From the NCBI GenBank assembly GCA_037381445.1, contig JARRQT010000008.1, positions 1-41,329 of the forward strand: a stretch of DNA of 41,329 bases. The letters are read 5' to 3'. The notes beneath the pieces are model-generated. The model saw nothing but the letters and a program-made list of their open reading frames with translations. It was not told the origin of the DNA and did no database searches. The translations under genes and the position numbers were made by a program. Source of the stretch: Calditrichia bacterium. Lineage in GTDB: Bacteria; Calditrichota; Calditrichia; RBG-13-44-9. Below are positions 1 to 41,329 of this stretch, piece by piece. Within the stretch, counting starts at the first letter, position 1. The number at the start of each line of letters is the position of its first letter.

Positions 1-1200
1 GATGGGGGCGGCGGTAAGCTGGTCGTGCAGCTCCTGCTTATAGGAATCGAAATCCGCTTTGGGGTCCATCACCACCATAAAGCTGTTTTCGGCGTTTCGG
101 GTGACGGCAAATTTCCCATTTTGCGTCTCTCCCCGCACGAAATTCAGTTCCACTTTCCTGTCCGACATGTTGATGTATTTCTGCAGCTCGCCGGCCGTCC
201 GGGTCTGCAGGTCGGGATAGCGGTGCAGCGAATCCAGCAGGGCAGGAGCGAATTGCTCAAAAAGCCTCGGTTTGTAAACAGTGATCCCCACGGTAGGTGA
301 ATTGCTTTCCAGCGTGGCGGATCTGAATTCATTCTGTGACAGCATGTTGCGGTCGACATTCAAAATAACGGTGGTTGCTCCCTTCTGAATGCCGACGGTG
401 GAATATTTCCCGCTGGCCACGGGAGACTGCAGGTAATTATTCAGCGCGTAGCCGAAAAGCGAAAACAGAACGATAAGGATCGCAGCGCGTTTTACCGCGG
501 TCTTTTTCATGGCATGGTAGAGGAGCACCACCGGGCTGTAGATGATCTCGAAGGCGTTGGCCAGGGTCTGAATAATGTTGGTCTGATTGGCCTTCTCTTT
601 CTTTTCCAGGCGTTCCGGCTCTTTGTAGAAGAACAGGGTGGGGATCAGCATGGCGGCCGTGCCGATGGCGGCGGCGATAATCACGTAGCTCCAGTTCATC
701 TTTTTCAGGACGGGGACCAGGATCAGGGGGAAGAGGAAAGCGCCCAGGTTGATGGACCAGTAATAGATCCCGAAGCCCAGCGTGCTGTTTTTTTCATCGG
801 TGACCCTGGCAATGGTGCCGGAAATGATCGGTTTGAAGGTGCCGGCGCCGAATCCCATCACGACCAGCGCCCCGAACACCAGCGCGTAATCGGTGGCCTG
901 CGCGGTCAGGAAATAGCCCAGTCCCAGGAACGAAAATGCAAACATCAGCATTTTGCGGTAGCCGAAGCGGTCGGCCAGCGCGCCGCTGATGATGGGAAGA
1001 AAATAGAGCAGGGGCTGAATGGTCCCCTTGATGAGGCCGACACTCTCCTTGGCGAAATGGAGGTGTTCGGTCAGGTAGACGGAAAGGATACTCATCATGC
1101 CGTAGTATGAGCCCCGTTCGAAGAATTCGAACATGATTACCAGCCAGAACATCGGCGAAAACTTCTTTACACTCTGCTGCGGTCTCTTTTCATCTGCCAT
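1..1200 (-). CDS. POT/PTR-like MFS peptide transporter, 3'-truncated by the window edge, with a large soluble insertion after the N-terminal helix bundle
   Basis: Absent from the ORF track because it has no stop in the window. Manual translation from ATG 1200 (SD-like AAGGGA upstream) is open to position 1: MADEKRPQQSVKKFSPMFWLVIMFEFFERGSYYG (ExxERxxYY POT motif), GALADRFGYRK (MFS motif A), GAGTFKP, FGIYYWSINLGAF. Confidence 0.88.
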   Translation of the reverse strand, partial: MADEKRPQQSVKKFSPMFWLVIMFEFFERGSYYGMMSILSVYLTEHLHFAKESVGLIKGTIQPLLYFLPIISGALADRFGYRKMLMFAFSFLGLGYFLTAQATDYALVFGALVVMGFGAGTFKPIISGTIARVTDEKNSTLGFGIYYWSINLGAFLFPLILVPVLKKMNWSYVIIAAAIGTAAMLIPTLFFYKEPERLEKKEKANQTNIIQTLANAFEIIYSPVVLLYHAMKKTAVKRAAILIVLFSLFGYALNNYLQSPVASGKYSTVGIQKGATTVILNVDRNMLSQNEFRSATLESNSPTVGITVYKPRLFEQFAPALLDSLHRYPDLQTRTAGELQKYINMSDRKVELNFVRGETQNGKFAVTRNAENSFMVVMDPKADFDSYKQELHDQLTAAPI

Positions 1201-1393
1201 AAAATTCCCTTCTGATAATGAATATTCCTGAAATTAACTAAAGAAATTGAAGGTAATAAGAATCCGCTGTCAAATGCAAAGCGGAAATCAATTTGCGCGG
1301 CGCGCCGCCGCCGGGGGATTTGAGGACTGCAGGGGCGTGATCTCTCCCGCTGAATTTCACGGCTATTGAATTTATGCATCCGGGAAATACGGG

Positions 1394-1435
1394 AAAATAA
1401 AAGCGCCTGCTGCCGCCGGTTCCCGGTGCGGGCGC
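1394..1435 (-). terminator. probable intrinsic terminator after the pullulanase gene
   Basis: Minus strand reads GCGCC-cgca-CCGG-gaa-CCGG-cggcagca-GGCGC followed by TTTTATTTT, just downstream of the stop at 1443. Confidence 0.5.
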
Positions 1436-1442
1436 GAGGCTG

Positions 1443-3722
1443 TCAGGGCGTACGGATGAATACCATGCCGGAGGAGGGCGGGATTTCCACCTGTGCATCC
1501 GCCAGCGGTCTCAGCGGTTTTTCCGAGGCCTGCTCCCCATCGACCAGCACCGCCCAGTTTTTGTCCTGGAAACTGAATCGCTGCGTTTTCTGCGGATTGC
1601 CATTCAGCAGAACAAAATAGCTCCTGCCCTGGTAATTCAGCCGGTAGGAGATAAATAGGGGGTCCTGCTCCCTGCGGAAATGGATCTGGTTGGGCTGTGC
1701 CCGCCGGAAAGCCGGGTGGTTTTTCCGCAGCCGGATCAGTCCGCGGTAATAATCGACCAGCTCCCGGTTCATATCGGAATAGTTGAAATTCAGCCAGTTG
1801 GTTTGGTTGTCCTTGTTGTAGGAGTTGTGATCGATTTTGTACCAGTTGGAATCGGGACTGTCCGTCTTCGCAATGACCTTGCTTCTGGCGTATTCCTGCC
1901 CTTCCGTCAGCATGGCCGGTCCCTGGGAAGTCAGCAGGAAAAGGGCCGCCAGCTTATTCAGTTTGAGCTGCCGGGGGGTGAGTTTTGCATTTTCCGCTGG
2001 ATCAGCAATTCGCTGGTTTTCCTTCACGTCCCCCAGGCCGATGCGGATAAAATCGCCCAGCGCGTAATCGTCGTGGGAGGCGAGGTAATTCACGGAATGG
2101 GCGACATCCGTATACTGCCCGCCGTAAATCCTCAGGGAACCGAGAATATAGCGCTGCAGGGAACGGACCGTGTTGTCACCCTGCCATTTCCCGAAAATGA
2201 ATCCCAGGCCGTCGCGGGGGTTCTGGCCCTTTACGCCGTTGCGGATCTGGTCATTCCAGGCCGCCCAGCCGTGGTCCGAGAATCCGGAGGGATTGTATTG
2301 TCCTCCCCACGGTTCGGCGATGATGACGGCGCCGGGATTGATTTTCCGGGCTTCCCGCAGGATGGTATCGCAGGTTTTCCAATCGATCAGCGAGGCGAGG
2401 TCGAAGCGGAATCCGTCAACATGATAGTCTTTCATCCAGTGAATGACGCTGTCCACGATCAGGCGCCGGGACATGGGGCGCTCGGTCTTCAGGTCGTTGC
2501 CGCAGCCGCTCTGCGAGGTGAATGAACCGTCATTGTTCAGGCGGAAGTAATAAAATTTATCGATATATTTCAGGGGATTATAATCGTATTGCGAGACGTG
2601 GTTGTAGACCACATCCATCAGGACCGCCATGCTGTCCTTGTGGAAGGCTTTTACCATGTCCCTGAACTCTTTCACCTGGCTGCCGTCCGCGCCGCAATAA
2701 TGGCCGGGGAGCATATCGGCGCCGGAGGCATAATAGGATTCCGGAGCGAAGAAATAGCTGGTCATGTATCCCCAGTGGTTGCGGGCATAGGGATTCCAGG
2801 TGTTGAACACCGGCGCCTCCGCGTCCCGGTAGGGCACTTCGATGTTCGCGAAATCCTGCGCCGGCAGCAGTTCCACCGCATTGACGCCCAGCGATTTGAT
2901 ATAGGGCAGTCCCCCTCTCTGGTCCGGCCGGATCAGGCTGGAATAATATCCTCTTTCGCCATCGGGCAAACCGGAGGACGGATCGGCGGTCATGTCCCGC
3001 ACATGCATTTCGTAGATGATGAGGTCCCGGGGCGCTATCGCTTTCCACTGGTCCCCGTTCCAGTCATAATTTACGGGAGGCAGGATCAGCGTTTTGGCGG
3101 GGTGGGTGTAATGGTTGAGGGTCACCACAGCCGGACTGTAGGGATCGGCCACCACCACGGTGGAATCGAACATTTCGCCCTCACCGGGCGGGCCCCATAC
3201 CCGGTAGCCGTAATATTTCCCGTACCAGGCGTTGGATGATCTATACTCCCAAACGCCGTTTTTATCCCGCTGCATTTGAAGTTCCTCCTCCGCCGGAGAA
3301 TCATAATGGTCAAAGACAACCAGGCGCACCCATTTTGCCCGCGGCGCGAACACTCTGAAATTTAAGTTTTTTCCTTCTTTGTGATATCCCAGCGCTTTAT
3401 CGGAATACAGGGAATCCAGAATGCCGTCGGGAATCAGAAACCGCCTGGTGCCGTCCGGGAATTTCAGATAATAATGTTCATTCAATTGCAGATTCTGCGC
3501 GGTGAAAAGCTCAATTTTATTGCCGTGAACGGCGAATGAATCAATTTGCGCCGGCGGCGTAATGGTCCATCGGGAAACCTCCGACGCGTCCGGTTTGCCG
3601 GCCGCCTGCACCTGAATATAGCGGGGACCGCTAATTGCCGCTTTTTGAATGGCCGGCGATTTCGAAAAACCATTTACAGAAAATGCCAGAACCAGAGCCG
3701 TAGTGAAAAACCTGAAAAGCAT
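1443..3722 (-). CDS. secreted GH13 pullulanase / glycogen-debranching-type glycosidase (CBM48 + GH13)
   Basis: N-terminal signal peptide; CBM48-like FRVFAPRA...GVW; IYEMHVRD; GH13 regions MDVVYNH, DGFRFDL (nucleophile), AEPWG (acid/base), SHDD. Confidence 0.88.
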   Translation of the reverse strand: MLFRFFTTALVLAFSVNGFSKSPAIQKAAISGPRYIQVQAAGKPDASEVSRWTITPPAQIDSFAVHGNKIELFTAQNLQLNEHYYLKFPDGTRRFLIPDGILDSLYSDKALGYHKEGKNLNFRVFAPRAKWVRLVVFDHYDSPAEEELQMQRDKNGVWEYRSSNAWYGKYYGYRVWGPPGEGEMFDSTVVVADPYSPAVVTLNHYTHPAKTLILPPVNYDWNGDQWKAIAPRDLIIYEMHVRDMTADPSSGLPDGERGYYSSLIRPDQRGGLPYIKSLGVNAVELLPAQDFANIEVPYRDAEAPVFNTWNPYARNHWGYMTSYFFAPESYYASGADMLPGHYCGADGSQVKEFRDMVKAFHKDSMAVLMDVVYNHVSQYDYNPLKYIDKFYYFRLNNDGSFTSQSGCGNDLKTERPMSRRLIVDSVIHWMKDYHVDGFRFDLASLIDWKTCDTILREARKINPGAVIIAEPWGGQYNPSGFSDHGWAAWNDQIRNGVKGQNPRDGLGFIFGKWQGDNTVRSLQRYILGSLRIYGGQYTDVAHSVNYLASHDDYALGDFIRIGLGDVKENQRIADPAENAKLTPRQLKLNKLAALFLLTSQGPAMLTEGQEYARSKVIAKTDSPDSNWYKIDHNSYNKDNQTNWLNFNYSDMNRELVDYYRGLIRLRKNHPAFRRAQPNQIHFRREQDPLFISYRLNYQGRSYFVLLNGNPQKTQRFSFQDKNWAVLVDGEQASEKPLRPLADAQVEIPPSSGMVFIRTP

Positions 3723-3799
3723 ATGGAAACCTCGGTCAGTTGAATTTGGAAGGTTAGTTTAAGAAAATGTGGACATCCGAACAAGTATAAAAGATAATA

Positions 3800-3827
3800 A
3801 TAACATGTTATGAATCGATATCGATTC
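3800..3827. promoter_or_regulatory. two abutting perfect palindromes in a divergent intergenic region (candidate operators)
   Basis: ATAACATGTTAT (3800-3811) followed immediately by GAATCGATATCGATTC (3812-3827). Confidence 0.4.
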
Positions 3828-3973
3828 TATGAAATCATCCGGCCCGGAAGGTAACCGGGGAAAGGGTTCATTCAAACCGGAAAAATGCAAAGACGGTTGG
3901 GGAACTGAATTTTAGCTGTTGCTTAAAGTAGATGAGTACCATAAATTTTCGGACTACAAAAGGGAATTATGAA

Positions 3974-5182
3974 TTGGTTGAAATTGCGATTATCATCGTA
4001 GCACTGATCCTGACATTTTATTTTTCAGGAACCGAGACGGCTTTCATATCCGTCAACCGGGTCAGAATTGAAGTCTGGCGGCGGCAGAAAATGAAAACCG
4101 CCGACATCATTGCCCGTTTCCTGCTGAAGCCCGAGCGGTTCATCTATACCACGCTGGTGGGGAACAACATCGCGAACGTGGCCTTTGCTTCCTATGCCAC
4201 GGTCTATTTCAGCCACTATCTGGACCATGAACTGACCTGGCTGGTTGTTACGGCCATCACGGTGGTTTGGGGAGAAATCATTCCCAAGACGCTTTTCCGC
4301 AGCCTGGCGGACTGGATTATCCGCAAAGTGGCACCATTGCTCCAAATGTTTTATTACATTTTCCAGCCCATGATCTGGGTGGTCAGTCATATCAGCCGCT
4401 TCCTGCTTAACTCCTTCCATTATCCGGAAAAAGAAATCTCGGACTTCTTTTCCAAAAAGGATGTGGAAATCCTGATCAGGGAAAGCCAGAATTATGTTAA
4501 TATCGATGAATCGGAAAATAAAATCCTGCGAAGTCTGCTGAATCTCCGTCTGCTGCGCGTGCGGGACGCCATGATTCCCCGCACGGAAATCATCGCTGTG
4601 CCGGAGAATACGCCGGTGGAAAATCTGATTGAGGTTTTTCAGAAATCCGGTTTCACCAAAATACCGGTTTTCAGGGAAAGCCTGGATGATATTATCGGGG
4701 TGGTGTTTTTGAAGGATATATTCACCCAGCCGGAATCCATTCAGGAAGTGCTGCGGGAAGTGATGTACGTCCCGGAAACCAAACGCAGTTCCCAGTTGCT
4801 GCGCGAATTCCGCAAGAAAAATAATACCATTGCTATCGTGATTGATGAGTACGGCGGTACCGCGGGCCTGGTAACCGGTGAAGATTTGATTGAAGAGGTA
4901 GTGGGAGAGATCATCGATGAATTTGATTCCCCCGCCATTTATATCCGGAAACGGGGGGAAAAGACCTACAGCGTGAATGCGCGTATTGAACCGGAGCAGC
5001 TCAGGGACGAGTTGGGAATAGAATTGCCCAAAGGCGATTATGATACTCTTGCCGGATTTGTGCTTTTTCAGATGGGTCATATTCCCCACCGGGATGAGTC
5101 ATTTGAATTCCGGGGCGTGAAATATGTTATCACCCGCGCCACCCGCCGCAAAGTTGAATGGGTCCGCATTATCCTGCCCTGA
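3974..5182 (+). CDS. hemolysin-family CNNM(DUF21)-CBS-CBS-CorC/HlyC protein (Mg2+/Co2+ homeostasis)
   Basis: FSGTETAF, TTLVGNNIAN, GEIIPK, AMIPRTEI, IVIDEYGGTAGLVTGEDLIEEVVGEIIDEFD, YDTLAGF. ORF is open from 3932; TTG 3974 has SD-like AGGGA 8 nt upstream. Confidence 0.92.
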   Translation: MVEIAIIIVALILTFYFSGTETAFISVNRVRIEVWRRQKMKTADIIARFLLKPERFIYTTLVGNNIANVAFASYATVYFSHYLDHELTWLVVTAITVVWGEIIPKTLFRSLADWIIRKVAPLLQMFYYIFQPMIWVVSHISRFLLNSFHYPEKEISDFFSKKDVEILIRESQNYVNIDESENKILRSLLNLRLLRVRDAMIPRTEIIAVPENTPVENLIEVFQKSGFTKIPVFRESLDDIIGVVFLKDIFTQPESIQEVLREVMYVPETKRSSQLLREFRKKNNTIAIVIDEYGGTAGLVTGEDLIEEVVGEIIDEFDSPAIYIRKRGEKTYSVNARIEPEQLRDELGIELPKGDYDTLAGFVLFQMGHIPHRDESFEFRGVKYVITRATRRKVEWVRIILP

Positions 5183-5322
5183 TTTCTAAATTTATTCCTG
5201 GTTTCGGCACTGGCCAATCCTGTTGTATTACCCTCCCGATGTTGAAATATTGCGCCATAATTGGTATTTAATCTATTTTGAATCTCCCGAACTTTTTATT
5301 ATATTTTCCAGTCTTTTAGGTT

Positions 5323-6072
5323 ATGGAAATAGTGGATTTAAAAAAACTTAATTTGCTTTTTAAACTGTGTCTGGCAGCGGGTGTCATCATATTTGCTCTG
5401 TTTCTCCGGTCAATCTGGTATAATCTGGGTGTGATTTTGCTGATGGGTTTGCTTCTACATTACCAGCGGATACGAATATTCCGGTTTCACTCCCTTTCAA
5501 AGCTGCTGGGATGGTATTTAATACTTATCTTTATTTTTAGATCATTTACAGGCTCGGGTAAAATTCTTTTTAACTTTCCTTTCGGTCTGAGGATGACCCT
5601 GGGAGGGATTACACAGGGTATATTGACAGTGGAACAGTTCCTGATGATATTTCTTTTGGTGGGAATATCTCTCTATTCTTCCAGCAAAAATGAGGTTTTT
5701 TATTATTTCAGCAAGCTTCCCGCTTTGGGAATGAAGGGTGAAAGCCCCGGCCTGCGGTTCGGAAGAATGAGCATGTTTGTTCTGTATCTCCTCCCTGAAA
5801 TATTTCAGCAGGGAAACCTGGTGAGGCGGCAATTGCAGCAGGGCAGAACGGGAGGCCGGCATATCCGCCGCCGTTTCGGACAGGTTTTCCAGGCGATGGG
5901 CGATTTTGTGGTTGAGGTGCTGAGGAAAGCGGAATTGCTTTATCCGGAATTTGTGGATAATAATAATCTTGGGGAAGCCCGGACGATCCCCGTCCTGAAT
6001 CTGAGGCATGCCTTGATTTTCAGCACATTCCTAAGTCTGCATGTGGTCTTTTTCTGGATGTGGCTCGTATGA
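5323..6072 (+). CDS. divergent EcfT/CbiQ-like membrane protein
   Basis: About 5 TM segments; MTLGGITQG, LYLLPEIFQQ (cf. lRFiP.l.ee), VLRKAELL (cf. al.rA..la); lies immediately before truA with ATGA overlap, as ecfT often does. Confidence 0.55.
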   Translation: MEIVDLKKLNLLFKLCLAAGVIIFALFLRSIWYNLGVILLMGLLLHYQRIRIFRFHSLSKLLGWYLILIFIFRSFTGSGKILFNFPFGLRMTLGGITQGILTVEQFLMIFLLVGISLYSSSKNEVFYYFSKLPALGMKGESPGLRFGRMSMFVLYLLPEIFQQGNLVRRQLQQGRTGGRHIRRRFGQVFQAMGDFVVEVLRKAELLYPEFVDNNNLGEARTIPVLNLRHALIFSTFLSLHVVFFWMWLV

Positions 6073-6809
6073 GTGAGCGGAATATTCGTTTGCTGGTCGA
6101 GTACGACGGAAGCGCTTATCACGGGTGGCAGAGTCAGGAGAATGCGCTTTCCGTGCAGGAAGTTCTGGAGCACGCCATCAAAAAATTAACGCAGGAGGAG
6201 CGAAGGGTAACGGCGGCGGGCAGGACCGATGCCGGGGTTCATGCCCGGGGGCAGGTCGTGAATTTTTTGATCAGCAAGCCGCTGCCGCTCAACAAATTTC
6301 CCATGGGACTAAATGCCCATCTTCCCGGCGACGTGGTGGTGAAGAAAGCAGAGGAAGTCCCTCTGGAATTCAATGCCCGCTTCGATGCCAGAAAGAGGGT
6401 TTACCAATATTATATGATGGCTGAACGAACCGCGATTTACAGGAATTATTGCTGGCAGTTTTTCCGGAAAATGGACCGTGAGATGCTGCAGCCGCTGGCA
6501 GAAATGCTGGTGGGAACGCACGATTTTGGCGCATTCTCGCGGCTTGAGGTCCAGAGTCCCAGCAAACGCTGCCAGGTTTATGAATCGACATGGAGAGAGG
6601 AAGGCAATTTTTTGATTTACCGGATCGTGGCAAACCGTTTTCTGCACGGCATGGTCCGCACCATTGTGGGCACCATGATTGATGTGGCAAGGGGACGCTT
6701 CACGCCGCAACAATTTGAGACAATCTTCCGTTCACAGGATCGGACGCAGGCCGGAACGGCCGCGCCTGCCCGGGGACTGTTTCTGGAGGAAGTGATTTAT
6801 CAGGAATAG
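6069..6809 (+). CDS. truA: tRNA pseudouridine(38-40) synthase TruA
   Basis: EYDGSAYHGWQSQ, AGRTDAGVHA (catalytic Asp), FNARFDA, GTHDF, FLHGMVR, TAAPARGLFL. Confidence 0.97.
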   Translation: MSERNIRLLVEYDGSAYHGWQSQENALSVQEVLEHAIKKLTQEERRVTAAGRTDAGVHARGQVVNFLISKPLPLNKFPMGLNAHLPGDVVVKKAEEVPLEFNARFDARKRVYQYYMMAERTAIYRNYCWQFFRKMDREMLQPLAEMLVGTHDFGAFSRLEVQSPSKRCQVYESTWREEGNFLIYRIVANRFLHGMVRTIVGTMIDVARGRFTPQQFETIFRSQDRTQAGTAAPARGLFLEEVIYQE

Positions 6810-6898
6810 AATTGAGGCATTGGCAGCTGCAGCATGAAAAGAGAAAAATGGAATAAAATCATAACAGGAAGCACAAGAACTCAGGAGGAAAAACAGGC

Positions 6899-7546
6899 AT
6901 GAAGTTTTTTATCGACACCGCAAATTTAGAGCAAATCCGTGAGGCCGCCGAACTGGGAATTCTGGACGGCGTGACGACCAATCCCAGCCTGCTGTCCAAA
7001 GAACCGGGAGATCCCTATGAAAATCTGAAGGAAATCTGCCGGATCGTACCCGGTCCGGTCAGCGGAGAAGTCATCGCCACGGATGTCCGGGGCATGCTGG
7101 AGGAGGCCAGGAACCTTTCCAAAATTGCGGAGAACATTGTTATTAAGCTTCCCATGACCCGGGACGGAATTAAGGCCTGCCGGGCGCTGTCTGCCGAAGG
7201 GATAAAAGTCAACCTCACGCTGGTGTTTAGTCCCACCCAGGCGCTGCTGGCCGCCAAGGCGGGCGCCACCTTTGTGAGTCCGTTTGTGGGTCGTCTGGAT
7301 GATATCAGCAGCGACGGCATGCAGCTTATCGGCCAGATTGTTCAGATTTATAATAATTATCAGTTCGATACGGAAGTGCTGGTGGCCAGTGCCCGGCATC
7401 CCATGCATGTGGCGGAGGCCGCGCTTTACGGCGCCGACATCGTGACCATGCCGTTCGACGTGATCAATAAATTGTTCAGCCATCCGTTGACGGACGTGGG
7501 TCTGGACAAGTTTTTGAAAGACTGGCAAAAAATATCAAATAAATAA
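6899..7546 (+). CDS. tal: small transaldolase (TalC/FSA family, often annotated fsa)
   Basis: [12 protein letters not shown], Schiff-base Lys in IVIKLP. Glu in SGEV and Phe in SPFVGR are the transaldolase-type residues; FSA has Gln/Tyr there. Confidence 0.93.
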
Positions 7547-7561
7547 TTAAAGGATATTTTG

Positions 7562-8782
7562 ATGTACAAAATTGGAAAAATCCAAATTTTTATTTTGGCT
7601 GTATTTGCAGCCGCTCTGCTGCTGGCCGGCTGCGGATCCGATAAAAGTGCCCGGGCGGAAGGGGAAGATTCCCTTTTTCTGTCCAGTGCCTATGCTCAGA
7701 CGGATTCCGCGAAGTTGAACCAGGCCAATCGGAATGTGATGGATTCGCGGCAAACCGCCATTACGCGGGCGGTCGCCAAAGCGGAGCCGGCTGTGGTGGG
7801 CATCAACGTCATGGCGGTGAAGCGCTATGTCAAGAAAAGTCCCTTCTATTCGCAGGACCCGCTTTGGAAAGCCATATTCCCGGAGCTTTTCCGGGACCAG
7901 GTGTATGAGCAGAAACTGCAGAGTCTCGGCAGCGGATTTATCATTTCGCCGGACGGCTATATTATCACCAATCAGCATGTGGTGGAGGATGCGCAGGAGA
8001 TTATTGCTACGCTGCCCGGAGGCGAGCGCCACAATGCGGAGCTGATCGGGACGGACAAGGTCTCCGATATCGCTCTGCTGAAGATCGATGCCCGGAATCT
8101 GCCCTATCTGGAGCTGGGTAACTCGGATGATTTGATTGTCGGTGAATGGGTCATCGCCCTGGGAAACCCTTTTGGATTATTTCAATTAAATGATCAGCCG
8201 ACGGTGACCGTGGGCGTCATCAGCGCCATTAACCGTGACTGGGGCCGAACGGAAACCGGCAGTCTTTACATGGACATGATCCAGACGGACGCCTCCATTA
8301 ATCACGGAAACAGCGGCGGTCCATTGGTAAACGCGCTGGGGCAGGTGATTGGCATGAACACTTTTATCTTTACCGGAAGCCGGTATGAGGAGGGATCGGT
8401 GGGAATCGGTTTCGCCATTCCCATAAACCGGATTCGCGAAGTGAGCGATGAAATCCGCAAAAACGGCGGCATTGACCGCAATTATTCCATCGGATTCAAG
8501 GTGCAGGATTTGAACGCGGCCATGGTCCGGGCGCTGAACCTGGATGTGAAGGAAGGCGTTATTATAAGCCAGGTGGAGCGCGGCAGTTCGGCAGACAAGG
8601 CCGGTCTGCTGTCGGAAGATATCCTTCTGGAAGTGAATGGCAAAAATATAAAGAATACGAATTCACTGCTTAACATTCTGGGCAATACCGACCTGCGGGT
8701 GGGCGATGAACTGGATTTGCTGATTCTGCGTAATAAGCAGAGAAGGAAGATTCAGATGAAACTGATAGAAAACGCGAGCTGA
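7562..8782 (+). CDS. HtrA/DegP-family serine protease, lipoprotein, single PDZ
   Basis: Lipobox LLAGC; SLGSGFII, TNQHVV (His), SDIALL (Asp), GNSGGPL (Ser); one C-terminal PDZ domain. Confidence 0.93.
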   Translation: MYKIGKIQIFILAVFAAALLLAGCGSDKSARAEGEDSLFLSSAYAQTDSAKLNQANRNVMDSRQTAITRAVAKAEPAVVGINVMAVKRYVKKSPFYSQDPLWKAIFPELFRDQVYEQKLQSLGSGFIISPDGYIITNQHVVEDAQEIIATLPGGERHNAELIGTDKVSDIALLKIDARNLPYLELGNSDDLIVGEWVIALGNPFGLFQLNDQPTVTVGVISAINRDWGRTETGSLYMDMIQTDASINHGNSGGPLVNALGQVIGMNTFIFTGSRYEEGSVGIGFAIPINRIREVSDEIRKNGGIDRNYSIGFKVQDLNAAMVRALNLDVKEGVIISQVERGSSADKAGLLSEDILLEVNGKNIKNTNSLLNILGNTDLRVGDELDLLILRNKQRRKIQMKLIENAS

Positions 8783-8787
8783 ATATT

Positions 8788-10032
8788 ATGATTGAACGCT
8801 ATACTTTGCCCGCCATGGGCAAAATATGGGAAGACGAGAATAAATACCGGATCTGGCTGCAGATAGAAGTCCTGGCGTGCGAGGCGCAGGCGGAACTGGG
8901 GATCATCCCGGCGGAGGCTGTGAAGGAAATCGAGGAAAAAGCCCGCTTCGATGTCGAAAAAATACTTAAAATTGAAGAAACCGTTCAGCACGATGTCATC
9001 GCCTTTTTGACGAATGTGGCGGAATACGTGGGACCCAATTCGCGCTACATTCATTTCGGGATGACCTCCTCTGATATTCTGGACACCACGCTGGCGGTTC
9101 AGATGAAGCAGTCTGGTGAGCTGCTTCTTGAGAAGCTTAAAGAGATGAGAGATTTCCTGGCGGCCCGCTGTCTGGAGTTCAAAGTCGGTTTGAAACTGGC
9201 GCTCTGGTACAGCGACACGTTGCGGAGCATCCGCAGACTGGAAAATGCCATCGAGACCGTTTCTGTGGGACAGATTTCCGGAGCGGTAGGCACATATGAT
9301 CACCTGGACCCGCAGGTGGAGGAATATGTGTGCAGCAAGCTGGATCTGGAACCGGCTGCCATTTCCACGCAGATCATTCAGCGGGACCGCCATGCGGAAT
9401 ATCTCAACACGCTGGCGCTCATTGGCGCCGGGCTGGAGAAAATTGCGGTGGAAATCCGGCATCTGCAGAAAACCGAGGTGCTGGAAGCAGAGGAACCATT
9501 CGGAAAAGGGCAAAAGGGGTCCTCCGCCATGCCGCATAAAAAGAATCCCATCATTTGTGAGCGGATTACCGGAATGGCCCGGCTTCTGCGCGGCTATGCC
9601 GCAACAGGCATGGAGAATATCGCCCTGTGGCATGAACGCGATATTTCGCATTCTTCTGTGGAACGGGTCATCCTGCCGGACTCGACCATCACACTGTACT
9701 ATATGCTGCATAAAACCGTCCAGGTTCTTTCCGGTCTGGTGGTGCATCCGGAGCAGATGCGGGAAAACCTGGAGATCACCCATGGGCTCATTTATTCACA
9801 GCCTATCTTGCTGAAGCTGATCGAAAAAGGGCTCACGCGCGAAGAGGCATACCGGCTCGTTCAAAGCAATGCCATGCAGGTTTGGGAAAAGAAAGAAAAT
9901 TTTGTAAATTTATTGAAGAAAGATGAAGCGGTGATGCAATATCTGTCGGGCGCGGAAATTGATTTAATTTGCAATTTGGAAAATCGCCTTAAGAACGTAA
10001 ATTATATATTCAAGAAGTTGAATCTTTTATGA
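8788..10032 (+). CDS. purB: adenylosuccinate lyase with an internal in-frame deletion of about 17 aa (catalytic His motif missing)
   Basis: MIERY, HDVIAF, HFGMTSSD, SGAVGT, STQIIQRDRH, KGSSAMPHKKNP, LWHERDISHSS. Reads LEFK-VGLKLALW where homologues have an intervening GRTHG.HAEPTT. Confidence 0.93.
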   Translation: MIERYTLPAMGKIWEDENKYRIWLQIEVLACEAQAELGIIPAEAVKEIEEKARFDVEKILKIEETVQHDVIAFLTNVAEYVGPNSRYIHFGMTSSDILDTTLAVQMKQSGELLLEKLKEMRDFLAARCLEFKVGLKLALWYSDTLRSIRRLENAIETVSVGQISGAVGTYDHLDPQVEEYVCSKLDLEPAAISTQIIQRDRHAEYLNTLALIGAGLEKIAVEIRHLQKTEVLEAEEPFGKGQKGSSAMPHKKNPIICERITGMARLLRGYAATGMENIALWHERDISHSSVERVILPDSTITLYYMLHKTVQVLSGLVVHPEQMRENLEITHGLIYSQPILLKLIEKGLTREEAYRLVQSNAMQVWEKKENFVNLLKKDEAVMQYLSGAEIDLICNLENRLKNVNYIFKKLNLL

Positions 10033-10045
10033 ACGGAGGAAAACG

Positions 10046-10747
10046 GTGAAGATACAGGAAACTCTGGCTGAGGGAAAAACCAAAAAGATTTATGCCACAG
10101 ATGAGACCGACCAGTTGATTATGGAATTCCTGGATGTGATTCCCCAGGAAACCAGTAAGAAGGCGACCTTAAAGGGGAAGGGAGCAATTAACGCAGCCAT
10201 TTCGGCATATCTGTTCGATTATTTGGGAAGTTATAATGTGCCAACCCATTTTATTAAACAATTGGATGATAACAGTTTGGTGGTAAAAAAACTGGATATG
10301 ATTCCTTTCAAAATGGTCATATGGAATCTGGCTTGCGACAGCCTGGCAAAACGCCTGGGGTTGAAGGACGGGACGGTACTGGAAACGCCCGTTCTGGAAT
10401 TGTATCTCAAGAATGCCAAACTGAAAAACCCACTGATTAATGATTACCATGCCTATGCACTGGGACTCTGCGACAGAAGCGAGATGGGTTCCATTGTGCG
10501 GATCGCCACCAAGGTAAACGCGGTGCTGAAATCTTTTTTCTATCGAAAAAAGCTCACCCTGGCAAACTTCGAACTTGAATTCGGGAAATCGGGCAGCCAG
10601 GTGTTGATGGGAGATGAACTTTCCCCGGATACTTTTACCGTATGGGATGATGTGGATACCGACAAAATGGATAAGAAACCATTTCAAATTACACCTGAAG
10701 CTGCAAAAACGGTATATCCGAAATTGCATGAACGTCTTCTAAAATAA
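10046..10747 (+). CDS. purC: SAICAR synthetase (PurC)-fold protein with a degenerate active site
   Basis: EGKTKKIY, KGKGAIN, VPTHFI, VKKLDMIP, ELYLKN, LEFG, GDELSPDT, KMDK; located after purB; GTG start with GGAGG SD. Confidence 0.85.
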   Translation: MKIQETLAEGKTKKIYATDETDQLIMEFLDVIPQETSKKATLKGKGAINAAISAYLFDYLGSYNVPTHFIKQLDDNSLVVKKLDMIPFKMVIWNLACDSLAKRLGLKDGTVLETPVLELYLKNAKLKNPLINDYHAYALGLCDRSEMGSIVRIATKVNAVLKSFFYRKKLTLANFELEFGKSGSQVLMGDELSPDTFTVWDDVDTDKMDKKPFQITPEAAKTVYPKLHERLLK

Positions 10748-10766
10748 GAAAAAGGACCTATTTAGC

Positions 10767-11420
10767 ATGCCATTTACAAAATACGGTCTGGGATTGATGA
10801 TCGGCAGTTGGCTGATATTTCTGTTCTTTCTGATTCTCTCATTTTATGTGCAGCAGACAGTGGTGATTATCTTCGCAGTTATTACCGGCATATTCAGCAT
10901 ATTTAATTTATACTTTTTCCGGGATCCGGAGCGTACAATCCCGGCCGATCCTCAGGCCATTCTGGCTCCCGCGGACGGGAAAATTGTCCAGATAACCGAA
11001 GTTGATGAACACGACTTTTTCAAGGAAAAGGTGACGCGGGTCAGCATTTTTCTTTCCGTGTTCAATGTGCATGTCAACCGGAATCCCATCGGCGGACGGG
11101 TTGAATATTTCGCTTATAACCGGGGCAGATTCCTGGCGGCTTTTAACGATAAGGCTTCGCTCGAAAATGAGCAAACCGCCATCGGCATCATAGGAGAACA
11201 GAACCGCAAGGTCATGTTCAAACAGATTGCCGGCATCATTGCCCGGCGCATCGTCTGCAATTTGCGGGAAGGCTACAAGGTAAAGGCCGGAGAGCGTATG
11301 GGAATGATCCGCTACGGCTCGCGGGCTGATATTTTTTTCCGGACCGAAGATGTGGACCTCAGGGTAAAACTTGGCGATAAAGTCAGCGGAGGTGAATCAA
11401 TTATTGGAGTATTCCATTGA
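10767..11420 (+). CDS. psd: phosphatidylserine decarboxylase proenzyme (short type)
   Basis: FFRDPER, APADGKI, IFLSVFNVHVNR, QIAG, autocleavage motif YGSRAD. Confidence 0.95.
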   Translation: MPFTKYGLGLMIGSWLIFLFFLILSFYVQQTVVIIFAVITGIFSIFNLYFFRDPERTIPADPQAILAPADGKIVQITEVDEHDFFKEKVTRVSIFLSVFNVHVNRNPIGGRVEYFAYNRGRFLAAFNDKASLENEQTAIGIIGEQNRKVMFKQIAGIIARRIVCNLREGYKVKAGERMGMIRYGSRADIFFRTEDVDLRVKLGDKVSGGESIIGVFH

Positions 11421-12220
11421 AAGTGAAAACCAACTGGGTGCCCAGCGCCTTTACCATGGGAAATTTGTTTTTCGGATATTTTTCCGTTGTCCTGTCCGCC
11501 AATGATAAATTCATTCAAGCCTCCTGGCTGGTGGTAGCGGCGGCTGTGCTGGATGCGCTGGATGGCAAAATCGCGCGCCTGGCCAAAGCTTCTTCGCACT
11601 TCGGCGTGGAATATGATTCGCTCGCGGACGTAGTCTCGTTTGGATTCGCGCCCTCTTTCCTGGCCTACAAATCGGTTTTCAATCACTGGGGAACAGTGGG
11701 CCTATTCATCAGTTTTGCGCCGCTGGTATTTGGCTCAATCCGGCTGGCCAGGTTCAACATCCGCCTGAAGGGTTTTGACAAGGACCATTTTGAAGGTCTC
11801 CCGATACCGGCAGCCGCCATTACCATTGTTACTTTTCTGGTATTCAACTTTGAATTCTGGGGGTATCTGCGCTGGGAAAAGGTGTTTCTTTTCATCGTGC
11901 TGGTGGTCTCCGTTTTAATGGTCACCACGGTTCGTTATGAGACGCTGCCTGATTTTTCCCTGCAGAAGGATGCCCCCAACCGTTCGAGATTTCTTATAGT
12001 GCTTATCGGTGTAATTTTGATTATCATCTTTCCGCAGGAATCCTTTTTTCCGCTGGCTGCTTTGTTCGTCTTGTCCGGGCCGGTGAATTTGTTCTGGCAT
12101 CTGCTGGTGGACGGTCCCTCCGGAAAGTCAAAAAATATGAAGGAAATAGAAGATGAAAGCAATCGTCAAAGTGATACTCAAAAACGGAATTCTGGATCCT
12201 CAGGGAAAAGCGGTAAATAA
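11417..12220 (+). CDS. pssA: CDP-diacylglycerol--serine O-phosphatidyltransferase
   Basis: CDP-alcohol phosphotransferase motif DALDGKIAR...FGVEYDSLADVVSFG; RLARFN; FEGLPIP; adjacent to psd. Confidence 0.94.
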   Translation: MKVKTNWVPSAFTMGNLFFGYFSVVLSANDKFIQASWLVVAAAVLDALDGKIARLAKASSHFGVEYDSLADVVSFGFAPSFLAYKSVFNHWGTVGLFISFAPLVFGSIRLARFNIRLKGFDKDHFEGLPIPAAAITIVTFLVFNFEFWGYLRWEKVFLFIVLVVSVLMVTTVRYETLPDFSLQKDAPNRSRFLIVLIGVILIIIFPQESFFPLAALFVLSGPVNLFWHLLVDGPSGKSKNMKEIEDESNRQSDTQKRNSGSSGKSGK

Positions 12221-12404
12221 TGCCTTGCACCATCTGGGTTTCACCGGCTTTGATGATGTGCGGATCGGAAAGCACATCGAAATGAAACTGGAAGCGGCCG
12301 ATAAAAATGAAGCCGGAAAACTGGTTGAGGAGGCATGTAAAAAATTGCTGGCAAATCCGGTAATTGAAGAGTACACTTATGAGTTAATAGAGGAAGAGAA
12401 GTGA
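12153..12404 (+). CDS. purS: FGAM synthase subunit PurS
   Basis: [31 protein letters not shown]. Confidence 0.96.
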
Positions 12405-13081
12405 AAACTGCAGTTATCGTTTTTCCCGGATCGAATTGTGATCACGATATGTATTACGCCTTGAAAAAGGTGATGGGAGCCGAGGTCTCTTTCCTATGGC
12501 ATCAGGAACCGTCGCTCGATGACTTTGAAGCGGTTGTTCTGCCCGGCGGATTTTCCTATGGCGATTATCTGCGCGCCGGGGCCATTGCCCGGTTTTCGCC
12601 CATAATGCAGGGGGTGATCCGCTTCGCAAAACGCGGGAAGCTTGTATTGGGCATCTGTAATGGTTTCCAGATCCTGACAGAAAGCGGACTGCTGCCCGGG
12701 GCATTGATGCGGAATGAGAACTTAAGGTTTGTCTGCAAACATGTTTACATCCGCACGGAAAACAATCAAACCCGGTTTACCAAATCATTGCAGCCCGGGC
12801 AGGTGCTGAAAATCCCGGTTGCCCATGGCGAAGGAAATTATTTCATGGATGCTGATGGTCTGAAAAAGCTGCAGGACAACAACCAGATCGTTTTTCGTTA
12901 TACGTCCGGACCAGGAGTACCGGAAAAAGAAAAAAATCCGAATGGCTCTATTGATAACATCGCCGGTATTATCAATTCCGAAGGGAATGTGATGGGAATG
13001 ATGCCGCATCCCGAAAGAGCTATTGAGTTGTTGCTGGGGAGCGAGGATGGACGTCTTGTCTTTGAGTCAATTTTATCCTGA
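12401..13081 (+). CDS. purQ: FGAM synthase glutaminase subunit PurQ
   Basis: [27 protein letters not shown] (catalytic Cys), AHGEG, NPNGS, MMPHPER. Confidence 0.97.
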
Positions 13082-13101
13082 GTATCAAGGAGGTACACCC
13101 C

Positions 13102-13365
13102 ATGCGTAAAAAGAGTTTAGGATGGATCTTATTAATTGTTTTTTTCGGAGCTCTGATAGGGAGTGCTTTGGGGGAAGTCCTGGCTTTTGTTTTGCCTGCC
13201 GGCGTCGTGCGGGAATTTTTTCTCCGTTCCGCGGTCTTCAATCTGGGCCCGGCAACCTTAAATCTGGTAATTTTGAAATTTACTCTTGGTTTCAGTTTGA
13301 AGCTGAATGTCATCGGCGTCATCGGCGTTATTTTGGCCGGTTACTTTTTACGCTGGGCACAGTAG
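13102..13365 (+). CDS. small membrane protein (DUF4321-like)
   Basis: AAGGAGG SD; GALIGSALGE...P.TLNL.I..FTLGF.LKLN..G.IG pattern recalled for DUF4321. Confidence 0.7.
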   Translation: MRKKSLGWILLIVFFGALIGSALGEVLAFVLPAGVVREFFLRSAVFNLGPATLNLVILKFTLGFSLKLNVIGVIGVILAGYFLRWAQ

Positions 13366-13445
13366 TTTAAAATTTGTATATTATAAGAAACCGGGAAAGT
13401 TTATCCCGGTTAAATGGATATAAACAATAATTAAGGAGTCAAATT

Positions 13446-13712
13446 ATGTTTGGCATTGGCCCACCCGAATTGCTGGTAGTTTTTTTAATTATCCTTATCC
13501 TGTTTGGAGCAAAAAGGTTGCCTGAACTGGCGCGCTCTTTGGGTAAATCGATAAATGAATTTAAGAGTGCCACTCAAAACATCAAAAATGATCTGGATTT
13601 TACCTCTAATGACCAGCCGCTTCCCAATGAGAAATCCAAGGCACAGCAGGCTTCAGCCAAGGGGGAGTCAAAAACTTCTTCTGAGGAGAACAAGGAAAAT
13701 CTCGCTGGATAA
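13446..13712 (+). CDS. tatA: twin-arginine translocase TatA/E subunit
   Basis: MFGIGPPELLVVFLIILILFGAKRLPELARSLGKSINEFK; AAGGAG SD. Confidence 0.94.
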   Translation: MFGIGPPELLVVFLIILILFGAKRLPELARSLGKSINEFKSATQNIKNDLDFTSNDQPLPNEKSKAQQASAKGESKTSSEENKENLAG

Positions 13713-13861
13713 ATCTTTATGAATCCAGGTTGTGCCGGCACTCGTCCGGGTTGTTAGCAAAACAGCAGAAGTGGTTGTTCTGACCTCGAATATCCAATAA
13801 AACAGGATTGATCTGAAGAGGACCCCGAGGAGGCATTGATACAGGCACAGGAGTTGGCTAT

Positions 13862-13900
13862 CAGCCGGGACCGGGAAACATTTTTCCGGTCCCCTGGCTG
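13862..13900. repeat. strong intergenic inverted repeat / hairpin
   Basis: CAGCC-GGGACCGG-GAAA-cat-TTTT-CCGGTCCC-ct-GGCTG. Confidence 0.6.
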
Positions 13901-14166
13901 GAATGATTTGATGACATTCCTTGAACCCGTCACTATTAAAATTGAAACTTCCTTTCCTTTTTTTAATTTCCTAAAAATATCCGAAGACAGTTTCCGGAAA
14001 CGAATAACCATATCCCGACATTTATCATGTTTATCCGTTGATCCGGATTTTCCGGCCATCAAAAATTTCACATAACCGGAAAGTCAGTGCATTAATGAAT
14101 CCGTTTCCCGCGGATTAATCCGGGATAGAGACCGTGGTGCCCGGCGGCATAATATTTACGAAAGGG

Positions 14167-14194
14167 TTGCTTTATTTTGTAAAGATGATAAATT
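14167..14194 (+). promoter_or_regulatory. putative sigma70 promoter for the receiver-domain gene
   Basis: TTGCTT-N16-TAAATT with extended -10 TGn. Confidence 0.35.
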
Positions 14195-14281
14195 AGAGGG
14201 CTCGGGGGAACAATCCGGCGTGCCGGCGCACATCTCTAAGCTGTCTCGAATCAATTTGTAATGCTGTTGGGGATTAAAAGA

Positions 14282-14650
14282 ATGTTGGAAAAAAGACGTG
14301 TTTTGGTCGTTGAAGATGAACCGGCGCTGTCCGGGATAATTACAACCATGCTCGAGGTATTTGGCTTCGAAGGCATGATAGCAGAAAATGCGGAAACCGC
14401 AAAAAAATTATTGCAGGAGGAGCAGTTCAATTTTTTAATCTTGGACCTTACGCTTCCCGATTTGCCGGGTTTGGAATTGTATAAAGAAATCATTGGAAGA
14501 TACTCGCAATATAAAGGACAGGTGATTTTTACGAGTGGTTTCAATGCTTCGGAAGAACTGGAAACGATTATGGAGAACGATGGCGCCGATTTTCTTCCGA
14601 AACCATTTACCATTGAAAAATTTCAGAAGATTGTTTCCAAATGGAACTGA
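14282..14650 (+). CDS. stand-alone response-regulator receiver domain
   Basis: VLVVEDE, LILDLTLPD (phospho-Asp), IFTSG, FLPKPF; no output domain. Confidence 0.9.
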   Translation: MLEKRRVLVVEDEPALSGIITTMLEVFGFEGMIAENAETAKKLLQEEQFNFLILDLTLPDLPGLELYKEIIGRYSQYKGQVIFTSGFNASEELETIMENDGADFLPKPFTIEKFQKIVSKWN

Positions 14651-14772
14651 AACAATTTCGCCTGACTTCCGGTTTGATTCTTGATTTCGGATCTCCGAAG
14701 AAAAGAGGATGGCTAGTGAAGAAAAACCGATGCCTGCGGACGACTCAATCTGTTAAAGGAAAGGAATAATTT

Positions 14773-16149
14773 ATGAAATTGCCGCTTGAACCATTTAGGA
14801 TAAAAGTTGTTGAGCCTGTGAAGTTAATTGGCAAACCGGAGCGGGAACAGCTCATTAAGGATGCGGGCTTTAATGTCTTTCGCCTGCCTGCCGAAGCGAT
14901 ATTTATCGATCTCCTGACCGATTCCGGCACTTCCGCCATGAGCGACAGACAATGGGCAGGCATCATGATGGGCGATGAATCATATGCCGGCTGCAGGAAT
15001 TTTTTCCATCTGAAAGAAACCGTCAGTGACCTGCTGGGATTTGAATATCTGCTGCCGGCCCACCAGGGACGGGCTGCTGAAAATGTATTCTTCAGCACCC
15101 TGCTGAAAGAAGGAGATGTGGTTCCGAATAATATCCATTTTGATACTACTCGCGCCAATGTGGAATACCTGAAAGCCACGGCGCTGGACTGCGTTATTGA
15201 TGAAGGCCTCGATTCACAGCTGGAGCATCCCTTCAAGGGCAATATGGATCCGGCAAAACTGAAAGCGGCCATCGAAAAGCATGGAACCGACCGGATTCCG
15301 GTGGTCATGCTCACAATCACCAACAACAGCGGCGGCGGTCAGCCGGTCTCGATGGAAAATATTCGGGAAATCAGCGGTATCTGTAAAAAACATAATATTC
15401 CTCTCTTTTTTGATGCGGCACGGTTTGCGGAAAACGCCTATTTTATAAAACTGCGCGAGCAGGGCTACCAGCAGAAGGATATAAAAAGCATCGTGCTGGA
15501 AATGTTCTCCCATGTGGATGGATGTCTGGTCAGCGCCAAAAAGGATGCACTGGTAAATATCGGGGGATTCATTGCACTGAGAAACGAAGCGCTTTTTCAG
15601 CAACTGCAAAACCTGCTGATCCTGCGGGAGGGATTCCCGACCTATGGCGGGCTGGCGGGCCGCGACCTAGAAGCGATGGCGCGTGGCCTGCATGATGTGC
15701 TGGAGGAAGATTATCTGCATTACCGGCTGGAGCATACCGCCTATCTGGGAAAACTGATCATGGAGGCCGGAATTCCGGTGGTAAAGCCTATCGGCGGTCA
15801 TGCGGTCTATATTGATGCCAGGGGATTTCTTCCCCATATTCCCCAATCGCAGTTTCCCGGTCAGGCGCTGACGGTCGCCCTTTACCGCGAAGCGGGAATT
15901 CGCGCGGTGGAAATCGGGAGCCTCATGTTTGCGGCGAAGGATGCCAGAACCGGGGAATGGAAATATCCCGAGCTCGAACTGGTGCGTCTGGCGATTCCGC
16001 GGCGGGTTTATACGGCATCACACCTGGATTATGTCGCTGAATCACTTATCAGGATTAAGGAAAAACGTGATCAGCTTAAGGGATTGCGGCTGGTGTATGA
16101 ACCGCCGTTCCTCCGGCATTTTACGGCTTTGATGGAAGAAATCGGGTGA
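14773..16149 (+). CDS. tnaA: tryptophanase (tryptophan indole-lyase)
   Basis: EPFRIKVVE, IDLLTDSGT, HQGRAAE, DAARFAENAYF, PLP-Lys motif SAKKD and C-terminal LRHFT. Tyrosine phenol-lyase has SGKKD and LRFFT. Confidence 0.88.
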   Translation: MKLPLEPFRIKVVEPVKLIGKPEREQLIKDAGFNVFRLPAEAIFIDLLTDSGTSAMSDRQWAGIMMGDESYAGCRNFFHLKETVSDLLGFEYLLPAHQGRAAENVFFSTLLKEGDVVPNNIHFDTTRANVEYLKATALDCVIDEGLDSQLEHPFKGNMDPAKLKAAIEKHGTDRIPVVMLTITNNSGGGQPVSMENIREISGICKKHNIPLFFDAARFAENAYFIKLREQGYQQKDIKSIVLEMFSHVDGCLVSAKKDALVNIGGFIALRNEALFQQLQNLLILREGFPTYGGLAGRDLEAMARGLHDVLEEDYLHYRLEHTAYLGKLIMEAGIPVVKPIGGHAVYIDARGFLPHIPQSQFPGQALTVALYREAGIRAVEIGSLMFAAKDARTGEWKYPELELVRLAIPRRVYTASHLDYVAESLIRIKEKRDQLKGLRLVYEPPFLRHFTALMEEIG

Positions 16150-16392
16150 TCCGGCGACGCATTACCCGAACGCATCGGACCAAATTTTTCTGTGCAATGC
16201 CCGATTCATTACGCTTGATATATTTGAAGGTTCGGATTACGGATCTTCAGTTTCAAATAAGATTGCATTAAATTACTCTCCGGAAGGAGAGATTGAATCC
16301 GAGAAATCTCCTTTCGAGATTAACTATCTGATTTAATATTTATACGCTTCCGCAGCATATCATTGATAAAAGACCTATAAGGAAGTAGCACT

Positions 16393-19206
16393 ATGCTCTG
16401 GTTCAGAAAACAAGTTTTGTCGGATTTGCAGCTTCTTCTGCAGGACCCTGTTTCCCAATCTCCCTATGTGATCACCCTGCAGGGAGAGGAGGGAATGGGC
16501 AAAAGCGATCTGATCACCCATCTGGTTCTTCATCTTCCCTTCAACAACCTTCTCATTAAACAGTATGATCTGAATTATGAATTCTTCTCCGCGGCGGACC
16601 TGGCGCATCAGAAGCTGCTGGATTTGAAAAAATCCGGGGATGCTGTTTTCCGGTCATTTCTGGAAAATTTCTCGCCCCGTCTGCAGGAATATATCCTGAA
16701 CAACATTTCTGCGGATGTTCAGGTATCCAGCGTGCAGCAGAACTGGCTGCAGGACCTTTTTCTCCAGTTTCTGACCTTCATGGCGCAAGAAAAAAGCCTG
16801 CTTCTGATTTTTGAGAATATCCATCAAACGGACCGCATACGGTTCGAAGAGCTGGAAAGCTTTATCCGGCGAATTTCACATCTCCCGGTGCGGGTCTTGT
16901 TTACCGCCGATCCCGAAGGTCCGTTTGATCATGACTATTACAGCAATAAAACCATCATGCTGGATAAACTTTCCGTGCAGGAAGCCGAGCACAGCATACA
17001 GGAATACTTCGATACCTCACCCATTAATGCCCGTTTGCTGAGTAATCACTGCTACCTGAAAACCGGCGGAAACCCCCTCAAAATACGCTTCCTCCTGGAA
17101 TCCCTCTATCGTCCCCTGATGAATGAAAAATCCGGAGAGTTCATTAATGTCAGAGCCCTGCAGAACATCCGGATTTCGGGACAATGGGAAGAAATTTACC
17201 GGAGTGTATTTGCATCATTGACTGAAGATTCGCAGCATCTACTTGCTTTATTTGCCCATCTCGGAGTGCCTGTTTTGAAGGCGGATCTGCTGGAAATTTT
17301 GCGCGCCTTAAACCAGAAATCCACGATAATCGATTGCTGGGTAAATGGAGGCTTTATCCGGGAGGTTATCATTGCCGATGAAATTTACTATATGCTGCCC
17401 GGCTCTGCCTGGAAAAAGTGGATTCAGGCCGTTCTTCCGGTGGATGCAATCAAAGACAGCTATGAAATATTGTCTGAACTCTCCGGTTCCGGAAGACTTA
17501 AGCGCGTCTATCCACTATCCGATTTGCTCTATGAGGCAAACGAGCTCGACGCTTCCCTGAAGCTCGCCTGGCAGGAAGCATGCGCGCTGCAGGAGCAGGG
17601 CAAGCTGAATGAGGCTTCGGACCGCCTGTATTTTATCGTGCGGATCGCGCGTATTGACCCCGCCCGCTTTCCGGACATCCTCAATGTCCTGGAAAAGCTG
17701 GGCGATATTTATCTTAAAATGGGAGCCTACGAAAACGCCTTCGAGATTTTGAGGTATCTCAGGGAAATCATAACTAACCGGGCGCAGGAAAAAGAAACGG
17801 CAAATCCGCAGGAATGGCTGGACGTCAATATCAAAATGACCCGCGCACTCATTGCCATGGACGCATTCCAGGAAGCGCGCTATTTGATCCGCGAGATGCA
17901 GGTCAAGCAGTTTTGCGACCCGGAATCCACGGGCGCCTGTCATGAGCTTCAGGGAGATATTGAAACAAGCCTTGCCCACCAAAACTATGCGGTTCAGGAA
18001 TACCATAAAGCCATAGAAAAATACCGGCAGGTAAAATCCGGGATCAGGATTTATTCTGTCTATAAAAAATTGAAATTAATTCTTAAAAACCAGCCAGTCG
18101 AATATCAGGCGCTGATTGCCGAGATATTGGAATTCATGCATGCATCCGGAAACGTGAAAGCGTTTGAGGCTGCGTTATTGCGGGATGAAATACAGCACCT
18201 GCTGGCCGGGAAGGAATATATCGCAGCTTTGAAAAGCTGTATCAGACTTCGCCGCCTGCTCAGGGAAATTTACCAGCCGCATCTTTTTATTCAAATGACC
18301 TTCTACTTCGGTGAAATTTATGCACGGCTGGGCAAATGGAAACTGGCAATCAGCCATTTCGAGAAAATTGTGGACAGCTTTTTAATCCGGCACAAATCCC
18401 TGCTGCATGTCCAGGTATACATTCAACTGGGACTGATGTACAAAGAGCAGGCCAGATATGGGGAAGCCCGCCGGATTTTGGAGCAGGGGATGGAGCTGTG
18501 TTTCCGCCATAATTATTTTTCCGAACAGAACGAAATCAAATTGCATCTGGGGCATATTTACCTGCTGGTCCACGGATTGCTGCGGGCGCAGGAATATCTG
18601 CTGGAGGCGCATAACTGGGCGAACAGCAACCAGCAGCGCGATATTCTGATTTTAGCCAAGCTCTATCTGGCATATTATGAGATTCAGCAAAACCGGCTGG
18701 ACCCCGCCCGCAACTGGCTGCGCGAAGCAAAAAAACTGGTGAATTTGAGCGATAATCCCCTGGATTTTTTAAACTACCTTTTTTATCTTGATTTATGGAT
18801 GCTTGAATCGGACAAGCCCGCAAAGGCCCGCATTGTTGCAGACCTGGTGCTGAAAAAAGCCGGAGATATACCCCGCTATCAGGCGGCGGCGTACTATCTT
18901 CTGACTTCCGTTCATGCTGCCCGGGGCAATTACGGTGAAGCGGAAAAATCCCTGCAGAGGGGACTAAAAATTTCGCACAAATGGCATTTGCCGCAGGTCC
19001 GGTATCTCCTTTATTGCCGGGGCGCAAGGCTGGCGTATGGGCGGCAGGATGACGGGAAGTTTTTAAAAGAGCTGAAGGACGCCTGTCGATTCATATATGA
19101 AATTGCTGACAGGATTCTGGATGAAATTTTGCGCACCCAGTTTCTGGAGGCCAAATATCATGAAGATATCTTAAATTGGTGCATGGAGCGAGATATTCGG
19201 TCTTAA
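16393..19206 (+). CDS. STAND-class (AAA_16-like) P-loop NTPase with C-terminal TPR-like helical repeats and no effector domain
   Basis: Walker A GEEGMGKS, Walker B-like LLIFENIH, GGNPL (GxP) motif; TPR-like LGDIYLKMGAYENA, FGEIYARLGKWKLA, LGLMYKEQARYGEA. Confidence 0.8.
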   Translation: MLWFRKQVLSDLQLLLQDPVSQSPYVITLQGEEGMGKSDLITHLVLHLPFNNLLIKQYDLNYEFFSAADLAHQKLLDLKKSGDAVFRSFLENFSPRLQEYILNNISADVQVSSVQQNWLQDLFLQFLTFMAQEKSLLLIFENIHQTDRIRFEELESFIRRISHLPVRVLFTADPEGPFDHDYYSNKTIMLDKLSVQEAEHSIQEYFDTSPINARLLSNHCYLKTGGNPLKIRFLLESLYRPLMNEKSGEFINVRALQNIRISGQWEEIYRSVFASLTEDSQHLLALFAHLGVPVLKADLLEILRALNQKSTIIDCWVNGGFIREVIIADEIYYMLPGSAWKKWIQAVLPVDAIKDSYEILSELSGSGRLKRVYPLSDLLYEANELDASLKLAWQEACALQEQGKLNEASDRLYFIVRIARIDPARFPDILNVLEKLGDIYLKMGAYENAFEILRYLREIITNRAQEKETANPQEWLDVNIKMTRALIAMDAFQEARYLIREMQVKQFCDPESTGACHELQGDIETSLAHQNYAVQEYHKAIEKYRQVKSGIRIYSVYKKLKLILKNQPVEYQALIAEILEFMHASGNVKAFEAALLRDEIQHLLAGKEYIAALKSCIRLRRLLREIYQPHLFIQMTFYFGEIYARLGKWKLAISHFEKIVDSFLIRHKSLLHVQVYIQLGLMYKEQARYGEARRILEQGMELCFRHNYFSEQNEIKLHLGHIYLLVHGLLRAQEYLLEAHNWANSNQQRDILILAKLYLAYYEIQQNRLDPARNWLREAKKLVNLSDNPLDFLNYLFYLDLWMLESDKPAKARIVADLVLKKAGDIPRYQAAAYYLLTSVHAARGNYGEAEKSLQRGLKISHKWHLPQVRYLLYCRGARLAYGRQDDGKFLKELKDACRFIYEIADRILDEILRTQFLEAKYHEDILNWCMERDIRS

Positions 19207-19222
19207 ATTGAAGGAATGTATC

Positions 19223-20014
19223 ATGTTAAAAGATGACAAAAATCTTCATGCGAGCATTTTTTATGAAGGCATCCCGGTTGTTTTCCTGCATGCCTTTCCG
19301 GTGAACCACAAGATGTGGCAGCCGCAGATGGATTATCTGCGCAGCCGCGGAGTCGGCTATATCGCTCCGGATTATCCCGGCTTCGGGATGAGCCCGCTGG
19401 TGGAAGAAGAAATGGGAATTTCAGGCTACGGGAACTATATTTATGCCCTCCTCCAGGAGATGGGCATTCGCAGGGCAATATTTGCGGGATTGAGCATGGG
19501 GGGATATGTCGCATTGTCTCTTTTTCGGAATTACCCTCTTCTGTTCGGCGGACTAATACTTGCCAACACGCGTGCCGCTGACGATAATCCGGAGGCCCGG
19601 CAGAATCGTTTGGATACCGTAGAAAGAATTCGCCGGACACTGAATGTATCACCGCTCATCGATAATCTTCTTGAAAAATTCTTTACCCAAACCACCCGGT
19701 CTCATTCTCCTGAAACAATGGAGACAGCAGAAAGCCTGATGAGGGAAGCCACAGTGGCGGGCGTTATTCAGGCGCAGCGTGCCATGGCTTCACGTCCCGA
19801 TTCGACGGCCCTTCTGAAAGAGATGCATTTTCCGGTGACGGTCATCTCCGGGGAGGACGATCCTCTGATTCCCATGGAAGAAATGCAGGCCATGGCAGCG
19901 GAAATACCGGCGGCTTCCTTCCATGTGATCCGGAAAGCGGCCCATCTCAGCAATCTGGAGCGGCCGGATGAGTTTAATGATATTATGTGGCAGCTAATTC
20001 AAAAATCCAGATAA
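19223..20014 (+). CDS. alpha/beta hydrolase (PcaD/enol-lactonase-like)
   Basis: LHAFP, GLSMGG nucleophile elbow, GEDD (acid), AAHLSNLE (His). Confidence 0.92.
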   Translation: MLKDDKNLHASIFYEGIPVVFLHAFPVNHKMWQPQMDYLRSRGVGYIAPDYPGFGMSPLVEEEMGISGYGNYIYALLQEMGIRRAIFAGLSMGGYVALSLFRNYPLLFGGLILANTRAADDNPEARQNRLDTVERIRRTLNVSPLIDNLLEKFFTQTTRSHSPETMETAESLMREATVAGVIQAQRAMASRPDSTALLKEMHFPVTVISGEDDPLIPMEEMQAMAAEIPAASFHVIRKAAHLSNLERPDEFNDIMWQLIQKSR

Positions 20015-20055
20015 ACTGAAATATATTGGTTCATTTTTCTTGAATGGGAGTCATG

Positions 20056-21276
20056 ATGAAATCTGCTATGATCGGAAGTCTTGTTTTAATTGTTTTCTCT
20101 TTTTCATTAATTTCCTGCCAGCATGGGAAATCAGGTGAAAATGAAGAAGCATTGATGAAAAAGGCCAGGGAGCTCTCCCAAAAAATTCTGGTGATGGATT
20201 CGCATATCGATATGCCTTACCGCCTCATGCACCATAACGAGGATTTATCGGTCCGCACCCGGGATGGTCACTTTGATTATCCGCGCGCCCGGGAAGGGGG
20301 ACTGGATGCCGCATTTATGGCTGTCTTTACGCCCGTTTCCTACCAGGAGACCGGCGGCGCCAAAGCCTTTGCTGACAGCGTTATCGATAAAATGTATGAA
20401 CTCGCCGGAAAATATCCGCAGAAATTTTCCATTGTCAGGACGCCTGAGGAATTGCGTGCCAATTTCAAAACCGGCAGAATATCGATGGCGCTGGGAATGG
20501 AAAACGGCGCCCCCATTGAAAATGACCTGGCAAATATCGGGCATTTTTATGACCGGGGTATCCGTTATGTCACCCTCTGCCACGCCACCGATAATCAAAT
20601 CTGCGATGCTTCCTTTGATGAGCAGCGCAAATGGCACGGCCTGAGCCCATTCGGCAAAAAGGTGGTGGCCGAAATGAACCGCCTCGGCATGCTGATCGAC
20701 GTTTCCCATATTTCCGATGAATCGTTTTACCAGGTGATGGAACTGAGCCAGGCGCCGGTTGTTGCCACTCATTCCGGATGCCGCTATTTCACGCCCGGCT
20801 TTGAGCGAAACATGGATGATGATATGATAAAACTGCTGGCCAAAAAGGGAGGCGTCATTCAGATAACATTCGGATCATTTTTTCTCAAAAACGAATACCG
20901 GTTCCGCTCGGAGGCGGTGCGCGATCACATCAGAAATTACCTTAAAGAGAAAAATCTTGCCTACGATGATTCCGAAGCGGTGGCTTACCGGAAGGAATAT
21001 ATGGCGAAAAACAGCGATAATCCCGGTACAGTCGCTGAACTGGTGGATCACATCGAACATGTCATTCAATTGGTCGGAATCGATCATGTGGGACTGGGAT
21101 CGGATTTCGACGGAGTTGGCCAGCTTCCCATTGGAATCGAGGATGTTTCAAAATATCCGAATATCATATTCGAACTGCTGAAAAGGGGATATTCCGAAAA
21201 AGACATCCGCAAAATCTGCGGTGAAAATTTCCTGAGAGTATGGGACAGTGTGCAAAAACAGGCCCGGGCTGTCTGA
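20056..21276 (+). CDS. membrane dipeptidase (peptidase M19), lipoprotein
   Basis: Lipobox-like LISC; DSHID, GMENG, EMNRLGMLIDVSH, ATHS, GSDFDG. Confidence 0.93.
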   Translation: MKSAMIGSLVLIVFSFSLISCQHGKSGENEEALMKKARELSQKILVMDSHIDMPYRLMHHNEDLSVRTRDGHFDYPRAREGGLDAAFMAVFTPVSYQETGGAKAFADSVIDKMYELAGKYPQKFSIVRTPEELRANFKTGRISMALGMENGAPIENDLANIGHFYDRGIRYVTLCHATDNQICDASFDEQRKWHGLSPFGKKVVAEMNRLGMLIDVSHISDESFYQVMELSQAPVVATHSGCRYFTPGFERNMDDDMIKLLAKKGGVIQITFGSFFLKNEYRFRSEAVRDHIRNYLKEKNLAYDDSEAVAYRKEYMAKNSDNPGTVAELVDHIEHVIQLVGIDHVGLGSDFDGVGQLPIGIEDVSKYPNIIFELLKRGYSEKDIRKICGENFLRVWDSVQKQARAV

Positions 21277-21324
21277 AACAGGAGCTGTTTTCGCACTTCA
21301 ACACAGCGCCATTTTCCTTTTTGT

Positions 21325-21882
21325 ATGATGGGAAATAAAACGTATCAATCGGCAGTGGTCGTCATTCCGCCGCGGGAGGTCTGGCCACCGATCCAGCAAA
21401 TCCGGCAAAATCACGACCGGCACTTCCGGCGATGGATGCCGCATATCACCCTGCTGTATCCCTTTCGTCCGGCCGCAGCATTTGAATCCGCCGGCAGGCA
21501 CATTTCCGCAGTCTGCAGCGAAATCCGCTCCTTTGAAATCAAGCTGAACAAGTTCGGTTATTTCCGCCACCGGAAAAAGAATCTAACCATCTTTCTGGAA
21601 CCCGAACCTCCGGATCCGCTGATCGATTTGCAGGGCAGACTGCTTGGGGCCTTCCCGGACTGCAATGACGTCAATCTGAAGGGGCAGGGGTTTGTCCCTC
21701 ACCTCAGCGTTGGGCAGAGCGGAGAAAGGTTGGATTCCAATGGATTGCTCGCCTCACTCGGGGAGAATTGGGAACCAATCTTTTTCCCGGTCAACGGAAT
21801 TTACCTGATCCGGCGGAATGATCCCCCCGATGATGTCTTCAGGGTGGAAAAATTTTTCCCGTTCGGTCAAAATAAACGGTGA
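21325..21882 (+). CDS. 2H phosphoesterase (2'-5' RNA ligase family)
   Basis: Two HxT/S motifs: WMPHITLLYPF and FVPHLSVGQ. Confidence 0.88.
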   Translation: MMGNKTYQSAVVVIPPREVWPPIQQIRQNHDRHFRRWMPHITLLYPFRPAAAFESAGRHISAVCSEIRSFEIKLNKFGYFRHRKKNLTIFLEPEPPDPLIDLQGRLLGAFPDCNDVNLKGQGFVPHLSVGQSGERLDSNGLLASLGENWEPIFFPVNGIYLIRRNDPPDDVFRVEKFFPFGQNKR

Positions 21883-22039
21883 AATCTGCGAGCCGGGTCT
21901 GTTCTCTTTAATAGTGCGGAAAAACCGCCATTGGAAAATACTGCTGCCGGGAAAAATCCGGTCAATCTCTTCTCCTGGTGAATTCATTCAAATTATTTCA
22001 ATTCTCGCACAAATTTCCTATATTTTGCTGGTTCATTAA

Positions 22040-23239
22040 ATGAAGCCAAATCAGGGGATATTTGGCGGCAATGAATTTGGAAATTCAATCAACTTTGAAT
22101 TGAAGGCCTTGAATATATTGGAAGAGAAATCCGCACTAAATTCGAACCGTTCAGGGAAAAGCAGGGCTCCGCTTGGCGTTCTCTTTATGAATTCTTCGGC
22201 CGTTTACGGCGGCACTGAAAAATGGGCGGTTACCGCGGCGCGTCTGCTGAAAGCGCGGGGACACCGCGTCTATTTCGCATACCGCTATCCCGTGATGAGG
22301 GAATATGCGGAAAATGAGGGACTGGAAACTATCCGTTTCCCCTTGCAAAACGATGCGGATATTTATTCCATCATCAAATTGATGAAAACATTCTCCCGAC
22401 TTGATCTGCAGGCAGTCGTTTCCACAAAGGTGAAGGAATACTGGCTGGGAACGGTCGCGGCAAAATTATCGGGCAGAAAAAGCATTCTCCGCCTGGGAAT
22501 TAACCGCTCCGTCAAAAACAAATGGAAAAACCGGAAAATCTATGGCGCCTGGGCGGACGGCATTGTCGTGAATGCGGAGGCGATTGCGGACACCCTGGCA
22601 TCCACTGGATTCATCCCGCGGCAGAAAATTTCCCTGATTTACAACGGCGTGGCGTGCCCGGACGCACTCCCGGAATTCCGGACCTCGCCGGATCCTTTTA
22701 TTTATATTTATGTGGGCAGCCTGATTCCGCGCAAAAATGTGGATGTGCTGATACAGAACTTTTCCGAACTCATCAGATTAACTCCCGGGAAACCGCTGAA
22801 GCTCCGGATTGCAGGCGACGGGCATGAAAGAGCGCGTTTGGAGAGACTGGTTCGGGAATTGGGTCTGGAAAATTCTGTTCAGTTTATGGGGCACCGCAAA
22901 GATGTTCCGCAGTTGCTGCAACAGGCCCACGGCTTTGTGTTGTTGTCCGAAAATGAAGGATTTCCAAATGCCGCTCTGGAGGCCATGGCCCGGGGCGTAC
23001 CGGTGATCATGAGCCGGGTTGCCGGCGCGGAGGAGATTATCGGGTCCGGGGATAACGGTCTGCTGGTGAATACTGGCGGTGAAGGCGAAGTCCTGAAAGC
23101 GATGCAAATGCTGCTTCACGATCCTGAACTGCGCCTCAGAATTCGAAACAGGGCTTTTCAAAAAGTGAAAATTGAATTAACTTACCAGGCCATGGCTGAA
23201 AAACTGGAAGATGTGCTGTACGGGATTATCAATGGGTAA
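22040..23239 (+). CDS. GT4 glycosyltransferase (start uncertain, possibly downstream)
   Basis: YGGTEKW, IYNGV, VGSLIPRKN, AGDG, EGFPNAALEAMARG. Confidence 0.92.
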   Translation: MKPNQGIFGGNEFGNSINFELKALNILEEKSALNSNRSGKSRAPLGVLFMNSSAVYGGTEKWAVTAARLLKARGHRVYFAYRYPVMREYAENEGLETIRFPLQNDADIYSIIKLMKTFSRLDLQAVVSTKVKEYWLGTVAAKLSGRKSILRLGINRSVKNKWKNRKIYGAWADGIVVNAEAIADTLASTGFIPRQKISLIYNGVACPDALPEFRTSPDPFIYIYVGSLIPRKNVDVLIQNFSELIRLTPGKPLKLRIAGDGHERARLERLVRELGLENSVQFMGHRKDVPQLLQQAHGFVLLSENEGFPNAALEAMARGVPVIMSRVAGAEEIIGSGDNGLLVNTGGEGEVLKAMQMLLHDPELRLRIRNRAFQKVKIELTYQAMAEKLEDVLYGIING

Positions 23240-25127
23240 AAAGCAAAAAGAAAAGAATCTGCGGCTGTATCTCCGGATCATGTCCTACCTGCGGCCGTAC
23301 GCGGCGCTGCTGGGGCTGATCCTGCTGCTGAATTTCATGTATATTGCATTCAACGCCCTCTCCATCTGGATGGTGGCGCCTTTCATCAGCACCCTGTTCG
23401 AATCGAATAAGCCGGCCATTGAACAGCCGATAACGCCGGGACAGCAGGTCCAGCCCGCGCCGCCGCAGCCGAAAAAAGATGTCAGCATTTTTAATTTGAA
23501 TGCCTGGCTGAAGGAGAAAACCCGGGAGCTGATTCCCGCTACTGAAGACCGCCTTCAGACCCTGAAATTCCTCTGCCTGATCATTTTTGTGACTTTCTTT
23601 CTGAAAAATGCCTTCAGCTTCAGCGAAGCCTACTGGGTGAGTTTCGTGGAGCAGCGGGTCATAAAAGACCTGCGGGACCAGGTCTACAGCCGCCTGTTAT
23701 GGCAGCCTTTCAGTTTTTTTCAGAAGTTTCAGACCGGTAACCTGATATCCCGCATCACCAATGATATTAATTCGCTGAACGTGGCGGTGAACCGCAGCTT
23801 CACTAAAATCATCCGCGATCCGGTGGTGATCATCATTTTTCTGGCCCTTCTGTTCAGTATCAGCTGGCGGCTGACGCTGCTGGCGCTGATCATCATTCCC
23901 ATCAGCGGGGTGCTGATTCAGCGGATCGGGCAGAGCCTGAAGCGGAAAAGCCGCCGGGTGCAGGAACGCATCGCTGATGTAACCACCGTTCTGCAGGAAA
24001 CCATTTCCGGGGTGAATGTAGTAAAGGCCTTTGCCATGGAAAATTTTGAGAGCGAGAAATTTCGTAGCAAAACGCACGATCATTTCAGGGCAGTTCTGCG
24101 GCAGGTCCGGCTCAACCGCCTCTCGTCGCCGCTCTCTGAGACCCTTGGAGTGGGAATTATGGTCAGCGTGCTCTGGTTTGGCGGCAAACTGGTGTTGTCC
24201 GGGCAGCTTCTGACTTCGGAAGATTTCATCCGGTTTATCATCATCCTTTTTTCGGTGATGGAGCCCATCAAGAGTCTTGGGGAACTCAATAACAATATTC
24301 AGATGGCCCTGGCGTCCGGCAAGCGGGTCTTCGAGATTCTCGATGAGCCCGTTACCATTACCGATAAGCCGAACGCCATGGAGAAAAAGCGGTTTGATGA
24401 CAGGATTGTCTATGAGAACGTTTCCTTCAGATATGACAACAACGTGGAAATGGTCCTCAAGAATGTGAGCTTTCAGCTGGACAAAAACCGGAAAATCGCC
24501 TTTGTGGGCAGAAGCGGGGCAGGGAAAAGCACTCTGGTGAATCTGCTTCCCCGCTTTTATGATATTACCGGCGGATCGATTAAAATTGACGGGACAGATA
24601 TCCGCGACCTGAAATTGGCAGACCTGCGGGGTCTGATGGGAATCGTGACCCAGGAAGTGATCCTGTTCAATGATACGGTTGCCAATAACATTGCCTACGG
24701 GATGCCGGATTATTCCATGGCGGAAATTGAACGCGCCGCCAGAATGGCGTACGCCTACGATTTTATTACCCAGATGCCGGAAGGCTTTCAGACTATCATC
24801 GGTGAACGGGGGACGCGTCTTTCCGGCGGTCAGCGGCAGCGGATTTCCATTGCCCGCGCCATACTGAAGAATCCACCTATCCTGATTTTTGACGAAGCCA
24901 CCTCATCATTGGATTCCGAAGCAGAGCACCTGATTCAGCAGGCCATGGAGATGCTGATGAAGGACAGAACAGTGCTGATCATTGCCCACCGGCTTTCCTC
25001 CGTGATCAGCTCGGATGTTATCATTCTGCTGGAAGAAGGCGAAATAAATGACATGGGTAAGCATGAAGAGCTGCTGGAGCGCTCCGAGCGCTACCGGCAT
25101 CTTTACGAACTGCAATTTGCGATTTGA
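23232..25127 (+). CDS. MsbA-like ABC exporter/flippase (TMD + NBD)
   Basis: 6-TM domain; GRSGAGKST, LSGGQRQR, ILIFDEATSSLD, IAHRLS. Confidence 0.92.
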   Translation: MGKKQKEKNLRLYLRIMSYLRPYAALLGLILLLNFMYIAFNALSIWMVAPFISTLFESNKPAIEQPITPGQQVQPAPPQPKKDVSIFNLNAWLKEKTRELIPATEDRLQTLKFLCLIIFVTFFLKNAFSFSEAYWVSFVEQRVIKDLRDQVYSRLLWQPFSFFQKFQTGNLISRITNDINSLNVAVNRSFTKIIRDPVVIIIFLALLFSISWRLTLLALIIIPISGVLIQRIGQSLKRKSRRVQERIADVTTVLQETISGVNVVKAFAMENFESEKFRSKTHDHFRAVLRQVRLNRLSSPLSETLGVGIMVSVLWFGGKLVLSGQLLTSEDFIRFIIILFSVMEPIKSLGELNNNIQMALASGKRVFEILDEPVTITDKPNAMEKKRFDDRIVYENVSFRYDNNVEMVLKNVSFQLDKNRKIAFVGRSGAGKSTLVNLLPRFYDITGGSIKIDGTDIRDLKLADLRGLMGIVTQEVILFNDTVANNIAYGMPDYSMAEIERAARMAYAYDFITQMPEGFQTIIGERGTRLSGGQRQRISIARAILKNPPILIFDEATSSLDSEAEHLIQQAMEMLMKDRTVLIIAHRLSSVISSDVIILLEEGEINDMGKHEELLERSERYRHLYELQFAI

Positions 25128-25136
25128 TTGGGTGCG

Positions 25137-26240
25137 ATGAATATTTTCTTTTTGAACAGTATCGGAACAGAGAGCTGGGGCGGCGGTGAGAAATGGATGC
25201 TGACCACCGCAAAAGGGCTTCGGGAAAGAGGACACCGCATCTTTTTCTGCGCCAGAAAAGACGGCATTTTTCTGGAAAGGTGTGCTCAAGCGGGATTTCC
25301 CAGTTTTCCGTTGAAAATCGGAGGTGATTTTGATCCGCTGATTATTCTCAAGCTCGCGGCCTTTTTCAGAAAAGAAAAAATTCAGGTGATCGTGGCCAAT
25401 TTTAATAAAGATGCCCGTTTGGCGGGACTGGCGCGGCGTCTGGCGGGGGTGCCGGTGGAAGTCGCCCGCAACGGATTGCCCATTCTGCAAAACAACTGGC
25501 GGTACCGCCTCACCTACCGCTATCTGGTGGATGGTATTGTCACCAACACGCTGGCCATCAAAAATCATTATCTTACCTACGGATGGCTGGAAGATGATTT
25601 TATCCGGGTCATTCACAACGGGATTGACGTCCGGCAAAAAACGCAATACGACCGGTTCCAGATGGCGCAGAAACATGGTGTTCCCAATAACCGGCCAGTG
25701 GTTGGAATATTTGGGCGCCTGGTGAAGCAGAAACAGCATTTTCTATTTCTGGAAACGGCGAAGAAAATCCTGCAGGCCCGGCCGGATGCCCATTTCATCG
25801 TTGTGGGAGACGGTCCGCTGCGTGAGGACATCGCGCTGCAGGCCGAAAATCTCGGGATCTCCGCTTCGGTGCAGTTTCTGGGACTGCAGCGGAATGTGTT
25901 TGAGCTTTACAGTTTGTGCGACGTTGTGCTGCTGACCTCCGAGGACGAGGGCCTTCCCAACGTGGTAATGGAAGCCATGCTGGCAGCCCGGCCGGTGGTG
26001 GCGTTTGACGTGGGCGGCGTGCGGGAACTGATTTCGGAATCCGGTCTGGGGATTGTCACTGCTCCGAATGATGCGGATATGATGGCGGAGCAAACCGTGG
26101 CTTTGCTGGAAGACCAGGCGCTAAGACGCCAATTGGGGGAAAGTGCCCGACAGAATATTCTGGAAAATTTTTCGCTGGATAAAATGATTGACGGGGTGGA
26201 AGCATTCCTGTCCGAATTATTGAACAAAAAGGGAAACTAA
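25137..26240 (+). CDS. GT4 glycosyltransferase
   Basis: WGGGEKW, IHNGID, GRLVKQK, VGDGPL, EGLPNVVMEAM. Confidence 0.93.
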   Translation: MNIFFLNSIGTESWGGGEKWMLTTAKGLRERGHRIFFCARKDGIFLERCAQAGFPSFPLKIGGDFDPLIILKLAAFFRKEKIQVIVANFNKDARLAGLARRLAGVPVEVARNGLPILQNNWRYRLTYRYLVDGIVTNTLAIKNHYLTYGWLEDDFIRVIHNGIDVRQKTQYDRFQMAQKHGVPNNRPVVGIFGRLVKQKQHFLFLETAKKILQARPDAHFIVVGDGPLREDIALQAENLGISASVQFLGLQRNVFELYSLCDVVLLTSEDEGLPNVVMEAMLAARPVVAFDVGGVRELISESGLGIVTAPNDADMMAEQTVALLEDQALRRQLGESARQNILENFSLDKMIDGVEAFLSELLNKKGN

Positions 26241-26249
26241 GCTGTCCAT

Positions 26250-27476
26250 ATGGTCTCTGTCTGCTCTCCGCAAAAATCCGGTCCTGAAGAGATAATCCTG
26301 TACTTCATATTTTCAGTGTTTCTGATTGGCATCTTCTATTCCATTGCCGTTCTGCAAATCGGAGCGGTGCTGTTTTTTATCTTCAGCATTTATATTATTT
26401 ATGAAGATTTTCGAAACCATCGAACCGGTTTCATGGAAATACTGCTCATCCTTTATCTCCTCTCGGCGGTGATTTCCGCCGTTTTTTCGGTTGATCCGGC
26501 GGTTTCATTTCCTGCGCTCATGCGCCCGGTCATCCTTTTCTCACTCCTTCCCATCACATATCTTCTGGAGAGATACAGCAGAATTACGCCCCGTTTCATG
26601 GCTGGCATTTTTGCCTTCGGGGGAGGCACCGTGGCGCTGGAAGGCATCTATCATCATTTTACGGGATTCGAGAGAACCTGGGGCTTTTTCGGGGGATACT
26701 TCACGCTGGCGGCGCTGTTAGCCCTTTCCATTCCTGTTACGGCTGTCTTTATTTTTTCCTCTTCAAGAAAAATCGGAATTCTTTCTGCACTTTCTTTGTT
26801 AGCGCAGCTCGCCGCATTGTGGTGGACCTACACCCGCAGTGCTTTTCTGGCTGTTATTCTGGGATTCGGGGCGGGGCTGGTTTATGAATTTTTCCTGGAG
26901 CGTCGAAACCTGCTGATCAATTACAAATACCGGATTGTGACCCTTCTTCTGGTGCCATTTCTGATTGTCACCTTCATGTTCATGTCCAGCGATCCCCGCA
27001 TCAATCCCCGGGCGCAGGTCCGCGAAAATGCCGCAGGCCAGATGGATATCAGTAGCGGCCGTTCGGGCATTATTGCGGACGGAATACACCTGCTGGAAAA
27101 GGATTGGCAGGGGAATGAATGGGGAAGGCTGCTTTTCGGGCACGGATTGCACAGCAGGAAGATACTTTTCGAAGGTCCCTACCGGAGCTGGGAATCGGAT
27201 TACCTGGAAGTCCTGATCAATCAGGGGGCAGTCGGGCTGGTGCTCATGCTGGGTTTATATCTGGGACTGTTCATGAAAATTTATCGCGTGGTCGGGGCTG
27301 AAAAAATTTCGCGGGAGAACTGGCTGTTTACCGGATATCTGATCAGCGGCGTCGCTTTCTGGATCATGTCGTTCTTGACGCTTCAATTTCAGGGCATTAA
27401 CGGATCGGCCTATTTCGCCCTGTTGTACGGCCTGATGTTCCTTTTTCCCGCTGCGCCTGCGGTTGAAAATAAATAA
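26250..27476 (+). CDS. O-antigen ligase/Wzy_C-like polytopic membrane protein
   Basis: About 11-12 TMs; TYTRSAFLA, SSGR, LFGHG, YLEVLINQGAVG; follows two GT4 genes and an MsbA-like flippase. Confidence 0.78.
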   Translation: MVSVCSPQKSGPEEIILYFIFSVFLIGIFYSIAVLQIGAVLFFIFSIYIIYEDFRNHRTGFMEILLILYLLSAVISAVFSVDPAVSFPALMRPVILFSLLPITYLLERYSRITPRFMAGIFAFGGGTVALEGIYHHFTGFERTWGFFGGYFTLAALLALSIPVTAVFIFSSSRKIGILSALSLLAQLAALWWTYTRSAFLAVILGFGAGLVYEFFLERRNLLINYKYRIVTLLLVPFLIVTFMFMSSDPRINPRAQVRENAAGQMDISSGRSGIIADGIHLLEKDWQGNEWGRLLFGHGLHSRKILFEGPYRSWESDYLEVLINQGAVGLVLMLGLYLGLFMKIYRVVGAEKISRENWLFTGYLISGVAFWIMSFLTLQFQGINGSAYFALLYGLMFLFPAAPAVENK

Positions 27477-27666
27477 AGGTTCCCAATATTTTAGTGCGGA
27501 AGTCATTTATCCATCTTGCGGCATTTATCCAGCCTTCCGTTTATTCACGACAGCTCTTTAATCGGGCCACGTCCCGCCATTTATTCCAAATTAATAGCTC
27601 GCTTCTTTTATCCGCTTTTCCAGGAAAATGATCTGCGGGAACGAATGCTTGCCTAAAATTTATCCC

Positions 27667-27695
27667 TGTAACTTTTGTTTCAATGCTTCATCTAT
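27667..27695 (+). promoter_or_regulatory. putative ECF-sigma promoter of the osmC-like gene
   Basis: TGTAACTT followed by N16 and TCTAT, resembling the GAACTT-N16-TCTRA sigmaE-type consensus. Confidence 0.35.
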
Positions 27696-27752
27696 TAAGG
27701 CGTAGTTAGTGGAAGATGAAGGCTCATATTAATACAAAAGGAGATTTTTTAA

Positions 27753-28166
27753 ATGGAAATGATTATTGATTTTCCCGGTGGATTAAAAGTTGATGCGAAT
27801 TTCGGCCCCTATGCGGTGAAGACGGACCAGCCCGGAATGAACGGTACTCCCGGTTCGGCGCCGACACCCTTTGCAACATTTCTGGCTTCTATCGGAACCT
27901 GTGCCGGTATTTATGTTTTGGGTTTCTGCCGCCAGAGAGGGCTTTCTGCGGAAGGTATCCGGATTATACAGAGAATGCACAGCAATCCCTATACGGGACT
28001 GGTCGGCAAGGTTGATCTCGAGATTCAGGTTCCTCCTGAATTCCCTGAAAAATATCATGCGGCGCTGGTACGGGCTGCGGACCAGTGCGCGGTGAAAAAA
28101 CATTTTGAAAATCCGCCCGAGTTCGATGTTTATACCAAAGCGTTGAATACCGTGGAGGCCGAATAA
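27753..28166 (+). CDS. OsmC-family protein
   Basis: TDQP, PTPF..FLASIGTCAG, second Cys in DQCAVKKH; AGGAG SD. Confidence 0.9.
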   Translation: MEMIIDFPGGLKVDANFGPYAVKTDQPGMNGTPGSAPTPFATFLASIGTCAGIYVLGFCRQRGLSAEGIRIIQRMHSNPYTGLVGKVDLEIQVPPEFPEKYHAALVRAADQCAVKKHFENPPEFDVYTKALNTVEAE

Positions 28167-28238
28167 AGAAACTGACTAAAATGCTGCGCAGAAGAGGCGC
28201 GGCCGTAAGAAAATGAGGGAATGGTTCAAGTAAGGTGG

Positions 28239-28271
28239 AAATCCGGAGGCGTCATGCTTCCGGATTTTTTT
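28239..28271 (+). terminator. intrinsic terminator between convergent genes
   Basis: AAATCCGGAGGC-gtcat-GCTTCCGGATTT plus T-tract. Confidence 0.8.
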
Positions 28272-28348
28272 ATGGTGAAAATTGAAGTTGATTTCTTTCC
28301 GAAAAAGCACGTTCTTCACATAACTTTCCGGAGTACCTCATTCCATTT

Positions 28349-29974
28349 TTAAATCTGAAATGAATAGGTATCGATGCCGCTGGCCCCGTCGGGGAAGGAA
28401 CTCTCCGATTTCAAAATCTGCAGTTTGCCGTCACCGTCATAAGCCCTGACCCGGGCGATATGCTTCCCCTTTTTTGGAGGATAGTTGTATCGCCACTGTA
28501 CCCAAGTCAGGGGACTCAGCGGCGGATCGCGAAGCTCGGCCTGCACCCACGGGCCGTCATCAATCTGTATCTCCACTTTGCTGATTCCCCGGCCGCCGGC
28601 CCAGGCGATTCCCCCGATGGGAATCAGGTCCGCGCCGGGCTCTGCGGTCTTCTCATCCACAGTATCAATCACCGATGTGGTTCTGGCAACGGCCTGTTTG
28701 CTCCAGCCGTTATCTTCCCAAAATCCGAAATGGGCGGAGTCCGGTTTTGCAATGGCCCGAATGTGGATGATCCATTTGGGCTGTTTCATCCCGTACAGGT
28801 CGGGGATGTAAATGCGCAGCGGAAAACCGTGGGCCGGAGGGAGCGATTTGCCATTCATCTCAAAAACCAGAATGGTCCTCTCATCTTCTATAGCCTGCGG
28901 GCTCACCGATTCATAAAAACCGTCCACCGACTCGATAAACGCCCAGTTGGCCTCCGGCTTCACGCCGGCCCTTTTCAGCATCTCCTTCAGCGGGACGCCC
29001 CGGACCATGGCGGTGCTGATCAGGTCTCCGCCCACCGGATTGGAAATGCACGACAGCGTAATGTATTGCGCAATGGCCGGCATGGACTTAACCTCCGCCA
29101 TAGTGAGATTCAGCGGAGTATCGACCAGCCCGTCTATTTTCAGCCGCCAGGTGTTCTCATCCACCGGGGGCAGTCCGGTATTGATATCCACCCGGTAAAA
29201 ATCGCGGTTGGTGGTCACCTCGAGACGGGTGCCGGGCGCCGGGGGGATTCTTTGTTCCAGCACCTTCAACGGGGGAGAGGCCGCTGGACCGGAAGTCTGC
29301 GAGGGATCGATCAGGGTTGAGACTTCTTCGGGAACGCTTTCCGCTTTTCTTCTGCTCAGCAGCACATTCACCCCGGCGAAGGCCCCGATGATGATAGCCA
29401 CGATGCTTGTTCCGCCGAGATAAAGGAAGGTTCTGCGCACCCTGCTGAAACCGGCGGTTTCGGCCCTGCCCGTTCCGAAAATCTGCAGCAGCGAGAGACC
29501 CAGCACAAATCCCCAGAGAGCAAAAATAACGAATAGCCATAGGATTTTGGTGGTTGGTTTCTGCTGCAGATTCCCAAGCCCAGACTCAATAAACAGGAAG
29601 GCAATAAACCACAGTACGCCGGCCAGGAATCCGGTGGAAATGGATTTGTTCCAGTCTTTTTTGGAAAAGAATGCCGTTAAAATGATGCCCAGTATTCCTG
29701 CAATCAGAATAAACAGGATTAATGAGACAATCTGCTCTGCGAATTTCGCGGTGCCTGCCGTGGGGCCCAGGTGGAGTCCGCGGATGACCGCAATCATCAG
29801 GTCTATAAAGAAAGAACTGATTCTGGCAGGAAGGATCCGCGCCAGATAGTCAAAGAGATCGAAAGGGGCGAAAGGAATGGCAAAGAAATAATTTCCCAGG
29901 TAACTGAGAAAAATGAGGGGAATGCTGAGAACCGCACCAAGCAGAAAACCTGTCGCAAAATGTATCAGCTTCAT
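28349..29974 (-). CDS. membrane-bound sulfite-oxidase-family molybdopterin oxidoreductase
   Basis: GGAG SD before ATG 29974; N-terminal TMs; DFYRVDIN, WRLKIDGLV, TLSCISN (Mo-ligating Cys), HGFPLR, YGMKQPKW, GFWEDNGW; C-terminal dimerisation domain GIAWAGGRGISKVE. Confidence 0.9.
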   Translation of the reverse strand: MKLIHFATGFLLGAVLSIPLIFLSYLGNYFFAIPFAPFDLFDYLARILPARISSFFIDLMIAVIRGLHLGPTAGTAKFAEQIVSLILFILIAGILGIILTAFFSKKDWNKSISTGFLAGVLWFIAFLFIESGLGNLQQKPTTKILWLFVIFALWGFVLGLSLLQIFGTGRAETAGFSRVRRTFLYLGGTSIVAIIIGAFAGVNVLLSRRKAESVPEEVSTLIDPSQTSGPAASPPLKVLEQRIPPAPGTRLEVTTNRDFYRVDINTGLPPVDENTWRLKIDGLVDTPLNLTMAEVKSMPAIAQYITLSCISNPVGGDLISTAMVRGVPLKEMLKRAGVKPEANWAFIESVDGFYESVSPQAIEDERTILVFEMNGKSLPPAHGFPLRIYIPDLYGMKQPKWIIHIRAIAKPDSAHFGFWEDNGWSKQAVARTTSVIDTVDEKTAEPGADLIPIGGIAWAGGRGISKVEIQIDDGPWVQAELRDPPLSPLTWVQWRYNYPPKKGKHIARVRAYDGDGKLQILKSESSFPDGASGIDTYSFQI

Positions 29975-30077
29975 TATGGTCTCCGCAAATTTTAGGTGTG
30001 ACTGCGGGAAAATCTTCGGCACAATGTGGATCAGCCTTCTAACTGCTCCTTCACTTCAATTGTTGCACCTTTACCGG

Positions 30078-30106
30078 AGTATAAGCAAAATTGGTGAAAG
30101 AAACAA
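30078..30106 (-). promoter_or_regulatory. putative sigma70 promoter of the molybdoenzyme gene
   Basis: Minus strand TTGTTT-N17-TATACT. Confidence 0.4.
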
Positions 30107-30236
30107 AAATTTGCGGTGCAAGAACAAAAGAAAATTCAATGTTCTCCCATAGCTTTTTCTTCGGTGCAATGTAAAGGCAAAAAAATTTAGCATGATAGGA
30201 AAATCCCGGCTGGCACTCACTTTTGCAGATTCCGGT

Positions 30237-30446
30237 TTATTTTCCCCGGGGACGGCCGGGACTTCCCAGCAGGCGGGCAGGCAGCATAAAAATGGCCCGG
30301 ATAAACTCCAGAATTCCGCCGACCGCAAAACCCAAAATTCTAAACGGTATCAGCAGCAGCCAGATCAGGGGGTACAAAATCAGCGCCAGAATTGCCAGCG
30401 GCCAGGAAATGACCAGCAGGATAAGCCAGAGCAAAACTTTGATCAA
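30237..30446 (-). CDS. small hydrophobic membrane protein, unknown function
   Basis: TTG start 8 nt after GAGGT SD; LLWLILLVISWPLAILALILYPLIWLLLIPFR...LPARLL. Confidence 0.7.
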   Translation of the reverse strand: MIKVLLWLILLVISWPLAILALILYPLIWLLLIPFRILGFAVGGILEFIRAIFMLPARLLGSPGRPRGK

Positions 30447-30846
30447 TTTAATTTACCTCATTTTAAAATTGAACGATTCCATGCCGTTTGAATTTGTTGC
30501 TTCCCGAAATTTTTTCTCAAAACAAATTTCGTTTATCATTCAATTCCATTAAATACCGCTAAAATCTGTACCATGTTTCATGCTTTTTTAATATATTATG
30601 GGGCATATTTTTCTCAGAAGAAAAAGCTGCCCCTGCCCCGCGAAGGAGGTATGCAGCAAAAGGAGAAATTGCTATTCCCATAATCCGGACATTTCCATTT
30701 ATCATGGGCTGATTTTTCTTAGCGAATCGGATAAAGTGAACGGAAATAAAGATATGGTTTCCCGGAACAAATGATTGAAAATAAAAATAATATATGGGAT
30801 TTTAAGCGCGAAGCGGTTTAAATTTAGTCCAAAAATGATAGTTTGA

Positions 30847-31812
30847 ATGACAGCAAAAACGACCAGTGATTTTTCCCCGGCGGATGTGCCCGATGTGCAG
30901 GTGAAAGAAGTCCGCAAATATTTTAAAGATGTGAAGGCTGTGGATGGGATCAGCCTCCAGATTAAGAGCGGTGAGTTCGTGGCCCTCCTGGGACCCAACG
31001 GCGCCGGCAAAACCACCCTGGTGGAAATGATCGAGGGCATCCAGAAACCTGATTCCGGCGAGATTCTGATTCAGGGAAAGAGCTGGCGCGGCCATGAAGA
31101 TGAACTCCGCTATATCCTGGGAATTTCTTTGCAGGAAACTTTCTTTTTCGATAAACTCACCGTTCTTGAAACCCTTAATCTGTTTGCGAGTTTCTACCGC
31201 CTGGGTACGGAGCGGATTGAATATATCCTGGATTTGATCCATCTGGGAGAAAAAAAGGATGTGTATGTGGTCCACCTCTCCGGCGGACAGAAGCAGAAAC
31301 TTGCGCTGGGAATCGCGCTGCTGAACAAGGCCAAGATTCTGCTGCTGGATGAACCGACCACCGGGCTGGATCCCTCTGCCCGCCGCGAAATATGGAATAT
31401 CCTGATGAAACTGAAACATGAGACCCAGACCTCTCTCATCCTGACCAGCCATTATATGGAAGAAGCCGAGTTCCTGTGCGATCGTATTATTATTGTGGAC
31501 AAAGGCAAAATACTCGCCAGCGGGACAATGGACGATCTGCTGGCCGCCCACAACGGCAGCCATCTTATTGAGATCAGCATTGAAAAAAAGCTGTCGCCGG
31601 AAGAATACCTTAAGCTGAAAGCCATACAGAATCTGCAGTGGGATGAGCGCTCCGGCAAAGGAGTGATCCCGGTCAGGAATACCGCCAAAGATTTGCCGGT
31701 CATTCTGGATAAGATCAAACAGCAGCACCTGACATTGAAGTCGCTGGAATGCCGCAGAATGACCCTGGATGACCTTTTTATTTCCATGACCGGACGGCAT
31801 TTGAATCCCTGA
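30847..31812 (+). CDS. ABC-2 type exporter ATP-binding subunit
   Basis: GPNGAGKTT, LSGGQKQK, LLLDEPTTGLDP, TSHYMEEAE, TLDDLFISMTG. Confidence 0.95.
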   Translation: MTAKTTSDFSPADVPDVQVKEVRKYFKDVKAVDGISLQIKSGEFVALLGPNGAGKTTLVEMIEGIQKPDSGEILIQGKSWRGHEDELRYILGISLQETFFFDKLTVLETLNLFASFYRLGTERIEYILDLIHLGEKKDVYVVHLSGGQKQKLALGIALLNKAKILLLDEPTTGLDPSARREIWNILMKLKHETQTSLILTSHYMEEAEFLCDRIIIVDKGKILASGTMDDLLAAHNGSHLIEISIEKKLSPEEYLKLKAIQNLQWDERSGKGVIPVRNTAKDLPVILDKIKQQHLTLKSLECRRMTLDDLFISMTGRHLNP

Positions 31813-31822
31813 TTTAAAACGA

Positions 31823-32947
31823 GTGAAAAATATTCGTATGAAAAGACCTTTGTTTCAACTGATTCTGATTCAGTTTAAGGAGTATTACCGCGAACCGGGC
31901 ATCATCTTCTGGTCCATTATTTTTCCGATTCTCATTGCCTGGGGCCTGGGAATTGCCTTCACCAACAAGGGCGAATTGATCAAAAATATTGCGGTGGTGG
32001 AGAATTCAGCGGCGCCGGTGCCGGTTCTGCGGAATTTTCTGAAAGACGCCAAAAAAGAAGTCGTGCGGCGCGATGACCAATCGGAGATCAACTTGGAAAA
32101 AAGGGTGGATGAGGGAAAGCTGGGAACGATCCGCTACAATTTTATGATAACCAACTGGGACAATGCCATTCTGCTCCTCAAGCGGGGCGTGGTGCCGCTG
32201 ATCATAGAAGAAAAGGATGGCAAACTCGAATATCATTTCGATCCCATGAACACCGACGCCCAGTTGACCTATCTCCAGGTATCCGGCGCCATTACCAATA
32301 GCAGACTGGTGGAGAATCCCGCTGACATCATTCCGCTCACCAAAAAGGGGACTCGATATATCGATTTTTTGATCCCCGGGCTCATCGCTATGGGACTGAT
32401 GATGTCCACCATGTGGGGGATCAGCTACTCACTGATTGAAAAACGCGCCAAAAAACTGCTGCGGCGCATGCTGGCGACCCCGATGAAGAAATCCAGTTTC
32501 CTGATATCCCAATTCCTGGCCAGAATAGTTTTGACGACCATGGAGGCATTTCTGCTCTACCTGTTCGCACATTACTATTTTGGAATTACTATAGAAGGAA
32601 GCCTGGTTGGACTGGCGCTCATTTTCTTTGCCGGTATGATCGCCTTCACGGGAATTGCCATTTTCGTTTCTGCGCGCACTTCAAAAACCGAGATCGGGAA
32701 CGGCCTGATAAACGCGGTGGTCATGCCCATGATGATCCTCTCCGGCATTTTTTTCAGCTACCATAATTTCCCCAAGGCGGTCATTCCCATTATTCAGGTG
32801 CTGCCTCTTACCATGCTGGCAGACGGCATTCGCAGCATCTTCATCGAGGGAGCCGGTCTTCACGAACTGGCAGTGGAAATTGTGACTTTGTCGGGGGTAG
32901 GCATAGTCTTCTTTCTGGCTGGATTGAGAATTTACAGGTGGTATTGA
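31823..32947 (+). CDS. ABC-2 type exporter permease
   Basis: REPGIIFWSIIFP, RYIDFLIPGL, LATP, LSGIFF, LPLT. Confidence 0.93.
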   Translation: MKNIRMKRPLFQLILIQFKEYYREPGIIFWSIIFPILIAWGLGIAFTNKGELIKNIAVVENSAAPVPVLRNFLKDAKKEVVRRDDQSEINLEKRVDEGKLGTIRYNFMITNWDNAILLLKRGVVPLIIEEKDGKLEYHFDPMNTDAQLTYLQVSGAITNSRLVENPADIIPLTKKGTRYIDFLIPGLIAMGLMMSTMWGISYSLIEKRAKKLLRRMLATPMKKSSFLISQFLARIVLTTMEAFLLYLFAHYYFGITIEGSLVGLALIFFAGMIAFTGIAIFVSARTSKTEIGNGLINAVVMPMMILSGIFFSYHNFPKAVIPIIQVLPLTMLADGIRSIFIEGAGLHELAVEIVTLSGVGIVFFLAGLRIYRWY

Positions 32948-33609
32948 ATTATTCATCCACACATGCATTTTAAGTATCTTACGTCTGTCTCAATGCCATC
33001 TTTCATTTTTTGATGGAAGGCCCTCCTTAAATGCAATTTTCAAAAATTGACATCAGAGCCTTTCATAAAAGCGCAGGCGGATGAAAGACGCATGATCGGA
33101 AGTGCACCGATGATCCCCGGCAAGTCCGGCTGCCAACCAACTGAATTTTATACAAAAGCCTGCAGGATTCCGCCAAATTCTATTTCCATTATTTGTTTAT
33201 TTATTGTATATTTAAAATGTTTGATATATTCGGCTTGCATAAAAGAACTGTTTCATCGATAATCTTTTTTATGATTACTCTGCTGTCCTGATTGAATTGA
33301 GTCTCCGCCGGAACAAAGATCACATCCTTTGAGGTATTTTCCCAGTTATGGGTGAGCAGATTTTGATGGGCGGCAGAGCAAACTCGTATAACATTTAATG
33401 TTGTCTCGTTTTCAAAAGCCGCGGTTTTCACTTTCAGCAACAGAGATGTGGTGAACATTTCGAGCCACCATATCGGTTTCAGCATCAGTTTTTTAATCAA
33501 AAAGATATTTCTAATCCTGCGTTTTCTGAGCAGCAATGCTATTTAAGAGAACGGTCGCATTTGAACGGATTTAAATGGCATTAACTTCCAGCATATTCCG
33601 GAGAAAAGA

Positions 33610-36600
33610 ATGAATACCAGCAAACAAAACCGGATAGTTGTGGTCAGTTTCTTTCTGGCCCTGGTAATTTTAACAGTAAGTAACTTGATGTCTTTCCGGT
33701 CCAGTTCGGCTGCTTCTGATACGAATCACAGGGTAAAGGATACCTATGATTTGCTGATCACTATGCGATCGACTTTAAGCACGCTGCAGGATGCGGAGAC
33801 CGGGGTACGCGGGTATGTCATCACGGGGGAAGAACATTATCTGGGACCCTACCATCGCGCACTATCTGTTATCGATGAAAAGCTGGGGGCAATAAGCCAG
33901 CTATCCCACCATGCCGCTTTCGATATCCGAAGTCTGGATACACTCCAAATCCTGACTTCGCTCAAGCTGGCTTACCTGGAGAAAAAAATTGCAGCAAGGA
34001 GAAGCCAAGGTTTCGAAGAAGCTCGTCTGATGACCCTGACTGACGAAGGAAAAAACGAAATGGACCAGATCCGTGCCTTGCTGGCGCGAATTCAGAACAA
34101 AGAAGAGGCAACGTTAGCCAAAAATCTGGTGCTGGGACTTAAATATACCCATCGGGAAAATTTTCTGAAGTCTGCCGCAACATTCTTCAGTTTTATTTTG
34201 CTCCTGCTGGCCTTCTCACTGCTTGCTATCCAGCTGCGGCAGCAGCGTAACACGGAAAAGATTCTTCGCAGCGTCAATGAGAGATTTTCACTGCTGGTGA
34301 ACGGCGTCAAAGAGTATGCGCTGTGTTTACTGGATCCTGAGGGAAGAGTTGTTGGCTGGAATAAGGGGGCGGAGCGCCTGATGGGTTACAGGGAGGAAAA
34401 CATTTTAAATTCTCATAATTCCTGTTTTTATCCGGAGGAGGAGATTCGGGATGGCAGGCCGGATCTATTACTGAAAGTTGCTGCCGAAACAGGGCGACAT
34501 GAGGAAGAAGGCTGGCGGTTGCGAAAAGACGGCTCCCGGTTCTGGGCCAGTGAACTGGTTACGCCCCTGAGAGATCCGCAGGGCGCTCTGGAGGGTTACG
34601 CGAAATTGACCCGTGACCTGACTCTGCAGAAAGAAATGGAAGGAACGGTTCAGATACGGGCCGAGCAGCAGGCAGCCATTGCAGAGCTGGGACAGAAAGC
34701 GCTGGAAGGCACCGACCTGAATTTATTGATGGAAGAGACCGTCTATGTGGTTGCCGAAATCCTGGATGTGGATTATTGCAAAATTTTGGAGCTTCTACCT
34801 TCCGGTACAAAACTGCTGCTCAAGGCTGGTGTGGGTTGGAAGGAGGGGTACGTGGGGAAGGCGTATGTGGAGGCTGAAATAAATTCACAGGCAGCATTTA
34901 CCCTTAAAACCAATTCGCCCGTCATCGTAGAGAATTTGAACAGTGAGACCCGCTTTTCCGTCCCGGCCCTGCTGCGGGAACACCAGGTGGTTAGTGGAGT
35001 GAGTGTCATCATTCCCGGGGAAAAGCAGCCTTATGGTGTGCTGGGGATTCACACCAGAACACATCGGAAATTCAGCGAAGATGACATTTATTTCCTGCTG
35101 GCGGTTGCCAACATTCTGAGCACCGCCATTGGCCGTAAAAACGCCGAGGAAAATTTGCGTATCAAAGACAGCGCCATCGAATCGTCTCTGAATGCCATTG
35201 CCCTGGGGGATTTGAATGGTATAATTTCATATGCTAATCCTTCATTTCAGAAGATGTGGGGGTATGATTCATTCGACGAAATTATCGGCAAAAACATACT
35301 GGAATTCTGGCAGGAAAAAGAAGCTGCCCAAAATGTTATGAATGTCGTCCTCTCCCGGGGATCCTGGTCGGGAGAGCTGAAGGGAAAAAGAAAAAACGGT
35401 TCGGTTTTCGATACTCAGCTAAGCAGCACGGTGGTAAGGGACAAAAATGGCCAGCCTTTACGCGCCATGGCTTCCATCATGGATATAACCCCGCGTAAAA
35501 AAATGGAATCAGCCCTGCGGGAAAGTGAGCTCTCTTACCGGACGCTGGCGGAAAATCTTCCGGGCATTGTCTACCGGGTATACCTCCGGGAAAAGCACCG
35601 TATGCAGTTCTTTAACAGGGCAGCCTCCCAAATTACGGGATATACTGAAGAAGAATTAAAATCCGGTGAGGTCTGCTCACTGGATCCGTTGATTCTCCCC
35701 GAAGACCGTTCGGGAGTTGTGGCAGAAGTCAGGAACGCTGTTCGGGAGAAAAGACCGTTTAAAATAGAATACCGGCTCAGGCACAAGGACGGTAGCATCC
35801 GTTATTTATTGGAACAGGGCATCCCGGTTGCGAACGGGGACGGAAAAGTCTGGTGCATCGACGGTATTGTGAATGACATTACCGAACGCAGGGAAGCTGA
35901 AAAGAAGCAAAGAGAGCAGGCGGAGATGCTGAGCACCATTATCAAAAATATCCCGGTGATGATTACCAGGTATGATGCTGCAGGTAACATTCATCTTTTG
36001 AATAATGAATTTGAACGGCTGACAGGTTACACAACAGAGGAACTGCCGGGAGTGAATTTGATGGAATTGTGTTATCCCGACCCCGATTACCGTCAGGAAG
36101 TCTGGAACTATATGGCGTCAGCGCAACCCGGCTGGCGGGATTTAAATATTACTACCCGTTACGGAAATAAGCTGAAAAGTGCCTGGGCCAATGTGAGGCT
36201 TTCCGATGGTTCGCAGATTGGTATCGGGATCGATGTGGGAGAGCAGCGCAAGGCGGAGGCCATGCTCAGGGAGCAGGCGCAGGTCATCGATCAAATCCAT
36301 GACGGGGTGATCTCCACTGATCTGGATGGCTTTGTGACCAGCTGGAATAAGGGAGCGGAACGGATTTTTGGATACAACGCAAGGGAAATGATCGGCAAAC
36401 ATATTTCAAATGTATATTCCAAAGATCAGCACGAATTTCTTGAAAAAGAAATTGTAGTACCTCTTAAAGAGAAAGGGAACCATGATGTTGTGGTGAGAAT
36501 GCGTCACAAATCGGGAAGACCGTTTTATGCCCATCTTGTCCTTTCGCTGCTCCGGGATGAGGATGGGAAGCTAAAAGGCATGATCGGATATACGCAGGAC

Positions 36601-39081
36601 GTAACGGAAAGGGAAGAATTTCAGCAAAAACTGCAGGAGCAGAACCGGCGGGTGACAACCATCCTGGAAAGCATCAGCGACGCTTTCTTCTCCCTGGACA
36701 GGAACGGATGTTTTACCTATGTCAACAGCCGCGCGGAGCAGCTATTAAAAAAATCTGCCGAAAATTTGCTGTCGAAGAACGTCTGGGAGGTGTTTCCGGA
36801 AGCGGTCACTTCCCGCTTTGCGGACTTGTCAAAGAACGCTACAGCTAACCGGGTGCCGGTTACTTTTGTGGAATATTACCATCCGTATGATTCGTGGTTC
36901 GAGGTGCATGTTTATCCTTCGGAAGAGGGAATTTCCGTTTACTTCCAGGATGTGAGCATTCAGAAGCGGGCCGAAATCGAGCTGCGCAGGGTCAACCGGG
37001 CACTGCGTACCCGCAGTGAATTGAGCCAGACAATTGTCAGGATTTCCACAGAGCAGGAGCTGCTCAATCAGGCCTGTTCCATCATCGTGGAAAGTGGGGG
37101 ATACCGCCTGGCTTGGGTGGGATATGCCGTATATGACAAAACCAAGTCAATTCGCCCTGTGGCGCAGAAGGGCTATGAACACGGCTATCTCCAAACGGTC
37201 AAATTGACTTGGGCAGACCGGGAAAGAGGACGCGGTCCGGCAGGCACCACCGTCCGATCCGGAAAGCCGGCCATTGCCCAGCACATTCAATCCGATCCCG
37301 ATTATGCCCCATGGCGCAAAGAAGCTGTCAGCAGGGGATACAGTTCCTCCATTGCGTTGCCCCTTAAATCGGAAAATCAGGTATTCGGGTGTCTTAATAT
37401 GTATGCCGCCGAACCGGATGCCTTCGATGAAGAGGAGGTCAGGCTGCTAAGTGATCTGGCAGATGATCTTGCCTTCGGCATAATAGCCCTGCGCAATCGT
37501 GAGGAGCGCATCAACGCGGAACAGGCCCTGCGGGAGAGTGAAAAACGGTATCATACGCTTTTTGAGGAATCCCCGGTCCCGTTATGGGAGGAAGATTTTA
37601 CTGAACTGAAAAAACAGATTGACCTGCTGAAAAAAAGAGGTGTCCGGCATTTCCGGCGTTATTTTGATGCCCGCCCTGACCTTGTGCAGGAACTTCTCGG
37701 CAAAGTAAAAATTATGGATATCAACCGGGCAGTATTAAAACTTCACGAGGCAGGCGACCGGGGTCAGCTTTTATCTGCGCTTTCCGGGTATTTCACGGAT
37801 GAATCTCTGGACACTTTTAAGGAGGAGTTACTGGCCGTGGCGGAAGGCCGCAGTTTCATTGAAAGGGAAACCACTATAAAAACCTTAAATCAGCAGGAGG
37901 CCAATGTTATTTTCCGGTGGATTGTGGTCCCGGGATACGAAGACGAATTTTCCAAAATACTGGTGTCAGTCACCGATATTACCGCCCGCAAAAAGGCGGA
38001 ACAGGCTTTGCGTTTAAGCGAGGCACGTTACCGGGGATTGCTGGAGACCGCCCCTGACGGCATCATCACCATCGATGGCAGCGGCAATATTGTTCTGCTG
38101 AACCGGCAGGGCGAGAAAATGTTTGGTTACAGTCAGGAAGAATTGATCGGAAAGCCGGTGGATGTGTTGTTGCCCCGCGGGCTGAGAAAAAAACACAAAA
38201 ATTACCGTCAGGCTTATTTAATGAATCCCGAAACCCGACCCATGGGCAGCGGTTTGGAACTGCTCAGCCGGAATAAGAACAGACATCTGTTTCCGGTGGA
38301 AGTCAGTTTAAGTCCGCTGGTCAGCGAAAAGGAGATGCTGGTCACGGCGGTGGTGCGGGATATTTCGGAGCGAAAAGAGGCGGAAGCAAAACTCCGCAAA
38401 AATCAGGAACAGCTCCGCATGCTCTCCACCAATCTTCTGACCATTCGCGAAGAAGAGCGTGAACACATCGCCCGGGAAATCCATGATGAACTGGGACAGC
38501 AGCTCACCGGCTTGAAAATGGATCTGTACTGGATAAAAAATCGGCTCGAAAAACGTGAGTACCTTGACAATATTCCGAACCTGAAAAACAAGATGATGTT
38601 TATGTCGGGAATGATCGATAAGAGCATCAAATCGGTACGGAGGATTGCCACGGAATTGCGGCCCGGAATACTGGATGATGTGGGGCTGCCCGCGGCCATA
38701 GAATGGCAGGGAAGGGAATTCGAGCAGCGCACCGGTATCACCTGCCGGATAAAAAACCTGGTTCAGGACATTCGGCTGGACCGGAAACAATCCATTGCGG
38801 TCTTCCGCATATTTCAGGAATCCCTGACTAATGTAGCGCGCCATGCCGGCGCCACAGAAGTGAATGTGGAGATCAAAAAATTCAAAGGAATTTTCACTCT
38901 GCGTGTGATGGACAATGGCCGGGGCATTAGAGAAGAGGAGATGGGGAAATCCAGTTCGCTGGGAATACTGGGTATTCGGGAGCGGGCTTTGTCCCTGGGC
39001 GGACAGATTGAAATAAAAGGAGAGGAGAACAGCGGGACAATGGTCACGCTGAAAATTCCGCTGCAGAGTGCAAAAAATTAG
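33610..39081 (+). CDS. multi-sensor histidine kinase (CHASE3, 8 PAS, 2 GAF, HisKA_3, HATPase_c)
   Basis: CHASE3 DAETGVRGYVITG; repeated PAS/PAC motifs (WNKGAERL.GY, RKDGS); two GAF domains; EREHIAREIHDELGQ; FQESLTNVARHA; DNGRG. Confidence 0.95.
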   Translation: MNTSKQNRIVVVSFFLALVILTVSNLMSFRSSSAASDTNHRVKDTYDLLITMRSTLSTLQDAETGVRGYVITGEEHYLGPYHRALSVIDEKLGAISQLSHHAAFDIRSLDTLQILTSLKLAYLEKKIAARRSQGFEEARLMTLTDEGKNEMDQIRALLARIQNKEEATLAKNLVLGLKYTHRENFLKSAATFFSFILLLLAFSLLAIQLRQQRNTEKILRSVNERFSLLVNGVKEYALCLLDPEGRVVGWNKGAERLMGYREENILNSHNSCFYPEEEIRDGRPDLLLKVAAETGRHEEEGWRLRKDGSRFWASELVTPLRDPQGALEGYAKLTRDLTLQKEMEGTVQIRAEQQAAIAELGQKALEGTDLNLLMEETVYVVAEILDVDYCKILELLPSGTKLLLKAGVGWKEGYVGKAYVEAEINSQAAFTLKTNSPVIVENLNSETRFSVPALLREHQVVSGVSVIIPGEKQPYGVLGIHTRTHRKFSEDDIYFLLAVANILSTAIGRKNAEENLRIKDSAIESSLNAIALGDLNGIISYANPSFQKMWGYDSFDEIIGKNILEFWQEKEAAQNVMNVVLSRGSWSGELKGKRKNGSVFDTQLSSTVVRDKNGQPLRAMASIMDITPRKKMESALRESELSYRTLAENLPGIVYRVYLREKHRMQFFNRAASQITGYTEEELKSGEVCSLDPLILPEDRSGVVAEVRNAVREKRPFKIEYRLRHKDGSIRYLLEQGIPVANGDGKVWCIDGIVNDITERREAEKKQREQAEMLSTIIKNIPVMITRYDAAGNIHLLNNEFERLTGYTTEELPGVNLMELCYPDPDYRQEVWNYMASAQPGWRDLNITTRYGNKLKSAWANVRLSDGSQIGIGIDVGEQRKAEAMLREQAQVIDQIHDGVISTDLDGFVTSWNKGAERIFGYNAREMIGKHISNVYSKDQHEFLEKEIVVPLKEKGNHDVVVRMRHKSGRPFYAHLVLSLLRDEDGKLKGMIGYTQDVTEREEFQQKLQEQNRRVTTILESISDAFFSLDRNGCFTYVNSRAEQLLKKSAENLLSKNVWEVFPEAVTSRFADLSKNATANRVPVTFVEYYHPYDSWFEVHVYPSEEGISVYFQDVSIQKRAEIELRRVNRALRTRSELSQTIVRISTEQELLNQACSIIVESGGYRLAWVGYAVYDKTKSIRPVAQKGYEHGYLQTVKLTWADRERGRGPAGTTVRSGKPAIAQHIQSDPDYAPWRKEAVSRGYSSSIALPLKSENQVFGCLNMYAAEPDAFDEEEVRLLSDLADDLAFGIIALRNREERINAEQALRESEKRYHTLFEESPVPLWEEDFTELKKQIDLLKKRGVRHFRRYFDARPDLVQELLGKVKIMDINRAVLKLHEAGDRGQLLSALSGYFTDESLDTFKEELLAVAEGRSFIERETTIKTLNQQEANVIFRWIVVPGYEDEFSKILVSVTDITARKKAEQALRLSEARYRGLLETAPDGIITIDGSGNIVLLNRQGEKMFGYSQEELIGKPVDVLLPRGLRKKHKNYRQAYLMNPETRPMGSGLELLSRNKNRHLFPVEVSLSPLVSEKEMLVTAVVRDISERKEAEAKLRKNQEQLRMLSTNLLTIREEEREHIAREIHDELGQQLTGLKMDLYWIKNRLEKREYLDNIPNLKNKMMFMSGMIDKSIKSVRRIATELRPGILDDVGLPAAIEWQGREFEQRTGITCRIKNLVQDIRLDRKQSIAVFRIFQESLTNVARHAGATEVNVEIKKFKGIFTLRVMDNGRGIREEEMGKSSSLGILGIRERALSLGGQIEIKGEENSGTMVTLKIPLQSAKN

Positions 39082-39166
39082 GAATTCTATTTCTTATAAA
39101 ACTTTCTTATATTTGCAGAGTGGAAATACCTGACAGGGATAACTGAATCTCCGGGAGATCAAAAAT

Positions 39167-39796
39167 ATGGTTAAAATATTAATTGCTGACGATCATGCCG
39201 TGGTGAGGGAAGGGTTAGGGCAGATACTGGTTGATTCTGATGACCGGTTTGAGGTGGTAAAAGCGAAAAACGGCAATGAGGTTCTGGAGCTCATGCGAAA
39301 ACAGAGATTTGATGTCGTTGTTCTGGATATCAGCATGCCGGAAAAGAACGGATTAGACCTGACAAAAGATTTGAAGAAAATGTACCCCAGCCTGCCTGTC
39401 ATCATTCTCAGTATGCATTCCGAGGATCAGTTTGGCCTGCGTGCCCTGCGTGCCGGCGCATCGGGTTATATGACTAAAGAAACCGCCCCCGAAGAATTGG
39501 TGCACGCTATCTGGCGGGTATACCAGGGCGGCAAGTACATCAGTCCCGCACTGGCGGAAAAACTGGCGCAGGATGTCAGCCATTCCATGGAAAAACTGCC
39601 CCATGAAAAGCTGTCCGACCGGGAATTTCAGGTGCTCTCGCTCATGGCCTCCGGCAAAAGCATGAAGGAGATAGCGGAAGAGTTGTCTCTCAGTGTGAAG
39701 ACTGTCAGTACCTACCGGTCACGGATCATCGAAAAAACCCATCTGAAAACCAATGCCGAACTCATCTCCTATGCCATTCAGAATAACCTGGTATAG
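39167..39796 (+). CDS. NarL/UvrY-type DNA-binding response regulator
   Basis: IADDHAVVREG, LDISMP, GASGYMTK, LuxR HTH LSDREFQV...IAEELSLSVKTVSTYR. Confidence 0.95.
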   Translation: MVKILIADDHAVVREGLGQILVDSDDRFEVVKAKNGNEVLELMRKQRFDVVVLDISMPEKNGLDLTKDLKKMYPSLPVIILSMHSEDQFGLRALRAGASGYMTKETAPEELVHAIWRVYQGGKYISPALAEKLAQDVSHSMEKLPHEKLSDREFQVLSLMASGKSMKEIAEELSLSVKTVSTYRSRIIEKTHLKTNAELISYAIQNNLV

Positions 39797-40003
39797 TTAT
39801 TTACAGTATGCGGCTTTTGCCAGGAATTTTTGCCGGTGTTCTGACAGATCAGTCTTCAGGGAGATTTGTCCCTTTCTTCAGTAATGCCTGGCTTGCATTT
39901 ACCCGGATTTTGCTAATTATAAATTCCTGCTTATCGCAATCCGGTTTTAAAACCCCTTCATTATTGTCCTGTCCCGGACGACAAAGTTGCCTGCAAACAA
40001 TCT

Positions 40004-40222
40004 TGTAGGAAAAAATATTACAAACCGGACAAAACGGCTTGTTTTTCCCGCGAAAAGGATAATTGCGTGGTTAGGATAATTCCTTAAAAATCGTGTTTAA
40101 GTTATTGTTCACGCAATCATAATAAGTGCCTTTTGATGGCGCGGATTTTCGCATTTCTGTAAGATAATTTCCTACATTGTGAATTGTCATCATCCGACAG
40201 CAAGATCAGTCTTCCGCTGATA
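40004..40222 (+). promoter_or_regulatory. cluster of palindromic boxes, candidate binding sites for the adjacent NarL/UvrY-type regulator
   Basis: TGTAGG-N7-ATTACA (40004-40022), TGTAAG-N7-CCTACA (40158-40176), CCGACA (40194-40199), GATCAG-N7-CTGATA (40204-40222). Confidence 0.55.
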
Positions 40223-40327
40223 CCGCAAAGCCTGTCTGCGATGTAAATTAAAGAAGTTGATTTCCGGTAGTTGGGAGAGAGGTTTTAAATAATCGATTTG
40301 CGAACTCAATAAACAGGGAGATGTATT

Positions 40328-40663
40328 ATGTTCAGGTTTTCAATGGATATTCGGGACGCATCAATTTATACGGATTCAGGTTTGAGAAAATACGGGCTGA
40401 TGGAAGACGCCATGTTTCTCAGAGAGAAATGGATTGAGTTCTTCAAGAAACATCCAAACTATGATCCGGAAAATCCGGCATCCGAAGGGTATGATGAAGC
40501 ATTGAAACTCTCGCAGGAAATTGTCTTTCGTATGAGAATCAGAAGTCCCAAAACTGTTGAAGACGCCAGGAATCTGGTTCAGAATATCTTCTTCTTCTCG
40601 CCGCAAAGAGTATGGCTGGGTGACCAGGAATATCGGATAACTGAAATGCAGCAAGCCAGTTAA
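40328..40663 (+). CDS. hypothetical protein
   Basis: AGGGAG SD 7 nt upstream; 111 aa with protein-like composition; no recognised motif. Confidence 0.65.
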   Translation: MFRFSMDIRDASIYTDSGLRKYGLMEDAMFLREKWIEFFKKHPNYDPENPASEGYDEALKLSQEIVFRMRIRSPKTVEDARNLVQNIFFFSPQRVWLGDQEYRITEMQQAS

Positions 40664-40725
40664 AACAAATTGTATCTATTCTTTATATCTGTGTTATTTA
40701 AAACAGCAAGGCAAAGGTAATTTTC

Positions 40726-41325
40726 ATGAGGATGGCAATCACTTCGGATGCACAGCATCTCTTTGGCAAAATCGCTCCTTCGTTTGAGAAGGCAAAATAC
40801 TATCTTTTCGTGGATACAGCCAATCTGTCCGGTTACGAATATATCTCGAATCCATTTCGGCAAAACCGGCATGATATTCCTATGAAGTGCGGAGAATTTC
40901 TGCTGAACCGGGGGACGCAGGTGCTGCTCACCGGCAAGTGCTCGGTCGGGTCTATGGAGTGCCTGAAGCATTATGGAATTGTAGTGTTCGGTGAAATCTC
41001 CGGCAATATCCTGGTAAATATAGATATGATCCGGAGAGAAAGAAATTTTAGCCAGGTGCGGAGGAAGCATCTGGCTGAGAATATGAATACAATCGAATCC
41101 GAATTCCGCAAGTTTACGGATATGGTTGAAAAAGAACCTGCGGTGCGGGATGATAAAAATGAATGGATAAACACCGCCCTCATGACCTCAATAAAAGATT
41201 CGACATTTTTCCCTCAGGAAAGAATTCTTAAATATCAATACCTCTTCTACGATCTCATCGGGAATAATGCTGAATGGTTGAATTCCGATCATGAAATCAA
41301 TCACCAACAAACGAGGACTCTTTGA
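40726..41325 (+). CDS. divergent NifB/NifX (dinitrogenase FeMo-cofactor family) domain with a C-terminal extension
   Basis: MRMAITS...IAPSFEKAKYYLFVD...NP...QVLLTGKCS...LKHYGIVVF...SG matches the MTH1175/NifX pattern (FGRA.yf..vD, vl.tG..G). Confidence 0.65.
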   Translation: MRMAITSDAQHLFGKIAPSFEKAKYYLFVDTANLSGYEYISNPFRQNRHDIPMKCGEFLLNRGTQVLLTGKCSVGSMECLKHYGIVVFGEISGNILVNIDMIRRERNFSQVRRKHLAENMNTIESEFRKFTDMVEKEPAVRDDKNEWINTALMTSIKDSTFFPQERILKYQYLFYDLIGNNAEWLNSDHEINHQQTRTL

Positions 41326-41329
41326 AATG

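Follow-up and report, generated by a model that had tools for sequence, protein, structure and literature searches.

A gene for a PurC homologue (hereafter purC*) lies at positions 10046..10747 on the plus strand of a 41,329-nucleotide stretch of DNA from a Calditrichia bacterium (the window). Its product is a full-length short-type PurC of 233 amino acids, which keeps the ATP-side residues and has none of the seven residues of the CAIR, aspartate and Mg side. We consider it likely, at a probability of roughly 0.68, that purC* is the ancestral purC of its lineage, that it has lost the residues for catalysis, and that it is retained as a binding protein without catalysis, predicted to be a homodimer, which docks through a surface stripe on a partner outside purine synthesis. 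This reading draws on the retained fold, the residue loss, a second intact PurC in the same genome, purifying selection, repeated loss of catalysis in related lineages once other PurC types had arrived, and the finding that the stripe, predicted dimer face and ATP side are all conserved, each of which is evident from sequence comparison and structure prediction. PurC is regarded as a single-function textbook enzyme; such proteins are all annotated as SAICAR synthetases, and metabolic reconstructions miscount the purC* genes. The comparison reveals a natural experiment that took place in two phyla or more: a foreign PurC arrives, and the native gene gives up its catalytic side alone, keeping a surface that other PurCs let drift. 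It points to a hidden second function and names the residues that may serve it.

A full-length PurC homologue without its substrate side

The purC* reading frame starts with GTG and contains no internal stop, and a Shine-Dalgarno-like GGAGG (10034..10038, plus strand) is located 7 nt upstream. An earlier note on this DNA had described the frame as full-length, unshifted and well provided with a ribosome-binding site, which agrees with these observations. The gene order in the window is purB-purC*-psd-pssA-purS-purQ, all on the plus strand: purB (8788..10032), psd for phosphatidylserine decarboxylase (10767..11420), pssA for phosphatidylserine synthase (11417..12220), purS (12153..12404) and purQ (12401..13081). 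The most constant neighbor is psd. Among loci that bear the stripe described below and have enough flanking sequence, 188 of 190 have psd as the next gene downstream, 153 of 187 have purB upstream and 84 of 112 have purS/Q, in a set whose members are related, some possibly duplicates, and 80 of which were found by the stripe pattern. Several metagenome loci have purC* as the first gene of purC*-psd-pssA-purS-purQ. Promoter and terminator scans detected nothing specific at purC* or psd.

The neighboring purB of the window lacks 51 nt at 9184/9185. The gap is in frame, the product has 414 amino acids versus ~431 in relatives, and the GRTHG/GRSHG segment is absent. Because contigs from three of four sequencing runs (X1, X2 and X3, from two studies; the best-matching of the four runs is possibly the source sample itself) carry the extra 51 letters, the gap is most likely an assembly artefact. 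Runs X1 and X4 exactly match different parts of the window, which thus looks like a strain mosaic containing such an artefact.

Alignment with E. coli K-12 PurC (from NC_000913) revealed E90K, R94W, D129N, D175N, K177E, R199T and R215Q in purC*, as well as a remodelled loop at 36-41 (TSAGDG to VIPQETS); the earlier note had listed these changes from the sequence, and all of them are real. Retained residues are G10, K11, K13, S100, K123, E179, D191, E192, D196 and K211. Six of these (G10, K11, K13, K123, E179 and D191) form the ATP side, which is complete in the window protein, K11 being variable among orthologues. A study that includes archaeal PurCs assigns CAIR contacts to R94, S100, D175, R199 and R215 and an ADP contact to E179, and describes R94, D175 and R199 as fully conserved in the archaeal proteins (PMC3261824). 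In purC*, R94, D175, R199 and R215 are replaced by W, N, T and Q, and S100 is the only CAIR contact kept. E90, D129 and K177 have become K, N and E. In the human enzyme, Glu97 and Asp137 are reported to bridge two Mg ions (PMC9376930); we infer that they are equivalent to E90 and D129, and both Mg-bridging carboxylates are thus gone from purC*.

The protein matched PF01259 over residues 7-225 with 179.8 bits (gathering cut-off, 20). Its TIGR00081 score of 148.6 was below the curated cut-off of 189.9, versus 243.9 and 249.7 for orthologues that are the sole PurC of their genomes (G038 and G077, respectively). An AlphaFold2 model (pLDDT 93) has the two-domain SAICAR-synthase fold, Foldseek gave TM values of 0.88-0.90 to solved short PurCs (0.90 to 2GQR), and an ESM Atlas search returned PF01259 clusters only. 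Thus, purC* shares with short-type PurC (SAICAR synthetase, EC 6.3.2.6; PF01259, TIGR00081; 2GQR, 3NUA, 2YWV, 4FE2) the fold, the length, the ATP-side residues, the predicted dimer face and the ancestral place after purB. It differs in the loss of all seven CAIR, aspartate and Mg residues, in the sub-cut-off TIGR00081 score, and in a stripe conserved at positions which are hypervariable in other PurCs. With the catalytic residues lost, the fold kept and purifying selection acting (see below), purC* has the sequence marks of a pseudoenzyme.

The genome of the window (G000) has a second PF01259 gene, which encodes a 300-aa long-type PurC between plsY and gpsA on contig C53. This protein scored 416.7 bits with NF010568 (cut-off, 251), is also above the TIGR00081 cut-off and has all seven catalytic residues; purE, purF and purM are present in the genome as well. 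The existence of a second canonical purC, a point raised in the earlier note, is thus settled. The arrangement seen on C53 (L001, 810-3378), with the long purC between plsY and gpsA, occurs in most loci of the order, and therefore both PurC genes adjoin phospholipid-synthesis genes. In G068 (L182), a third PurC type follows plsY-gpsA.

Distribution of dead and intact copies and selection on them

In the 86 genomes of the phylum of the window, we detected the short copy in 67, another PurC type in 72, both in 56 and neither in 3. The 67 short-copy loci include 63 full-length genes, three with all seven catalytic residues (G038, G076 and G077, each the sole PurC found in its genome), one with six (G041) and 59 with zero to four. 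Among 34 full-length orthologues from the order of the window, 27 have none of the seven residues and seven have one. The loss pattern therefore recurs in close orthologues and is not due to chance. The replacement PurCs belong to three types, i.e., proteins of ~300 aa in families f1-f3, a PurC-PurE fusion of ~460 aa in f6, and proteins of ~340-370 aa in f4, f5 and f7.

A second phylum (that of G088; related records are named candidate division LCP-89 and Ca. Hatepunaea) had 55 full-length short copies in the 79 genomes searched, with all seven residues in 37, six in one and zero to five in 17. A long second copy was found in every one of the 17 genomes with zero to five residues. Twelve other two-copy genomes have a short copy that still holds all seven, so a second copy is insufficient for the loss of catalysis. 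Two more groups, the small phylum of G086 and Ca. Kryptoniota, have dead members as well. In two phyla, the same locus has an intact PurC as sole copy in good assemblies. In eight fragmented genomes (62-90% complete) of the phylum of the window, a dead copy was found without a full second PurC or with the second as a fragment. In a quick tree of 149 rows, in which 42 of 146 inner branches were unresolved, dead and live copies were intermingled, which is consistent with several independent losses of catalysis. As judged from this distribution, in which related genomes are not independent, dead copies arose repeatedly after the arrival of three unrelated PurC types.

Active PurCs at the same locus (G076, G077; LCP-89, Ca. 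Hatepunaea) share with purC* the purB-purC-psd-pssA-purS-purQ operon, or part of it, and the stripe (8-10 of ten positions). Unlike purC*, they hold the full catalytic set of seven residues, and most have no other PurC beside them. They presumably represent a bifunctional ancestral state. The gene has also been lost: purC* was cleanly deleted before psd in 14 genomes (eight of f5, five of genus g28, and G085), which keep psd-pssA, and it is therefore dispensable. Two further copies are disrupted, one split (G082, L180) and one with a single stop (G080, L178); neighboring genes are frameshifted too, and both cases are probably sequencing errors. In nearly all copies, the frame is thus intact.

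Selection was analyzed in nine within-family pairs with unsaturated synonymous sites (eight dead, three of which share genomes, and one live), a set that leaves out the gene of the window itself, as it has no unsaturated relative. In the dead pairs, dN/dS was 0.03-0.13 at dS of 0.11-1.10, and purB, psd and pssA gave similar values in the same pairs; the live pair had a dN/dS of 0.01. These values argue against decay and support the earlier proposal that the protein is kept under selection.

Constraint on the ATP side, the predicted dimer face and a probable surface stripe

Site rates in 75 dead copies obtained by unbiased family searches differed sharply between classes of positions. The CAIR, aspartate and Mg side had a rate of 1.60 (median over the protein, 0.93), the ATP side 0.42, the predicted dimer face 0.53 and the stripe, the slowest class, 0.28. 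In 39 live copies the rate of the CAIR side was 0.13. A further analysis gave a mean of 1.87 for the replaced substrate sites versus a median of 0.87. In the 34 orthologues of the order, position 90 is occupied by 12 different residues and positions 129, 175 and 199 by nine each; position 94 alone is restricted, to W, Y or H, which are also found there in 82 of 123 non-redundant dead copies. No new conserved residue was detected in the substrate pocket of the orthologues. As the former substrate sites evolve fastest and share no new residue, there is probably no new ligase here. Thus, the suggestion in the earlier note that the substrate site had been rewired, possibly into a new ligase, finds no support in orthologues, where the replaced residues are not conserved and these sites evolve faster than the protein average.

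The other suggestion made there, an ATP-binding scaffold or sensor, fared better in part. The ATP side does evolve slowly, and 30-34 of the 34 orthologues have retained K13, K123, E179 and D191; ATP binding itself is deduced from sequence. Over all 123 non-redundant dead copies, the ATP-side residues are kept in 62-82% and are eroded in some distant lineages, so nucleotide binding, if it occurs, may be secondary to the stripe. Dead clades beyond the order have Lys or Ser in place of D191, among them the copies of G150-G157 (L332-L338), which have Lys there and keep K13, K123 and E179. Some pseudokinases bind nucleotides independently of cations, and the D191-Lys copies would fit such a mode. 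The strongest constraint is on the separate stripe, which the first reading had missed.

The stripe has two parts. The first (10214..10243, plus strand; residues 57-66, FDYLGSYNVP) includes Y59, S62, Y63, N64 and P66 and covers the end of helix 45-62 and the next loop. The second (10499..10549, plus strand; residues 152-168) includes R152, K156, A159, K162, S163, R167 and K168 on one face of helix 144-167. Ten positions were scored: Y59, Y63, P66, R152, K156, A159, K162, S163, R167 and R/K168. Because the stripe was defined on f1-f3, it was tested on other sets, and it came out slowest again with f4 and f6 taken together (0.43, p 0.0002) and with the second phylum (0.28, p 5e-5). In 83 outgroup PurCs these positions were among the fastest (2.48), although this set was picked for absence of the stripe and only its variability is informative. 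Helical spacing and outgroup variability suggest that the stripe is surface-exposed; part of it could be internal helix-helix packing that merely marks the clade.

Among 111 non-redundant intact copies, which hold all seven catalytic residues by definition of the class, the stripe score is bimodal, with 0-5 in 74 and 8-10 in 37. Since intact PurCs carry it, the stripe is older than the loss of catalysis. The intact sole copy of G038, which belongs to f5, has a stripe score of 4/10, and its eight f5 relatives with a replacement cleanly lost the gene. This is suggestive, for one lineage, of the second job having been dropped first in f5. Matched proteins that are active with the stripe, dead with it and active without it are thus available for direct comparison.

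PurC dimers are known from solved structures. The predicted homodimer interface of purC* (10322..10462, plus strand; residues 93-139) includes P115, E118, N132, Y134, H135 and A138, with W93 in place of the catalytic R94. A four-copy structure prediction formed this dimer with a score of 0.79 (best control, 0.39; 20 of 30 solved dimers attain the mark, as does 1 of 23 monomers), the runs agreed in at least 90% of contacts and pLDDT was at least 85. Such a prediction may reflect memory of solved PurC dimers, and passing the mark shows likeness only. The dimer face provided the only confident contacts among the four copies, giving no sign of a higher oligomer, and no stripe contact was named; residues that were not named are uncertain, so stripe contacts may exist all the same.

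A probable second job and its possible partner

The data can be accommodated by the following model. The ancestral PurC would already have been moonlighting, combining SAICAR synthesis with a second job, as suggested by active sole-copy PurCs at the locus that carry the stripe. A foreign PurC would then arrive and take over SAICAR catalysis, freeing the CAIR, aspartate and Mg side from constraint, and the second job would keep the gene. The purC* dimer would likely still bind adenine nucleotide (K13, H68, K122, E178 and D190 are kept), which may tune docking through the stripe on something outside purine synthesis.

Family f6 is informative with regard to the partner. Its foreign operon comprises guaB, purA, purM, L, Q, H, CE, B, D, N and F as well as pyr genes (read in three genomes from first residues). 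No stand-alone purS was found across the family; native-type purE was not found, the fused PurE being the sole PurE; no native-type purF was found either, the genomes with a full purF having one copy, of the foreign type. The purC* locus no longer contains native purB. In spite of this, purC* is kept in 18 of 26 f6 genomes, and 17 full-length copies have stripe scores of 9-10/10 (15 copies) or 8 (two copies). Since most f6 genomes kept purC* after replacement of the whole pathway, the second job is likely outside the purine pathway, and retention of purC* is likely independent of the native purine enzymes. It might be argued that purC* is a scaffold for native PurB, PurSQL, PurE and PurF, a relic of a purinosome, as it is located between purB and purSQ in G000, and E. 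coli PurC is given as a central interactant of a two-hybrid network in a review (PMC10912719). This is highly improbable in view of f6, which excludes PurB, PurS/Q, PurE and PurF as partners, and of f5, which retains native-type purB, purE and purF and yet lost purC*. The f6 super-operon itself (L366-L371, L186-L192; G044, G040, G059 and others) encodes the ~460-aa PurC-PurE, together with a PurL of 1000 aa whose start is PurS-like, and has taken the place of the native pathway.

As a weak guess, which we would sooner doubt than adopt, the partner is the co-transcribed Psd/PssA phosphatidylethanolamine module or its membrane. A fuller and somewhat more doubtful version is that, in the ancestor of several FCB-related phyla, PurC was a nucleotide-binding dimer which docked by means of a dedicated surface on the Psd/PssA machinery and coupled membrane-lipid synthesis to nucleotide status, and that the replacements left a pure regulator; if true, it would expose a moonlighting function of a textbook enzyme. 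Against Psd/PssA, there are no co-eroding columns, and 14 genomes run psd-pssA without purC*. A covariation test detected no column of Psd, PssA, HtrA, Fsa, TruA or PurB that is conserved in genomes keeping purC* and lost in both loser groups, and a repeat with more genomes and four neighbors through Fsa again detected none. Of 39 pan-conserved Psd columns, none was changed in f5 and four were changed in the g28 losers. A fusion search over 8000 scored candidates of 460-2000 aa gave one match, whose PurC part is canonical and without the stripe. In this protein (P0399; 608 aa, one contig), a metallophosphoesterase is followed by a canonical PurC that lacks its N-terminal third; it is weak evidence and probably a frameshift artefact.

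Other explanations do not invoke a protein partner of this kind. It is conceivable, though unlikely, that what binds to the stripe is no protein but a small phosphorylated compound, nucleic acid or anionic lipid, and that PurC* is a sensor or a membrane- or RNA-binding dimer. The stripe is basic and aromatic (two Tyr, three Arg, two or three Lys), no co-varying surface was detected on the neighbors, and PurC is listed among unvalidated ppGpp binders in E. coli in a review (PMC10912719). However, it extends over 16 residues in one helix and onto another helix, and the small A159 and S163 within it are conserved, which would better fit packing against a large surface. A new ATP-dependent enzyme, a ligase or kinase with another substrate, could explain the slow ATP side, its four residues in nearly all orthologues of the order and the aromatic preference at position 94, and distant relatives of the fold include inositol phosphate kinases; but the pocket sites are the fastest (1.6-1.9) with no new conserved residue, both Mg-bridging carboxylates are absent, the aromatic residue at 94 is within the predicted dimer contact (93-138), and dead clades beyond the order have Lys or Ser instead of D191. 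We regard this possibility as improbable.

Still less can be said for the readings in which purC* has no new role. The gene might be redundant and slowly decaying, or it might owe its retention to cis effects on psd expression alone; the second purC, the 14 clean deletions and the constant place of the gene would agree with this. Decay is already largely refuted by the low dN/dS, by a frame broken only in G080 and G082, and by loss and conservation that are both site-specific; the cis effect is contradicted by clean deletions that leave psd-pssA intact. Taken together, we give this explanation very little credence. It is barely credible that purC* retains weak SAICAR synthetase activity, by itself or in a heterodimer with the other PurC: the fold and ATP side are intact and databases name such proteins PurC, but the CAIR contacts R94, D175 and R199 and the Mg ligands are lost, and the second PurCs fall into three unrelated types. 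We therefore favor a binding protein with a non-purine partner, within the probability given above.

We found no described conserved dead PurC in a literature search outside subscription journals and supplements; purC* is a putative pseudoenzyme, a known kind of protein, in a family without one found described. An orphan PurC of Rickettsia has reportedly been proposed to be an ATP sensor. No paper supporting this was found: the name PurC is absent from PMC5615194, and purC occurs only in a spacer in PMC2694212. Extra purC-like genes are known from archaea, some genomes having two as here; unlike purC*, these keep the CAIR contacts and one is truncated, and the account given describes neither a conserved dead family nor a second surface, although its authors speculate that some PurCs hold another or second activity (PMC3261824). 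The trypanosomatid prozyme of AdoMetDC and the dead deoxyhypusine synthase paralogue are, as described, also dead, selected copies which work by binding, but they arose through duplication, and each acts on the active copy from which it split (PMC5201418, PMC3663545). In contrast, purC* is the original gene of its lineage, which unrelated PurC types have displaced, and it has stayed on even where the native pathway is gone.

Several other genes of the window were observed. Two ORFs of 249 and 198 aa (5323-6072 and 514-1110, respectively) had no Pfam or NCBIfam matches; the 249-aa product is a conserved membrane protein encoded 5' of truA in several relatives. Downstream of purQ (13102-13712) are genes for an 87-aa membrane protein and an 88-aa protein that may resemble TatA. 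Finally, positions 33610-39796 encode an 1823-aa histidine kinase with CHASE3, GAF and multiple PAS domains, adjoining a LuxR-type response regulator.
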